A DNA stretch of 64,000 bases. Origin: an uncultured delta proteobacterium. GTDB lineage: Bacteria; Desulfobacterota; Binatia; UBA9968. Position 1 is the first letter of the stretch, and each line of letters begins with the position of its first letter. The notes beneath the pieces were generated by a model that saw only the letters and a program-made list of their open reading frames with translations, was not told where the DNA came from and searched no databases. Positions 1-64,000 of this stretch are shown here, piece by piece. Where the stretch lies: the NCBI GenBank assembly GCA_963771465.1, contig CAVYTU010000015.1:224001-288000 (forward strand), given 5' to 3'. The position numbers and the translations under genes are program-made.

Positions 1-659
1 TTACCTTCGCCGATTATGTGCGTGGCTTCGCTGAGCGCCGAGAGCGGCTGCAACATGCGCCGGGTCAACAGTGTCGAAACGAAGAGTCCCAGCGCGAGTG
101 CCGCCAGCGCCACCGTGATGGTGATCGCATTCATGCGTTCCGCCGTGCGCTGCACGTCGTCGCTTTTGCGCACCATGGTGTCCTGATTTATGGCCAGGAT
201 TGCGTCGGCGGCCGATTTCACTTTGTAAAAGGACGATTCCAGGTCGGAGAAGTAGATTTGTTTTGCCTCTTCGCTGCTCGTGCTTTTTTGCAAACGCGCA
301 AATTTAGTTTGATAATCCATCCACGCGGCGCGCAGCCCCTCGGTGAACTCCTTCTCTCCCGACTCCGTAATATTCCCCGCTTGCACTTTCAACTCGGTTT
401 CGAAGATCGGCCGATTTTTTTCCACCTGCTCAAGCCCCTTTTGACGCTCGCCCGCGACACTAAACAGCGCACCGGTGTCCATGCGCTCGAGGGCTTCCTT
501 CATGCGCTGCGCTGCCAGCACGCTGCGATAATTGTCCTTCAAGATCGTTTGCGAATGCGATCCCAAATAGGAGATCGCCACCACTGAAAATATTCCCAGG
601 CTGGCCAGCGCCAGCGCGATCGGGCTTTGCGCCAGCAAGAGTTTTTTGTAGAAGTTCAT
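1..659 (-). CDS. Kdp-associated membrane sensor, probably a histidine kinase (TM, periplasmic helical bundle, TM, HAMP); runs off the window start
   Basis: Manual translation from ATG 659: MNFYKKLLLAQSPIALALASLGIFSVVAISYLGSHSQTILKDNYRSVLAAQRMKEALERMD...ITVALAALALGLFVSTLLTRRMLQPLSALSEATHIIGEG. Two TM segments followed by a HAMP start. Absent from the ORF track because it has no stop in the window. Confidence 0.8.
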   Translation of the reverse strand, partial: MNFYKKLLLAQSPIALALASLGIFSVVAISYLGSHSQTILKDNYRSVLAAQRMKEALERMDTGALFSVAGERQKGLEQVEKNRPIFETELKVQAGNITESGEKEFTEGLRAAWMDYQTKFARLQKSTSSEEAKQIYFSDLESSFYKVKSAADAILAINQDTMVRKSDDVQRTAERMNAITITVALAALALGLFVSTLLTRRMLQPLSALSEATHIIGEG

Positions 660-772
660 TCCTTGCCCTCCTGATCTTCCAATGACACGATGTGGAGATC
701 GAATCCGGCCGCCTCGGTAACCAGCTTAAAGACCGGCGGTTGACCCAACAAACGACGCCACCAGGGCTTGTG
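656..772 (-). pseudogene. kdpD: C-terminal remnant of a KdpD-type sensor (end of USP domain)
   Basis: Frame reads HKPWWRRLLGQPPVFKLVTEAAGFDLHIVSLEDQEGKE*, resembling the end of the KdpD USP domain. The stop overlaps the next ATG (ATGA). No upstream part is present. Confidence 0.7.
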
Positions 773-1118
773 CTAGGGTAAAACTCGCAGCGGTGTTAAA
801 CGTGAGCTCCGCGGGGACCGGTCCAAAATTCTGCGGATTCAACGGCAAGATATGTTGCAGCCGTTCGATACCATAGGTCACCAGCAACGTGATCGCGCTG
901 AACATCAGCATCGCCACGGTATATTGTTTCCAGTCCTGTCGCTGTTGCGGATCAACACCGCAAAGCTTGTAGATCATTCGCTCGATCGCGCCGAACAAGC
1001 GTGGCAGCGGTTGCCGGTCGCCTTCGAAAACACGATACATGTAACTGCCCAGCGGCTTGGTGATGGCGAAAATGACCGCCGCAAAGAGCAGAATCTGAAT
1101 CCATCCGTTGACTGTCAT
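726..1118 (-). pseudogene. kdpA: Truncated potassium-transporting ATPase subunit A (about 114 N-terminal residues)
   Basis: MTVNGWIQILLFAAVIFAITKPLGSYM...LQHILPLNPQNF...FNTAASFT is the KdpA N-terminus. Similarity stops just before the conserved TNTNWQ motif. Confidence 0.88.
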
Positions 1119-1200
1119 AACTTCTCCTGACTTCCCAGTCTTGAAAACCTAGTCAGAGAATCTTCGCTTAGCTGCAAAGCTTCTCGTTTCCACGCTCCCG

Positions 1201-1296
1201 TCAACCGCAAAACTTTGCCGACCAGAGAAGCGCGTAAACCAAATACACTAAAATGATTAACGACACGATCAAGCCAATAATATATTCCAGCCCCAT
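1201..1296 (-). CDS. kdpF: K+-transporting ATPase subunit F-like peptide (31 aa)
   Basis: MGLEYIIGLIVSLIILVYLVYALLWSAKFCG*. Has the YLVYALL..(E/A)KF pattern and lies immediately upstream of kdpA. Confidence 0.78.
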   Translation of the reverse strand: MGLEYIIGLIVSLIILVYLVYALLWSAKFCG

Positions 1297-1305
1297 AGTT
1301 ACCCC

Positions 1306-1389
1306 TTACAGACGATCACAGCCGCGCACATAGAGGCATGCGATTATGAAAAACCAAACAGTTACGACGATGAATAGAACGTCAGCCAT
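1306..1389 (-). CDS. Small membrane peptide upstream of kdpF (27 aa)
   Basis: MADVLFIVVTVWFFIIACLYVRGCDRL* with a GGAG RBS. Resembles the small ...YVRGC(D/E)RL peptides that precede kdpF in many bacteria. Confidence 0.7.
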   Translation of the reverse strand: MADVLFIVVTVWFFIIACLYVRGCDRL

Positions 1390-1429
1390 TTGATTACTCC
1401 TTGAATTGACTAATCCTATAGGTGGGTAG

Positions 1430-1446
1430 CGCAAGCGACATGCCAG
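1430..1446 (-). promoter_or_regulatory. Sigma-54 (-24/-12) promoter for the kdp operon
   Basis: Minus strand CTGGCATGTCGCTTGCG matches TGGCA(C)-N5-TTGC, about 40 nt upstream of the first kdp ORF. Confidence 0.7.
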
Positions 1447-1886
1447 TCTCCGCGCCGCGAAAACACAAAGCATTCAACCCAAGATCCTGCAACCGCCTGG
1501 CATTTCGCACGACGCCTGGTTGCGCGGATTGCAAAATGCAAATGTTAACGCTCGTCGCGCCGGAGGTTTGAATCAGCTGAAGATTTATGGCGACCGCCCG
1601 AAACTATCCGGAAGATGGAGTGAAATTACGATATCGCCGGGAACGAACGGAGGAGAAATTGAACGAGACTGCAAGGCTTTGAAGGGACCGGAAAGTGTCA
1701 GGTCGAAAACGACTCGGAACCGGAACTCCGCAGCCGCTGCGTTCTCTGCGCGCCTCAGCGGTAATAAATCCGAAACCGTTTCTCTGGAGAACAAATTCTC
1801 TATCAAATGCCAGCTTCAGATTGATAAGATGCCAGACCCCAAATGCCCCAGTTGACAAGCTCCAGGATTGTATGGATGATCGCGCC

Positions 1887-2198
1887 ATGTGCCGAAAGTT
1901 TGTCGCCGTCCTCGTCATCCTGGGCTGGGTCAGTCTTTCTTGCTTTGATGTCGTCGAGGATCTCGACGGGATTCCCGGCCAGGGCGCGGTATGGAGCAGT
2001 TCTTCGGGCGATAGCTCCACGGCAAAGCGAGGTGGCTGGGGACCTCTTGCTAACAACATTATTGAGTCGGCAAACGAGACGGAACAGACTGCTGTTGGTC
2101 CTATCAGCTTCACCCCAATCGCTTTTAAGTTCAATCGAGTTATCGATCTCCGGCGACACTTTCAACTGCACAAACTCTACCGAGTTTTTCTGATCTAA
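1887..2198 (+). CDS. Hypothetical exported protein (about 103 aa)
   Basis: Likely start MCRKFVAVLVILGWVSLSCFDVVEDLD (hydrophobic N-terminus) inside ORF 1695..2198. Ends HFQLHKLYRVFLI. Confidence 0.55.
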   Translation: MCRKFVAVLVILGWVSLSCFDVVEDLDGIPGQGAVWSSSSGDSSTAKRGGWGPLANNIIESANETEQTAVGPISFTPIAFKFNRVIDLRRHFQLHKLYRVFLI

Positions 2199-2318
2199 TC
2201 CCCGAGTCTCTTTCCCACAGTTTACCTCTTCGCAAGCGTTGGTGACCCCAACTCGCATGCGGCTTATTTTCGTTGGAACAGTCGGCTTGGGCCGAACTGC
2301 GTTGGAAAGGAACCCGTC

Positions 2319-2417
2319 ATGGAAGACTTCCCTATCTGGATGAAGCTCCTCATTTGGCTAATTATCGGCGGCACGGTGGCCTACGCGGCAGGCATGATGA
2401 TCTATTCTGCGATGTGA
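2319..2417 (+). CDS. Small single-TM peptide (32 aa)
   Basis: MEDFPIWMKLLIWLIIGGTVAYAAGMMIYSAM* preceded by the purine-rich RBS GGAAAGGAA. Confidence 0.55.
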   Translation: MEDFPIWMKLLIWLIIGGTVAYAAGMMIYSAM

Positions 2418-2526
2418 CAGGGTAAGTATGGGGTAGATCCGCGAGGGATATTGCAACAGGATGTCGGGGGACGACCGCGTGAATCAAATATGCCACGTTC
2501 TGATTAGTCGAAGTCCATTTCACATC

Positions 2527-2569
2527 TTTGGCCTCAGCATGGATTATTTTTGGCCTCAGCCTGGATTAT
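2527..2569. repeat. 22-bp-period tandem duplication
   Basis: TTTGGCCTCAGCATGGATTAT (2527-2547) and TTTGGCCTCAGCCTGGATTAT (2549-2569). Confidence 0.8.
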
Positions 2570-2638
2570 ATGGATGTCCTAATAATAATCGTCCTTATGG
2601 CAGTCGTATTCTATTCCATTTGGTTAATAGGGCGATGA
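2570..2638 (+). CDS. Possible small hydrophobic peptide (22 aa)
   Basis: MDVLIIIVLMAVVFYSIWLIGR*. Entirely TM-like, weak RBS. Confidence 0.35.
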   Translation: MDVLIIIVLMAVVFYSIWLIGR

Positions 2639-2708
2639 TCCGCACAAATGGACATTGAGGCGTTAAGATCGTGCAAAACGTATTCATCAGAGCAATCTAG
2701 GAGCGATT

Positions 2709-4004
2709 GTGTCCACAATAGCATTTGAAATCTCTGCTATTTTCCTGCTGCTAATCGCAAACGGCATATTCGCGATGTCCGAAATCGCTATAGTGACCGC
2801 TCGCAAGTCGCGACTACAGGAATTGGCCAACAATGGTAAGGCCAAGGCGCGAGCGGCTTTAGATCTCGCCAATAACCCAAATCGATTCCTGTCTACGGTG
2901 CAAGTCGGCATCACGCTTGTAGGTATTCTCGCGGGTGCCTTCGGCGGAGGCGCGATAAGGGAGTGGCTCGCGACACAGCTACACTCGATCCCAATTATTG
3001 CGCCCTACAGTCGATCTCTCGCGCTCGGTATCGTGGTCATAACCATAACCTACTTCTCCGTGATCGTCGGTGAACTAGTTCCCAAACGTCTCGCTCTCGG
3101 TCATCCCGAATCCATAGCGATGTTCATGGCTCCGGTTATGCGTCTCTTGCTCGCGGTCGGCGCTCCACTCGTTCATCTTTTTACTTTCTCGACCGACTTA
3201 GTATTTAGGCTGGTCGGCAAGCGCTTCGACGAACGAACGGTGGTGAGTGAAGAAGAAATCACAACTCTGCTTCAACAAGGGACCGAGGCAGGCGTATTCC
3301 ATGAAACGGAGCAGGAAATGGTCGAAGCCGTATTCCAGCTCGGCGATATGAGCGCGCGCGGCCTAATGACAACGCGAACTCAGATCATCTGGCTTGATCT
3401 GAATGACTCCGTCGAGGAGATTCGCGCAAAACTGTCCGATAGCGGCCATTCGAGGTTTCCGGTCTGCGAGGGCAGCCTGGACAATGTCGTTGGCATCGTG
3501 CAGGCAAAAGACTTATTAACGAATTTCCTGTCGGGGAAGAACGTCGAGCTTAAAGCAACCATGCAGCCAGCGGACTTCGCACCGAAAAGCATGACCGCCT
3601 TGCAACTGCTAGATCACATCAAAAAGACCAGCAGCCACATTGTCTTAGTCGTTGACGAATACGGCGGGACAGAGGGCTTATTGACGCACCATGATATCCT
3701 GGAAGCGATTGCCGGTGATATGCCGCTAGGCACGACTCCGATAGAACCAAAAGCCGTGCAACGTAAAGATGGTTCTTGGTTGCTCGATGGAATGCTGTCG
3801 GTCGAGGAGTTCAAGGAGCTTTTTCATATTGAGGACTTGCCGGGAGAAAAAAAAGACAGCTTCCAAACCTTAGGTGGTTTTCTTTTCACTCAGATGGGCC
3901 GCGTACCGTCAGTGGCCGAGAGCTTTGAATGGAACACCCTACGTTTCGAGATCGTTGATATGGATGGCAAGCGCATCGATAAGGTGCTCGTATCATCCCG
4001 ATGA
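2709..4004 (+). CDS. HlyC/CorC (TlyC, CNNM) family protein: DUF21, CBS pair, CorC_HlyC; Mg2+/Co2+ transport-related
   Basis: NGIFAMSEIAIVTARKSRL, STVQVGIT, GELVPKRLA, HSRFPV, VVDEYGGTEGL, TLGGF and DMDGKRIDKV motifs. Confidence 0.95.
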   Translation: MSTIAFEISAIFLLLIANGIFAMSEIAIVTARKSRLQELANNGKAKARAALDLANNPNRFLSTVQVGITLVGILAGAFGGGAIREWLATQLHSIPIIAPYSRSLALGIVVITITYFSVIVGELVPKRLALGHPESIAMFMAPVMRLLLAVGAPLVHLFTFSTDLVFRLVGKRFDERTVVSEEEITTLLQQGTEAGVFHETEQEMVEAVFQLGDMSARGLMTTRTQIIWLDLNDSVEEIRAKLSDSGHSRFPVCEGSLDNVVGIVQAKDLLTNFLSGKNVELKATMQPADFAPKSMTALQLLDHIKKTSSHIVLVVDEYGGTEGLLTHHDILEAIAGDMPLGTTPIEPKAVQRKDGSWLLDGMLSVEEFKELFHIEDLPGEKKDSFQTLGGFLFTQMGRVPSVAESFEWNTLRFEIVDMDGKRIDKVLVSSR

Positions 4005-4255
4005 AACAACGCTCGGAAGCTGTCAAGAAACATTTCAGTTGTTGAGAATCTATATCGGACAAGTTCTCAAACGAGTGTAATATGCCCATTATTACATTGT
4101 TCATGTATCCTGGGGCGCCGTAATAACATTAGTTCTGTTGTTCATAGTCATGTATGTGCTTTTGACGACCAAAGAAGACGACAACACGGATGACGAGGCG
4201 TGGGGATGAATGACACCAAGGCGCCCAACCTTATCAAGGAAATGGATGGAAAACA

Positions 4256-4498
4256 GTGGAAGAGCGAATCAAAACCGAGATCCCTGACGCGAACTTGTGG
4301 CTAGCAGTTATCGATCAAGCAATCGAGGACCTTTCGCAACCGAAGCTGCGCCAAGCGGCGGTGGACTGGTTCACGTCGACCGCACAGCGAGCCGGGAAGT
4401 TTTCGCTGGGCCTGCGATCACCTCGATCTGAACCCTTCGGCGGTATGGGCAGCGTTGAAGAAGGCAAAAGAGTTGGAAAAAACATTCGCCACGCTTGA
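4256..4498 (+). CDS. Small hypothetical protein, probably frameshifted
   Basis: LWLAVIDQAIEDL...AAVDWF continues plausibly as PGSFRWACDHLDLNPSAVWAALKK in another frame. Confidence 0.4.
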   Translation: MEERIKTEIPDANLWLAVIDQAIEDLSQPKLRQAAVDWFTSTAQRAGKFSLGLRSPRSEPFGGMGSVEEGKRVGKNIRHA

Positions 4499-4696
4499 AA
4501 GCGATTTCCTGCGCCATGGCTTAAATCAAACGACTGGTGAGTTGTCGCCGACGAGGGGGCAACGGTCTGCTTAGTAATGGCGTGAATACCTAGAACTTCA
4601 TAGACAATTTCTATTTTGTTGAGGAGAAAGGCCACGCCCCACAACCCCATACAAATCCTCTTTCGGACCTGGCGGTAGACTTGCTGCAGCGTGCTT

Positions 4697-5849
4697 TTAT
4701 GGGGAAGTGGTTGGCTTTCGCACCAACCGGGTCACTACAATGATGAAAACTCCCGTAAGAGCTAGGTTCAAGCGCCAAGCTTAGCGCGCCGATGGTCATA
4801 CTTTGCTGCACGGCTGATGAGTCGAGAATGTTCTGCTGGCGAAAGATTTCGAGTGAAACTAGTAGAACGCCAATGCCGACCTCGCCACGGGGGAACATTC
4901 CGACGCTGAGCGCCAAGCGTTCACGTAGAGTCGCTTCGTCTCTGTACGCCAACATCGGCACGCACTTCCCGATATTGCTTACGATTGTGATGAGAATTAC
5001 ATGGGTGAATACAGCTATGATGCTCATCCCACCTAATTGAATTGGCGGCAACGCCATGCCCGCGAGCAACATGAATCCGCCTTTGATGCTCCAGTCAGTA
5101 TGCCTGTGCGGCAGATTCATGAGCACTCGATTCGTGGCTCGTGGCGGAGTACTCCGCCGAGCCGTGCAGATGATCGGACTTGATCACGCAACCGAGCGCA
5201 AATGCCGGCACCAAAACTTCTAGGTGCAAATCAGTCACATAGTCAAAGGCGTAAGTCACGCCCCAGATTAAAAGCGCATAAATAACGATCCAGGCGTTGT
5301 CGTCGGCACCGGCAACCAGTGGATGCAGAAATAGGCGGCCGCCAGGAACAGAAACACGGCGAAAATCAGAATGAGCAGTTTGGGCTCAAATCCGATGAGC
5401 ATCATCTTGAGCGGAATCATCAAAAGCACCGTGTCGAGATCGTCGAAGATTGCCAACACGCGTGCTTTTTTGTAAACCCAGGTTGTAGCCAGCCCTGCAG
5501 CGGCAAGCATGGTAAATAAAATTCCCGCCGAAGTCGGCGAAGCAAACCTTCCGACTAGCAACGACTCATTGAAACCCAGGCCAAAGAACCACCAAAAATA
5601 AAGCGCGGCGCACAGCCAGGGCACCGCCGCTGCGGCCATGGCGATGCCGTAATCGACAGCGTACGAACCCAAGCGTGACTTGTCGATATCGAACTCCATG
5701 CCCACTTCGATCATGATGTAGGCGAGAAAAATCATCGTCAGAGTCGCGATGACGGTGTTGGACGATTGAACGATCGGCAACTGGGACAAAACCATGCCGG
5801 CAACCAGCAAAAGGCTGTAAGTGATAACTCTTCGCATAAAATACTCCAT
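4697..5849 (-). CDS. Cation:proton (Na+/H+) antiporter family protein, several frameshifts
   Basis: Fragments 5268..5849 (YIMIEVG, PTSAGILFTML, LAIFDDLDT) and 4611..5126 (SNIGKC, GMFPRGEVG). C-terminus NLALTGVFII...SP* lies in a third frame. Confidence 0.85.
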
Positions 5850-5959
5850 TGCTGAAGTGCGACGCGGGGTGCGCCGACTTCGTCACAGTCGTCCGGTCGA
5901 GCTCACGGCTCAGTGCCTATTATCAAAGGCATCGAGGCAGCAGTCGGACGATTCAAATT

Positions 5960-6303
5960 TTAGAAATCAGTAAACGGAGTCTTATACCGCGGAAAAGAAG
6001 GCGGCGAGCGGCTGATATCGCCGGCTACATTTGGCCAGCGACGAAGGTTCTGTTTGAAGTCGAACAACAGGAAAGATGCATGAACCGGTGGAGGATCTTC
6101 AGGAAATAATCCGATCCAGAGCGGCGAAGGTTGTGCGCTATGTTCCCCGTCTAAAACTTCGGCGTTTTGTAAACGACAAAGCCAGACGTCGATCCAAACT
6201 TCGTGGCGGGCCCATCGATGGTGCCAAGAAAAGCCAATAGAAATGTCAGCAATAAGAGACAGGTATGACAACGTCCGGCGCGGCGGACGATGATTCTTGT
6301 CAT
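5960..6303 (-). CDS. Putative leader-type protein with hydrophobic N-terminus and RSPP motif (frameshifted)
   Basis: ATG 6303 MTRIIVRRAGRCHTCLLLLTFLLAFLG; the overlapping frame ends ...AGDISRSPPSF. Same strand and just upstream of the antiporter. Confidence 0.35.
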
Positions 6304-6639
6304 GTAGGGTAAGCCAACATTTGAAAGACCGTATCTCAATTGTTAACGCATGCTGGTCGACAAAGCAACGCACGGCAGTGACGAGCGAAACGCAGACTCA
6401 ATGCCGATACTTCTACATGGCAGCACGATGGCACGATACAGCGCGCGCCAATGGCAGATTCAAATTCGCCACGAGAGAATCCGTTGGGTTGACAGACAGA
6501 GACATTCAACTGATCAGGAGCATCAGAGAATACCGCCATTCAGTTGAAGGATTCGGCGCCGTGTGAATTCACGACCTGATCTCCTGGTGTACAAGTAAGA
6601 GTTATTGTCTATAACAAAGGCAGCGAGGGTTAAGACCAT

Positions 6640-7018
6640 ATGCTGAGGATTTTTCTCGTTGGCGCCGGAGGATTTCTTGGCTCTATACTCCGTTACGCTG
6701 TTGGCGGTTGGGTACATAACCTATCGAACAACGCTTGGTTCCCTTATGGAACATTGGTAATCAACAGCGCGGGTTGTTTGTTGATTGGTTTCCTCTCGGG
6801 GCTGGCAGAAAATCGTTCAGTCTTCGGCCCTGAGGTCCGCCTATTCCTTTTTATCGGCGTGCTTGGAGGATTCACGACCTTCTCGTCGTTTTGCGTACGA
6901 AACCTTTTCGCTCTCGCGCGACACTCAAAATCTTGCTGCCGCGGTTAACATAGTTGCTCAGCTAATCCTCGGACTCGTGGGTGTGTGGTTCGGCAATACT
7001 TTAGCGCGTCTCATGTGA
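6640..7018 (+). CDS. crcB: Fluoride channel Fluc/CrcB (frameshift near 6890)
   Basis: LVGAGGFLGSILRY, FPYGTLVIN and GVLGGFTTFSSF, then AYETFSLSRD...GVWFG in the next frame. Confidence 0.93.
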
Positions 7019-7025
7019 GGTGAAT

Positions 7026-7376
7026 ATGGTACTTCCCAAAGAGGGATCTCTGCTGCGGATTTTTATCGGCGAGAGCGACAAACACGAAGGTATGGCTCTT
7101 TACGAATGGATCGTACGGAAAGCAAGGGAACGGGGACTGGCTGGAGCAACAGTTCTACGGGGCCTAGAAGGGTTTGGTGCACATAGCCGAATTCACACAG
7201 CGAAGATTCTACGTTTATCGACTGATCTCCCGATCGTTGTCGAGATCGTTGACAGCCTAGAAAATATCGAAGCGTTTCTTCCCGCAGTCGATGACGCTAT
7301 TCGAGAGGGATTGGCGACCCTGGAGAGAGTCCAAATTCGTTTCTACAGAAGTGGCACAGAGCAGACCGGTGTTTAA
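7026..7376 (+). CDS. DUF190 PII-like protein, usual crcB partner
   Basis: LLRIFIGESDKH, GLAGATVLRGLEGFG and LSTDLPIVVEIVD motifs. Confidence 0.92.
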   Translation: MVLPKEGSLLRIFIGESDKHEGMALYEWIVRKARERGLAGATVLRGLEGFGAHSRIHTAKILRLSTDLPIVVEIVDSLENIEAFLPAVDDAIREGLATLERVQIRFYRSGTEQTGV

Positions 7377-7441
7377 CGTGCATCCCACCATTGAAATCGC
7401 CAAAGTGAGAGGGAACGGACAATCCGCCAACGGCGGCAGCA

Positions 7442-8658
7442 TCAGCGGCGAAGCGGAATCAGCAGCAAACCGATAGTCGCCAGGACTGCGAGCGCGGCTC
7501 CGAAGAGAAACGGCGCGGCGGGACCGTACCAGTCCCACAAAAGTCCTGCGATAACGCTCGCCGGTAATGCCGCCACACCCAAGGCGGCGTTGAAAATGCC
7601 ATAGGCCGTGCCGCGAAGGCGCTCGGACACTAAGTCGGCTACCACTGCGCTGGAGGCGCCGAGAAAGGCGCCGTAGTAAAGGCCGTACCCTGCATAAAGA
7701 ACCCATATGTGCCAACGTTCCGACGCGAAGGCAAAGCCGAGATAGATCACTGCATAGATCAGCCAGCCGGCAATTATTAATCCGCGCCTGCCAAAAGTAT
7801 CAGAAAGCGTGCCTCCCTTTGTCGAGGTCAGAGCGACGACTAAGCTGAATGCGGCGACGACCAGAAATATTTCAATGGTGGAAAACCCCACTGTCTGGGC
7901 TCGGAGCATCAGGAAAGCATCGCTCGAGTTGCCGAGCATGAATAAAGTCAGGACGGCAATGAAAGCCCAGAACCGGCCGTCCATTTCAGACCAGATCAAA
8001 GCCGGAGAGCTTTTGGTGGGAGCCTCTGGGTCGTTCCTCCACCCACCAGGCCATCACACCGATCGCCGCCAAACCAGGCAACACCGCAAGAAGCACAAGC
8101 CATTCGATAACTCTCTCGCGTAAGGGTGAGCGTGTCTTGCTGCGTCAGGTAAAGCACGGCGGCAGCCACGATAAGGCCGAGAAAGCCGCCGGTTTTGTCC
8201 ATCGCTTTGTTAAAACCAAATGCCCGGCCGCGTAACTCCGGCGGTGTGATGTCGGCGATCAAAGCATCGCGCGGCGCCGAGCGGATGCCTTTACCGATCC
8301 GATCGAGAAAACGCACGGCAAGCACGAGGCTCCAGGATGTGGCGAGGAAGAGAAGCGGTTTGGTAAGGTTGGAAAAACCATAACCCCACAGGGCCAAGGC
8401 TTTCTTACGGCCGGTGCGGTCGGCAAGGTATCCTGAGGCAAGTTTCAGAAGACTCGCGGTGCTCTCAGCAATTCCCTCGATGAGGCCGATGATTCCGATC
8501 CTGACGCCCAAAACGTTGGCGAGAAAAAGCGGCAACGTGCGTACGGCAACTTCACTGGAGAAATCGTTGAGCAGCGAAACCACGCCTAACGCGCGTACCG
8601 TAGGGTCAAGCGGCACTACTTTTAAGTGATCATCGTGCGCTGTTACGGTTTCTGACAC
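7442..8658 (-). CDS. MFS transporter (frameshifted near 8000-8100)
   Basis: LGVVSLLNDFSSE, GYLADRTGRKK and DRIGKGIRSAPRDALIAD in 7996..8757; LGNSSDAFL and GTLSDTFGRR in 7442..7999. Start approximate. Confidence 0.9.
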
Positions 8659-8853
8659 GGCTTCAGATATATAAGATCTGTCACGGCATGAGAAGCACCT
8701 CGATGAGTAATGGTTCAGTTTGACTCGAATTTGCGCGCACGATTGATCACCGCCCAATGCGACCGATCACTGAGTGGCATAGCGAAGATGGGTGGCAGTT
8801 CGTCTTCAATCCAGGCGATTCAAGAACGCGGGATAAAGGAAATGAAATAAGGC

Positions 8854-9252
8854 TTAGAACTCCCCAAGCTGTTTTCTGACAATGCATTCATTACAAATCG
8901 CGGAATTATCCGGCGGGACTTGGGTCGAGACGTAATCGTTCATTGGCCACTGAGAGCAAGCCGAGAAGCGGTGCCAAGTATCACCAGTCTTGGTTTTTCG
9001 ATATTCGCCGCCGATTACCGAAATTAGCGCTTTCTCTATGTAGGGAGCCGCTTGGGGATAGAATTGGTTTGCGCGTTCAAGGATGAGTTTCGCGTCGTCA
9101 ATTTCGCAGAGCATTTCTACAATAGAGGAATTAACCGTGGTCGATCTCTTTGAAGTTGTCAGGACGGTATAACCACGTGTTGATAACGGGAACCTACCCA
9201 GAAAATCTTTATAGATGTCTAACGGCATTTTTACGAGTACAACCATAACCAA
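8854..9252 (-). CDS. Hypothetical protein with C-terminal Cys/His (zinc-finger-like) module
   Basis: 132-aa ORF ending YRKTKTGDTWHRFSACSQWP...ICNEC. Confidence 0.6.
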   Translation of the reverse strand: MVMVVLVKMPLDIYKDFLGRFPLSTRGYTVLTTSKRSTTVNSSIVEMLCEIDDAKLILERANQFYPQAAPYIEKALISVIGGEYRKTKTGDTWHRFSACSQWPMNDYVSTQVPPDNSAICNECIVRKQLGEF

Positions 9253-9643
9253 AACTTATAGCAGCGAATCAATCTTTTAGCGATCTTGGCGGTATCTGCT
9301 AGCGAATAACTAAAGCAGATGCGATAAGTCCAAGTGGCTAATTTCTTCGATGGGCCGTTTCAAATGGAAAGCGAGAAGCTGGCCTACTAGCTTGCAGAAA
9401 GAGTGATTCGTCAAACATCAAAGAACCGAGCTAGCGCTCGCCATCGTAGTCTATGACCAGAAAACACCTGCTCGATACCATAGGATTAAAATGCACAGAG
9501 GTAGAATGGGCGACTTCGCCCATCTCCAGCTTTGAATATTCGACGGTCATGCGGCCAAGAGCGAGGAGGTGATCATCTTTTGTTTCCATTGTAGTTTACC
9601 GACTGATTAGTAGAACAAGTTTGCCCACGCGAATTTCAATCGG

Positions 9644-10424
9644 TTATTTTTCAAACGTAACCATCCCCAGCTTAGCCTTTCGATAACCTGACACCATAAT
9701 TCCAACCAGCTCCTCAATTTTAAATATATTCTCCTCCGGTATGTAGAGGTCGGTGCTTTTCTTCAGAATTCCCTGCTGTCCAGAATCACTATGAGGTATA
9801 AATGGGACGAAAAATTCCAGCAGATAGCCGTTCACCATAAATATAAAAGACACATAGCGACTTCGAACGCGCGTTATCGGAGAAATGATTAATTGCTCCA
9901 GGTGCCTAGCAGTAAACCCGCCGTGTTGCTCGGGAGTTGGATCACAGAGGCGTATTATTTTGCAACCAAGCTTGAATGCACCTAGCAGCTTGCCGGAAAA
10001 CAGTGAACGTCTAGCCTCTTCCGCCGATGGGCCAGGAAGAGCGACCTTCGCGAAGACGTCAAGATCGGAAACACCGGCCCGCCAAAGCAACGATGTAACG
10101 AATAATTTAAACGTTGCGTAATTTAAGTTCTTCAGCGTAATACCGCGGCCATGATTATCCTCTACTCCAGTAGGCGTTCCTCGTCGCAGAATTTCGAGAC
10201 CGTATTTTTCATAGCCAGAGATAATGCCTTCGCAGTCACCACAAAGAAGATATTGCCACCAACTTTCGATGCTGTGCTCGACGGGTGTATTCTTTAAATC
10301 ATCGAAGCTAACGAGCTTTCCAGAAGCTTCGTCGCTTTATCCTACGAAACAAGGCGTTGGGAAGGATATGTGAACGCCGCAATTCTGCGGGCTTACGACC
10401 GAGGGCAGATGTGCTTTTGTCCAT
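9644..10424 (-). CDS. HNH-like/Zn-binding hypothetical protein (frameshifted)
   Basis: N-part MDKS...ELRRSHILPNALF; a shifted frame gives WQYLLCGDCEGIISGYEKYG...FKLFVTSLLWRAG, continuous with ORF 9644..10090. Confidence 0.6.
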
Positions 10425-10455
10425 GGACAAGCAAGACTTAGTTCTTCGCACCATG

Positions 10456-13400
10456 CTATCGAGGCGCTTCCTTCATTGCATTGACGATGGCGATCGTCCG
10501 CACACTCACCGTCGTCACGCGCATCAGCAAGTCAATTACTTTCTCTTTGTAATCGGCGAAGCGGTAGGTGTTGAACTTCTCGCGGATGGTTGGGTCTTTG
10601 GGTTTCTTTTCTTTGTACTGGTCGAGAATCCATTCGAGCGCGGAGCGGTTGCCGAGTCTGTAATCCCAAGCTTCGGGCGGGATGCCGGTTAGTGTCGTTT
10701 CGCTGTCGACAATGATCCGGCCGCCGTCTTTGTCGGCTTTCAGAATGCACTTTGGCGGGAGCCCGGCTTTGCGCGCTTTCTCGTCTGGCTACGTCGATTC
10801 GCTTGAGCTTGGCCGGCGCCACCGACTCGTAGCCGATGTGCAGGTCCATCAACTCCTTGCCCCACTCCGACCATCGCCAGAAGTCTTTGTAGAACGGAAT
10901 ACGCGGAAACTCTCGCTTGAGATTGAGCGCGTACTTTTCACGATAAATCGGATCGTGCAGCACCCCGTACACGTAGTGGAAAATCGCTTCTTTGGTGATC
11001 GTACTGCTTTTCTTGCTCCGATCAGGTTCATAGTGTTTTCGAAACTGGTCGAGAGCCCAATCGGTGATGTTATCTAACGGTCGTCACCGTTTTGCAATCG
11101 ATAGCGGCAACGACATTCAAGCTGTCCAGCAGCTCGCGCAACGAAATGTGCAAATCGGCAGACGATCGACAGCGCCAACCGTGAAAGGCTGTCTTGGGAG
11201 CCTGGTCAGCGAAGACAATAGCCACGTTCTTGGATCCAGACCGGAAACAAAGAACGATTAGCTGGTAGGAACGGTGAGTGATAAATGGAGCGATAGTAAG
11301 TAAATCGTGTTACAAAACGGTCGATACACTGGCTCACGATGCATTCGGCGTCGAACACGAGCGGCGTGTACCGCGTGCGCAAGTGTGTCTCGAGTTCACT
11401 GTGTCCACTTGATGATCGGTTCACAAAATCCGCAGTTGCCGTTTTCCAGCGGACTTCCACCGTTAGCTTCGGCTTCATATGTTTTACAGAAGTAACGTTA
11501 ATTTTCGTTGCAAGAGACTTCTCGCGTGTATCGTCATAAACCCATTCGTCGCGGTTGGTTACGACACCCGAGCGAGAACAGCTTGAAGATAGCCTTCTCC
11601 TGGCCGTGCTTCTTGGCTCGCTTTGGTTTCTTTGTCGCGATTGGGAGCAGCGAATCGAAATCGTTCTGCGTGAGATTGATCCAATTGTGTTTTGTGTCTG
11701 GTCGGATCTCATCGAAGCTCGATGCTCACGCAGCTTTGCATTGATCCAAGAAACGCAAGCTTTTCTTCCGCAGTCTCGAATTCTGGTCGGCGCGCGTAAA
11801 AAATGCGGCAGCCCTTGAGCTTTGGTGCGCTTAACCATGAAGCTGATCGCGACTCCGGTCTGAATGCCGAAGACATTGTGCTTAGTGCCCGAGAGCTTTG
11901 GGTTCGTCTCGCACGTCGCCGCCAAGATCAACATATCCAGATTTCGTTGAACTCATCTAGCAACCACCTTTGCGGAAGCCGTCAAAGTTACGGCTTATCA
12001 ATGAAGCTGCGGTTGGTAATGAAGCGTTAGATATGCCGTTTTCGTCAAGCCGATCGCTGGCCCAGCGAAAGAAGCGCGCGTACATATCGTAGAGTTTTGT
12101 TTTCTGGGCGGTGCTCTCTCTCGATGTAGGTTTCCTTAATCCGCTTGTCGATCTCCGGATACGATCTCGGTTTTTGTTGTTCTCGTTCTCGTTGAGCTGA
12201 TTAGCGTTGTACGGCGGGTTGCCGATGATCACGCTGATCTTTCGGCTATTCTGGCGGCGTAATGCGCACGGACGTTGTCGTCGCTCACCGAGCCAAACAA
12301 ATCGTCCATGTGACCGCGGTACTTGCGCAGCGCGTAGGTGTTGTCGAGCGTGTCGACGAAGCAGAGGTTTGGATATTCGAGATATTCGCCGGCGATCGCG
12401 GCGTAGGTCGCTTCGATATTCAGGTTGGCGACGTAGTACGGCAGGATCGCGACCTCGTTGGCGTGCAGTTCTTCGAGATATTTGTGCTTGAGCTTAGCCG
12501 GCTGGCCGCGGAAGTGTTCCAGCATCTCGCAGATAAACGTGCCGGTGCCGCTGGCGGGGTCGAGGATTTCTACGTCTTTGTCGATGAGATTGCGGCCGAA
12601 GTGCTTTTCGCAAAGATAGTCGGCGCTCTCGATCATGAAGCGCACGATCTCGTTCGGCGTGTAGATAACGCCGAGACGGTCGGCGGCTTTGGGATTGTAG
12701 ACCTTGTAGAAGTTCTCGTAGATGACTTTCAGAAACGTTTGCTTCTCGTGGTGCGTGCCGATCTGCGCGGCGGCGGCGCGGATGGCGGCGTAGTAGGGCG
12801 CCATGCCCTTCAGCGTTTGGTATTTGGTATCGCCCTTGAAGAAAGTCGCCTCCAGCTTGTAAAGCTCGCGGGCGACGTTGTTATCCTAATGAAACGGCGT
12901 GCCGGGAAAGACGGCGGTGAAAACGTCCTCGGTGAGAATGTGCTGGATCAGCATCTCGCGCACGTCGGCTTCGGTGAGGCTCGGATTGATCGCCTCCTGG
13001 GCGTGCTTGAGAAACTCTTCCGCCGCTTTTCTGAAATCCGGCTCGCGCTTGTGAGCGCGCTCGATCATCGAGCGCAGCGCTTCCAGCACCATCGGCAGGT
13101 CGGTCTTGAACTGCTCGACCGCTTTGCGAAACTCGGTAATCTCGGTGCGCTCGTAGTCGAAGAAGAGATTGAGTAACTTTTCCAGGTCTTTGACGTCATC
13201 GACCGCGCAACGGTAAACCTCGTGCTTTCTCCTGAACTAAAACCGCTCGGTTGAATCCTCGAAGATGATGTTGTCCTGCGGATAGCCGCGGCGTTTCTTG
13301 AGCTCGATCTCGGCGTCGAGATCGTCCTTTTCGTCCTTGGCCTCCCAGTAGCCGAAAGGCACGCGTAGCTTATGAACCAGCGCGCCGTCGACGTAGCGGC

Positions 13401-13578
13401 GATCTTTGGCGGGCGTGGCGATCTCGTATTCGGGGACGAAGATCAGATCGCGCGAGCGCGCCCAGCCCTTGAGGAGGTCTTTGAAGGCTTCGCGGACGAC
13501 GGATTCGCGGTGCGTTCCCGAAACCTTGCGTAGGTCTTGGAGCTGGTTCAGGTATTGTTGAATGAGAACTTGGCTCAT
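10456..13578 (-). CDS. Single-polypeptide restriction-modification enzyme (type IIG/ISP-like N6-adenine MTase, PD-(D/E)xK N-terminus, type ISP-like C-terminal specificity domain, no helicase); heavily frameshifted
   Basis: VDGAL...YWEAKD nuclease-like motif; ILDPASGTGTF (motif I); IIGNPPY (motif IV); YDMYARFFRWASDRL; DNITDWAL; YGVLHDPIYREKYALNLKREFPRIPFY. Confidence 0.9.
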
Positions 13579-13680
13579 TGGCGAGGGATTATAGCGGCAA
13601 TTGTCTTAATATCCTATTTCTTTTTCTGCATGTATTCCGCCTTAATCGATGCCCCCCGCGTAGTAGCGAAAACTCAAGCC

Positions 13681-15697
13681 TCACGCCGCCGGCTGCGGCG
13701 AAACATTCTGACTGCCAAACACTCGGATCGGCAAAATCATCATGTCCCGGCCGGCGAATTGCAGCTTTTGCTGCAAAGTAAACGGGGTATGGTTATGCAA
13801 AAGGCGGGTAAAAAGATTTTCTTCCTGGAATACCAGCTTGCCACTGAAAAAAATCGAGCGCGGAAACTCTTTGGCCACCGCTTCGCAGAGCTGTTCGAGC
13901 TCTTCGATCAGATCGACCCCTAACTCGTACCGGTACTCGGCATACCAACCGAGACAGGTTGCGAAATCGACATAGCTCTTGAGATCTTCTTCTTTTTTCC
14001 GTTTGAGATTTTCAATTTCCGCGTGGCCTTTGAACTGGCCGGTATCGATGACCCCGACGGATATGAAAATAATGTTGCGAAAGTGATTGGGAAACAGCCG
14101 TTGGATATTGAGCAACGTATGGATGCCGATACCGTCGAAATCGCGCACGATGAGCACCGCGGTGGGAGCGTTGGCATTTTTTGCCGGTGCGGCGGCCTTG
14201 AGGTCCGGCTGGAATGGAATTCCCGAGAAGCGTGTCATCAAGGCTTTTAAGCGCCAACTTAACCCGATCGTAATGCCAACGCACCGCCTGGCAAATCAAA
14301 ACGAAGACGAGCGTGACTATGATAGTCACCCAACCGCCTTCGGCAAATTTGGTCGTGACCGTCACGACAAAGAATCGTACTGGTGGAGAGTAAACCCAGA
14401 CCGTTAACGGCGAGTTTAAGTTTCCACGGCTCAGCAGTTCTTCGCACCTCCCACCAGTGGCGGCACATGCCCAGCTGAGACAGGGTAAAGGTCAGAAAAA
14501 CGTTGATGCTGTACATGACCACGAGGAGCTTCACTGCTCCATGGCTATAAATAAGAAACGCGAGCGAAGCGATGCCCATGAACCAGACGCCGTTGCGGGT
14601 TACCAATTGATCGCTCAAGTGGGACAAACGATGCGGCGCCCAGGAGTCGAGAGACATATTCGACAACACTCGGGGACCGTCGAGAAAGCCGGCCTGTGCC
14701 GCCACGATCAACAGCGCCGCTTCGGTAATCAAAGTGACGATCACCAACGTTGCCGTGGTCGTTGAATCGCCGCCAAAAAACGCGCCATAGATCGTTGCAA
14801 ATAAACTCGCGTTGAGCGTTTTTCCGGGCTCATGCATGACCCGATTGAGCAAATAGCAAAGCAAAATGCCGCCGGCCGTAAAGGCCAGCGAAGTCGCCAT
14901 GTAAAGCATGGTCTTCTTACCGGTCACCACTCGCGGCTCGCGTAAGATCTGCAGGCCGTTGCTGACCGCCTCGATGCCGGTATAAGTGCCGCCGCCCAAG
15001 CTATAAGCGTGGAGCAGAATCGCCATCGTGGCGAGCAGGCCAAGCCCGGTGTACATCGCGGTTAACTTCTTGGTACGAGTTCGCAACCAGCGCCGGCATG
15101 TCCGCCGCGTGCGGCACCACGCCCATCGTGATCACGACGATGTGCATGACGATGAACAGCAAGAAAATCGGCAACAGAAATATCACCGACTCTCTGACGC
15201 CGCGCAGGTTGAGAAAAATCAGGCCAAAAATCAGCAGGACTTCGAAAATAAGTTTGTACGGCTGCCACCCGCCGGGCAGAAAACTAAACAATGCATCGGC
15301 GCTGCTGGCGATGGAGATCGTGATCGTCAACATGTAATCGACGACCAGCGCCGAGCCCGACACCAATCCGGCGCGCGCGCCGAGCAATTTGGTTGCCACC
15401 AAGTAGCCGCCGCCACCGGTCGGGAAGAGTTCGATAATCTGCGAATAGCTCGCGGAGATAATAAAAACCGTAACGGCCGTCAGAATTGCCAGCGGCAAAG
15501 CGAGATAAAAATGTTGCCCCAGCGCGAGATACGCTTCTTCCGGACCATAAGCCGAGGAGCTCAAGCCGTCGGCGCCAAGCCCAACCCAGGCGAGAAACGC
15601 GACTAGAGAAATCTGGTGAAACACTTTCGGATCGAGAGGATCCTTCGGCTTTCCCAGCAAAATATTTTTAAGTGAAAACTCCTTGTTCTTGATTCAT
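13681..15697 (-). CDS. APC-superfamily permease, KimA/YdaO-like (candidate K+ transporter); frameshifted
   Basis: LGADGLSSSAYGPEE, GGGGYLVATKLLG, TGIEAVSNG, YSINVFLTFTLSQLGM and KFAEGGW, plus a soluble C-terminal domain. Three ORF fragments. Confidence 0.88.
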
Positions 15698-15896
15698 GGA
15701 TGTCCTTCGAGCGGGATACGAGAACAAAAGAATTGTTCGGGTTAGACAATCATAATAAATAAGGCTGGTCAAAGGATCGAAAAAATGTAAATGAACCGTG
15801 TTCTCAGATCGGTTAGAAAGGAACGGCAGCTGCGAACGAACGGATTGACAAATTTGGCGAGTGTCTAATCTTTTTTAGCACGGGTAGTTTTCGTTC

Positions 15897-16664
15897 TTAA
15901 CGATACATCGCGTGGGGATCGACTTCGTCGCGGATCAAATGCAGCTCTTCACCGCTCGGTGCTGCGGTTTGTTGGATTATCTCGGCCTCCCTTAGAGGCC
16001 AACCCACTTCCGCCTGCACATCCTTCGCCGTAACGCCCGGGTAGAGCTCGCTCAACTGCATTTCGCGCTCAGGGTTGGCAAAGTTCAAAATCGCTTTGTC
16101 GGTGATCACCAGTTCGGGCCCGCCGCCGGGCAAGCCGAGCCGAGCGCGGCTGTCGCCGCCGGTCAAGTGGCCCGGGCTGGTGAGAAAATCGAGCTTGCCG
16201 ACAAACGCACGGCGCTTGAGACGCATGATCATGAACGTGCGTTGCGCGTTGGTGGCGATTTCTAAAGCGCCGCCGCTTCCCGGCAGGCGCGTTTTCGGTT
16301 TTGCATAGTCGCCGATGACGGTGGAGTTTAGATTGCCGTATCGGTCGATCTGGGCGCCGCCGAGGAGTGCGATCTCGACCAGGCCCCTTTGCAAGTACAA
16401 GCCGAACAGATCTGCCATGGAGACCACCGACGTCGCGCCGCTCACTAAAGTTGGATCGCCGATGGAAAGCGGCAGCCGCTCGGGACGGGCACCGTAGACG
16501 CCGGATTCGTAGATCAACTCCAAGTCAGGCGCGACCGTGTAGCGCGCGAGGTTGCAGGCGACATTCGGCAGACCGACGCCGACGAAGACCGTGCGCGCTC
16601 CTTTCAACATGCGCGCCGCCACCGCGATCATCATCTCGGAATCGCTGTAGGTGACTTCGCTCAT
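15897..16664 (-). CDS. CoA-transferase subunit B (CatJ/GctB type; probable 3-oxoadipate CoA-transferase)
   Basis: VFVGVGLP, LIYESG, LGGAQIDRYGNLNST and RLPGSGG motifs; within the pca cluster. Confidence 0.9.
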   Translation of the reverse strand: MSEVTYSDSEMMIAVAARMLKGARTVFVGVGLPNVACNLARYTVAPDLELIYESGVYGARPERLPLSIGDPTLVSGATSVVSMADLFGLYLQRGLVEIALLGGAQIDRYGNLNSTVIGDYAKPKTRLPGSGGALEIATNAQRTFMIMRLKRRAFVGKLDFLTSPGHLTGGDSRARLGLPGGGPELVITDKAILNFANPEREMQLSELYPGVTAKDVQAEVGWPLREAEIIQQTAAPSGEELHLIRDEVDPHAMYR

Positions 16665-17593
16665 CGATACCTCCCATAGTCGACCGAAGGCGCCAGCAAA
16701 GGCTCGGGCTTGAGCCTGTCGAAATAATCTTGACCGAGTTTCCGCACGTAGGCGGCGTGATTTTCCAGGCCATAAACCCATTCATCGAGCCAGGCCAGGA
16801 CCGCGCCGTGATCCTGAGAAAGCTTGTCCCAGGTAAGATAAGACTCGTTGTCTCGGTCGTAATAACCCTGGACATAAGAGGGATGTGCGCCGTAAGGCTC
16901 GTGCACCACGGCATCGACGATCAGGCCGGGAATCAAGGTGCGGTTGGGATCGGCGCGAATCACGGCTTCATCGACGATTTCTTCCACCACGATGATCACA
17001 TGCTTGGCGGCAAACGCCACTTCTTTTTGCATGCCGAGCAGTCCCCACAATTGGGTGTTGCCGCGCCGGTCCGCGCGCTGCGCGTGCAGAATAGCGACGT
17101 CGGGATTGATTGGCGGCACCACCGCGATCTTGCCGGTGCCGTAGGGATCGTCGATCAATTTGATCAGCGGGTTGACCGCCAGCATTTCCGAGCCGACATA
17201 ACTGCGCAGCGGAAAAAATGGCGCCTGCGACGCCCCAGCCGCATATCGCCCAACCAACCCATAGTGGGAATACTCCTCCCACTCCAGCGGGCAAGGAATG
17301 GATTTTTCCACCGCGCGGCGGATGCAGTAAAGCGAGCCGACACCGGGATTGCCCGTGTAGCTGAAGATCAATTTCCTCGCCGTGCCGGCGGCGATCATCT
17401 GATCGTAGATCAGGTCCGGCGTCATGCGGATCAAAGTGAGATCGCGCCGCTTTTGGCGAATGATCTCGTGGCCTGCCGCGAACGAAATGAATCCGGTGAA
17501 TCCCTCGATCGCCAGCGAGCAGCCGTCGTTGACGTAGTCAGCGATGGCTTCCCGCATGGAGACGAGTTTATCGGCTTTTTGCGAATTGTTCAT
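16661..17593 (-). CDS. CoA-transferase subunit A (CatI/GctA type)
   Basis: EGFT..SFAAGHEIIRQ, RMTPDLIYDQMI, GNPGVGSL, HAQRADRRGN and GAHPSYVQGYYDRD motifs. Confidence 0.92.
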   Translation of the reverse strand: MNNSQKADKLVSMREAIADYVNDGCSLAIEGFTGFISFAAGHEIIRQKRRDLTLIRMTPDLIYDQMIAAGTARKLIFSYTGNPGVGSLYCIRRAVEKSIPCPLEWEEYSHYGLVGRYAAGASQAPFFPLRSYVGSEMLAVNPLIKLIDDPYGTGKIAVVPPINPDVAILHAQRADRRGNTQLWGLLGMQKEVAFAAKHVIIVVEEIVDEAVIRADPNRTLIPGLIVDAVVHEPYGAHPSYVQGYYDRDNESYLTWDKLSQDHGAVLAWLDEWVYGLENHAAYVRKLGQDYFDRLKPEPLLAPSVDYGRYR

Positions 17594-17614
17594 AACGTCT
17601 TGTGTGAAGTTTTC

Positions 17615-18967
17615 TCAGGACAAAAACTTTTCAGCGCTCTTGAGCACCTGCTCGATAATTTTTTTCGTCTCGCCAAGATAATTTTCCGGCTTTGCCAATG
17701 CTTCCCAATCCACGGTCCCGGCCTTAACCGAATCGCCAGCGAGATTCCTAACGACTTCGATGAGCGGTTGGTTTTCGCTTAACGCGATAGCGCACGCCTG
17801 CTTTACCAATTCCTCCGCCTGCGCCCGCGTCATCGCTTTGGCCAAAGCAAACACCGCCGCCTCGGCGAGGATGACGTCGTGAGCGCGCTTAATATTCGAC
17901 AACATCGCCGCACCATCGACTTGTAGATTCTGCGCCAGATACGCGGCGTGTTTGAGCGCGCCGCCGGTGAGCATGATCATCTGCGGCAAGGTCAGCCATT
18001 CCACCTGCCAGCCATGGGTCGCGCGCTCGTGTTCTTGAATCTGCGCGTTGTGCAATGCCGCCAGCAATGACGCGTTCATTCGCGCCACCGCGACGATCAA
18101 CTCACTGGTAATTGGATTGGACTTCTGCGGCATCGTGCTGCTACCGCCGCGCCCAGCTTCACCTGACTCGCCGATTTCGCCGACTTCAGTCTGAGCCATG
18201 AGAATAATATCCTGCGCCATCTTGCCGAGTGAGCCGGTGACGAGACTCAGCCAGCCGGCGAACTCAACCAAACTATCGCGCTGCCCATGCCACGGCATCG
18301 CCGGTAAGCCCAAGTCCAATTCCTTGGCAAATTCGCTTGTCACGGCCAAACCTTTATCACCAAGCGCGGCCAATGTGCCCGCGGCGCCGCCGAACTGCGC
18401 GACCAGCAAACGGCGCTCGATTTCGTCTAGCCGCTCGCGATGACGAATTAGCGGCGCCAACCAACCCGCGACTTTTAGACCGAATGTAATCGGCAAAGCC
18501 TGTTGGCCATGCGTCCGTCCGGCAAGCACGGTGGCGCGATGTTTATCGGCGAGCACGCTCAAGTCGCGAGCGATCGCGCCGATGCGCTCGCGCATCAGCT
18601 TAATCGTCGCGCGCCACTGCAACACGCACGCCGTGTCCATGATGTCCTGCGTCGTCGCACCCCAGTGAACGAACGGCGCGGCATCGGCACTGACTTGTTT
18701 ACGCAGCTCTTGAACCAAAGCGATGATCGGAAAACCGGAGCGAATCGTGCCGCTAGTGAGCGCCGCGATGTCGACGCGATCCGCCGTTACTTTGCCGATG
18801 GCATCTGCCGCGCTTGCCGGAATCACGCCGACTCTCGCCTCTGCCCGCGCCAGCGCGACTTCCACTTCGACTAACGCGTTAACGAATGCCGCGTCGCTGA
18901 GTAAGTTCGAAACTTCCTCGTCGTTGAACAGCGGTGCAAAAATAGCCGAATCCAGAGGCGTAGTCAT
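17615..18967 (-). CDS. pcaB: 3-carboxy-cis,cis-muconate cycloisomerase
   Basis: Fumarase/ASL superfamily: HWGATTQDIMDT, GRTHGQQA, QFGGAAGTL and GGSSTMPQKSNP; downstream of pcaHG. Confidence 0.92.
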   Translation of the reverse strand: MTTPLDSAIFAPLFNDEEVSNLLSDAAFVNALVEVEVALARAEARVGVIPASAADAIGKVTADRVDIAALTSGTIRSGFPIIALVQELRKQVSADAAPFVHWGATTQDIMDTACVLQWRATIKLMRERIGAIARDLSVLADKHRATVLAGRTHGQQALPITFGLKVAGWLAPLIRHRERLDEIERRLLVAQFGGAAGTLAALGDKGLAVTSEFAKELDLGLPAMPWHGQRDSLVEFAGWLSLVTGSLGKMAQDIILMAQTEVGEIGESGEAGRGGSSTMPQKSNPITSELIVAVARMNASLLAALHNAQIQEHERATHGWQVEWLTLPQMIMLTGGALKHAAYLAQNLQVDGAAMLSNIKRAHDVILAEAAVFALAKAMTRAQAEELVKQACAIALSENQPLIEVVRNLAGDSVKAGTVDWEALAKPENYLGETKKIIEQVLKSAEKFLS

Positions 18968-19010
18968 ACTGTTGGTTCGGGCTTATCGACAACTGGTGGC
19001 TGTCCTATTC

Positions 19011-19105
19011 TGTCATTCCGAACGAACGTGAGGAATCTTTCTTCCGTTGCCATGATATCAACCTACCGTATACGAGAAAGATTTCTCCCTTTGGTCGAAA
19101 TGCCA
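19011..19105. repeat. REP-like palindromic element
   Basis: TGTCATTCCGAACGAACGTGAGGAATCT ... AGATTTCTCCCTTTGGTCGAAATGCCA; imperfect inverted arms in the pcaG-pcaB spacer. Confidence 0.7.
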
Positions 19106-19206
19106 GAAAGACGGCTCACGAAAGCCACTAACATTACACTGACAAGCGACCCGCCGTTTTCCGAACTCCCTAACTCCACTACTGCAACACTCCAAACATG
19201 CTTTCC

Positions 19207-19779
19207 TCACATATCGAAGAAAACAGTCTCGTTTTCGCCTTGCAGCCGAATGTCGAAACGGTAAACCGTTTTGCCGTCTCGGTCGCCACCCGCCGCGATC
19301 AGAGTTTTGCGCCGCGCTTTGTTCTTGATCGATTGCAACACCGGATCACTGTCGTTCGCCGGCTCGTCGCTGAAGTAAATTCGCGTGTAGGCGTGTACCA
19401 ACATACCGCGCGCGAAAACGACGGTGTTGATATGCGGCGCTTGCACCGTGTCATTCGCTCCTGGAATCGGTCCCGGCTTGATGGTCTCGAACCGGTAAAA
19501 ACACTTATCGTCTGTGCCCGATCGGCCCCAGCCGGTGAACTTCGGGTCCAACGGCTTTTCTTGTTTATCGTCCGGGTGATTATAGCGGCCGTAAGCGTTG
19601 GCTTGCCATAACTCCACCATGACATCGGGAATCGCCACACCATCGCCGTCGAAAACCTGTCCTTCGATGAGAATCCGTTGGCCCTGCGTTTCGTCGGTAG
19701 CCATAACGTGCATCGGCGTGCGCGTCAGTCCGATGGCGTAAAACGGACCGACGGTTTGCGAGGGTGTTTGCTTGCTCAT
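19207..19779 (-). CDS. pcaG: Protocatechuate 3,4-dioxygenase alpha subunit
   Basis: QTPSQTVGPF, WQANAYGRY, FETIKPG, QAPHI, TRIYFSDE and YRFDIRLQGENETVFFD motifs. Confidence 0.96.
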   Translation of the reverse strand: MSKQTPSQTVGPFYAIGLTRTPMHVMATDETQGQRILIEGQVFDGDGVAIPDVMVELWQANAYGRYNHPDDKQEKPLDPKFTGWGRSGTDDKCFYRFETIKPGPIPGANDTVQAPHINTVVFARGMLVHAYTRIYFSDEPANDSDPVLQSIKNKARRKTLIAAGGDRDGKTVYRFDIRLQGENETVFFDM

Positions 19780-20489
19780 CGGGGTCCTTCGAATGGAGTC
19801 GCCTTGCGGCCGCGCAGCACGATGTCGAAGCGGTAGCCCAACGCGAATTCCGGCTCGCTCACGTCATGCGCGTAGCTTGACATCAGCCGCTCTCGCCCGC
19901 TCTTGGTCGGCACTGAATTTAAAATCGGATCGAGCGCAATCAAAGGATCCCCCGGAAAAAAAAATTGCGTCACCAGACGCGTGACGAAGCTCGGACCGAA
20001 TAGCGAAAGATGGATGTGCGCCGGCCGCCACGCGTTGGGATGGTTCAACCAAGGATACGCCCCAGGTTTTATCGTGAGATAACGGTATTCGCCCCGATCG
20101 TTGGTCAGGCAACGCCCGGCGCCCGTGAAGTTGGGATCGAGCGGCGCGTTATGTTGATCGACGGGATGACGATAGCGTCCAGCCGCATTGGCCTGCCAGA
20201 TCTCGATGAGCGTGTTAGGGACGGGTTTATCGTCTTCATCCAAAACCCGGCCGACGACGATGATGCGTTCGCCCAATGCCTCCTCGGCGCTGCCGGCGAT
20301 GCGCGTGAGATCGTCCTCGCCCGCGTCCAGCTTAATCCCGCTAAAAAGCGGGCCGGTGACCTCGGACAAAGTTTGCTGGATCGGCACGAGCTTCTTGAGT
20401 GGCCCGCGTTTGATCGAAGAACCGTAAGCTTTGAAACTATACGGTGGATGGGATCGCCAGTCGCGCGGGTTATATTCGGGGATCTGCAT
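19776..20489 (-). CDS. pcaH: Protocatechuate 3,4-dioxygenase beta subunit
   Basis: GERIIVVGRVLDE, WQANAAGRYRH and TIKPGAYPWLNHPNAWRPAHIH (Fe ligands). Start taken at MQIPEY. Confidence 0.96.
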   Translation of the reverse strand: MQIPEYNPRDWRSHPPYSFKAYGSSIKRGPLKKLVPIQQTLSEVTGPLFSGIKLDAGEDDLTRIAGSAEEALGERIIVVGRVLDEDDKPVPNTLIEIWQANAAGRYRHPVDQHNAPLDPNFTGAGRCLTNDRGEYRYLTIKPGAYPWLNHPNAWRPAHIHLSLFGPSFVTRLVTQFFFPGDPLIALDPILNSVPTKSGRERLMSSYAHDVSEPEFALGYRFDIVLRGRKATPFEGPR

Positions 20490-20508
20490 GATGTCGCGCC
20501 CTCTGAAT

Positions 20509-20895
20509 CTATTTGCTTTCGCTTTCCATCTCTTTGTAAACCCGCTTGGCAATGGCGAACGCCGAGTTCGCCGCCGGCGCGCCGGCATAGACGGCCACTT
20601 GCAGCAGCACTTCTTTGACTTCGTCCTGGGTCACACCGGTGTTACGCGTCGCTCGGATATGCGCGCCGAGCTCTTCAAGTCGGCCCAATGACGCGAGCAT
20701 GGCGATCGTCAGCATGCTGCGGATTCGTTTTTCCAGTCCCGGCCGCGTCCACACCGCGCCCCAAGCGTGCTCGGTCACGTAATGCTGCCAGTCGGCGTCG
20801 AACTCGGTCTTGTTCGCTTCCGCGCGCGCGACGTATTCAGCGCCGAGCACCGCTTTGCGCACTGCCATGCCTTTATCGAAAAGATCGTCAGACAA
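20509..20895 (-). CDS. pcaC: 4-carboxymuconolactone decarboxylase
   Basis: GMAVRKAVLG, AWGAVWTRPGL, RSMLTIAML and EVLLQVAVYAGAPAAN motifs. Confidence 0.95.
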   Translation of the reverse strand: MSDDLFDKGMAVRKAVLGAEYVARAEANKTEFDADWQHYVTEHAWGAVWTRPGLEKRIRSMLTIAMLASLGRLEELGAHIRATRNTGVTQDEVKEVLLQVAVYAGAPAANSAFAIAKRVYKEMESESK

Positions 20896-21087
20896 TTTGC
20901 ACCTCCCGAAAAAATCGCATCATCCGTTCGGCGCGCGCAACCGGCATGCTCGACGCAAGGCATATGCGCACATGTCAAGCAAAGATCGCTACCTGCCGAG
21001 CCAGTTAGCGAAGATCAGCGCCGGCTTCTCCTTTGCCCCTTCAACTTTGTAGTGATGAACATAGTCGCCGATTTACAAGAATGGCAT
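20888..21087 (-). pseudogene. pcaD: Remnant of 3-oxoadipate enol-lactonase (internal deletion plus nonsense codon)
   Basis: MPFL*IGDYVHHYKVEGAKEKPALIFANWLG / SDL joined within 200 nt to AHMPCVE...AERMMRFFREVQIV*, i.e. both ends of a PcaD-type hydrolase, overlapping the pcaC start. Confidence 0.72.
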
Positions 21088-21143
21088 CGCATTGAAACTA
21101 TCCGAGCCGTTGCTACAAAGTCAAATTAACCGGCTCAAAGCCT

Positions 21144-21173
21144 TTGACTTCCGCCGATCAACAACCATAGAAT
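21144..21173 (+). promoter_or_regulatory. Candidate sigma-70 promoter for the DsbA-family gene
   Basis: TTGACT-N18-TAGAAT. Confidence 0.4.
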
Positions 21174-21185
21174 CCGAGTGAACTG

Positions 21186-21221
21186 TTGAACGGATTGATC
21201 GTATTGAACGATTTGAACTGG
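21186..21221 (+). repeat. Four degenerate 9-bp tandem repeats (TTGAACnnn)
   Basis: TTGAACGGA TTGATCGTA TTGAACGAT TTGAACTGG, ending at the RBS. Confidence 0.7.
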
Positions 21222-21229
21222 AGGAATTT

Positions 21230-21847
21230 ATGTCCGAACCCTTAATCTTGGAAGTCTTTTCCGACTTCGTCTGACCCTGGTGCTACCTCGTCACCGGGCG
21301 TGTCGAGAAACTCAAAAACGATTACGGTCTAGGAATAAAGTTTACCAACTTCCCGCTTCATCCGGAGACACCGGAAGAAGGCAGCGTGCGCGGCCCCGAG
21401 ATCATCGCGCGCAACGGCAGAATGAAAGTCAACATGGAGCGCGAAGGTTTGCCGTTCAACGCCGAACGCAACATGTCGTATAACAGCCGCCTCGCCCAAG
21501 AACTCGCCAAGTGGGCTGAGACCAAAGGCAAAGCCGAAGAAGTTACCAACGCGTTGTTCCGCGCCTACTTCGTCGACGTGAAAAACATCGGCAAGGCCGA
21601 CGTGCTCGCCAAGATCGCCGAAGAAAACGACTTGCCGGCGGACGAAGCGACGGACGTGTTGCTCAGCCGCAAATACAAAGACGCCGTCGACGAGGACTGG
21701 CGCCGCTGCGCGTCGTTCGGCGTCAACGCCGTGCCGACATTCCTCGCAGGGAAATATTTAATGGTCGGCGCGCAGCCGTACGAAGAGTTAAAGCGGCTGA
21801 TCGAGCATGTACTGAAAGAACCCGAGGCGCTAAGCCAAGGAAGCTAG
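21230..21847 (+). CDS. DsbA/FrnE-family oxidoreductase, predicted selenoprotein (UxxC; TGA at 21272-21274)
   Basis: RBS GGAGG, ATG 21230: MSEPLILEVFSDFV-TGA-PWCYL...FPLHPETP, in frame with ORF 21386..21847 (GVNAVPTF, VGAQPYE). The TGA sits at the first Cys of CPWC. Confidence 0.9.
21287..21307 (+). promoter_or_regulatory. Candidate bacterial SECIS hairpin
   Basis: CTCG-T-CAC-CGGGC-GTG-T-CGAG stem-loop starting about 13 nt after the UGA, with a G-rich apical loop. Confidence 0.55.
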
Positions 21848-21876
21848 ACAGCGACGTACGTTTTTGGAGGCGAGAC

Positions 21877-22953
21877 ATGGCATTAGGGCTTTCCCACGGC
21901 GGAACCACGATCTACTCATCGCCGTCCCGCTCTGAGGAAGTATGGGTCGGTACCAAAGAAGGCATCGTCGTCATCGAACGCGCAACCGGCGGCACGGAAT
22001 GGCGCGTATCGCGTCGCCTGCTTGAAGACAAGCATATCAGCGCAATCGTGACCGAGCCTAAAAGCGGGCTCACATTTGTCGGCGCGTTTCACGGCTCGCT
22101 GCAAGTTACTGGAGATAACGGCGAGACTTGGGAGCGCCGAGATAACGGCTTAACCGAGCACGATGTCTACAGTCTGAGTGCCATTCCGCACGACGGCGCC
22201 ACGCGATTGTACTTAGGCACGGAACCGGCGCACATATTTTGTAGCGATGATCTCGGCCTCAATTGGCGCGAATTGCCGCACATGCGCTCGGTGCCAAGTG
22301 TTCCGAAGTGGAAGTTTCCGGTGCCGCCGCACATCGCCCACACCAAAAACATCACCTTTCATCCCAGCGATCCAAAGACCGTGTACGCCTGCATCGAAGT
22401 TGGCGCTTTGCTGCGCAGCCGCGACGGCGGCGAAACCTGGGCGCAGATCGAAGGAGTTTACGAGGACGTGCATCGCTTGGCGATCCATCCACAAGACCCG
22501 AATCGTTTGTACGTCGTCACCGGCCATGGACTGTTTGTCAGTTCGGACGGCGGCGCTAGCTTTGAAGAATGGGTTTCGCGACCTTCGCCAATCGCGGGTT
22601 ACCCGGACGGCATCGTCATTCATCCGAGAAAACCGGAGTTGATGTTCCTGGGTGCCGCCGATGCCGGTCCCGGTACCTGGATGAAAACTCACTATGCCGG
22701 CGCGAAAATCTCGCGCAGTACAGACGGCGGGCGGAGCTGGGAGATGTTGCAGAACGGATTGCCTGAACGGATGCAGGCGAGCATCGAAGCGCTTTGCTTG
22801 GAAGACTGGGGCGAGTCCGTTTCGCTTTTCGCCGCGACTACCGCCGGCGATGTTTATTGCAGTGATGACGCCGGTGAGAGCTGGAGCCGCATCATCAGCG
22901 GCTTGGCGCCGATCTCCAAGGGCGGGCACTACCAAGCGCTCGCCGTAGCGTGA
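21877..22953 (+). CDS. BNR/Asp-box repeat beta-propeller protein (WD40/YVTN/BNR-like)
   Basis: Repeated Asp-boxes: TGDNGETW, SDDLGLNW, SRDGGETW, SSDGGASF, STDGGRSW, SDDAGESW. Confidence 0.88.
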   Translation: MALGLSHGGTTIYSSPSRSEEVWVGTKEGIVVIERATGGTEWRVSRRLLEDKHISAIVTEPKSGLTFVGAFHGSLQVTGDNGETWERRDNGLTEHDVYSLSAIPHDGATRLYLGTEPAHIFCSDDLGLNWRELPHMRSVPSVPKWKFPVPPHIAHTKNITFHPSDPKTVYACIEVGALLRSRDGGETWAQIEGVYEDVHRLAIHPQDPNRLYVVTGHGLFVSSDGGASFEEWVSRPSPIAGYPDGIVIHPRKPELMFLGAADAGPGTWMKTHYAGAKISRSTDGGRSWEMLQNGLPERMQASIEALCLEDWGESVSLFAATTAGDVYCSDDAGESWSRIISGLAPISKGGHYQALAVA

Positions 22954-23124
22954 AGTCACAGAAGGTTTTTACACCCCTCACGTCGCAATCGAGATTTTCT
23001 CCCTGCGTTGGGAACACCCACAACCTTGTCTGCACCGCTGCCGCCGCCTGCTTGACACTCGCCTGCGAATGGCGGAAAAATCACGGTAATCGATTGAAAT
23101 TCATTCTACGCAAACCAAGAGGAG

Positions 23125-24264
23125 ATGACCGTGGACTACAAAGCGATTTCCGCCGACGATCACATTGACTTGGGATATTTGCCGAGAGACTTGTGGACCG
23201 AGCGTTTGCCGAGTGGGTTGCGCGAGCGCGCGCCGCACGTCGAAGACCGCGGCGAGAAGGGCGAATACTGGGTCTGCGACGGCGAGACTTGGGCAGACTA
23301 TCGCGGCGAGCGCTGGTTTGCGCGGCAGAATCGCACCCGGCTCGCTCTCGATCGCGGCGGTGTCGGCGAAGCGCACCGTCCAACCACGACAGCGAAACGA
23401 TTGGTCGACATGGACCGCGACGGCGTCGAGGCTTCGCTTATGTTTCCGCCGATCATCGCCATGCAGGTGGGCGCGCCGGAACTCAGAAACGCTTGCGTCC
23501 AAGCCTACAACGACTGGGCGTTGGACTTTGGCAAGACTGCGCCGAAGCGCTTTTTCCCGGTCGCCATGCTCTCTTCGGTCGACGCGGCAGCCGCCAGAGA
23601 TGAAGTCATCCGCGTCGCCAAATTGGGTTTCAAGGAAGCCAACTTCTTGGTCAACGATGTCACCCTCGAAATGAACTTGAAGCCTTGGGACATTTTCTGG
23701 GACGCCGCCGAGGACGCCGGCATCGTCGTATCGTACCACGTCGGCGGCAGCACCCAGTCGGGAACCGTGCGCGCGACCATCGACGCGATCAAGCCCGGCG
23801 AGCGCCAAGGCGTCTTCGACATGGGACTGAGCAACGGCGCCACGTCTTTTTTCAATCCGTTCGTGAACATGTTCAACTTCGGCACGCTGGAGCGCCATCC
23901 CAAATTGAAATTCTGCCTCGCCGAATCGGCCATCGGCTGGATCCCGTTCGTCGTGCAGGAGATGGACTATCGCTACAAGCGGCAATTCGAGCGCCGTAAA
24001 GCCACGGAAATCCCACTGAAGTCTATGCCGAGTGAAATCTTCAAACGGCAAGTTTGGGCGACCTATCAAACCGACTTGGTCGGATTGCATCTGGTTGAAT
24101 TTTTCGGCGACGGTCACATCATGTGGGGCTCGGATTATCCGCACCCCGACAGCACCTGGCCGTTCTCCAAAGAAGTCATCGAGAAAGACTCGGCGCACCT
24201 CGCTCCCGAGATAAAGAAAAAAGTGCTGCGCGACAACGCCGCCGCGTTGTACGGGCTGTCATAA
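23125..24264 (+). CDS. Amidohydrolase_2 family protein
   Basis: ISADDH, RLVDMDRDGV, AYNDW, ESAIGWIP and MWGSDYPHPD motifs. Confidence 0.92.
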   Translation: MTVDYKAISADDHIDLGYLPRDLWTERLPSGLRERAPHVEDRGEKGEYWVCDGETWADYRGERWFARQNRTRLALDRGGVGEAHRPTTTAKRLVDMDRDGVEASLMFPPIIAMQVGAPELRNACVQAYNDWALDFGKTAPKRFFPVAMLSSVDAAAARDEVIRVAKLGFKEANFLVNDVTLEMNLKPWDIFWDAAEDAGIVVSYHVGGSTQSGTVRATIDAIKPGERQGVFDMGLSNGATSFFNPFVNMFNFGTLERHPKLKFCLAESAIGWIPFVVQEMDYRYKRQFERRKATEIPLKSMPSEIFKRQVWATYQTDLVGLHLVEFFGDGHIMWGSDYPHPDSTWPFSKEVIEKDSAHLAPEIKKKVLRDNAAALYGLS

Positions 24265-24277
24265 CGGCTTCGAGATT

Positions 24278-24366
24278 GCACCGCGGAGGCGCTGAGGGAC
24301 GCAGAGCAAAGAGTTCTTGATCAAAAAAATTCTCCGAACTCCGCGATCTCGGTGTCTCTGCGATGC
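24278..24366. repeat. REP-like palindromic element
   Basis: GCACCGCGGAGGCGCTGAG...CTCGGTGTCTCTGCGATGC inverted arms (G-U tolerant). Confidence 0.65.
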
Positions 24367-24389
24367 GCATTTCTTCAGAACAATCCGCC

Positions 24390-25577
24390 ATGTCCTTCGC
24401 GCAGGAAATTGTCTGCGCGCGCTGCCAAAAAAGCTTCGCGCTGTCCGAACTCTTAAACCTCTGTCCTTGCGGGTCACCTCTCCTGGTTCGCTACGATCTG
24501 CCAGCAGCAAAAACGGCATTTCCAAAAACTTCTCTCGCCGGCCGAGTACCATCGCTTTGGCGCTATCGCGAGCTTTTGCCGTTACAAGATGATACGCACC
24601 TGAGCACACTCGGCGAAGGCTTCACGCCGCTCCTGCGCGCCGCCAATCTCGGCCGCGAGTTTAACCTGCAAAAACTCTGGATCAAAGACGAAGGGCAAAA
24701 TCCCACCGCTTCGTTTAAGGACCGCGGCTTAGCTGTCGCCATCTCGCGCGCCAAAGAACTCGGCGTTAAGAAGGCCGCTATCCCGTCGGCTGGGAATGCC
24801 GGCGGTTCATTCGCCGCCTATGCGGCCCGTGCCGGCATAGAGGCCCATGTATTCATGCCGCACGACACCCCGAGCGCCAATCAGGTGGAAGTCCAAAAAT
24901 ACGGAGCTAAGCTCACCTTGGTCGACGGCCTGATCAATGATTGCGGCAGGATCATCGCCGAGCGGAAAAGCGTCGAAGGCTGGTTCGATCTCTCGACGCT
25001 GAAAGAGCCGTATCGAGTCGAAGGCAAAAAAACCATGGGATACGAGATCGCCGAGCAGCTCGATTGGCACCTTCCCGACGTGATCATCTACCCCACCGGC
25101 GGCGGCACCGGCCTCATCGGCATGTGGAAAGCATTCGATGAACTCGAGGCATTGGGTTGGATCAATGACAAGCGCCCGCGTATGGTGTCGGTTCAAGCCA
25201 GCGGTTGCGCGCCGATCGTCAAAGCCTTCGACGAAAACAAACCGACGGCAGAACCGTGGCAGAACGCGAAAACGATCGCCTCCGGCTTGCGCGTGCCGCA
25301 AGCGGTCGCAGATTTTTTGATGTTAAGAGCGATCCGCGACAGCCACGGCACCGCATTGAGCGTCAGCGACGACGAAATGCTGGCGGAAATTCCCCACGCC
25401 GGCAAAACCGAAGGCATCTTCTTCTGTCCCGAAGGCGCAGCCTGCATCGCCGCCCTGCGCCGTTTGATCGTGCGTCAATGGATCAAACCGTCTGACGAGG
25501 TCGTGATTTTCAACACCGCGTCGGGGTTAAAGTATTTGGATGTGCTCGGATCGAAGACGGATCACGACGCGCCGTAG
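24390..25577 (+). CDS. thrC: Threonine synthase family PLP enzyme
   Basis: N-terminal CxxC...CxC, LGEGFTPL, NPTASFKDRG (PLP Lys), SAGNAG, EGKKTMG and PTGGGTGL motifs. Confidence 0.88.
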   Translation: MSFAQEIVCARCQKSFALSELLNLCPCGSPLLVRYDLPAAKTAFPKTSLAGRVPSLWRYRELLPLQDDTHLSTLGEGFTPLLRAANLGREFNLQKLWIKDEGQNPTASFKDRGLAVAISRAKELGVKKAAIPSAGNAGGSFAAYAARAGIEAHVFMPHDTPSANQVEVQKYGAKLTLVDGLINDCGRIIAERKSVEGWFDLSTLKEPYRVEGKKTMGYEIAEQLDWHLPDVIIYPTGGGTGLIGMWKAFDELEALGWINDKRPRMVSVQASGCAPIVKAFDENKPTAEPWQNAKTIASGLRVPQAVADFLMLRAIRDSHGTALSVSDDEMLAEIPHAGKTEGIFFCPEGAACIAALRRLIVRQWIKPSDEVVIFNTASGLKYLDVLGSKTDHDAP

Positions 25578-26575
25578 ATGTTTCGCAAAATTTGCTGATA
25601 TTCGTTGAATCTTTCGAACGCTTCCGGCCGGACTGGATATAAATCCATGCCGGTAAGCAGTCCCGCAGGAGTTGTTGCAACGCCTTGCCGCGCCGGCACT
25701 TCGGCCACTGGGCTCAAAAGTGTCTGCCCCTCCTCGGACAGGACGAAATCGATATACAACTTCGCCGCGTTGGGATGTGCCGCGCGGGCGGTCATTCCGA
25801 TCAGAGCGGGGATCGCGTAGTGCGGCTCTTTGGTGCGCACCCATGCCACCGGCGCGCGCTTATGTTGCGCTTCCAAGATCGAATGCACCGTTGCCGCATG
25901 CAAGATCGGAAACTCGCCGGCGCTCAATAGTTCGACCGACAAAGTCGAGCTGCCGGCTTTGTAAAACGTATCCTGGGCGGCGAGCCGTTGTATGTACGCA
26001 GTCGCTTTCTCTTTGCCGACACGCGCGGCATGGGTCATGAACCACTTAAGCGTGTTGCCCTCGTCGACGCCGATCTTCTTGCCTTTCCATTTTGGCGCCA
26101 ACAGATCATCGAATCCCTTCGGCACCTCCTGCACTGCAATCATTCGGGTATTGTATGCCAGGCTGTAGAGCGGCACGAACCAGCTCGTCCAGTAGCCTTC
26201 CGTGTCTTTCAGATTGGCAGGTATGGCGTCGCGCTCAGGCGAGATATAGCGGCCGAACAGTCCGGCTTTTACCAGCGGATAAACATACAGCGCGCTGGTC
26301 GCGATCACGTCTGCGATGTACCGTCCGGCGCGATATTCCGTAGAAACGCGCTGCATCACTCTTGTGCCGTTGACGTTTACGAACTGAAGATCGATGAACG
26401 GATACTTTTCTTTAAACCGACCTAAAAACTTTCGCCCTTCGGTGCGCACCTGCAGTTGGCCGGTAAATGAGCCATAGATCGAAAGCGAGCCTTCCTTCTT
26501 CGCGCCGTCCAACAGCTGCGAAAGACGGGAATTATCCTGAGCCGGAACTAAACTCGGCGTGATCATGATCAGCAC
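25562..26575 (-). CDS. ABC-type extracellular solute-binding protein (family 1, Fe3+/thiamine-like fold)
   Basis: GAKKEGSLSIY, FKEKYPFI, AYNTRMI, DLLAPKWKG and AAHPNAAKLYIDFVLSEEGQ. Start approximate. Confidence 0.88.
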   Translation of the reverse strand: MLIMITPSLVPAQDNSRLSQLLDGAKKEGSLSIYGSFTGQLQVRTEGRKFLGRFKEKYPFIDLQFVNVNGTRVMQRVSTEYRAGRYIADVIATSALYVYPLVKAGLFGRYISPERDAIPANLKDTEGYWTSWFVPLYSLAYNTRMIAVQEVPKGFDDLLAPKWKGKKIGVDEGNTLKWFMTHAARVGKEKATAYIQRLAAQDTFYKAGSSTLSVELLSAGEFPILHAATVHSILEAQHKRAPVAWVRTKEPHYAIPALIGMTARAAHPNAAKLYIDFVLSEEGQTLLSPVAEVPARQGVATTPAGLLTGMDLYPVRPEAFERFNEYQQILRNIYGAS

Positions 26576-26705
26576 CGCGAGATAGAGATAAGAAGCAAAC
26601 TCGATGCTTGTGCTTCGCAGACTGTAAATTTTCCGCTGTCATTGGCCTACCCGCGACTTTTCTTTGTTTACTATAATCTTATTCTCACTGCGAGCACCGC
26701 ACGGG

Positions 26706-26735
26706 TTGACACTTTTCGCCGTCCATTCTTATATA
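26706..26735 (+). promoter_or_regulatory. Candidate sigma-70 promoter
   Basis: TTGACA-N17/18-TTATAT/TATATA, about 30 nt upstream of the amidohydrolase start. Confidence 0.45.
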
Positions 26736-26767
26736 TTTGTTAACGCAAAGCTGAGGAGAAATCTTCG

Positions 26768-27858
26768 ATGATAATCGATGCTGATGGCCATATCATGTTA
26801 CCGCCGGATATCTGGGACAAATATTTCGAGCGCGGCGCGCTTTACGATCGCCGTCCGCGACGCGTACCGGATAACTTCGGTCGCACCCGGCTGATGGTGG
26901 ACGGCGAATTTATCCCGCGCCGTTTCGGCCGTTGGCGCGGCAGCGGCGCCGGCGATCAACCCGAGCGGCGCCGGCCCGGCGGGCGCGATCCGGTCGAGCG
27001 CTTGAAGGACATGGACGCCGAGGGAATCGACGTCGCGGTGAATTTTCCCAGCGGCATTCTCGCCTTGCCGCAAGTGATCGATGCCGCGATGGCCGTGGCG
27101 ATGACGCGCGCTTATCACGATTGGCTGCACGAATACTGCGCTCGCCGCCCGAGCGCCTGAAAGGCGTGGCCGTCGTCGCATTACAGGATGTACCGACTGC
27201 GGTTAAGGAACTCGAACGCTGCGTCAAAGAGTACGGCTTCGTCGGCGCCTTCGTCGCGCCCAATTTTCAGGGCAAGAATTTGGACGAAGCGATGTTTCAA
27301 CCGATCTGGGATGCCTGCCAGCGCCTAGACATCCCCGCTCTGGTGCATTCCGGTCCGGGCGCCAACGCCGCCGGCACCGAGCGTTTTGACAATTTTTTCT
27401 ACGTCCACTCGGTGCAGTTTCCTTTTGAAAACATGATCGCGCTCATGACCATGATCGGCGGCGGCGTGTTCGATGAGTTTCCCGCGTTGCGCGTGGCTTA
27501 CTTGGAATCCGGCTGCGGTTGGGTGCCCTACTGGATGGAGCGGCTCGACGACCAGGCCAAGCTGGAAAAATTCGACACGCCGCTGTTGCCGCGCCGGATC
27601 AAACAGCGTCCGAGCGATTACATCAAGACGCGCTGTTTTTTTTCCTGCGAGCCCGGTGAAGAGAGCACGCCCTGGGTCGCGGAACAGATCGGCGCTGACC
27701 GCTTGGTATTCGCCTCGGATTACTCTCATTTCGACGCGAAATTTCCCAACACGGTAAAGCTGGTGCGTGAAACGAAAGGGTTGGCGAGCGCAACGGCGGA
27801 TAAAATCCTCAGCGACAACTCGCTGGCGCTGTTTGGCCGGCGACTAATGAACGGCTGA
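26768..27858 (+). CDS. Amidohydrolase_2 family protein (frameshift near 27145)
   Basis: MIIDADGH...RLKDMDAEGIDVAV...AYHDW in 26768..27160; PERLKGVA...LESGCGWVPYW...FASDYSHFD in the next frame. Confidence 0.9.
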
Positions 27859-27873
27859 AGGAAGAAAGCCTCG

Positions 27874-28896
27874 ATGAATTTTCACAGACTTTATTTCGCC
27901 ACGAGTCTGCTCCTATTCAGCCTGAGCACAACGGCGTCGACCATCGCCGCGGTGGATGCCCGTAGCGCGCTCATCGACGGCGCGAAGAAAGAAACCAAGC
28001 TGATGATCTATTCGAGCGTCAGCGCCACCGACACGGCGACTCTGGGACAAAGATTTCAGCAGAAATATCCGTTCATCAAGCCGGAGTTTCTCCGCCTGGG
28101 CAGTGAACGGTTGCTCACGCGCATCTTGCAAGAGGCGCGGAGCGGCAAACAGTTCGCCGACGTCTATCAAACCGGCGTCGTCGAGGTTTACTTGTTCAAG
28201 CAAAAAGGCATGCTCACCCATTACGCCTCGCCCGAACGCGCCGCCTACGCGGACTATTTTAAGGACACGGACGGCTACTACACAGCTTTTTTTCACACGT
28301 CGAAAGTAATCGCTTACAACACGAGATTGGTTCCGGCGGGAAAAGCGCCCAAGTCCTATGACGACCTGCTCGATTCACAGTGGCGCGGCAAGCTCGGACT
28401 GCCGAGCGGCGGTGGCGGCATCCGTTGGTTCTTGGCGATGATGAAAGAGTTCGGCGATGACAAGGGCGAAGCCTACATGAAGAAACTTGCCGCGCAAAAA
28501 CTGATCGTCGGGCAGGATATCTCAGCAGTAACCGCGCTGATGGCGGCTGGCGAGTATCCGATCGCGGTCTTTTCCAACGCGCATCAGATCGAGCAGATGA
28601 AAAGCCAAGGTGCGCCGGTCGAATGGGTCGCCACCAGGCCGGTGCTCACGACGCAGACCGTGCTCGCTCTGCCGAATCGCGCGCCGAGCCCCAACAGCGC
28701 CAAGTTGTATATCGACTTCGTGCTCTCCAAAGAAGGACAAGAACTCTTACGCAGCTTCAATCGAATACCGGCGCGCGCCGATGTCGAAGCTAGCCCGCCG
28801 AGACTGACGCGCGGTCTTAAGTTTTCTCCCTACAAAGGCGAATGGGGCGAAGAGTACGACAAGTACGCAGAGCGATTTCGCAAGACCTTCGAGTGA
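27874..28896 (+). CDS. Extracellular solute-binding protein (family 1)
   Basis: Signal peptide; GAKKE, FQQKYPFI, AYNTRLV and APSPNSAKLYIDFVLSKEGQ motifs. Confidence 0.9.
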   Translation: MNFHRLYFATSLLLFSLSTTASTIAAVDARSALIDGAKKETKLMIYSSVSATDTATLGQRFQQKYPFIKPEFLRLGSERLLTRILQEARSGKQFADVYQTGVVEVYLFKQKGMLTHYASPERAAYADYFKDTDGYYTAFFHTSKVIAYNTRLVPAGKAPKSYDDLLDSQWRGKLGLPSGGGGIRWFLAMMKEFGDDKGEAYMKKLAAQKLIVGQDISAVTALMAAGEYPIAVFSNAHQIEQMKSQGAPVEWVATRPVLTTQTVLALPNRAPSPNSAKLYIDFVLSKEGQELLRSFNRIPARADVEASPPRLTRGLKFSPYKGEWGEEYDKYAERFRKTFE

Positions 28897-28953
28897 GGGA
28901 AATCCTAACGCAATTATTCTGTTCACCAAGTAGGCAGGAAAAGCATGAGGATT

Positions 28954-29028
28954 TGCTCGCGCTAAGACGCAAAGACGCCTAGTCAGGAATCGTTTGATTT
29001 CCTTTGCGTACTTCTGCACTCGCGAGCA
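28954..29028. repeat. REP-like palindrome between convergent genes
   Basis: TGCTCGCG...ACGCAAAG pairs with CTTTGCGT...CGCGAGCA. Confidence 0.6.
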
Positions 29029-29039
29029 CGAACACCAGC

Positions 29040-30137
29040 CTAAGCGACCGCATAGCACTTGAGCACGTCCGGATTCAACTCACAGCCGAGTCCCGCTCCC
29101 TTCGGCAATTCAAGATAGCCGTCTTTGAGCATGAGTTTTTCCGTGTAGAGCACTTCATGGTTAGGATTGTATTCCACCGTCAACCCATTCGGCGCGGCGG
29201 CGATTAGGTGAACCTGCACTTCCGGCTCGACGTGACTCGCCACCGGGCGATGCGCTGCATCCAACAGCGCGGCGATGCGCAGCCACGCGCCGATGCCGCC
29301 GACTTTTTGCACGTCGGCCATATAGCAATCGGCGGCGTTTCTTTCCAAGCAGGCGCGATACTCGCCAAGCTTCTCCAAAGTTTCGCCAAACGTCACCCGC
29401 ATATCGAGGGCGCGGCTCACTTCGGCGAGTCCGTCGAAATCGTCGGCAGCCACCGGATCTTCGAACCAGTAGAGATCGAAGGGCTCAAGCATGCGTCCGA
29501 GACGGATCGCATCGGGCGGAGTTAAAGACCAATTCATATCGACCATCAGCGCCGGCTTGGGACCGATGGCGTCGCGCACGGCGCGCACACGCTCGACATC
29601 CTCCGCAAACGGCCGCGCGCCTAAGCGCAGCTTCATGCCGCCGAAACCGCGCTCGACAATATCGGCGGCGTCGGCGACCAACTGATCGGTGGTTTGCTGG
29701 CGTCGTAAACCGCCGCTGTAGTAACACGCCACGCGCTCGCGCCGCGCGCCCAACAGTCGATGCAACGGCTGATTGAGCGCCTTGCCGGTGATATCCCAGA
29801 GTGCGATGTCGATAGCGGCCAACGCCTGCAGTGCCGCGCCGCTATGGCCGAGGTCGGTGAAAAAAGTGTAGGCACGCTGATAAACCCGCTCATGATCGAG
29901 CGCGCTCTGACCCATGAGCAGCGGAAACAATTCGTGAACCATCATTTCCAGCGCGCGCGCCTTGCCGATCGTGCTGGTGTGCGCCAAACCGAAGCCGGCC
30001 AAACCGTCGTCGGTCTTGAGCTGTAAGATCACAAAGTTCGACGTTGCGCGCCGGCCCAGATACGGATGTCCCTCGACGGGCCGTTTCAAGGGAATGGAAA
30101 GAAGCGTGGTTGTGGCGTTGTCAATTTTCGCGAGCAT
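29040..30137 (-). CDS. Mandelate racemase/muconate lactonizing enzyme (enolase superfamily)
   Basis: AAIDIALWDITGK, MKLRLG, LMVDMN, WFEDP, FGE, DVQKVGG and LPKGAGLG motifs. Confidence 0.93.
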   Translation of the reverse strand: MLAKIDNATTTLLSIPLKRPVEGHPYLGRRATSNFVILQLKTDDGLAGFGLAHTSTIGKARALEMMVHELFPLLMGQSALDHERVYQRAYTFFTDLGHSGAALQALAAIDIALWDITGKALNQPLHRLLGARRERVACYYSGGLRRQQTTDQLVADAADIVERGFGGMKLRLGARPFAEDVERVRAVRDAIGPKPALMVDMNWSLTPPDAIRLGRMLEPFDLYWFEDPVAADDFDGLAEVSRALDMRVTFGETLEKLGEYRACLERNAADCYMADVQKVGGIGAWLRIAALLDAAHRPVASHVEPEVQVHLIAAAPNGLTVEYNPNHEVLYTEKLMLKDGYLELPKGAGLGCELNPDVLKCYAVA

Positions 30138-30284
30138 GGATTTGGCATACTAACAGTTATGGCCGGGGTCAAGGTTTGGCCGACTATGCGGCCCATACTG
30201 CTTGACACTGATAGACGGTAGAGTGATACAACTTCCATGTTTTCACAGGCAAAAAATTTCAAACGCAAAGCGCGAGGGTTTACT

Positions 30285-31406
30285 ATGACAAGAAGCCGCC
30301 GGAGAATTTGTCGGTTATTATTGTTCGTCCTTTTGGTTCAGATCACTTTTGTGAATCGCGCTGTCGCCGGCGAAGCGGCTTCGCCAAGCGAATGGGAGAA
30401 AATCGTCAAAGCCGCCGAACAAGAAGGCGAAGTCGTTTACTCCGCCAGTGGCAGCCACCGTTTTTTGGAGGAGTTTCACAAGAGCTATCCAAAGATAAAG
30501 ACGACCAGCATCACAGCGTCATGTAACGATGTCGTCTCGCGCATCATGACCGAACGGCGTGCCGGCAAGTATCTCGCCGACGTGGTGCGCTGCGGCATGA
30601 GTTCGGCGCATTCACTTTATCGCGGCAAAACGTTGCAGCCGATCGATACGGCGCTCGTACTTCCCGAAGTGCGCGATCCGTCGAAATGGTGGCAAGGCAA
30701 ACATCACTACACCGATCCGGAAGGAAAGTATCTGTTCGTTTCCGGCGCCAGCGCGTACGTGCGTTTCGCCAGTTACAACAGCGAGCTGGTCAATCCGGCG
30801 GAGATTAAATCCTACTGGGACCTGCTCAATCCGAAATGGAAAGGTAAGATCGTCGCCACCGATCCAAGAACCGGTGAGGGCCGCAACGGCTCGCGCTTTC
30901 TTTATTACAATCCCGACCTCGGCCCGAAGTATCTGCGCCGCTTGCTCGGCGAAATGGATCTGACCTATTCGCGCGATTATCGCCAGGCAACCGACTGGCT
31001 GGCGCAAAAACGCTTTGCGATTTTTCTCTTCAGCCAGTCTGACGACACGCTGAACGCGAAACAACAGGGACTCGCCGTGCAAGTGCTCGACACCACGGGC
31101 TTGAAAGAAGGTGTCGGTTTAGATCCGGTCGGCGGCGCCAACGCGTTGATGGACAAACCGGCTCATCCCAACGCCGCTAAAGTCCTGCTCAACTGGATGC
31201 TCTCCCGCGAAGGTCAGATCGCGCTCCAACGAGACCCCGAAGCCGCTGGGAGAAACGACTCGCTGAGAATCGACATTCCAAAAACCGACGTGCATCCCAT
31301 GATGCGCCGGCGCGATGGTACGAAATACATCATCATGTGGAACCCCGAATGGATGGAGATGAAGCCCGTCGACGAAATCGTCAAACAGGCGATGGAGAAG
31401 AAGTAG
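30285..31406 (+). CDS. Extracellular solute-binding protein (family 1)
   Basis: Signal peptide; WEKIVKAAEQEG, ERRAGKY, SYWDLLNPKWKGKI and PAHPNAAKVLLNWMLSREGQ motifs. Confidence 0.9.
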   Translation: MTRSRRRICRLLLFVLLVQITFVNRAVAGEAASPSEWEKIVKAAEQEGEVVYSASGSHRFLEEFHKSYPKIKTTSITASCNDVVSRIMTERRAGKYLADVVRCGMSSAHSLYRGKTLQPIDTALVLPEVRDPSKWWQGKHHYTDPEGKYLFVSGASAYVRFASYNSELVNPAEIKSYWDLLNPKWKGKIVATDPRTGEGRNGSRFLYYNPDLGPKYLRRLLGEMDLTYSRDYRQATDWLAQKRFAIFLFSQSDDTLNAKQQGLAVQVLDTTGLKEGVGLDPVGGANALMDKPAHPNAAKVLLNWMLSREGQIALQRDPEAAGRNDSLRIDIPKTDVHPMMRRRDGTKYIIMWNPEWMEMKPVDEIVKQAMEKK

Positions 31407-31481
31407 CCAGTGATCGTCAATCGGCTGGATTGTCGCTTTATCCCGCCGTATATTACGCCCAAGCAAGGTGCGAGGTGAACC

Positions 31482-32603
31482 ATGGCAAAGAACGGATTTA
31501 AGATTCTTGACAGCGACATGCATATCATGGAGCCACCTGACCTGTGGGAGAAATATATCGACAAGAAATTTCGTGATCGCGCGCCGCGTGGCGTGACCAG
31601 CCATAACGTGCGCGATTTGCGCCTGGTCCATCCAGACGGCAAAGAATGGTCGCGTAAAACGACACCGCAAAACGATCCTGCCCGCGGTCACAACTTCGAC
31701 GAGAAACAGAGAATCCTCGGCAATGATGCCGCGCGCGGCTGGACTTCGGAAGTCCAACTCGAAGCGATGGATATCGAAGGCATCGACGTCGCCGTGCTCT
31801 ATCCGACCCGCGGCCTGCGCGCGCTGGTCGACGATCGCATGGACCCACCGTTCGCCGCCGCGATGGCGCGCGCATATAACGACTGGATGTACGACTTTTG
31901 CCAAAAAGATCCGACTCGTTTGATCGGCGCCGGCATGATCTCGCCCTTCAGCATGGAAGATGCCGTCAGCGAAGCGCGCCGCTGCGCCGAGCAGCTCGGT
32001 TTTCGCGCGGTTTTTCTGCGCGCCAATCCCTTGGTCGATCACCAGTGGCAAAGCGAATACTACGAACCGTTGTGGGATGCTTTGGAAGCGCTCAATCTCT
32101 CTCTGGGCTTTCATGAATCCACCGGCACGGGCAGAAACCAGATCGGCGAGCGCTTGGAGCCCAACTTCATGCTGCGCCGCGTTTACGCCCAACCATTCGA
32201 GCAGATGCTCGCGCTCGGCGCCTTCTGTGCCGGCGGCGTGTTCGCGCGCCATCCCAAAATGCGTGTGGCATTTTTGGAGGCCAACTGTAGCTGGCTACCC
32301 TGGCTACTCTGGCGCCTCGATGAAGCTTGGGAACTCGACGGCGACGTTTGGGCCCCTGACGTCAAGCTCAAACCGAGCGAGTATTTTAAAAAACACTGCG
32401 TTGTCTCCATCGAACCGGACGAAGTCATCGCCAACAACGTCATCGAACAGGTCGGCAATACCCAATTGGTTTTCTCCACCGACTATCCGCACGTCGACTC
32501 GCGTTACCCCGAAGCGGTCAATCATTTTCTCAAATTGCCCTTCACCGACACCGACAAGCGAAAGATTTTGTGGGACAATTGCGCGGCGTATTATGCGATG
32601 TGA
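31482..32603 (+). CDS. Amidohydrolase_2 family protein
   Basis: LDSDMHIMEP, AMDIEGIDVAVLYPT, AYNDW, LEANCSW and FSTDYPHVD motifs. Confidence 0.93.
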   Translation: MAKNGFKILDSDMHIMEPPDLWEKYIDKKFRDRAPRGVTSHNVRDLRLVHPDGKEWSRKTTPQNDPARGHNFDEKQRILGNDAARGWTSEVQLEAMDIEGIDVAVLYPTRGLRALVDDRMDPPFAAAMARAYNDWMYDFCQKDPTRLIGAGMISPFSMEDAVSEARRCAEQLGFRAVFLRANPLVDHQWQSEYYEPLWDALEALNLSLGFHESTGTGRNQIGERLEPNFMLRRVYAQPFEQMLALGAFCAGGVFARHPKMRVAFLEANCSWLPWLLWRLDEAWELDGDVWAPDVKLKPSEYFKKHCVVSIEPDEVIANNVIEQVGNTQLVFSTDYPHVDSRYPEAVNHFLKLPFTDTDKRKILWDNCAAYYAM

Positions 32604-32642
32604 GGGCTAGATTGCGCTACGAGCTTGGCCAGAGGGAACCCG

Positions 32643-33767
32643 ATGACGAGCTGCTTACCAGTGTGGGCATTTAGTCTTCTCATTGTCGCTCTTAGTTTCA
32701 GCGCGGCCCAGGGGGCGTCCAGCACGAGTACCGACGGCTCGCGGACGGATTGGGAATCCATGGTTGCCGCAGCCAAGAAAGAGGGAAAGGTTGTTATATA
32801 CGGCGCTCCAGGAGTCGAAGTCGATACGCTGTTTAAGCAATATTTTGAAGTAGCCTACCCGGGAATCAAGATCGAGTCAGTGGCGGACCGCAGCGCCACG
32901 GAAAGGATCGTCGCTGAGCGGAGAGCTGGAAAGTTCATCCCCGATGTCTATTTGGGTTCGGCAAGCAGCAATGATTTCTCATCTCTGCGGGCCCAAGGCG
33001 TGTATCAGCCGCTGCGACCCTTTTTGGTTCTCCCAGAGGTCGTCGATGAATCAAAATGGTTCGACGGTAAGCTCTGGTTCATCGACAAAGAAGAAAAGTA
33101 TAGCCTAGCTTATGCGGTGGCAGTGGGGACATTGATTGCGGTCAACACCAACATGGTTAACCCCAATGAGATCACCTCGTATACCCAGCTGGTGGATCCC
33201 CGATGGCGCGGCAAGATCGTCAGCAACGACATCCTTAGAGGCGCCAGCGGCACGGGAGGCGGGCTGATCAAATTCCTATATCTTCATCCCAACCTGGGTC
33301 CTAATTTTTTAAAGAAGCTCTTCGGCGAAATGGATATTACCTATGCACGCGATATGCGGCAGATGATCGATTGGTTAGGTCAGGGACGCTTCGCGTTCGC
33401 GCTTTTTCCGGCTTGGACCGACACTGAAAAAGCCGGTCGAATCGGCCTTCCGGTGGCCATGGTGAATTCGAAGCGGATGAAGGAAGGCTTCCCGGTGGTT
33501 TCGGGGCGGCGCAGCGTCATGGTTCTGAACCCTGCGCCGCACCCTAATGCGACAAAGGTTTTTGTCAACTGGTTGCTCTCACGCACAGGGCAAGCCAGCA
33601 TGGAAAAGGTGCTCACCTATCCGTCGCTGCGCGTTGACACGCCGACGAAGAGTCTTCTTCCCGATCTACTGGTTCCGGAAAAAGGCATGGACTTTACATT
33701 TCTCTCACTGGAAAAATACTGGCATCTGGACAACGAGATTCATCAGCTACTAAAGAACTTGAAGTGA
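32643..33767 (+). CDS. Extracellular solute-binding protein (family 1)
   Basis: WESMVAAAKKEGKVVIY, ERRAGKF, LVDPRWRGKI and APHPNATKVFVNWLLSRTGQ; close paralog of 30285..31406. Confidence 0.9.
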   Translation: MTSCLPVWAFSLLIVALSFSAAQGASSTSTDGSRTDWESMVAAAKKEGKVVIYGAPGVEVDTLFKQYFEVAYPGIKIESVADRSATERIVAERRAGKFIPDVYLGSASSNDFSSLRAQGVYQPLRPFLVLPEVVDESKWFDGKLWFIDKEEKYSLAYAVAVGTLIAVNTNMVNPNEITSYTQLVDPRWRGKIVSNDILRGASGTGGGLIKFLYLHPNLGPNFLKKLFGEMDITYARDMRQMIDWLGQGRFAFALFPAWTDTEKAGRIGLPVAMVNSKRMKEGFPVVSGRRSVMVLNPAPHPNATKVFVNWLLSRTGQASMEKVLTYPSLRVDTPTKSLLPDLLVPEKGMDFTFLSLEKYWHLDNEIHQLLKNLK

Positions 33768-33954
33768 TCTATTCACGCTTTATTTCTAATCCACCCGGCC
33801 GCTGGGTCCGTGATCTTTAGATTGTCGCGCCGTCGTCGCAGGATTTGTTATCCCACGCAGCAAAAGCTGTCGCCGCCTGATTGCCTCGAAGACGACCGGA
33901 TGTATCCGGAAGAACTGAATAGGCTAAATTCCCGCGCTGTGATATGGAGTAATC

Positions 33955-34281
33955 ATGAAGATCCCCCCAGCATTTATTCTCGCCGCCGCATTGTCGGCTA
34001 TGCCCTTTACGTTTGGCTGCCAAACGACGACACCCGGCACTCCAGTGGAAATTCCGACTGTCGAAACTCCACAAGACCAGGCACTGTCGAAGGCCGTGCG
34101 GGATAGACTGCTCGCGGATAAGAAAGTGGATCTGACCGGCATCAACGTCGTATCCAACGGCGGCACAGTCTACCTGAGCGGAATGGTGCAGTCGTTGGAT
34201 GCGCGCCAACAAGCCATCAAGATCGCCTGGGAAGTGCGCGGCGTACAGAGCGTCGTCAACAGTCTTGAAGTTCAAAAATAA
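33955..34281 (+). CDS. BON-domain lipoprotein
   Basis: Lipobox-like TFGC; INVVSNGGTVYLSG...VRGVQSVVNSLEV. Confidence 0.88.
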   Translation: MKIPPAFILAAALSAMPFTFGCQTTTPGTPVEIPTVETPQDQALSKAVRDRLLADKKVDLTGINVVSNGGTVYLSGMVQSLDARQQAIKIAWEVRGVQSVVNSLEVQK

Positions 34282-34398
34282 TCGCCGATGCTTTGGCGAT
34301 CGCGCGAGCGATGACTGCCAGGAATCCGTAATGACTTTCCATTGACGACGCCGCAAGCCATCGGCCAGCGTCCATTACGTTCTTGAGTGAGGCGCACT

Positions 34399-35517
34399 AT
34401 GAAAATGGATTTTTTGAAATCCCGCGGTTTAGCGTTCTTAACGGTGATATGGTTAGCGGCTGAAACTTTTGCCGCGGAGTCGGCGCCTAACCTGTCAAAG
34501 GCGAAACAACAGGCTGACGCAAAAGGCTACACCTTCATCACGAATCACGACGAAATAGTTGCCAAGGCGAAGAAAGAGGGCAAACTCCGCGTCACGGCAG
34601 CCATGGATGCCGCCAATATTAAAATCTATGGCGCTGCCTTCCAAAAGAAATACCCGTTCATCGACATCGATGGCAGGGAGAGCAATGGGCCGGATGTTGC
34701 CCAGCGAATTCTGCGCGAGATTCAGAGCGGAATGGCCAAAGACTGGGATATCGTCCTGGTCTACGCTGAATACCGGAGCGAATATACCCCACATCTATGG
34801 AACGTCGATCTTCTTGGCATGGCCAACCACGGAGTGCTCCAGATACCGCCTGCCATGATCGACGCAAAATATGGAAATGTCATTTCACCCCATACCCATT
34901 TCCAAGTCACGGCTTACAATCCAAAACTGGTTGCCGCCAACTTGCTACCAAAGACTTGGGAAGACCTCCTTAAGCCGGAACTGATGGGAAAAAAGTTTGC
35001 TGTCGATACTCGACCGAAGGATATCGCTGCGCTGGTTCCGGCCTGGGGCTTGGAGAAGACTTTAGACTTTGCCCGCAAGCTCGCCGCCCAGCAGCCTATC
35101 TGGGTGCTTAATCCAAGTAGAACCTTTGCCTCCATCATGGCGGGGGAGATCCCAATGATGATTGGCGCCAATTTCAAAGGGGTCAAAGGAGCCCAGCGCA
35201 AGGATCGCATCGGCGCGCTGCAATATGTCGTCACTGAGCCCGTGCCCGTGCGGTTTGGTAATTTGCAGGCGGTTGCAGCGACCACACAGCGTCCCCATGC
35301 CGCGCTGCTCTGGCTCGAATGGCTGGCCAGCCCGGAGGCGCAAAAATTAATCGACGAACACGAGCCATTCAACTCTTCGTTATCCGTAAAGGGTGGGGCG
35401 GTGGCAGAAGAATTAAAGGGTAGAAAGCTATCCCTGACAACCTGGGAGAACCACCATTACATGGAGCAGTGGGAAGCAAAAATAGTCGAGGCCTACGGTT
35501 TTCCAAAGGCTAAATAG
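34399..35517 (+). CDS. Extracellular solute-binding protein (family 1)
   Basis: HDEIVAKAKKEGKL, FQKKYPFI, AYNPKLV, PKTWEDLL and PHAALLWLEWLAS motifs. Confidence 0.88.
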   Translation: MKMDFLKSRGLAFLTVIWLAAETFAAESAPNLSKAKQQADAKGYTFITNHDEIVAKAKKEGKLRVTAAMDAANIKIYGAAFQKKYPFIDIDGRESNGPDVAQRILREIQSGMAKDWDIVLVYAEYRSEYTPHLWNVDLLGMANHGVLQIPPAMIDAKYGNVISPHTHFQVTAYNPKLVAANLLPKTWEDLLKPELMGKKFAVDTRPKDIAALVPAWGLEKTLDFARKLAAQQPIWVLNPSRTFASIMAGEIPMMIGANFKGVKGAQRKDRIGALQYVVTEPVPVRFGNLQAVAATTQRPHAALLWLEWLASPEAQKLIDEHEPFNSSLSVKGGAVAEELKGRKLSLTTWENHHYMEQWEAKIVEAYGFPKAK

Positions 35518-35540
35518 TTCTCACTGAAAAAGTAAGAATG

Positions 35541-35614
35541 CTTCGACAGGGATCAGCGTGGACGAAACGAGATAAAATCAGTTATTTAGCGGTTCGTCCT
35601 GAGCATTATCGAAG
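35541..35614. repeat. REP-like palindromic element
   Basis: CTTCGACAGGGATCAGCGTGGACGAA...TTCGTCCTGAGCATTATCGAAG degenerate inverted arms. Confidence 0.6.
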
Positions 35615-35686
35615 GTTTCTTGTCGAGTTTGCACACCGTCTGCCAGAGCGCGGAATCTTTTCTTGCGATTTGCTTGGGAGAGTTAA

Positions 35687-37056
35687 ATGGAAACAGTGGC
35701 GAACAGTTTGGCCGAACTTGTGTCAGACATCCGATTCAATAATTTGCCGCAGGAGGTTGTGAAAGAAACAAAGCGGCGGGTCCTGGATGCCTTGGGCTGC
35801 GCCTTCGGCGGCTTTGATGGCGAGCCGAGCGTCATCATGCGAAACGTGGCGGCTGACTTAGGAGGGAAACCCGAGTCCACCGTTCTTGGCGCTACCGACC
35901 GAACATCGTGCGAGAAGGCTGCTCTGGTGAATTCGACGATGCTGCGCTATTTGGATTACATGGACTCTCACGCGGGTCCTGATGCCTGCCATCCCTGTTT
36001 TAATATTCCGCCTTGTCTAGCTGTCGCCGAGCGCGTCAGCGCCAGCGGCAAAGATCTGATAGCCGCGATTGTGGCCGGGTATGAGATCCAGATTCGTTTC
36101 CAAGAGGCGTGCAAGATCGGCTCTCGCGGCTGGTTCAGCGGCACCTACCTGGAATTTTCCGTGCCCCTGGCGGTTGGCAAGCTTCTGGGTCTCGACGTTG
36201 ATCGATTGACGAACGCGCTGGCTATCGCTGCGACTCACGCCAACGCCTTGAGCGTCAACAGTCGCACCATTCCTGCCAGCAAGAGCGTTGCCGATGGCAT
36301 GGTGGCATCGACCGGAATTCTCGGGGCTCTCATGGCTGGCGCGGGGCTAACCGGGCCTACGGATATTCTCGACAGCGCGGGTGTATTTGAAAAAGCGGTG
36401 GCGGGAGCGATCGATATGGAGCGTCTGCTGGCGCCTGTGGTTGAGTGTAAGGTGATGGAAGTGAATACCAAGTGGTTCAACACTGTTCGTACCGCGCAGA
36501 CTGCCGTAACCAGTATGTTTAGCTTGCTCGAAAAGCACCGCCTAAGCTGGCGCGACATCGAGGCCATTACTCTGTTTCTACCGACAAAGGAACACATTGG
36601 CCACGACGGAATATGGAACAGTCCATCCAGGCTGAGACCGCAGAATCGAGACACCGCCAATCACAGTCTGATTTACAGCTTGGCAGTCGCCACGGTGGAT
36701 CGAGAACTCGGACCTGAACAGTACACCGATGCCAAGCTGCGCGATCCTAATGTTCTCTCTATTATTGATCGCACCATGCTTCAGTCGGACGCTGCTCTTG
36801 ACAGCATTGGCCGGCAGCTGCCGTAAGCCGCGTGGTTCTTAGAACAAAGAACGGCCAGAGCTGTGAGGCGACAACTCTCTATCCGCCCGGGCACCACAAA
36901 AACCGCGTCACCGATGAACTAATCCAGCAAAAGTTTACCAAGCTCACGAGCCAAGTGCTCAGCAAAGAAAAGCAAGCAGCCATCATCCAAACAGTTGGAC
37001 GCCTGGAGGAGCTCGATTCAGTAAAGGAACTCACGATCCATTTAGGCGGGGAATAA
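35687..37056 (+). CDS. MmgE/PrpD family protein (frameshift near 36800)
   Basis: RVLDALGCA, NSTMLRYLDYMD, HPCFNIP, AGYE and RDTANHSL; C-terminus YPPGHHKN in 36832..37056. Confidence 0.9.
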
Positions 37057-37222
37057 GCGAGCGCGAGAAGTAAGGATGGACGCGACCCTTGCCGTAGTCC
37101 GCTCTGCGCACTGGTATCTTTCAATGGTTTCGTCAACACTCGGCGCCCGCGCTCGTTGCAAAACGGTTGAACAATAAAATCGGAATATAAAAATGACTCT
37201 ATATCCAGGCGCCAATCACCAG

Positions 37223-37645
37223 TTATATTAGCCTCATCAACGGAATCTCTCGACGCGTTCGTTGTTGATAGGTTTCGAACTGAGGGTATAACTGCACCAA
37301 CCTACGCCAGATAACCTTTTTCTCGTCCGGCGAGAGCTTGCGTGCCGAAACCCTCCGGTGCTCACCCTTTACGACGACTTCGGCGTCCGGACATTGCTCA
37401 AGATTGAGATACCATGCCGGATGCATGTCATTTCCCCCGAAAGAGGCGACAACAATGAAGCTCGTTTCATCTTGGAGATAGAGAACCGGTGTCGTTCTGC
37501 TCCGTCCTGTCTTCCGACCCGTCGTGGTGAGCATCATCAACGGCAATCTTCCGAGCACGTTGTGTAGTTTTCCACCGCATAACTTCCACAACCAGGTGTG
37601 AAGTCGTCCCAGCCGGCGAATCGTGTTCGGCTTTAGGCCAGCCAT
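37223..37645 (-). CDS. Deazaflavin (F420)-dependent nitroreductase/quinone reductase family (DUF385)
   Basis: LTTTGRKTG..RTTP, VVASFGG..HPAWYLNL and YQQRTRREIP motifs. Confidence 0.92.
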   Translation of the reverse strand: MAGLKPNTIRRLGRLHTWLWKLCGGKLHNVLGRLPLMMLTTTGRKTGRSRTTPVLYLQDETSFIVVASFGGNDMHPAWYLNLEQCPDAEVVVKGEHRRVSARKLSPDEKKVIWRRLVQLYPQFETYQQRTRREIPLMRLI

Positions 37646-37952
37646 TTTCTTCCAGCTTGGGTACGACAGTCGCCCGCTCGGTTACGCGACGGCGAAATCA
37701 GGGGAGTTGTGGAAAACCATCAACGGGTCGGGCCGCAGCGGCAAGATGGCAAACGCGCGACCATCGCGATCGGTGAACTTTGCTTCGCGCGCGCGACATA
37801 TTCTCGCATCTGTCAGAAACGAGATCTACTTTTATTTCCGACTTTGTTTTCAGATTTGTTGTGAGGTAAAAACCTGCCTTCGAAATTTTACCCTCAACAT
37901 TTCCTTGCACAGGAAAGACTTATACGTTGTTCGTCGTCTCTGTCGTGCATCC

Positions 37953-38888
37953 TTAGATCAAACAGTACGGGGGTGGCTCAAGATTCTGTGACGCCAGTTG
38001 AACGACGAGCAAAGTTGCACCGGTATCGCTAGAGGTGGCGGAATAAGGCGCATCAGCCGGATAATACATGCATGAGACGGCCTTGTAGCGGTCACCTTCA
38101 TAGATAGCCTCACCTTCGATGATGTAGCGAACTTGCTGACACGGCGCAGTTCCTGGATGAGTGCTGGCTCCGGGCTCAATTTTGACTAGCTTAATATTTG
38201 GTCCAACCTCGTTGAAATAACCCAGGTGTTTTACCGAAACTCCCGCGGCCCCTTTCAAAGAATGCCAGGGATGATTGTAGGAACGCATGATCACAATGTC
38301 AGAGTAGCGCGCTGGCGGATACTTAAGTTCATCGCCCATGAGATGCTCGACCACCGCCTCGCTCCCGTCCTGTTTGCGTCCGTCAGGCCGCACGAATATG
38401 CCTCCTTCAAACTTTCCGATCTGTTCCAGTTCCCGCTGAGCTCGGGCGAGATCCTCTGGATGGGGTTTTGGGGTTCTCGATGGACCGGTGAACTGCATTG
38501 TGAGCCCAATCTTCTCCTCCGAAACGGAAGCATCTTCGGGCCCGTACGAAACTCCCTCTGGCAAATAAATACAATCACCCGGGCCATACACTTCACGTCC
38601 ATACTTCACTTTGCCGCTCAGTATGAAGCGGACCTGATCGAAAATGTGCCTGTGGCGCGGTGTATAGCGTGTCGACTTTGTAATATTCACCGCCGCCCTG
38701 ATGGCAATCCCCCGTTCGTGGTCGAAGAAACCAAAGTTTTTACCCCTTCTCCCATTAGCTCTATGCGCAGTCTCCTGCCACCCCGATTCATTCCCGCTAA
38801 TAACTACGGGATGGGTAAGCGGGCCATTCATGGCAATTTTTTCCCAATTCTCTTTGTTTTGCATATTCTCCACGGCCAATCCCTCCAC
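37953..38888 (-). CDS. Uncharacterised bicupin-like protein, paralog 1
   Basis: PRHRHIFDQVRFILSG and GDCIYLPEGVSYGP; a second degenerate cupin (QVRYIIEGE). Start uncertain. Confidence 0.75.
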   Translation of the reverse strand: MEGLAVENMQNKENWEKIAMNGPLTHPVVISGNESGWQETAHRANGRRGKNFGFFDHERGIAIRAAVNITKSTRYTPRHRHIFDQVRFILSGKVKYGREVYGPGDCIYLPEGVSYGPEDASVSEEKIGLTMQFTGPSRTPKPHPEDLARAQRELEQIGKFEGGIFVRPDGRKQDGSEAVVEHLMGDELKYPPARYSDIVIMRSYNHPWHSLKGAAGVSVKHLGYFNEVGPNIKLVKIEPGASTHPGTAPCQQVRYIIEGEAIYEGDRYKAVSCMYYPADAPYSATSSDTGATLLVVQLASQNLEPPPYCLI

Positions 38889-38920
38889 TCAAACTATCAG
38901 CGTCGACAGTGAAAGCTCGG

Positions 38921-39970
38921 TTAGTTAAAACCCCATGCAGCGTGAATCTTTTTGGTGATGGGCGGGATATATTGTGTTTCATCCCAACCGCCAAAGACAA
39001 TCTTGGCGCCAGCTTTTTTGACCAATTCCCATTTCTCGCTTCCCTCCGCGAAAGGCGAGCCTTTGCCAACCGCATCGTAACCCTTTTGCCCCTGCGGCGA
39101 CGCCAGATACCCCGCCAACAGCAACGCGGCATTTGGATTCTTGCTTCCTTTCATGATCCCGAGGGTTTCAATGATACCCGTAGAAACTTCCGTTGGAACA
39201 GACACGGCTATTTTGGCGGTGGTGTCACGCCGCAAAATTTGCTTAGCCGTTTGATAGAATGTGCCACACACCATCGGAAATTCTCCGATGGCCAACAAGG
39301 GCAAGGTTTCAGCAGGCGATCTTTTCCAAATCGGTTGGTTATTTTTGAGCTTGGTTACGTAGTCTATGGTCTTGGCTTCGCCCCAAGCCCGGGAAAGATT
39401 GGCAAATATTCGGGCGCGCGTATCAACCACAAACCTGCCCTTCCAATAGGGGTCTAAACAGTCGTCCCATTTTTTTGGCACTCGCTCTGGAGGAACAAGG
39501 GATGGATTGTACGCGAAGACATGGAAACCGAAGGCGACGCCGGCAAAATATCCGTCCGGGCTAAAATGGCTCTCCGCCACTTCCGGAAACAGTTTACGCC
39601 ACTCAAACGGGCCGGCGAGCACTTTTGTTTTCAAGTACATTGTCCGCAGCTCAGAAACCACATCCACCAAGTCGTATCCCACAACACCGCCAATGGCCTC
39701 CGTCATAATTCGCTCTCGCGTGGATGAACCGCCGATCTGTTGAGTGTGCTCTATTTTGATCATTGGATACTTCTGGTAAAAGCCTTTAAAAACCACCGGC
39801 TCATCATCGGGGGCAAGGCTGCTGTCCATGCGAACTTTTCCTTCCTTCATTGCCAGCTTTGTAATCTCGTCGATGTTCTTGCCAATAACACTTTGAGCCC
39901 AGCCAACTGTGTGAGAGCCACAGACCAATAGGACGACCAAGAGGCCGGCGCTGAATTTTCCGGTGGACAT
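38921..39970 (-). CDS. Extracellular solute-binding protein (family 1)
   Basis: Signal peptide from MSTGKF; KEGKV, FYQKYP, AYNPSLV, DCLDPYWKG and NPNAALLLAGYLAS motifs. Confidence 0.88.
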   Translation of the reverse strand: MSTGKFSAGLLVVLLVCGSHTVGWAQSVIGKNIDEITKLAMKEGKVRMDSSLAPDDEPVVFKGFYQKYPMIKIEHTQQIGGSSTRERIMTEAIGGVVGYDLVDVVSELRTMYLKTKVLAGPFEWRKLFPEVAESHFSPDGYFAGVAFGFHVFAYNPSLVPPERVPKKWDDCLDPYWKGRFVVDTRARIFANLSRAWGEAKTIDYVTKLKNNQPIWKRSPAETLPLLAIGEFPMVCGTFYQTAKQILRRDTTAKIAVSVPTEVSTGIIETLGIMKGSKNPNAALLLAGYLASPQGQKGYDAVGKGSPFAEGSEKWELVKKAGAKIVFGGWDETQYIPPITKKIHAAWGFN

Positions 39971-40020
39971 CGCTCGATACTGAATCACCACAACAACTAC
40001 CCCCTTTAAGAAAACAAAAA

Positions 40021-40926
40021 CTAGATCAAACAAAAATCAGGCGGCTTTCCGCCGTGAACTCCCAATTGAATTACTAACAACGTCGCACCTGTGGAAGTGA
40101 CGGTATTGGAATATGCAGAATTGGGAGGAATGAGCATGCATGAAACGGAATTATAACTCTCTCCCTCATACGTAATCTCCCCTTCCAAAACATAACGAAC
40201 CTGTAAGAAGGGAACTTTACCCGACGGAGTTTCTGAGTTGGGATCCATTTTCACGATCTTGATATTAGGACCGCGCTCATTGAAATATCCTAGGTGCTTT
40301 ACATTGACGCCCGAAAGACCATCCAACGGCTGCCAGGGAAATTTTTCCTGGCGCATGATGACGTAGTCGTGGTAGCGCGCCTCCGGATACTTTACCTTAC
40401 CGCCGGTAAGATACTCATGAATGGCTTCGAAGGAATCCTGCTTGTGCCCATCCGACCAGATAAAGATGCCTTTTTCGAATTTGCCGATTCCCTTTTCCGG
40501 CATCTCCTTCTGAGCTCTCAAGATGTCAGGCACCACCGGCGTCGGGAGACCCGAGGGGCCGGGAAAATGGAAAACGATACGCCGGTTTTCCTGGTGCCCC
40601 TCAGCAGTCCGCGTGGGGCCGTAAGAAACTCCTTCCGGAATGTAGACGCAATCACCTTCCTGTAGAACATCCTTGCCGTAACTTTCCGCCCCGCGATAAT
40701 AATAGCGCACGACCTCATCCACGTGCTTGTGGCGCGGATTTAACCGTTCAGGCGTGTACGTCGCAATGCTGGCTCTGACCGTTATTCCATGCTCGGGGTC
40801 ATAAAACCCGAAGAGTTTACTATGTCTGCCGCCGCCTCGATGCGAAGCTCCTCGTGTCGGGCCTTCATCTTCTCTGATAATGACAGGACCTTTCAGAGGA
40901 TCCTTGAAGGGATCAACCTTGGGCAT
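40021..40926 (-). CDS. Uncharacterised bicupin-like protein, paralog 2
   Basis: PRHKHVDEVVRY, GDCVYIPEGVSYGP and VKHLGYFNERGPNIK; colinear with paralog 1 to the final CLI. Confidence 0.78.
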   Translation of the reverse strand: MPKVDPFKDPLKGPVIIREDEGPTRGASHRGGGRHSKLFGFYDPEHGITVRASIATYTPERLNPRHKHVDEVVRYYYRGAESYGKDVLQEGDCVYIPEGVSYGPTRTAEGHQENRRIVFHFPGPSGLPTPVVPDILRAQKEMPEKGIGKFEKGIFIWSDGHKQDSFEAIHEYLTGGKVKYPEARYHDYVIMRQEKFPWQPLDGLSGVNVKHLGYFNERGPNIKIVKMDPNSETPSGKVPFLQVRYVLEGEITYEGESYNSVSCMLIPPNSAYSNTVTSTGATLLVIQLGVHGGKPPDFCLI

Positions 40927-41206
40927 TACTAGACTCCTTTTTGAATTTTCTGTGCGTGGCTTTGTGCGTGGCTCTCATCTGGGCGGATACCACACACCTC
41001 TCGACTGAGTCAAGGAACATGCGTCTGTTTTCATTTCATTTGGGGTCAGGCACTGTTCCGCACCGTCATCCATCAGGATCAAGAAATGGAGTGCTCCTTG
41101 ATAGAAAAAGTCTCCCAGTCTCCAACGGCTTCTTATCATCCGCAAAATCTCGGTTGAACTTTAGCGCGGTTGCGAACTCTTGAACGTTTTGAACCTGGGA
41201 CGGGGT

Positions 41207-42426
41207 CTACTCATACCTCAACGCCTCGATCGGATCCAAACTGGCGGCTTTCTTGGCGGGGTAGAATCCGAAGAAGATGCCGACGGCGCCGGAGAAGAGA
41301 AAGGCGATGGCGACGATCTCCGGCCTGACTAATGTCGGCCACTGGGCCCACTCTTTTAAAACTTCCGAGCTGCCGATGCCGAGAACGATGCCGATCAACC
41401 CGCCGGTGGCGGCCATGACGACGGCTTCGACGAGGAATTGCAGCATGATGTCGCGGCTGCGCGCGCCGACGGCCATGCGGATGCCGATCTCGCGGGTGCG
41501 CTCGGTGACCGACACCAGCATGATGTTCATGATGCCGATGCCGCCGACCAAGAGCGAGATACCGGCGACGCTGCCGAGCAGGATCGCCATTACCCGCGCC
41601 GTGCTCTGCGCCGCTTCGGCGATGTCGGACAAATTGCGCACGGTGAAATCATCTTCGCGGCCTTCCGCGATGCGGTGGCGCTGGCGCAGCAGCAGCGCTA
41701 TTTGCTCCTCCGCTTCCTGCACGCGCTCGGCGTTGATCGCCCGAACGACAATGCTCTGCACCCAAGTAATCCGCATGAGCCGCTTTTGCATCGTGGTGTA
41801 CGGGATCATGACCGTGTCATCTTGATCGGTTCCCTGGCCGGTCTGGCCTTTGGCCACCAAAGTGCCGACGATGCGAAACGGGATATTGCGGATACGGATG
41901 ACAGAATCAATGGGATCGTCCCTGCCGAACAACTGACGCGCCACGGTCTGGCCGATGACGGCAACTTTGGCGGCGCTATCCATATCGCCTTCGTGCAAAA
42001 AACGTCCCGACTCGACCTGCCAATCGCGAATCTGCTGAAACTCCGGCGCTACGCCCTGGGCCAGGCTGCCCCAATTCAAATTGCCGGCGATCAACTTGTT
42101 CCTGGCGGCGCATGACCGGCGAAGCGAATGCAACTGACGGTAGCTCGCGAGCGATCGCGCGCGGAATCGCCGTCGACCAATGTATTCACATTGCCGGTGC
42201 CGGCGCGCACACCGCCTTGGACGTTGCTGCCGGGCAAAATGATCAAGACATTGGTGCCCAAGCTGGCGATCTGCGAGCGAATCGTCGACTTGGCGCCTTC
42301 GCCGATGGCGACCATGGCGATCACCGCGCCGACGCCGATGATGATGCCAAGCATGGTGAGAAAAGCGCGGAGCTTATTTCTCGCCAGCGCGCGCAGGGCA
42401 ATTCTCAGAGTCATTAACCACTGCAT
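41207..42426 (-). CDS. MacB-family ABC permease (frameshift near 42130)
   Basis: LTMLGIIIGVGAVIAM, SLLVGGIGIMNIMLVSVTERTREIGIRMAVGA and LDPIEALRYE motifs. Confidence 0.93.
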
Positions 42427-43140
42427 CTACACCTCCAGCCGAGCGATCACCTGCTGATTGGCATGATCGCCCACCACCTGGCCGTCGCGAAAGACGATTT
42501 GCCGCTTGGCGTGCTCGGCGATATCCGCTTCATGGGTGACGAGAATGACGGTGATGCCTTGCTCGGCGTTCAATTGCTGAAACAGCGCCATGATATCGTT
42601 GCTGGTAACGGTATCGAGATTGCCGGTCGGCTCGTCGGCGAGAATCAGCGACGGCTTATTGACCAAGGCACGCGCGATGGCGACCCGCTGTTGTTGCCCG
42701 CCGGAAAGACGATTGGGCGTATGATCGAAGCGCTCGCCGAGGCCGACGAGGGTCAAAACTTCCACCGCCCGTCGGTGGCGCTCCTTGCCGGCGTAACCGT
42801 TGTACATCATCGGCAGCTCGACATTTTCCAGTGCCGTTGTGCGCGACAGTAGATTGAATCCCTGAAAGACAAAACCGATGCGTTTGTTACGGATATGCGC
42901 CCAGTCGTCGGCCGATAGCGAGCCGACTTCTTCGCCTTCGAGAAAATATTTGCCGCGGGTCGGCCGGTCGAGACAGCCGAGAATATTCATGAAGGTCGAC
43001 TTGCCGGAGCCGGACGCACCCATGACCGCGACGAATTCGCCGCCCTCGATGGTCAAGTTAACGCCGCGCAGCGCCGGCACCTCGACGTCGCCCATGCGAT
43101 AGATTTTGTGCAGGTCCTCGACGCGAATGACTTCGCTCAT
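42427..43140 (-). CDS. MacB/LolD-type ABC ATP-binding protein
   Basis: [24 protein letters not shown] and [11 protein letters not shown] motifs. Confidence 0.95.
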
Positions 43141-44438
43141 CGGCGTCCTAAACCGCGCGGCGGTTGCGGCTGGAACGGATTGGCCACGCCGCTCTGCGCT
43201 GGCGCGCTGGCGCTGCTCGACGTGCCGATGATCACCGGATCGCTTTCAGCGAGCGCGCCGGCGATCACTTCGGTCTTCGACCCATCGGTGATGCCGACTT
43301 GCACCTCCACCGGCTCGGCTCTGCCCTCTTTCATCACATAGATTTTCACCTGGCGCACTTGGCGCCCCTCGCCGCCGCCGACACCGGAGCCGCCGCCCCG
43401 GCTGGTCCGCCGTTGGCCGACGCGCGGCGCCGTTCTACCCTGCTCCTGGCGGAGCACGTCTTGCGCTTCGTTTTTTTCTTCCGGCGGTCGGAAGCGCAGC
43501 GCCATGTTGGGGATCGTCAGCACGTCTTCTTTTTGACTGACGAGAAACTGCACGTTGGCGGTCATGCCGGGCTTGAGCAACAGCTCTTTATTGTTGATCC
43601 GAACCACCGCATTGTAAGTCACCACGCCTTGGACGTTGATCGGCGCATTGCGCACTTGATTGACCTTGCCGCGAAACCGGCGCTGCGGATGGGCGTCGAC
43701 GGTAAACGATACATCTTGTCCGTCGTGGATATTACCGACATCCGCTTCATCCACGTTGGTATGCACTTCCATCTTGGTCAGATCGTTGGCGATGGTGAAC
43801 AACGTCGGCGCCGACAAGGACGCCGCCACGGTCTGACCGACGTCGATACTGCGCGAAATGACGATGCCGTCCACCGGCGAGCGTATCACCGTATAGCCCA
43901 AATCGATGTTCGCTTGATTCATCGCCGCCTGCGCCTGGCCCACTTGGGCTTGGGAAACGTTGAGCTGCGAGCGCGCCGAATCGTATGCGGTCTGCGCCGC
44001 GTCCAACTCGCTTTGCGACACCAGTTCGCGCTGCTTCAGCTCTTTGGCGCGCTTCAAAGTTCGCTCGGCGTCTTCCACGGCAACTTTCGATTTCGCCGCG
44101 CTTGCCTGGGCCGCCAGAATATTGGCGCGGCTCTCTTCGACTCTCGCGGCGAATTTCGCCTGATCGAGCTGGGCGACCACCTGTTCCTTGGTAACTTTGG
44201 TGTTGTAGTCGGCGTGCAGCTTGGCGATGGTGCCGGAAACTTGGCTGCCGACGAGAACCGTCGTCACCGCTTGCAATGTCCCCGTCGAGGAAACCACCTG
44301 GCGGATATTGGCTTTGCTCGCCGGCACCGTGAGATAGGGAGCTTCTTTGGGACCGTTGCCCATGCGCCAGTAGGCATAGCCGGCGCCGCCGGCTGCCAGC
44401 AACAATACGATAACCAGCAAGGTCTTTTTGAGCTTCAT
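43137..44438 (-). CDS. MacA-type periplasmic adaptor (membrane fusion protein)
   Basis: N-terminal TM; VGSQVSGTI, coiled hairpin, IRSPVDGIVI, GQTVAASL, VDEADVG and LKPGMTA motifs. Confidence 0.93.
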   Translation of the reverse strand: MKLKKTLLVIVLLLAAGGAGYAYWRMGNGPKEAPYLTVPASKANIRQVVSSTGTLQAVTTVLVGSQVSGTIAKLHADYNTKVTKEQVVAQLDQAKFAARVEESRANILAAQASAAKSKVAVEDAERTLKRAKELKQRELVSQSELDAAQTAYDSARSQLNVSQAQVGQAQAAMNQANIDLGYTVIRSPVDGIVISRSIDVGQTVAASLSAPTLFTIANDLTKMEVHTNVDEADVGNIHDGQDVSFTVDAHPQRRFRGKVNQVRNAPINVQGVVTYNAVVRINNKELLLKPGMTANVQFLVSQKEDVLTIPNMALRFRPPEEKNEAQDVLRQEQGRTAPRVGQRRTSRGGGSGVGGGEGRQVRQVKIYVMKEGRAEPVEVQVGITDGSKTEVIAGALAESDPVIIGTSSSASAPAQSGVANPFQPQPPRGLGRR

Positions 44439-44911
44439 GACTCCTCGCAAAGCAGACGAAAAACTTTCACGGCGAAATCATTTGAATCACGCTGGGTCAT
44501 GCGCCGATAGGTGAGTCCCGTGGTGATCTCGGCGTTGGGTTCTTGATCCTCGATCACTTGCTCCAAAGCGACGCGGAAGCGCGACACCGGCGACGCACCC
44601 GGCATCTCGTAATAGAGTTCGCGCACGCTGCCCTTGAGATAATAATTCACGCCCTTATCGGAAATCATCAAAGTGACCTTTGCCGCCTGGCGCAGATTCT
44701 TCGAAGTCGAACTGTCCTTCCATAGCGCCATGTCCAATGTGGCAGCATTCTTCGCCGCGATCTCATAGTAGGAGAGCAAAGCCGGATGCGGCCAGCCGGA
44801 ATCGTCAATCGTAAAAATCGGAATAATCTTCCCTTCGTGCGATTCGACCTCGGCGCCGCTCAAACGTTGAAGCAGCGCCGCTGGTAATTCTTTGCCCAAT
44901 AATTGTGACAT
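44435..44911 (-). CDS. Split-barrel FMN-binding (PNPOx-like) protein; candidate PhdC-like prFMN maturase
   Basis: TIDDSGWPHPALLS...ALWKDSSTSKNL...YYLKG pattern of PNPOx-like proteins; downstream of ubiX and fni. Maturase call is inference. Confidence 0.7.
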   Translation of the reverse strand: MSQLLGKELPAALLQRLSGAEVESHEGKIIPIFTIDDSGWPHPALLSYYEIAAKNAATLDMALWKDSSTSKNLRQAAKVTLMISDKGVNYYLKGSVRELYYEMPGASPVSRFRVALEQVIEDQEPNAEITTGLTYRRMTQRDSNDFAVKVFRLLCEES

Positions 44912-45004
44912 GTTCGCTCTAACTCCTTAGACGTTTGGCAATTTCAATCTCTGGGGATCGATTCTCCGCTACTTGCTGGATTGCGTTAAGCCGATCCGAA
45001 GTCC

Positions 45005-45135
45005 GACATTCCCGCATGCCTTAAGCGGGAATCCAGACGAATCCGGAACTGAACCCCGATAAAAAAATTCGGGGGTGACGCCTTTAAAACAATCTCATCG
45101 CCTGATACCGCGAACTTGCTGCGGGGTCGTTCATT
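45005..45135. repeat. Composite REP-like element with three hairpins
   Basis: ATTCCCGC-N9-GCGGGAAT, CCCCGA-N9-TCGGGG and ACCGCGAACTTGCTGCGGGGTCGTTCATT; the last overlaps the upstream gene's stop. Confidence 0.7.
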
Positions 45136-45613
45136 CGGTTAACTCCCCGATCGCAAGCTCCTGCCGCTTGCCGAACCCCTGTTCGTTGTCGATAAAAAAC
45201 AGCTTCTCGGGCAGGACGCAATAGAACTTCACCTTGAGAAAAGCCTTGTGAAACACCCCGCTCGATGGGTCGGTAAAAAGCTTGATCACTTCCGGATATT
45301 TGATCGCGTAAACCGCCATCGCCTTGGCCTTCTCCAAAATTCCATCCACCAGCATAACCCGGCCTTCGAGCTGGATGCCTTTGATTTTTCGCCAGTCCTT
45401 ATAGTCCTCTTGAATCGTCACCGCAACCCGTGCGTTGGCCGCCAGGTTTTGGCAATGGCGCGAATCGGGCGACGAAAAGAAATAAAGATTCAGCCGGTCG
45501 CTGGCGAAAAACACCGTCGCCGCCCATGGCGCGTCGCCGGCACAGGTAGCCAGTGTCATGGTGTTGTGAGTTTTTAGATAATCGAGGACTTGCTGTTTCA
45601 ATTCGTCAGCCAT
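45131..45613 (-). CDS. PNPOx-like/YhbP-type split-barrel protein
   Basis: HNTMTLAT, PWAATVFF, SSPDSRHCQNL, IKGIQLEG and FIDNEQGFGKR motifs. Confidence 0.85.
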   Translation of the reverse strand: MADELKQQVLDYLKTHNTMTLATCAGDAPWAATVFFASDRLNLYFFSSPDSRHCQNLAANARVAVTIQEDYKDWRKIKGIQLEGRVMLVDGILEKAKAMAVYAIKYPEVIKLFTDPSSGVFHKAFLKVKFYCVLPEKLFFIDNEQGFGKRQELAIGELTE

Positions 45614-45679
45614 CGGCGTGACCTTCGTCTGGCATGAACTCACGAGCGCGCTGCGACCGGCATCGTTGCCGGCGGCTAG

Positions 45680-46732
45680 TCAATCTGAACTTCGCACCAA
45701 GGGAGCGTTTCGAAGCGCTTGAAGATTGACCGCGCCGACACACAGCATGCTGACTTTGAGCTCATGGATAATGCCGGCGATAAATTCTACCACCTTCGCT
45801 GAAGACTCCAAAGCCACCTCTAGGAGCGGTTGGCCGAAGGCTCCCATGTCGGCGCCGAGCGCAATCGACTTGGCGAAATCGACACCGGTACGGATACCCC
45901 CGGACGCAATCAATGGCATATCCGGCAGCGCTTGGCGCACGCTCACCAACGCTTCTTCCGTCGGGATACCCCAATCGGTAAAGGTTCGGTCCGCGGGGTT
46001 GCCGTGTTGCGCCGCGCGCCGCGCTTCCACCGCCGACCATGAGGTGCCGCCGCGGCCGGCGACGTCGATGGCTTTCACGCCCGCGCGTTGCAGCCGCCGC
46101 GCAACGTCCACTGAGATGCCGTTGCCAACTTCCTTGGCGACGATGGGAACTTCGAGATCGCGGCAGAGCGCGGCGATTTTTTCCGTCAGCCCTTTGAAGT
46201 TGCGATTGCCTTCCGGTTGCACCGCTTCTTGCAACGCATTGAGGTGAAGTATCAGCGCATCGGCGCCGATCATTTCCACGGCGCGGCGGCATTGCTCGAT
46301 GCCGTAGCCGTAATTCAATTGCACCGCGCCGAGATTTCCGAGGAGGAGAATGTCGGGGGCAATATCGCGAACCTGGAAGGAAGCTGCCGCGGACGGCTCT
46401 TCGATCGCCACGCGTTGCGAGCCGACGCCCATGGCGATACCCAATTTTTGTGCCGCCGCTGCCAGATTGCGATTGACCTTGCGCGCCAGATCGAAGCCGC
46501 CGGTCATCGACGAAATCAAGATCGGTGCTGTTAGTTTCTTGCCGAGAAACGTCGTGCCGACATCGATCTCGTCGAGATCGAGCTCAGGCAGCGCGTTGTG
46601 AACAAAACGGTAGCGGTCGAGGCCGGTGCTCAGCGAGCTCGTCACGCTCTCAGTATCGAGGCAGAGCTCGAGATGCTGTTTTTTTCGCTGCTGAGTTTGA
46701 GTGAGGGCTTTTTTTACTCTGTGCGGCGGCAT
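45680..46732 (-). CDS. fni: Type 2 isopentenyl-diphosphate delta-isomerase (FMN-dependent)
   Basis: RKKQHL, HNALPE, SSMTGG, GVGSQR, HLNALQEAVQPEG, KEVGNG, GRGGTSW and ASGGIR motifs. Confidence 0.96.
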   Translation of the reverse strand: MPPHRVKKALTQTQQRKKQHLELCLDTESVTSSLSTGLDRYRFVHNALPELDLDEIDVGTTFLGKKLTAPILISSMTGGFDLARKVNRNLAAAAQKLGIAMGVGSQRVAIEEPSAAASFQVRDIAPDILLLGNLGAVQLNYGYGIEQCRRAVEMIGADALILHLNALQEAVQPEGNRNFKGLTEKIAALCRDLEVPIVAKEVGNGISVDVARRLQRAGVKAIDVAGRGGTSWSAVEARRAAQHGNPADRTFTDWGIPTEEALVSVRQALPDMPLIASGGIRTGVDFAKSIALGADMGAFGQPLLEVALESSAKVVEFIAGIIHELKVSMLCVGAVNLQALRNAPLVRSSD

Positions 46733-46753
46733 GACGTTGAGGAACCAAGAAAC

Positions 46754-47413
46754 TCACCGCTGCTTCTTGGCGGCTTGCCGTTCTTTGGCGGCGCTAATCG
46801 GCGTCGGTTTGGCCTTGGCCGCGTCAGGATGACGGCTCATGCCTTCATCGTCCCAGCGGTGAAACAACTTGACGTCGATGTCGAACTGATCGAGAATCCG
46901 CGTCACCGTCTGGTTGATCACGTCATCGAGAGTCTTTGGCCGGTGGTAGAACGCCGGCACCGGCGGAAATATAATCGCGCCCATGCGTGTGAGCGACGCC
47001 ATCGCTTCGAGATGGCCGAGATGAAGCGGCGTCTCGCGCACGACCAGCAGCAGTTTTTTCCGTTCCTTTAAAACCACGTCAGCGGCGCGAACCAGCAGAT
47101 CGCCGCCGAGAGAATGGGCGATGGCGCCCATGGATTTCATCGAACAAGGCGCAATCACCATCCCTTCGGTGCGAAATGAGCCGCTCGAAATGCTCGCGCC
47201 GACGTTATTGACGTCGTGCACCACGTCGGCCATCGCTTCGACGTCTTTGACCGAGTAAGGCGTTTCGACTTGAATGGTCATCTTGCCGGCTTTACTCAAG
47301 ACCAGATGAGTCTCGATGTCGCCGATCTTGGAGAGAATTTCCAACATGCGCACGCCGTAGATCGCGCCGGTGGCGCCGGAGACGCCGATGATGAGCCGCT
47401 TTTTTTTATTCAA
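46754..47413 (-). CDS. ubiX: Flavin prenyltransferase
   Basis: GVSGATG, ISSGSF, APCSMKS, RAADVVLKERKKL, RETPL and PPVPAFYHRP motifs. Confidence 0.96.
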   Translation of the reverse strand: MNKKKRLIIGVSGATGAIYGVRMLEILSKIGDIETHLVLSKAGKMTIQVETPYSVKDVEAMADVVHDVNNVGASISSGSFRTEGMVIAPCSMKSMGAIAHSLGGDLLVRAADVVLKERKKLLLVVRETPLHLGHLEAMASLTRMGAIIFPPVPAFYHRPKTLDDVINQTVTRILDQFDIDVKLFHRWDDEGMSRHPDAAKAKPTPISAAKERQAAKKQR

Positions 47414-47817
47414 TTGAAAAACTCCAGTGTCAGTTGATCGCCGTCGTGAACCTGGAAATGATCTTTCAAGCGCATCGGCGCGACGATTTCAATTTTGTCC
47501 TGCGGATAATCTTTCACTTCCGGCAACAAAATCGCGCCGCCGACCTTGACGCCGTTGGCCGCCGCGTAAATCTCGACGCGATACAACTTCGCGCTGCAAT
47601 GGCCGTCGGACGCCGCTGTCAATGCCGTAGCGGCGTGATCGCTCTGGACTCGGCGCCAAACCTGGGCATCTTCGGTCCCCTTGGGCCGGATGTTGAGGGT
47701 CGCCGGAAACGGATGGTAGCCAAGGCGTTGGTTTAACAAATCCTGCACCCAATCGAGCGCCATAAATGACGACGCTTGGCCCAGGTCGGAAAAAATCACT
47801 CCGGTCATCCGTTCCAT
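47410..47817 (-). CDS. CTP-dependent (archaeal-type, DUF120) riboflavin kinase-like protein
   Basis: TGVIFSDLGQASSF...LGYHPFPATLNI...IEIVAPMRLKDHFQVHDGD follows the G.V.SG.GEG..F / LG..P(Y/F)PGTLN / EIIAP..LR...DGD layout, with substitutions. Confidence 0.78.
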   Translation of the reverse strand: MERMTGVIFSDLGQASSFMALDWVQDLLNQRLGYHPFPATLNIRPKGTEDAQVWRRVQSDHAATALTAASDGHCSAKLYRVEIYAAANGVKVGGAILLPEVKDYPQDKIEIVAPMRLKDHFQVHDGDQLTLEFFN

Positions 47818-47832
47818 CGCCGTGGCATTGGT

Positions 47833-48606
47833 TCAATGGCCCGACAGCGACGCGGCTTTGCCGCCGCGCCGGACTTTAATCACTTCGGCGAGGATCGAAA
47901 GGGCAATTTCCGCCGGCGTTTCGGTGGCGATGTCGAGGCCGATGGGCGCGTAGATTCGGTCGATCGCTTCCTCGGTAACTTTCTCCTCGTCGCGGAATCT
48001 CTGAAAGCACGCCTTGATGCGCCGCCGGCTGCCGATCATGCCGATATATTTCGCCTGGCCGTGCATGATCTGGCGCAGGCAAGGCTCGTCGTAGGCATGA
48101 CCGCGGGTGATCAGCACAATGTAGCAAGACGGCGTGATCGTCATTTCCTTGAGCATCTGCGCCATGTCACCGACCAAAACTTCATCCGCGTCGGGAAATC
48201 GCTCGCGGTTGGCATAGAGCAAACGATCGTCGATGACGGTGACGTGGAAGTCGAGAACCTTGGCGATCCTGGCCAGCGGCACGGCGATGTGGCCGGCACC
48301 GACGACGATCAATTTCGGCGGCGACGGCATCACTTCGAAGAATACTTCCAGTTTTGCATCCGCGTCGGGGACAGCGAGCGAAACCAGCTGCGACTTCTCA
48401 GCGCGCGCATGGGTGTCGCTCTCGCGCACGATCGCTTCGATGACCTTGGCGTTACCGATGGTCTCGGCACGCGCTCTACCGTCGCGGATCAAGCACTTGG
48501 AGCCCGGCTCTATCTTGGCGCTGCCATCGGCTTCGACCACGGTGGCGAGCACCGCAGCCATGCCCTGCTCGGTGATCTCGACGAGTTCTTGAGCTAGCGA
48601 GCTCAT
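47833..48606 (-). CDS. XdhC/CoxI family Moco-enzyme maturation protein
   Basis: LIVVGAGHIAVPL, VIDDR, LITRGHAYD, YIGMIGSRRR and APIGLDI...TPAEIALSI motifs. Confidence 0.93.
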   Translation of the reverse strand: MSSLAQELVEITEQGMAAVLATVVEADGSAKIEPGSKCLIRDGRARAETIGNAKVIEAIVRESDTHARAEKSQLVSLAVPDADAKLEVFFEVMPSPPKLIVVGAGHIAVPLARIAKVLDFHVTVIDDRLLYANRERFPDADEVLVGDMAQMLKEMTITPSCYIVLITRGHAYDEPCLRQIMHGQAKYIGMIGSRRRIKACFQRFRDEEKVTEEAIDRIYAPIGLDIATETPAEIALSILAEVIKVRRGGKAASLSGH

Positions 48607-48998
48607 TTTGCGCCGACCGCCTCCTGATCGCGCTCTTTCCACCATGGATCGATGAAGACGTTCATGATGCCGCCGCACACCGCGGGACTGTCGGAGGAAA
48701 TGTCGTCGAGCAAATCGACGCGCACGGTGCGCGGCTTCTTGGTGCGGATCGCCTCGATCGCTTCGCGCTTCACGTCCGCCTCGCCGCAGCCGCCGCCGAT
48801 GGTGCCGAGGATCTCACCCCAGGCTGTTACGACCATTTTGGCGCCGACCTCGCGCGGCGTCGACCCCTTGGTCGAGACAATGGTCGCCACCGCCACGGTC
48901 TCGCCGTTATCGAGAAACTCCCGCACTTGGTGGTAAATCGTATCTTTTTTCTTCGCCTCTAAATCGGCTTCTGTGTAACAAGCGCCAGGTCCAGCCAT
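48603..48998 (-). CDS. XdhC/CoxF N-terminal-domain protein
   Basis: ATIVSTKGSTPREVGAKM, GTIGGGCGE and VCGGIM motifs. Confidence 0.9.
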   Translation of the reverse strand: MAGPGACYTEADLEAKKKDTIYHQVREFLDNGETVAVATIVSTKGSTPREVGAKMVVTAWGEILGTIGGGCGEADVKREAIEAIRTKKPRTVRVDLLDDISSDSPAVCGGIMNVFIDPWWKERDQEAVGAK

Positions 48999-49018
48999 GA
49001 TCGCACCTCCTGATTGTC

Positions 49019-49080
49019 AATTGATAATGGAGAATTGAAAATGGAGAATGATTTTCCATTATCCATTATCCATTTTTCAA
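49019..49080. repeat. Inverted arrays of heptamer repeats
   Basis: AATTGAT AATGGAG AATTGAA AATGGAG facing TTCCATT ATCCATT ATCCATT TTTCAA. Confidence 0.7.
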
Positions 49081-50291
49081 GCCACCATTTTCTGCAACGT
49101 CCGTCCCAACGACACCAGACTGTTGACGTTATGGATCGACAAAAACATATCGAGATACGGCAGCGCCGCCTGCATGCCTTTGCACAGTGGCTCGTAGTTC
49201 TCGCTCGCCAGCAAGGGATTGAGCCAGATGATTTTTTTGGCGCGCCGTTTGATATCCTGCATTTCTTTTTCGAGCAAGCTCACGTCGCCGCGGTCCCAAC
49301 CGTCGCTGATGATGACGACGACGCTGCGATGCGTCACCATGCTCGGCGCGAAGTTGCGGTTGAAGGTATGCAGCGAGCGGCCGATGTTGGTGCCGCCGGA
49401 CCAGCCGAGGATGCTGCCGGAAATTTTATCCAACGCGTCGACGATATTTTTCGTGCGGATCAAGTGGGTGATCCGGCTGAGCGACGTGCTGAAGACGAAA
49501 GTCTCGACGCCCCAGAGCTCGTTTTGCAGCCCATACATGAACTGGATCAAAAACCGGCTGTAACAATCCATCGAACCGCTGACGTCGCACAGCAAAACCA
49601 CTTTGGTTTTCTTGATGCGCCGTTTACGATGCGATAACTCGATCACTTCGCCGCCGTATTTCATGCTGCGCCGCAAGGTCGAGCGCGGATCAATGACGCT
49701 GCCTTTGCGGCCGATTTTTTTGCGCCGGCTGATTTGCGTCGCGATTTTGGTCGCGATCAATAGGATCGCCCGCGCGATGGCGCGGCTTTCCTCCACGCTC
49801 ATCTCGCTGAAATCCTTGCGGTTCATCAGCTCCTGCGGGCTGTACGTCGGCACGGCGAATTCATCGAGATTTTCCAACGGTAAGTTTTCATTGGCTATGG
49901 CCTCGGCCGTGGCTTCTTCCAAACCGCCTTCCTCATCGCCGCCCTCGGGGGTCTGGGACTCGGTCGGCGTGCCTTGGATATCCATGGTCTCCATCGGCAT
50001 GCGCTCGTAGCTCTGCTCACACCAGAAGCGATCGAAGAGCATATCGAAAACGGGAAAATCTTCTTTCTGCAAAATGAGATTCGCCCTGAGCAGCGCGCGA
50101 AAATCGCCGCGCTCGGCGAGATCGACTAAATCCACCGCGCGCGACGTATCGAGCACCTGGCTGAGACTGACTTTGACGCCGAGCTGCTTTAGCGCGCGGC
50201 CAAACGCCATCATGTTTGGCAGGGTGCCCTTGCCGCGCACCGAGGCGACGCTATTGACCGCGGCGGCAACCGATTCCGCAGTGATATCCAT
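49077..50291 (-). CDS. CoxE-like VWA domain protein
   Basis: LLCDVSGSM (MIDAS), FVFSTSL, WSGGTNIG, ISDGWDRG and WLNPLL motifs. Confidence 0.93.
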   Translation of the reverse strand: MDITAESVAAAVNSVASVRGKGTLPNMMAFGRALKQLGVKVSLSQVLDTSRAVDLVDLAERGDFRALLRANLILQKEDFPVFDMLFDRFWCEQSYERMPMETMDIQGTPTESQTPEGGDEEGGLEEATAEAIANENLPLENLDEFAVPTYSPQELMNRKDFSEMSVEESRAIARAILLIATKIATQISRRKKIGRKGSVIDPRSTLRRSMKYGGEVIELSHRKRRIKKTKVVLLCDVSGSMDCYSRFLIQFMYGLQNELWGVETFVFSTSLSRITHLIRTKNIVDALDKISGSILGWSGGTNIGRSLHTFNRNFAPSMVTHRSVVVIISDGWDRGDVSLLEKEMQDIKRRAKKIIWLNPLLASENYEPLCKGMQAALPYLDMFLSIHNVNSLVSLGRTLQKMVA

Positions 50292-50297
50292 TGAAGC

Positions 50298-51218
50298 TTA
50301 ACTCACCATCTCGGGCGAAGCGCGCAGCAACGCATCGATGCTGAACTGGCGGTTTTCCACCTGCTCGCGCAGATGGTGCAGGTCCTCGCGATATTTGAAT
50401 ACACAGCCCATGGTTTCGACCACCGAACGATCATCCAACTGTTTGCGGTTGAGAGCGATCAGAGCCGACGCCCAGTCAAGAGTCTCGGCGACACCTGGCC
50501 GTTTGTAGAAATTCATCTCGCGCACTTTTTGCATGAAAGCGCAGATCTGCTGCGCCATCTTGCTTTCCACTTCGGGAAATTTGGTCGTGATGATCTCATA
50601 TTCCTTGTCGAAGGTCGGATATTCGATCCAATGATACAGACAGCGGCGCTTGAGCGCGTCGTGAATTTCCCGGGTCCGGTTGGAAGTCAAAAACACGTAG
50701 GGACGATGCTTCGCCGCGATCGTGCCGAGCTCGGGAATGGTGATTTGAAAGTCGGACAGCACTTCGAGCAAAAACGCTTCGAACTCCATATCGGCGCGGT
50801 CGATTTCGTCGATCAGCAGCACCGGCGGATTGGCGTCCTCGCTTTGGATCGCATCGAGCAAGGGCCTTTTGACTAGGTAATCCTGGGTAAAAATTTCGGT
50901 CTCGACTTGCTTCTTGTCGCCATGCTCGATCTCTTCGAGCTTGATATGAAGCATCTGCTTGGGGTAGTTCCATTCGTAGAGCGCCGTGTTGGCGTCGAGT
51001 CCTTCGTAACATTGCAAGCGAATCAGCCTGGAGCCCAGCACTTTGGACAGCACTTTGGCGATCTCGGTTTTGCCGACACCCGCCTCGCCCTCGAGCAGGA
51101 GCGGCTTGCCCATCACCAGGGAAAGATAAACCACCGTCGCCAAGGCGCGGTCGCAGACATATTTTTCCTTTAGCAGTATTTCTTGAACTAGCTCGATGGT
51201 CAGTTGTTGTGGATTCAC
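50298..51218 (-). CDS. CoxD-like MoxR AAA+ ATPase
   Basis: LEGEAGVGKTE, RLQCYEGLD, LLIDEIDRAD, TSNRTREIHDALKRRC and PGVAETLDWA motifs. Confidence 0.94.
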   Translation of the reverse strand: MNPQQLTIELVQEILLKEKYVCDRALATVVYLSLVMGKPLLLEGEAGVGKTEIAKVLSKVLGSRLIRLQCYEGLDANTALYEWNYPKQMLHIKLEEIEHGDKKQVETEIFTQDYLVKRPLLDAIQSEDANPPVLLIDEIDRADMEFEAFLLEVLSDFQITIPELGTIAAKHRPYVFLTSNRTREIHDALKRRCLYHWIEYPTFDKEYEIITTKFPEVESKMAQQICAFMQKVREMNFYKRPGVAETLDWASALIALNRKQLDDRSVVETMGCVFKYREDLHHLREQVENRQFSIDALLRASPEMVS

Positions 51219-51509
51219 GCTCGCCTCACTGGTTAATTGACTCGCTCGCTGGTCCCCTGGCAGGATTTTTCAGCCTCTGAATGAGGGAAAATCGCCTCGA
51301 CAACCCCTCCGCCAATGGTCCTAACCTTGCCCGAAATCGTGTCACAATACTCCGTTTCAAACCCCGGATCAACGCGCTAACCTTCACGCCGGCGCCGATC
51401 CTAATACCGCTGAGATGCGCCGTTCTCCTCGCCATCTCGCCGCCGTCCGTGGGATTCGCTATCATCGTCTGCCCTACTCAATAACATCATAACAAAGCAG
51501 ATCGAGTTA

Positions 51510-51543
51510 ACAAAACGGCCGCGCGCGAAGAAACGCGGGCCGA
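51510..51543 (-). terminator. Possible intrinsic terminator after the secretin gene
   Basis: Minus strand CGGCCCGCG-TTTCTT-CGCGCGCGGCCG-TTTTGT, an imperfect GC hairpin plus T tract. Confidence 0.4.
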
Positions 51544-51617
51544 GCCAGGTGAAGTCTACAGCGGAATCTGAACGAGGTTTTTGAAAATGCCGGAACTAAC
51601 GCGGGATCATTGGGCGA

Positions 51618-53396
51618 CTAGTTAAGCGCGACGTAAGCCCGTTGAAATTGCCGGTTGGCGGCTAAAGCTTTTTGCAATTCGCTGGCGTCACGGTGATTTT
51701 CGAACCGGCCAATCCGGACTCGATGCCAGATCTTTCCCTCTCCTTGAAAGGTCATTACATAAGCTTGGTAACCAGTTCTGCGCAGCTGGTCGGCGACCGA
51801 CTCCGCCAACTTGTTTTCCGCCAAGGCCGCCACTTGCACCGCCCAAATTCGATTCTGTTTTGGTTGCGTTGGCGGCGGCTTGGGTTGATTGGCAACTCTG
51901 CGAATCGGTCCGACGGGCACCGGCGCGAAGGACAGGGCGTAGAGTGGCTGCGCCGGCGATTGCCCTTCGCTAGGAGGTTCGGGATTTTGATCACGCCCGA
52001 GTTGACCATAGCTACGATTTTCGCCAACTCTGAGACTCTGGGTTTCCAGCCGTTGGCGCAGCAAGTCACCGTTTATTTCGCCCGCTACCAGACCGTAATT
52101 GGTAAATGCGTTCACGTACCCCGGTGCCGGCGCCAGCGACGCACCACGGTCAGGGACCACGGCGCTAGGCGCAGGCTGCGGTGGTATTGGCGGCACCAAG
52201 TCGGGATTAGGCATTGGCGGCGGCTCGACCGCAGATCGTTTGGGCTGCGATTTGGCGCGCTCGCGGGCCTCGCGCTCGAGCTCGTTGCGCAGGTTGGCCA
52301 GGCTATTTTTGAATTCTTCCGACACGTTCCGCGCTTCGTCGCGGCCGCGAATCACTCGCGGACTAATCATCATGATCAATTCGGTGCGTTCGCTGGTGTC
52401 GGTGGTCGTGCGAAAGAATCGACCGATCACCGGAATATCCATGAGATAGGGAACTCCCGAACGCGTCTGGTTCTTACCGTCGGTAATGATACCGCCGATA
52501 ACCAGCGTATCACCGTCTTGCACCACCGCGGTGGTTTCGGCTATACGACTATCGAAGGCGGGGAACGTATCCTGCCCCACTTCGACATTTTTCTCACGTC
52601 TTTGACTCACTTCGGCGAGGATCTGTAGATTGACCAATCCCTGAGAATTAACCTGCGGAATGATCGTCACGATTCGACCGGTATTGCGATATTGGATGCT
52701 GGTGCTGTTAGCGACCCCGCCAACGGCCTGTGAAATCGTGCCGGTGGCAATCGGCTCCTCAGTGCCTACTTGAATGCGCGCGGGCCGGTTGTCCGTGGCT
52801 AAGATCGACGGCGTCGACAGCACCCGGAAGCGCGCATCCGACTGCAAGGCATTGATGAATGCTCTGATGTCCTTGCCGCCAAAAATGCCGCTGACACCGC
52901 CGCCGAACGTATTGTTGGTTGGAAATAGCTCGCCGAGCGTTCGGATGGCGCCGGCTGAGCCAAATTTTTGACCAAAGATGCTACTGGGAAAATTTTTCGC
53001 TATCTCGTAATCGACGCCGAGCGACTGATTATCCGAAAGCGTCACCTCGGCCACCATCACATCGAGCAGCACCTGACGCGGAATGGCGTCGAGGTCTTTG
53101 AGAATATTTTTTATGTTCTGGAATTCCTGTGCCGTCCCGTAGACGATCAACGAATTGGTCGCCGGGTCGGCGACGATGCGCAATTGCTCTTGCTGCTGCG
53201 CCGGTTGCGTTTGACCTGCTGGCCGGGCCACGCCCGGAGCCTGCGGCTGCGCCGGCTGCGGCGCGACGATCGCCGGCGGCTGGACTTGACCGGGCACGGG
53301 CACGGTGGCGAAAGCGCCGCTGGGATTTTGAATTTGCGCTTCAGCTAAAGCCGCGCCACCGAACCAAATAACCATCACTGCGGTGCAAATTTTCAT
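51618..53396 (-). CDS. gspD: Type II secretion secretin, C-terminal part (own signal peptide, second half of N3, secretin domain, Pro-rich linker, SPOR domain)
   Basis: MKICTAVMVIWFGGAALAEA-Q; LRIVADPATNSLIV; PRQVLLDVMVAEV; VLSTPSI; LVIGGII...GVPYLMDIPVIGRFF...TELIMMISPRVI; C-terminal WAVQVAAL...WHRVRIGRF. Confidence 0.92.
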   Translation of the reverse strand: MKICTAVMVIWFGGAALAEAQIQNPSGAFATVPVPGQVQPPAIVAPQPAQPQAPGVARPAGQTQPAQQQEQLRIVADPATNSLIVYGTAQEFQNIKNILKDLDAIPRQVLLDVMVAEVTLSDNQSLGVDYEIAKNFPSSIFGQKFGSAGAIRTLGELFPTNNTFGGGVSGIFGGKDIRAFINALQSDARFRVLSTPSILATDNRPARIQVGTEEPIATGTISQAVGGVANSTSIQYRNTGRIVTIIPQVNSQGLVNLQILAEVSQRREKNVEVGQDTFPAFDSRIAETTAVVQDGDTLVIGGIITDGKNQTRSGVPYLMDIPVIGRFFRTTTDTSERTELIMMISPRVIRGRDEARNVSEEFKNSLANLRNELEREARERAKSQPKRSAVEPPPMPNPDLVPPIPPQPAPSAVVPDRGASLAPAPGYVNAFTNYGLVAGEINGDLLRQRLETQSLRVGENRSYGQLGRDQNPEPPSEGQSPAQPLYALSFAPVPVGPIRRVANQPKPPPTQPKQNRIWAVQVAALAENKLAESVADQLRRTGYQAYVMTFQGEGKIWHRVRIGRFENHRDASELQKALAANRQFQRAYVALN

Positions 53397-54748
53397 CGTA
53401 TCTGCCCCTGACCCTGATTGTATCCCGGACCGAACTGACCGCTTGTGCCGGATTGTCCTGAGCCGCCAAATTGGCCTGGGTTGCCAAATTGGCCGCCCCC
53501 AGTCCCAGCCGATGAGCGGTGTAAGTTCTGCAATGTTTGGTAGTTACTTCTTCCACCGCTCGAAGCCTGACCCAGCGCCTGATTGAGCACGTCGGCTAGA
53601 TCGGTCGCTTTGCCATTCTCCACGGGATAAATAAATATTCGCCGTCCCGGTCCCTGGGCGATCACATCGATGCGATCGAGCCAACGTTTAGTATACGTCC
53701 AAGCGGCTTCACTATGGCTGATCACCAAGAGCTGATTGATTCGCGGCAGCGGGATGAATTGCGCGGTAAAGGTATCGGTCTGCGGCGTTGACGCGGCAAA
53801 TGATTGCATCACTTTGGTCATTTCCACCGCCAGTTCCTCGGCGCTGGCAATCTTAGGCTGGTAGATCTCCATGCGCGTGCCGGCGAACACTTGGACGTCG
53901 ATCAAATCGGCGATTTCGACCAGCCGCTGAATATTCGCCGGAATGTCCATGACCACGAGAAAGTTTCCGCGCGGGTTATCGATAATCTCGGCGCCCGGCT
54001 GAAGAAATGGGGTCAGCACTTTTTTCATCTCTGATACTGAGAAAAATCGCACCGGGATGATTTGCAGGGCAAAGCTGTCTTCGCGGTTTTGTCCCACCGG
54101 CCGGGCCAAGCCTTTGCCGTCCTTGATCGGCATAATGTGATAGAGGTTGCCGGTGCGCACCGCCACCGCGCCGTTCATACGTAACAGCTGATGAAATATC
54201 GGCAATAGATCTTCTGCGCGTAACGGTTCAGCGCTGTTGATCGTGACCGTGCCTTTGACCTCGGGATCAATAGTGTAAGTGAGTCGAAGCTGCTGCGCGA
54301 TGATATGGATGATTTCAACCAAATCCGCGCGATTAAAATTGAGCGAAACCATCCCGCCTGAAGGAATCGACGGTGGCTGGGACAAACGTCGCGGCGGCAA
54401 GGGCGGCTGGGGTGCCGTTGGCGGCGCAGCTCTCTCTGCCGCGCCGGGTAGCGGTTGCAGTAGCTGAGGAGGATCAGGTTGCGGCGCCGCAACTGGCGTC
54501 GGTGTCTGGGCTTGCGTCGTACCTGGCTGCGACCCTAGAAACCCTGGAGGTTGCGTCGGAGCGGGAATACGCCGCGGAATGACCGGGGTGCGCCCGACCG
54601 GGGGAGTTGTTGAATCACTCGGCGGCGCGGGCTGAGATGCACTTGGATTAGATTGCGCTGGCGCCGGGGATTGCTGCGCCGTCAACGGAGTGATCGACGT
54701 CAATACGTAAGCCGCGGCAGCACAGCTCATTAGCCATTTTTCCGACAT
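53393..54748 (-). CDS. gspD: Type II secretion secretin, N-terminal part (signal peptide, Pro-rich region, N0-N1-N2, first half of N3, G/Q repeats)
   Basis: VSLNFNRADL, DPEVKGTVTI, IIPVRF, PRINQLLVI and IFIYPVENGKATDLADVLNQ, then a GQFG repeat tail and stop. Confidence 0.9.
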   Translation of the reverse strand: MSEKWLMSCAAAAYVLTSITPLTAQQSPAPAQSNPSASQPAPPSDSTTPPVGRTPVIPRRIPAPTQPPGFLGSQPGTTQAQTPTPVAAPQPDPPQLLQPLPGAAERAAPPTAPQPPLPPRRLSQPPSIPSGGMVSLNFNRADLVEIIHIIAQQLRLTYTIDPEVKGTVTINSAEPLRAEDLLPIFHQLLRMNGAVAVRTGNLYHIMPIKDGKGLARPVGQNREDSFALQIIPVRFFSVSEMKKVLTPFLQPGAEIIDNPRGNFLVVMDIPANIQRLVEIADLIDVQVFAGTRMEIYQPKIASAEELAVEMTKVMQSFAASTPQTDTFTAQFIPLPRINQLLVISHSEAAWTYTKRWLDRIDVIAQGPGRRIFIYPVENGKATDLADVLNQALGQASSGGRSNYQTLQNLHRSSAGTGGGQFGNPGQFGGSGQSGTSGQFGPGYNQGQGQIR

Positions 54749-54764
54749 CTATGCATCCTCCACC

Positions 54765-55418
54765 TCATGAATCAGAACTAGGGCTTCCCGGCACCGGAAT
54801 TCGACCGCGTCGCGGCAGATTGGGGAGAACCCGGGGGACCGGTGCCACAGTCGGCGGCGCCGGTACTTGACCGGGAATGGCTGCTGGCCCCGGTGGTAAT
54901 TGACCAGGAGCGGCAACCCGCGGCGGCGCCGTTTCAACTTTGCGAAAATAATCCAACAAGACCTCGACCCGCGCCGCATCCTTGGAGAACACCACGCGCC
55001 TGTCGGCGATCTCCGCCAATCTAAACCCTTCTAAATTGTCGCCAACTTTGAGCCGCATCACTGAAGCGGGCTGGCTGGGAAGGCGCGGCGTGCCGCTGGA
55101 CACCGGTCCATCTTGCAAAATGGCAACGCGATCGTTGCCGACGATAACTGTGCCCACTAAAATCATGCCGCGCACCCGTTGAAACGCGCGCGAGCTTTCT
55201 TCCGCCTCGCGCGTCGCGCTGGCGCCCCGTTCGGGATCGAATAGGTTTTTACTGACGATCATATCCGTATTCACCGGCGGTTTAGCTGCCGTGGCTGGCG
55301 ATTTTTCGGTGCTGCCAGCGAGATCGCGCCGCTTCGATCCAGTGGGTAGGTCCCAGGGGCCTTCATGCCACGAGCGATAAGCGCTCCATGCGAGCAAGCC
55401 GATGGCAACAACAAACAA
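54765..55418 (-). CDS. GspC-like type II secretion accessory protein (no PDZ, Pro-rich tail)
   Basis: N-terminal TM; NLFDPER, LVGTVIVG...AIL and LKVGDNLEGFRLAEI..RRVV; position before gspD. Start approximate. Confidence 0.7.
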   Translation of the reverse strand: MFVVAIGLLAWSAYRSWHEGPWDLPTGSKRRDLAGSTEKSPATAAKPPVNTDMIVSKNLFDPERGASATREAEESSRAFQRVRGMILVGTVIVGNDRVAILQDGPVSSGTPRLPSQPASVMRLKVGDNLEGFRLAEIADRRVVFSKDAARVEVLLDYFRKVETAPPRVAAPGQLPPGPAAIPGQVPAPPTVAPVPRVLPNLPRRGRIPVPGSPSSDS

Positions 55419-55618
55419 GACACTTACGAGTGATGATCGCCCGAGAATAAAACTTCTCCGTCAACCCATTCCAACTGCACTCAATAAAACAGGCTCAACT
55501 TACTATCTCGATGATGGACCGTCAAATTAGTGCGGAAATCATACAGTTTCGCTTCAAGTTTAGAAATAATATTTGTGAACGGCGAGCATAACAGCATTAA
55601 CGTCAGCCCCCTCGCAGT

Positions 55619-56287
55619 CTAGACCGGCTTCTCGTCGGCCGCCTTTGCCGGCTTGCCGGAATTGCTGCTCGGCGCAGCCACCGCTGGCTGCACCCGCGCA
55701 AAACCGGTTACGGTTAGGCTGATCCGTAAGTTCTGAGTGTTGACCTGAGGCACGCCTTGGGGCTGGGGAAAACCCAGCGGCCGAAATAATGAACGGACGT
55801 TGACCTCATCGATGACCAACAGTTTCGGTGCGGTCTCGATGCCGCGTATCAGATTAGCCACCTGCTGGATCTGGCCGCCGATCTCGAGCTGAATGCCAAT
55901 TTTAGAAAACGAGCCGGCCGGTTCGGGATTGAGCACACGCGTGGTAATCACCTGCGTCCCCTCCCGCGTTGCCAGCGCCTGAACCGTCTCTTGTAAATCG
56001 GAGGCGCTCACCGACGGCGTATCGCCGGTGAGCAAGCGCGGCTCCTGCGCCTTGATCTGACCACGCGCCGCTTCCAACGACCCCAACAACGCTTCTTTTT
56101 GGCCGAGGTAGCGGAGGTTTTTCTGCAACAATTGGGGTTGGCTCTCGAGCTGACTCTTGACCCATTCGCGGCGCTCGAGGAACGGCGTCACTGCGGCGTA
56201 CTTGCCGACGAACACGACAACAATCAGCAAGGTCAAGACAACTAAGCCGCGCTCGCGCTTGGACAGTCTCTGCCAGAACTTGCTCAT
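55619..56287 (-). CDS. gspM: Type II secretion protein M (GspM/PilO-like)
   Basis: WQRLSKRER, TM, coiled region and ferredoxin-like domain; follows gspL. Confidence 0.82.
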   Translation of the reverse strand: MSKFWQRLSKRERGLVVLTLLIVVVFVGKYAAVTPFLERREWVKSQLESQPQLLQKNLRYLGQKEALLGSLEAARGQIKAQEPRLLTGDTPSVSASDLQETVQALATREGTQVITTRVLNPEPAGSFSKIGIQLEIGGQIQQVANLIRGIETAPKLLVIDEVNVRSLFRPLGFPQPQGVPQVNTQNLRISLTVTGFARVQPAVAAPSSNSGKPAKAADEKPV

Positions 56288-57870
56288 GATTTGCTCTTGG
56301 TATCCTTCGCCGGTTCTTTGATCGGTTCCTTAGACGGTGCGCGGGCTGGTTCCTTGACCGCTTCTTTGACCGGCTCTTTGGTTTTTTCCAGCTCAGCCTT
56401 AAGCGAGAAGGTCTCGCGATTATCCCGGCCACGATTCGACGGCGCGTTAAATCCGACATTTTCAAATAAACTCGAACGCTCCAGGACTGGAATCAGCGCT
56501 GATGCGTTCTCGGCATTGCCTTGCACTTCGAGCACACCGGCGCGGTAGCGCAGGTTGGAAAAATAGGCGTTGCTCGGCACCACTTTGGACAATTCATCGA
56601 GGATACGCAGGACCTCGCCGCGACGCTGCTCGAAGCCGGTCAGAAAACCGGCTTCCTTACGCAACTGCTGCATTTGGTTCTCTTCTCTGCGCAGCGCTTC
56701 GATCGACGGTTCGAGTTTCTGGTTTTCCCGTTGCAGCTGGCGTAAGCGCAGCTCGTCCTTTACCGGAAAACTGACGCCCCAAGCAACCAGGCACAGCACG
56801 AACAGCCCGCACAGCACGCTATTGAGCATGGAGAGCGTCCGGTTGGCGCCATTAACACCGCCTTCGGGCCGTAAAAAGTTTGCCGCTAACGATGCTTCGC
56901 GGACGCCGCGCAGCGCCGCGCCGATGGCCGGCAAAGCCTCAACTTGATTAATTTGTCGGCCCGTTTTGAGCCGCGTCGCACCGCCGGCGACCAAATCCTC
57001 GGCCTGTGCCAACCGAGCATCAACTGCGCCATTCAAAGCCGTCAGTTCACCGCAACGAAAAACCTTCGGCACTTGACTTAAACATTCCTGCAACAACTCT
57101 TTGCCGCTGCCCTGGGCCCAGCCGTAGGCGGAGAATTGATGGGAGAAGAGCAGCTGGGGTGCGGGCTTCCAGCCGTTGGCTTTGGCACTGACGGCGATCA
57201 ATTCCCAATTCGAACGATGCGCGGCGACCAGTGCCGCGCTCTCGCCGCCGGCACCATTGGCAAAAAGCAAATAATTGGCCAGCGCCGACACCGTGGTCTC
57301 GACACCGCTTGGCTTAATTCCAAACGACTCGAGCAATGTCAGCAATCCGTCGAGAGCTTTCTTCGGCGTCGCAAATACATAAACGCAAAACTTCTCGCCT
57401 TTTTTACCGACGGGGAGAAAGTCGTAATAAATCTCGTCGCGTTTAAATGGCAACTGCCGTTCGATCTCGTATTCGAGCACCTGCTTGAGATTCTCTGCTG
57501 CCGCCAGCGGTAAAAATACCTGCTGCACGATGGTCTGCTCTTGCGGCACACAAACATAGACCGCATCCCGCGCCGGGTTAAAATGGGGTAAGAGCGAAAC
57601 CATCGCTTGGCGCAGCGCTCGGTCGCGCGAATCGTGTTCGGCCTTGAGTGCAATCTCTTTGACATCCTCGGCGACCCAACCGGTGAGCTCGGATATCGCT
57701 TGGCGATGATCGCCTTCAGGCAGTTCGCGATCTTCCAACTCGAGCATGGATAAACTGAGAAAGCTTTTTCGCAGCCGCACCATGACGACACGGTCGGTCA
57801 AAAAATAAAGCCCGACGCTGCGCAAGAAGTCGGCGCGGGTAAGATCTTGCAGTCGGTTGAGAGCGTTCAT
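56284..57870 (-). CDS. gspL: Type II secretion protein L (PilM-like N-domain plus PilN domain)
   Basis: LPLAAAENLKQVLEYEIERQLPF, one TM, and LDELSKVVP...VQGNAENASALI..LERS..FENV. Confidence 0.82.
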   Translation of the reverse strand: MNALNRLQDLTRADFLRSVGLYFLTDRVVMVRLRKSFLSLSMLELEDRELPEGDHRQAISELTGWVAEDVKEIALKAEHDSRDRALRQAMVSLLPHFNPARDAVYVCVPQEQTIVQQVFLPLAAAENLKQVLEYEIERQLPFKRDEIYYDFLPVGKKGEKFCVYVFATPKKALDGLLTLLESFGIKPSGVETTVSALANYLLFANGAGGESAALVAAHRSNWELIAVSAKANGWKPAPQLLFSHQFSAYGWAQGSGKELLQECLSQVPKVFRCGELTALNGAVDARLAQAEDLVAGGATRLKTGRQINQVEALPAIGAALRGVREASLAANFLRPEGGVNGANRTLSMLNSVLCGLFVLCLVAWGVSFPVKDELRLRQLQRENQKLEPSIEALRREENQMQQLRKEAGFLTGFEQRRGEVLRILDELSKVVPSNAYFSNLRYRAGVLEVQGNAENASALIPVLERSSLFENVGFNAPSNRGRDNRETFSLKAELEKTKEPVKEAVKEPARAPSKEPIKEPAKDTKSKS

Positions 57871-57932
57871 TCTATTTCAGAAGTAGCTGGCGCGGCACAT
57901 CGCCAGAACTTGGCGCCATTGTAGCTTATGAT

Positions 57933-58952
57933 CTAGCTTTTCGGTAGCGTAAAGTCACGATCGAGCCATCGTAGGAGTTCATAGCCCTGAGCGCCGCCGA
58001 GCCGGACGACGCCTTTAATCCGGCGCGGCATGCGCGCGTCCGCCAATTTTCCCTCGGATTCGACCGCCACGACCGTCGGATTGGTAAAAATAAACAGCTG
58101 CAGGGCCGGATCGCCGGAACCGATACCAAGCAGCGGTAGCAAATCAGCCAGAGTTTTTTCCGACGACTTTTTCCGCTCTTCGATAAAACTCCGGCATTTT
58201 TCCAGCGGGATTCCCATCACCGCATGGATCACCTCCGCCGACGCCGTGCGCAGATTGACCCGGTCGATGGGACTGTCAACGGTAAAAATATCTTTGAGCG
58301 CGATGCGCGGCGTGTTTTGCTCAGTTGATTGGCTCGCCGGCGCATAGCCAAAAAACAACTCCGAGGTCATCCCCCTGATCCAAAGCAAATCTTCGACGCT
58401 GTCGAGCGGACCGTTCTTCGCGCTGTACGACGGTGACTGGATTGAATAGTACTCGTTCTCGGCGCCGTTGATGCGGTGTAAATCGTCCGGGTCGCGCCAA
58501 TCCATGATCGAATCGACGAGCATATCTCGGCGCTGATCGTCCAGGCCGAGATTAGTCAATATCCGCCTGAGCGCCTCTTCGTTCACTCGGTTGATATTGA
58601 TTTTGCCGCCCTCGTCGACCAAACGGACGCGAAAGACACCGGCGCCAAAGTTTTCCTCGCGCCAACCGCCGTCGAAGAGATCGCGCTTATTCGGGTCGGG
58701 GAGTTGCGGCGTGCCACCGGGTTGCTGCTGGAGAAAATCGTAAAGGCCGCGCTGGAAGCCGGCTAGTGCCAGGTAATACCCCTGAGTCTCATCGCTAAAC
58801 CGCTGCGCCGCGGTCGCTTCCTCGCGCACCGAGGTGCTAAAATCGAAGGCGACCACGAAGAGAAAAATAAATATCCATAGAACCACGATCAGCGCCACGC
58901 CGCGCTGGTCGCCAAGTCTGCCCCGCGGATTGAAAATTGCCGCGGCGTTCAT
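57933..58952 (-). CDS. gspK: Minor pseudopilin K
   Basis: QRG-VALIVVLW, DEGGKININ, DSIMDWRDPD, GAENEYY and KNGPLDSVEDL motifs. Confidence 0.93.
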   Translation of the reverse strand: MNAAAIFNPRGRLGDQRGVALIVVLWIFIFLFVVAFDFSTSVREEATAAQRFSDETQGYYLALAGFQRGLYDFLQQQPGGTPQLPDPNKRDLFDGGWREENFGAGVFRVRLVDEGGKININRVNEEALRRILTNLGLDDQRRDMLVDSIMDWRDPDDLHRINGAENEYYSIQSPSYSAKNGPLDSVEDLLWIRGMTSELFFGYAPASQSTEQNTPRIALKDIFTVDSPIDRVNLRTASAEVIHAVMGIPLEKCRSFIEERKKSSEKTLADLLPLLGIGSGDPALQLFIFTNPTVVAVESEGKLADARMPRRIKGVVRLGGAQGYELLRWLDRDFTLPKS

Positions 58953-59749
58953 TGTGCCAGTACGCTCATCATCACGGGAAACGTCCAGCGCACCTCTTTG
59001 CCGCTATCGTTCAGATAGCTCAAGCGCACGGCGCGCGGCAAGATGCGCTTCTCTCTGCCATCCCATCGTTCTTGCCAATTCTCTTCTTCCGCCTGCGGGT
59101 CCAAGTAGGCTAAGCGGAACTCGCGAACGTTTTCCTGCATGACAACACTGTGACTCTGGCCCGACGAGTCGGCGTCAGAGTTTAGCCGCACCGGTGCGCT
59201 TTCCTCAAGCTTGAGCGCCGCCCGCCCGTCAGTCGCTTCGTCGACGACAATGCTGATTCGCGCCATGCCACGCCCACCCATCGCTTGCGAATAGGCCGAG
59301 ATAAACGTCAAGCTATCGATCTCGCCGTCAAAAAAAACGCTCTGATCTTGCGGCGAATCACGATATGGGAAGGTCGAACGAATGTAACTGCTGAGGAGAT
59401 CAGCGATGACGCGCTGTTTTTGATTGCGCGTGGAATTGGCATCCGATTTTGCCACCGCCGTATGGCTCAGCGAAAAGGCTCCGTAGAGAATCGCTCCCAT
59501 GAGCGCGAAGATCGATAGCGCCAGCACAACTTCGATGAGTGTAAAACCACCGGCTGCGGTCATCGATCGCGCGCCGCACCGGCGCCGATTATGCGGACCG
59601 CTAATCGCTGCGAAACCTAACCGAAGCCACTTCGCGGGCGGGGTATTGATCCCACCCTCGACCCAAGGGCATGCTCGTCCGCTTTGGAATCCCCATTTAA
59701 ATGGCTCCATGTTGCCAACAGCGTGGTCAACCAAATATTTAGGGCTCAC
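58949..59749 (-). CDS. gspJ: Minor pseudopilin J; alternative start at 59563
   Basis: G-FTLIEVVLAL prepilin motif; W...W...LPRAV C-terminus. Confidence 0.88.
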   Translation of the reverse strand: MSPKYLVDHAVGNMEPFKWGFQSGRACPWVEGGINTPPAKWLRLGFAAISGPHNRRRCGARSMTAAGGFTLIEVVLALSIFALMGAILYGAFSLSHTAVAKSDANSTRNQKQRVIADLLSSYIRSTFPYRDSPQDQSVFFDGEIDSLTFISAYSQAMGGRGMARISIVVDEATDGRAALKLEESAPVRLNSDADSSGQSHSVVMQENVREFRLAYLDPQAEEENWQERWDGREKRILPRAVRLSYLNDSGKEVRWTFPVMMSVLAQ

Positions 59750-60159
59750 GGATTGCCCTTCTTACTGAGTCGAAGAGTTTTTATCTCGATGCGGCGCTCG
59801 CGCCCGTCATCGTTAACGGTCATATCGAGAGCGACTTCCTTGATTTCCCAGGGACTCGACAAATTAAGCGACGGCGTATTGTCGCGCAGCGCATGCACCT
59901 GCGCGCTCCAACGCCCACCCGCGCCGACCGTGCCGGACTGCGCGCCGTCGGTGAGCTTCTTACGCGCCAGTAGCTCGTCCATCACGCGCGCGCCCGAGGT
60001 CAGCGTCTCGGTGCGCGCCGTACTGCGCGCGCCAAGCTGTAATCCTTGAGAAAAAATTTGTAACAGAGTCACCACTCCGAGTCCCAGGATAGTCATCGCG
60101 ACCAGAACTTCGAGCAGTGTGAAGCCGCTAGCAAAACGGCGTTGAGACAAATTATTCAC
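59746..60159 (-). CDS. gspI: Minor pseudopilin I
   Basis: G-FTLLEVLVAM motif; gene order G-H-I-J-K. Confidence 0.88.
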   Translation of the reverse strand: MNNLSQRRFASGFTLLEVLVAMTILGLGVVTLLQIFSQGLQLGARSTARTETLTSGARVMDELLARKKLTDGAQSGTVGAGGRWSAQVHALRDNTPSLNLSSPWEIKEVALDMTVNDDGRERRIEIKTLRLSKKGNP

Positions 60160-60161
60160 GA

Positions 60162-60623
60162 CTAATCGCCGCGGGAAACTTCGATCTTGCCGGTAAGCGC
60201 GTCGAGACGTATCTGATAGGATATCGCTTTCTCGCTGTCGGCGAGAACGATGGCGCCGCCCACCGTGCTGCCGTTGGGGAAAAAGTAAAAACGCTTGCTA
60301 TCGCGGTCGATGGCTTCGCCGCCGTCCACCGAAATGAATTTAACTTCGCTCGGCAAGTGCACCTCCCGAGTGCGCGCCACCAGGTAGCTATTCTGCGGCA
60401 GGTTGACCACGAGTTGTTGCGGCACGCCGTCGAATAGCGCTTGGCTGCGTAAATCGCGCGCCACGGCTGCTAAGCTCAGCGCCGAGATCCGCACTTCGCG
60501 ATCTTGGAGTCCCTTCGCGATGTTGGGAGCGACGATGGCCATGCTGACGCCGATCAGCAACAGCACGACGACCAGTTCGACGAGAGAAAAGCCGCGATTA
60601 TCTTTCCCAACTGGTAATGTCAC
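60162..60623 (-). CDS. gspH: Minor pseudopilin H
   Basis: G-FSLVELVVVL and FFPNGSTVGG...LTGKI motifs. Confidence 0.88.
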   Translation of the reverse strand: MTLPVGKDNRGFSLVELVVVLLLIGVSMAIVAPNIAKGLQDREVRISALSLAAVARDLRSQALFDGVPQQLVVNLPQNSYLVARTREVHLPSEVKFISVDGGEAIDRDSKRFYFFPNGSTVGGAIVLADSEKAISYQIRLDALTGKIEVSRGD

Positions 60624-61035
60624 GATTGACGTCTTGACCTCCAGGAGCACCATCGGCGCCGTAGGAAATAATGTCATACGGTCCGTGATCACCGGGGTTC
60701 TTATAAACATAGGGCTTTTCCCATGGGTCGGGCGGAACATCTTTTTTTAGATAAGGCCCATCCCATCGATCGACGCCGCCTGGCTTTTGGGTCAGCGCCT
60801 GAAGACCTTCCTGTGTGGTCGGATAGCGGCCAACGTCAAGGCGAAAGGTGTCCAGCGCCACGCCGAAACTCTCGATCTGGGCTTTGGCCGCTTTGGCCGT
60901 GGCTTTCTCGCCTTGCTTGATGTACTGCGGCAGCACCAGTCCGGCCAGTAAAACAATAATCGTCGCCACGATGATCAACTCGATCAGGGTGAAGCCACTT
61001 TCGCCATTGACGAGTTTTCGATTATGATAAGTCAT
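60598..61035 (-). CDS. gspG: Major pseudopilin G
   Basis: G-FTLIEL, ALDTFRLDVGRYPTTQEGL, WDGPYL, DPW and SYGADG motifs. Confidence 0.96.
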   Translation of the reverse strand: MTYHNRKLVNGESGFTLIELIIVATIIVLLAGLVLPQYIKQGEKATAKAAKAQIESFGVALDTFRLDVGRYPTTQEGLQALTQKPGGVDRWDGPYLKKDVPPDPWEKPYVYKNPGDHGPYDIISYGADGAPGGQDVNRDITSWER

Positions 61036-62239
61036 TGATACTAAATATCGCCAGCAGCATCGAGATAACAACCACGCCGATAATCAAACCCATCACTAGG
61101 ATCAACGCGGGCTCGAGCAGAGAAGTCAGTCTTTTCGTCGTTCGTCTTACTTCTTGGTCGTAGTAGCTCGCGACCTCGGCGAGCATGCCATCCAGTTTAC
61201 CGGTTTCCTCCCCCACCGCAATCATGTTGAGCGCCAACATCGGAAACAGACCGCTCTCGCTCAGCGGCCGCGCCATGCCCTTGCCTTCACGCACCCGCAG
61301 TTGAACTTGGCCGATGGCGAGCGCCAACAAACGGTTACCGACAACGCCTTGAACTGTCCCCAGCGCTTCGAGCAGCGGCACGCCGCCTTTCAACAAGGCA
61401 GCCAGGGTGCGGCAAAAGCGCGCGGTTTCGAACTTCCGCACCAAATCGCCAAGCAGCCAGCTGTGCAAACGCAACCGGTCCCACTCGCTCCTGCCCTCCG
61501 GGCTTCGGATATAAAAAACTCCGCCCGCAACGAGCGCGAACATGACCAACAAAACAATCCAGCCGTACTCTGCCAAAAACTGGCTAAAATCTATGACGAT
61601 CTTGGTGATCAACGGAATCGCCTTAGTATTACCGCGAAAAATCGTGGCAAACTTTGGAATGACGAAGATAAACAAAATCATCAACGAAAGGCCGGCGGCA
61701 GCGGCCAAAATGACCGGATAGATCAGCGCAGATTTGATGTCGTCTTTGAGCGCCAAGGTGTTTTCCATGTACTCCGTTAGATAGCGCAGCACGCTTTCCA
61801 AGATACCGCCGGCCTCGCCGGCCCGGATCATGTTAACGTAGATTTTCGGGAAAACGTCGGGATGCTCTCCCATCGAGATGGCGAGCGACTTGCCGGCGCG
61901 CACCGCTTCGACGAGAGCATTGAGTATTTTGCTAAGCTCGCTGCCCTCGAACAGACCGCCGAGGATAGACAAACTGCGGTCGAGTGGCAGGCCGGCGGTA
62001 AGCAGCGTACCGAGCTCACGGGTAAACTGCAGCAACTGTTGTTGGCTAACCCTACGCTTGGAAAAAATCGCCTGCTGGGGCGACGTGCGGATCGCCCGAT
62101 CGCTCGGCACCGCGATGCGCAACGGCACGCAGCCCATTTCGCGCAACCGCAGGACTACGCCTTGCTCGGCGTCGGCCTCCATCACTCCCTCGACAACCTT
62201 GCCGGCGTGATCCGCGGCGCGATACTGAAAAAATGCCAT
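61022..62239 (-). CDS. gspF: Type II secretion inner-membrane platform protein F
   Basis: AGLPLDRSL, MIRAGEAGG, ALIYP, GEETGKL and LLEPALI motifs. Confidence 0.96.
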   Translation of the reverse strand: MAFFQYRAADHAGKVVEGVMEADAEQGVVLRLREMGCVPLRIAVPSDRAIRTSPQQAIFSKRRVSQQQLLQFTRELGTLLTAGLPLDRSLSILGGLFEGSELSKILNALVEAVRAGKSLAISMGEHPDVFPKIYVNMIRAGEAGGILESVLRYLTEYMENTLALKDDIKSALIYPVILAAAAGLSLMILFIFVIPKFATIFRGNTKAIPLITKIVIDFSQFLAEYGWIVLLVMFALVAGGVFYIRSPEGRSEWDRLRLHSWLLGDLVRKFETARFCRTLAALLKGGVPLLEALGTVQGVVGNRLLALAIGQVQLRVREGKGMARPLSESGLFPMLALNMIAVGEETGKLDGMLAEVASYYDQEVRRTTKRLTSLLEPALILVMGLIIGVVVISMLLAIFSINDLS

Positions 62240-62344
62240 GATAAATTAGCGTGGGTTCAAAGTTCGATGGTTCATAGGTCCCAGGTAAAACGTCGGAACA
62301 ATGTCTCCATTGAATTTTTGCAGTCTTGAACCTTCGAACTAGTT

Positions 62345-64000
62345 CTACGCTTCTTCCCGCGTCACACGCAGCACTTCGGCCAACGTCGTCACACCTTTGG
62401 CGACTTTATCCCAGCCGTCGTCTCTGAGGAGCCGCATGCCTTGCTGGACGGCCAGGTTGCGAATGACACCGGCGTCGGCGCGCTGGACGATGACTTTGCA
62501 AAGGTCGGAGGTCACCGGGAGCAGCTCGAAAATACCGACACGGCCGAGATAACCCGTACCGCTGCAGGCTTCGCAACCCGCCGCCTCGAAGACCGCCCGT
62601 GGGACGCTACCATTAGTAAACTCTGGCGGCATACCGGCCATGCTGGTAACCGGCATTTGTCTGCGGCAGCTGGGACAGAGCCGGCGCACGAGCCTTTGCG
62701 CCAGCACACCGAGCAGCGATGACGAAAGCAAATAATCTTGCACACCCATCTCCAACAGCCTGGAGATCGCGCCCGCCGCGTCGTTGGTATGCAAAGTCGA
62801 AAAAACCAAATGGCCGGTCAGCGCCGCTTGGACGGCGATCTCGGCGGTCTCGGCGTCGCGAATTTCACCGACCATAATGATATCGGGATCTTGGCGCACG
62901 ATCGATCGCAGACCGTTGGCGAAGGTCAAACCGATCTGCGGTTTGACATGGATCTGGTTGATGCCGCTCAGTTGATACTCGACGGGATCCTCGATGGTAA
63001 TAATTTTTTTGCCCGGATCGTTGATTTTTTGCAGCGCGCCATAAAGCGTCGTCGTTTTGCCGCTGCCGGTCGGGCCGGTGACCAATACCATGCCATGGGG
63101 CTTTAAAATCATCTCGTCAAAGCGCGATTGCAGCTCGAGCGGAAAACCAAGGGCGTCGAGCTGGGTAAAAATCTGGCCGCGCTCGAGCAAGCGGATCACC
63201 ACGCTTTCACCGTAGAGCGTCGGCACCGTTGCGATACGCAGGTCGACGTCTTTTCCGGCAAGCCGGGTTTTGATTCGGCCGTCCTGCGGCAAACGCCGCT
63301 CGGCGATGTTGAGCTGGGCGAGAATTTTTAAGCGCGAGATCACCGCGGCTTTCAACTGCCGCGGCGGCGACTCGGTTTCGTGGAGAATGCCGTCGATGCG
63401 GTAGCGCACCTTGAGCTGATTCTCGAAGGGCTCGATGTGGACATCCGAGGCGCGACTCTCGAGCGCGCGTACGAGCATCTGGTTGACCAGGCGAATGACC
63501 GGCACTTCAGAGGCCATGTCGCGCAGATGGGCGACGTCTTCATCGTCGCCCATGCCTTCCAATGGCTCGGCGATCGCCTCCTGACCGCTATCCGCCGCGT
63601 AGCTGCTGCTATACAGCGCTTCGATACGCGCCAGGATTTCCTTTTCCCGCGCTAACACCGGTCGCACGCGCAAACCGGTTGCCATCTCCAAGGCATGCAG
63701 CCGGGAAAGATCCATGGGATCCCCGGTGGCAACAATCAGTTCATGACCGTCGATTTTCACCGGCACCATGCGCGCCAGCTTAAGAAAATCACCAATGCCC
63801 GACGGCAGCTCGATCGGCAATGGAGTATTCGGCAAGTCGCGCAACGACAAGACGGGAATATCGAAGTGGTCGCGCAGCACCGGCAACAAATCGTCTTCCG
63901 AAAGCAAGCCCAATTCGACCACCAGCCGGCTAAGCGGCGCCTGTTGCTCTTGCTGAAGTTTCGTCACCCGCTCGAGCTCTTCAGCGGAGATGAGCTGGCG
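62345..64000 (-). CDS. gspE: Type II secretion ATPase E (start beyond window end)
   Basis: ASDVHIEP, AERRLPQDG, GPTGSGKTT, EDPVEY, RQDPDIIMVGEIRD, TLHTN and CxxC...CxxC motifs. Confidence 0.97.
   Translation of the reverse strand, partial: RQLISAEELERVTKLQQEQQAPLSRLVVELGLLSEDDLLPVLRDHFDIPVLSLRDLPNTPLPIELPSGIGDFLKLARMVPVKIDGHELIVATGDPMDLSRLHALEMATGLRVRPVLAREKEILARIEALYSSSYAADSGQEAIAEPLEGMGDDEDVAHLRDMASEVPVIRLVNQMLVRALESRASDVHIEPFENQLKVRYRIDGILHETESPPRQLKAAVISRLKILAQLNIAERRLPQDGRIKTRLAGKDVDLRIATVPTLYGESVVIRLLERGQIFTQLDALGFPLELQSRFDEMILKPHGMVLVTGPTGSGKTTTLYGALQKINDPGKKIITIEDPVEYQLSGINQIHVKPQIGLTFANGLRSIVRQDPDIIMVGEIRDAETAEIAVQAALTGHLVFSTLHTNDAAGAISRLLEMGVQDYLLSSSLLGVLAQRLVRRLCPSCRRQMPVTSMAGMPPEFTNGSVPRAVFEAAGCEACSGTGYLGRVGIFELLPVTSDLCKVIVQRADAGVIRNLAVQQGMRLLRDDGWDKVAKGVTTLAEVLRVTREEA

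Follow-up and report, generated by a model that had tools for sequence, protein, structure and literature searches.

Secretins are giant pores of about 15 subunits, in which a flexible N0-N2 part ties the pore to the inner-membrane machine; their assembly, their crossing of the periplasm and their docking are still debated. In the window, i.e. the whole 64,000-nucleotide stretch of DNA analysed here, the secretin of a type II secretion cluster is encoded by two adjacent open reading frames, which raises the question of whether GspD has undergone a genuine fission and, if so, how a secretin would be made from the two products. Overall, we consider it likely that the fission is genuine and selected, that both chains are exported and that the N3 domain is restored by pairing of its two fragments.

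The gene pair and the position of the cut

Both genes are on the minus strand. Gene 1 (gspD-N, 53393..54748, 451 residues) encodes a signal peptide, a P/Q-rich linker, N0, N1, N2, the first half of N3 and an S/G/Q-rich tail, and gene 2 (gspD-C, 51618..53396, 592 residues) a predicted second signal peptide, a P/Q linker, the second half of N3, the secretin barrel, a P-rich linker and a SPOR domain. The 3' end of gene 1 reads ...GGG CAG ATA CGA TGA; the ATG within this CGATGA is the start codon of gene 2, such that the stop of gene 1 and the start of gene 2 share the 4 nt ATGA at 53393..53396 (minus strand), and the gene 2 product begins MKICTAVMVIWFGGAALAEA-QIQNPSG. The gene ends, overlap and N-terminus are as described in an earlier reading made from the DNA letters without database searches (the sequence-only reading).

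Within gene 1, the N0 domain (54134..54343, minus strand; residues 136-205; PF21305, E 2.4e-16) and the N1 domain (Secretin_N; 53891..54064, minus strand; residues 229-286; PF03958, E 6e-18) precede strand 1 and helix 1 of N3 (N3a), GPGRRIFIYPVENGKATDLADVLNQALG (53570..53653, minus strand; residues 366-393), which align to the N3 start of Vibrio cholerae GspD; the translation then continues as the S/G/Q-rich tail with GQFG repeats (53396..53569, minus strand; residues 394-451), the remnant of the N3 loop. Gene 2 opens with the signal-peptide-like segment (53337..53396, minus strand; residues 1-20; assigned by heuristic rules only), followed by strands 2 and 3 and helix 2 of N3 (N3b), QLRIVADPATNSLIVYGTAQEFQNIKNILKDLDAI (53082..53186, minus strand; residues 71-105), as located by the Secretin_N profile and by alignment to 5wq7 residues 284-320, by the Secretin pore domain (52347..52850, minus strand; residues 183-350; PF00263, E 2.5e-45) and by the C-terminal SPOR domain (51630..51848, minus strand; residues 517-589; PF05036, E 1.8e-12, 47.8 bits versus a gathering score of 21). 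The FtsN and RlpA models match the same stretch of gene 2 as SPOR.

With Pfam, gene 2 contains only the second half of Secretin_N (residues 68-104, corresponding to profile positions 29-65 of 69), then Secretin and SPOR. On the NCBIfam GspD model TIGR02517 (600 positions), gene 1 covers positions 1-291 (180.5 bits) and gene 2 positions 288-600 (254.4 bits), and the two are therefore read as halves of one secretin. The cut-off of this model (351.35 bits) is reached by neither gene alone, only their rough sum (434.9) lying above it; system-detection tools built around a single secretin gene, like models scored by whole-protein cut-offs, could mis-score such loci. In alignments to solved GspD structures, gene 1 residues 135-390 correspond to residues 4-261 of 5wq9, and gene 2 residues 68-363 to residues 284-585 of 5wq7. 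Since the aligned part of gene 1 extends to 5wq7 residue 264 and that of gene 2 begins at 284, the cut is placed inside N3, in the loop that joins helix 1 to strand 2. The half-domain seen by Pfam and the alignments to solved structures agree in this with the sequence-only reading, which had put the break inside N3.

The split pair stands at the end of an intact gspE-to-M operon on the same strand. Directly upstream of gene 1 is a 217-residue gene (54765..55418, minus strand) that is weakly GspC-like (NF041515 GspC_delta, E 5e-05, 23 bits, far below the cut-off of 150) and in which no Pfam match was found. The rest of the type II operon (55619..63967, minus strand) comprises gspE, F, G, three N-methyl pseudopilins including J, K, an L-like PilM/PilN fusion and M (Pfam T2SSE, T2SSF, T2SSG, N_methyl, T2SSJ, T2SSK, PilN/PilM/T2SSL and T2SSM_b), and the frames of all gsp genes other than gspD in the window are open. 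With N0 and Secretin_N in gene 1, the Secretin pore domain in gene 2 and a gsp operon around them, the pair is classed by its domain content and context as GspD. A scan of 51100-55700 gave no minus-strand promoter-like site between gene 1 and gene 2; terminator-like sites were not above chance (5 found versus 5.7 expected), one of them lying ~80 nt past the gene 2 stop (51538-51519, minus strand). The only metatranscriptome contig (X15) covers 53514-53750, inside gene 1, albeit from a type of RNA library that can contain DNA.

Authenticity, spread and descent of the split

The genus comprises 31 genomes, 23 of them with a readable junction. Twelve of the 23 are split, i.e. they have a stop and a signal-peptide-like insert, and 11 have a single gene, whereas all 19 loci outside the genus clade are fused. 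Nine of the split genomes have the CGATGA overlap, which is identical in the 8/8 overlap-type (type-A) loci examined and is preceded 9-14 nt upstream by CAGGGG or AAGGGC. The other three are of a spacer type, in which TGA, TAG or TAA closes the frame as an in-frame stop and a spacer of 9-10 codons containing GGAG precedes a separate signal-peptide-like segment. The genus is one of uncultured soil bacteria; most related records are labelled Candidatus Binatia. The N-half protein is also widespread in metagenomes: among the best 120 database clusters, 116 have N0 and Secretin_N without a Secretin domain, and under a strict pattern 93 of the 120 terminate in the S/G/Q loop (median length 440 residues; 78 of the 93 end in R). 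Automatic annotation describes the N half only as 'secretin N-terminal domain-containing protein'.

The sequence-only reading had proposed a real fission rather than a frameshift error. An assembly or sequencing frameshift confined to the source genome (G000) might be suspected from its 19-contig assembly and from the other frameshifts that the same reading reported in the window, but contigs from three other, independent soil studies span the junction (53378-53404) with 0 gaps (X5 covering 53000-53800, X7 53122-53800 and X8 53333-53478), and no indels between contigs and locus are listed in the 801 bases compared. They cross 53385-53405, where the sequence-only reading had proposed to look, with the two frames unfused, and the genus includes 11 other genomes with the same split architecture, among them several very fragmented assemblies (240-1060 contigs). 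Half or more of the sampled sequence words occur in 14 runs, from soils that contain the organism. As far as contigs can show, a frameshift error is thus refuted, and we give it practically no credence. It could also be that a single chain is still made, by programmed -1 frameshifting or by stop-codon read-through at the junction; relative to gene 1, gene 2 is read in the -1 frame, which in G000 stays open over the 49 codons that precede the ATG, and error-prone assemblies yield 'fused' calls (P0002, 751 residues, and G020). However, the P0002 sequence is also corrupt elsewhere, at several places; inspection of the junction DNA by eye showed no slippery heptamer, and in another genome (G009) stops interrupt the gene 2 frame 10 and 17 codons ahead of the ATG. 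The three spacer-type genomes, with three different in-frame stops, each followed by GGAG and a new ATG, likewise argue against a single product, in which, moreover, the internal hydrophobic segment would be expected to block export of the pore half. We regard continued synthesis of a single chain as extremely improbable.

Trees of the two halves differ. On the N-half tree each split type forms one clade (support 88 and 96), with all 8 overlap-type genes together, whereas on the C-half tree the same 8 genes fall in two well-supported clades, each adjoining a fused gene. This pattern points to recombination, rather than repeated fission, the C half apparently having been swapped with the cut kept. 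On the structured-domain tree, a single origin was rejected both for all split forms (AU p 1.2e-06; 11 split rows) and for the 8 overlap-type rows (AU p 6.3e-05), both tests having been chosen after the tree was seen. The uncut gene in sister species provides a ready-made pair of alleles for comparison.

Export, selection and the state of N3

Splitting the gene of an exported protein means that the downstream half must acquire a signal peptide of its own. We judged signal-peptide layout by simple rules (n-region charge, uncharged run, hydrophobicity and A-x-A). The N-terminus of gene 2 in G000 has an n-region charge of +1, an uncharged run of 16 residues, a maximum hydrophobicity of 2.48 and A-E-A before the Q. 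In all 11 split loci examined the n-region carries a charge of +1 to +3, the uncharged run spans 11-19 residues and the maximum 10-residue Kyte-Doolittle value is 2.48-3.34, in line with the Sec signal peptide that the sequence-only reading had assigned to gene 2. An A-x-A motif is plain to see in G000 and in most of the overlap forms, but G022 (...FSGTPIHN) and the spacer forms (...VQWAQ) have no clean one; inspection by eye of the 11 split-form N-termini revealed no conserved lipobox before a Cys. The expectation of a conserved second signal peptide in relatives with the same split was borne out for its layout and not for its sequence, the insert being divergent among split forms (dN 0.25-1.1). 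In the fused forms the N3 loop is 75-111 residues long and is free of a hydrophobic segment, its maximum 10-residue Kyte-Doolittle value being 0.81-1.46 versus 2.48-3.34 in the split forms; because the fused relatives have no such internal segment, the sequence-only reading stands on this point also. We infer that the second signal peptide is probably cleaved and that both chains are exported.

We propose that, in an ancestor within one genus, the long disordered N3 loop received an insert of ~25-30 codons, and that a Sec-type signal peptide would have come with it, together with a stop codon and a new start. Two adjacent genes, probably translationally coupled, would have resulted, with both products being exported separately through Sec, i.e. 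a GspD-N consisting of N0, N1, N2 and strand 1 and helix 1 of N3, and a GspD-C consisting of the other part of N3 (strands 2 and 3, helix 2), the secretin domain that forms the pore and the C-terminal SPOR domain. The N3 fragments would pair in the periplasm, restoring the N3 fold, so that the N0-N2 vestibule would be held under the pore without a covalent link whilst still being joined to the inner-membrane platform. That N3 is rebuilt from two chains we infer from the fact that both of its halves have stayed conserved in split lineages, with identities of 0.90 for N3a and 0.83 for N3b versus 0.70 for the pore domain.

Purifying selection on the two genes is strong. In 28 pairs from 8 split genomes, with dS ranging from 0.3 to saturation, the median dN/dS was 0.034 (maximum 0.057) for N0-N3a and 0.070 (maximum 0.21) for N3b plus secretin. 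Such values (0.03-0.07 in both halves, among deeply diverged split genomes) argue against a dying secretion system in which the split is the first step of pseudogenisation, as do the intact state of the remaining gsp genes in the window, the gain and retention of a predicted signal peptide in 12 genomes and the occurrence of >100 distinct N-half protein clusters in metagenomes. Decay could be read from four genomes of the genus with extra gspD frameshifts (G003, G020, G044 and G045), which are either assembly errors or decay, and from 5 of the 31 genus genomes (completeness 60-99%) in which no gspD orthologue was found with this query, but we consider it very improbable as an account of the split. 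A different possibility is that the fission is real and N3 is not rebuilt, GspD-C alone forming a pore with a vestigial half-domain and GspD-N acting as a free periplasmic adaptor (e.g. for GspC via N0) or being in the course of loss. It is consistent with this that no computed result indicates contact between the halves, and that conservation of the N3 halves is slightly lower in the split members of the genus than in the fused ones (N3a 0.90 versus 0.97, N3b 0.83 versus 0.92), with poor conservation among split forms at the flanks of the cut (gene 1 tail 0.57, linker 0.51). Nevertheless, N3a, which is nearly invariant in the 23 aligned sequences and across the split genomes, is, at 0.90 identity, above the pore domain (0.70), the dN/dS of gene 1 is 0.034 (with saturated dS), and a half-domain of one strand and one helix would have no obvious way of folding alone. 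On balance we think it unlikely that N3 is left unpaired.

Complex prediction for gene 1 residues 284-404 (N2 plus N3a) with gene 2 residues 62-112 (N3b), run with separate alignments and without controls, scored 0.29 and 0.28, below the mark of 0.32, which counts neither way on binding. For a fused orthologue (L003; N0 to N3, 437 residues, 15-sequence alignment), AlphaFold2 gave a model of low confidence (mean pLDDT 48.2, pTM 0.30), from which only the expected order strand-helix-[~95 residue coil]-strand-strand-helix can be taken, its packing being unreliable.

If N3 pairing is true, the locus is a natural example of two exported chains that jointly make up a small domain. The chain is cut in the sole N-domain directly under the gate, and both pieces are under strong selection, which suggests that the vestibule may not have to be covalently joined to the pore. 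More speculatively, the pair may constitute a two-component secretin, in which an N3 ring would form by periplasmic fragment complementation, the pore would insert first and the N0-N2 vestibule would dock later, reversibly or in variable number, with the halves being separable evolutionary modules of which the C half has been swapped by recombination; we regard this fuller proposal as possible, if doubtful. The sequence-only reading had suggested that the vestibule could be detachable or exchangeable. With the gene 1 query only one gene-1-like gene was found in G000 at E <= 0.001, and thus, for that query, the genome contains no alternative vestibule modules.

Relation to other secretins and to other gene fissions

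The domain order N0, N1, N2, N3, secretin and the operon context are shared with single-chain GspD (Escherichia coli K-12, 5wq7; V. cholerae, 5wq8/5wq9), from which the present case differs in consisting of two polypeptides with a second, predicted signal peptide. It further differs from the solved single-chain proteins in its long P/Q linker before N0 and its C-terminal SPOR domain, and the N3 loop of its fused relatives (75-111 residues) contrasts with a gap of ~20 residues in 5wq7.

In the literature searched, outside which most subscription journals lie, the Rhc type III case was the only split secretin found; neither a type II secretin in two parts nor any secretin interrupted inside N3 was reported. 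Split secretins are thus already known from rhizobial type III systems, and a cut within N3 of a type II GspD appears to be new. [quoted passage not shown] On pNGR234a, NolW (234 residues) has N0 and a complete Secretin_N (profile positions 1-63 of 69), and the Rhc cut therefore falls between whole domains. The secretin-domain gene of this plasmid (475 residues), which we take to be RhcC2/y4xJ, has T2SS-T3SS_pil_N, BON and Secretin domains and adjoins a CpaD-family gene. The two pNGR234a genes are ~12 kb apart on opposite strands and belong to a type III system, in contrast to the 4-nt overlap and the cut inside N3 in the type II cluster studied here.

A further precedent, from the same machine superfamily, is the inner-membrane platform of Tad pili, for which TadB and TadC are described as products of a gene fission, encoded in tandem and both kept (PMC6668835). 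The TadB/TadC fission separated two whole repeated domains of a cytoplasmic-membrane protein, without need for a new signal peptide, and is ancient and fixed, whereas the gspD split is polymorphic among congeners.

The gspD gene pair and the site of the cut

The secretin is encoded by two minus-strand genes sharing an ATGA overlap, gspD-N (gene 1; 53393..54748, 451 aa) and gspD-C (gene 2; 51618..53396, 592 aa), which stand last in a type II secretion operon that is otherwise complete and all on the same strand, with gspE, F and G, three more N-methyl pseudopilins (J among them), K, an L-like gene and M (subtype b). At the GspL position lies a 528-aa protein (56284-57870, minus strand) with weak PilM and T2SSL profile matches in its N-terminal part and a PilN domain in its C-terminal part, i.e. 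it looks from these matches like a PilM-PilN-type fusion; a 217-aa gene, also on the minus strand, is weakly GspC-like. Directly downstream of the pair, at 49077-51218 on the minus strand, are genes for an AAA ATPase (AAA_5/AAA, 306 aa) and a VWA CoxE-like protein (404 aa), probably a unit of their own; 400 nt, with a terminator-like hairpin at 51538-51519, separate them from the pair.

GspD-N begins with a hydrophobic leader and, between this first signal peptide and N0, has some 100 residues of low-complexity sequence rich in P, Q and A (residues ~25-130; 54360-54680, minus strand), which is weakly conserved among relatives (whole-gene identity being lower than domain identity) and could be a long tether. 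Profile matches to N0 (residues 136-205) and Secretin_N (residues 229-286) follow, with further N-domain sequence aligning to residues 4-261 of Vibrio cholerae GspD (5wq9) as far as ...RRIFIYPVENGKATDLADVLNQ, and the C-terminal end is an S/G/Q-rich tail containing GQFG repeats. GspD-C starts with MKICTAVMVIWFGGAALAEA-QIQ and a P/Q-rich linker. Of Secretin_N it then has only the second half, residues 68-104 covering positions 29-65 of the 69 in the profile. Next come the secretin pore domain (residues 183-350), a P-rich linker of ~130 residues (about 51849-52240) and a SPOR domain (residues 517-589; 51630-51848), all on the minus strand. In secretin systems wall binding is usually provided by N-terminal AMIN domains or partner proteins, for which the C-terminal SPOR domain (cell-wall binding) may substitute; SPOR is also present in fused relatives, matches to which extend to query residue 590-592.

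The sequence-only reading had placed the cut inside the N3 domain, and this is borne out by the half Secretin_N domain in GspD-C, by TIGR02517 (the GspD equivalog, 600 positions), of which GspD-N covers 1-291 and GspD-C 288-600, neither reaching the cut-off alone, and by alignment with Escherichia coli GspD (5wq7). Since GspD-N aligns to the latter up to residue 264 and GspD-C from residue 284, the cut lies in the loop between N3 helix 1 and strand 2, leaving strand 1 and helix 1 (N3a) on GspD-N and strands 2 and 3 with helix 2 (N3b) on GspD-C.

Split and fused forms in relatives

Within the genus (31 genomes including this one, G000), the junction, checked in all three frames at each locus, was readable in 23. 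Nine genomes (G000, G002, G003, G004, G009, G014, G020, G022, G023) have the overlap form, with the same ...R-stop/ATG-A overlap followed by an N terminus of the type MKK-hydrophobic-AQAQNR. Three (G011, G042, G043) have a spacer form, in which an in-frame stop (TGA, TAG or TAA) is followed by a 9-10 codon spacer with GGAG and then by M(R/L)xH-hydrophobic-WAQ(K/N)R. The other 11 (G005, unpublished; G006, G012, G013, G015, G017, G018, G019, G041, G044, G045) have a single open frame, reading ...SFGQQSQPLGAYAAVPAPGQ... across the junction place and encoding 982-1059 aa (lengths from nine clean genomes). In three genomes (G021, G024, G046) the contig ends before the junction, and in five (G001, G007, G008, G010, G016; completeness 60-99%) an orthologue was not found with this query. 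The same split thus recurs in 11 other genomes of the genus, each with its own hydrophobic N terminus. The 19 other loci, taken from related MAGs that are mostly titled Candidatus Binatia or Deltaproteobacteria, are all fused (10 of 29 having been dropped as duplicates of genus genomes by identical junction sequences), as are those of two genomes of another family (L019 and L020); the fused state is therefore the older. Relative to it, the split form has ~25-30 extra codons (a stop, a start and a signal-peptide-like segment), placed after ...QQ(S)Q and before P(L/G)GA(Y/F)A.

Several assemblies of this gene contain multiple frameshifts, namely those of the database protein P0002 and at loci L087 (G020) and L026 (G003), both overlap forms, and L023 (G044) and L027 (G045), both fused, in the four genomes elsewhere in the gene than at the junction. 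The split itself is not an error. Contigs of three further soil metagenome studies run through the junction with no letter inserted or missing: a single 1267-nt contig (X5) over 53000-53800 with six substitutions and no gaps, another (X7) over 53122-53800 with four substitutions and no gaps, and a third (X8), identical over 53333-53478. This supports a real split at the level of contigs, in which, raw reads not being involved, rare variants could be hidden. P0002 (751 aa, 99% identical, on a 98-kb contig) resembles a fusion, but is garbled at several places, with the gene 2 frame read upstream of the gene 2 ATG, the pattern expected from an assembly with indel errors. An indel among the GQFG repeats carries gene 1 of P0002 and G020 into the gene 2 frame, which is open further upstream, and the resulting 'fused' protein, with a signal peptide in its interior, is false. 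Overall, the observation of two genes is confirmed, and a real gene fission is well supported.

A search of a large protein collection with GspD-N gave 422 proteins at E <= 1e-10. Among the best 120 of these, 116 have N0 and Secretin_N without a Secretin domain, and 93, of median length 440 aa, match a strict pattern for termination in the S/G/Q loop, 78 of the 93 with a C-terminal R as expected for CGA-TGA; a further 18 are alike by eye from their tails, and nine do not fit, namely P0002, two odd proteins and, for the rest, fused forms truncated at contig ends. Since fused forms of full length (>790 aa) were outside the reach of this search, a split:fused ratio is not readable from these counts. 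Metagenomes of soil, rhizosphere, sediment and urban origin contain DNA near-identical to 53000-53800: at least half of the sampled words occur in each of 14 runs, and the 20 runs with such words come from 15 studies, four runs having been aligned to the stretch. The organism or its close kin seems widespread in soils.

The putative second signal peptide and the history of the split

The start of GspD-C was scored for signal-peptide layout by simple rules at 11 split loci (G020 left out). In all 11 the n-region has a net charge of +1 to +3 and precedes an uncharged run of 11-19 residues with maximal hydrophobicity of 2.48-3.34. The sequence-only reading had named single-ORF homologs with this hydrophobic segment inside them as evidence against it; none of the N3 loops of 15 fused forms contains it (75-111 aa; maximal 10-residue hydrophobicity 0.81-1.46). 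A/S-x-A stands ahead of Q in most overlap forms (A-E-A in G000), and a clean A-x-A was found neither in G022 nor in the three spacer forms. Purine-rich CAGGGG or AAGGGC lies 9-14 nt upstream of the ATG in overlap forms, and GGAG precedes it in spacer forms. The insert residues change fast between genomes (dN 0.25-1.1), which fits a signal peptide, where selection acts on character rather than on sequence. By these simple rules, a second export signal on gspD-C is well supported.

When the structured domains of the two halves are placed together in one tree, split forms make three groups rather than one clade; constraint to a single clade was rejected (AU p 1.2e-06, the test being run after the tree was seen). 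The N-half tree unites the eight overlap forms in a single clade (support 88) and places the spacer forms in another (96). In the C-half tree the overlap forms are in two clades, G000 and G022 (99) beside fused G015, and the other six (99) beside fused G006, within a clade of 16 (99) holding most fused forms. G000 and G022 thus have a common C half and different N halves. A single-marker RpoB tree, placing G000 with G009, and G022 with G023, G004, G002 and G014, agrees with the N half and disagrees with the C half. The discordance within the genus (loci L001-L027) suggests recombination at the cut or close to it, a reading to be taken with MAG contamination of 1-9%, possible MAG chimerism and the single marker in mind. 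Read most simply, the trees have each split form arising a single time, with a later exchange of the C half by recombination that kept the cut. The ...AQ(N/K)R...GA(F/Y)A that both overlap and spacer forms have after the hydrophobic run suggests that the two may be of one origin.

Proposed reassembly of N3 and comparison with other split systems

Both halves are under purifying constraint: over 28 pairs among the eight split genomes with both genes complete, dN/dS has a median of 0.034 (maximum 0.057) for N0-N3a and of 0.070 (maximum 0.21) for N3b plus secretin, with dS from 0.3 to beyond saturation and pairs lacking a computable dS excluded from the medians. Mean identity among split genomes is 0.90 for N3a, 0.83 for N3b and 0.70 for the pore domain, and 0.57 and 0.51 for the tail and linker flanking the cut; fused congeners show slightly higher conservation of the N3 fragments (0.97 and 0.92). 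The argument that N3 still forms is indirect and draws mainly on the continued conservation of N3a and N3b in split genomes; reassembly of N3 from two chains is likely. Cutting the loop should cost little, since in fused relatives the fragments are joined only by 75-111 low-complexity residues; the loop of a fused relative is without regular structure in a low-confidence model.

We propose that both chains would be exported by Sec, with mature GspD-C (~572 aa) forming the pore, its SPOR domain reaching the cell wall via the P-rich linker of ~130 residues, and GspD-N (~425 aa) providing N0-N2; the terminal strand-helix of GspD-N and the initial strand-strand-helix of GspD-C would pair to complete N3. 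Translational coupling through a 4-nt overlap generally favours similar amounts of both chains, as would apply here. A detachable or exchangeable vestibule is a hypothesis that follows the sequence-only reading; a second gene 1-like gene was not found in G000 with the gene 1 query.

No report of a split type II secretin was found in the literature searched. Fission in the same superfamily of machines is described for TadB/TadC (PMC6668835), and split type III secretins for rhizobial-type systems (RhcC1/NolW with RhcC2) and for HrcIIC1/C2 of Pseudomonas syringae, their significance being unknown according to the authors (PMC3574062). On pNGR234a, NolW (234 aa) has N0 and a complete Secretin_N domain, and the sole Secretin-domain gene (475 aa; T2SS-T3SS_pil_N, BON and Secretin domains) is ~12 kb away on the opposite strand, adjoining a CpaD-family gene. 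The rhizobial case, in a different secretion system, is thus a cut that leaves domains whole, or perhaps a replacement at such a boundary. In contrast, the cut described here interrupts a domain, the two genes overlap, an inserted segment with the layout of a new signal peptide is plain to see, and fused and split alleles coexist within one genus.
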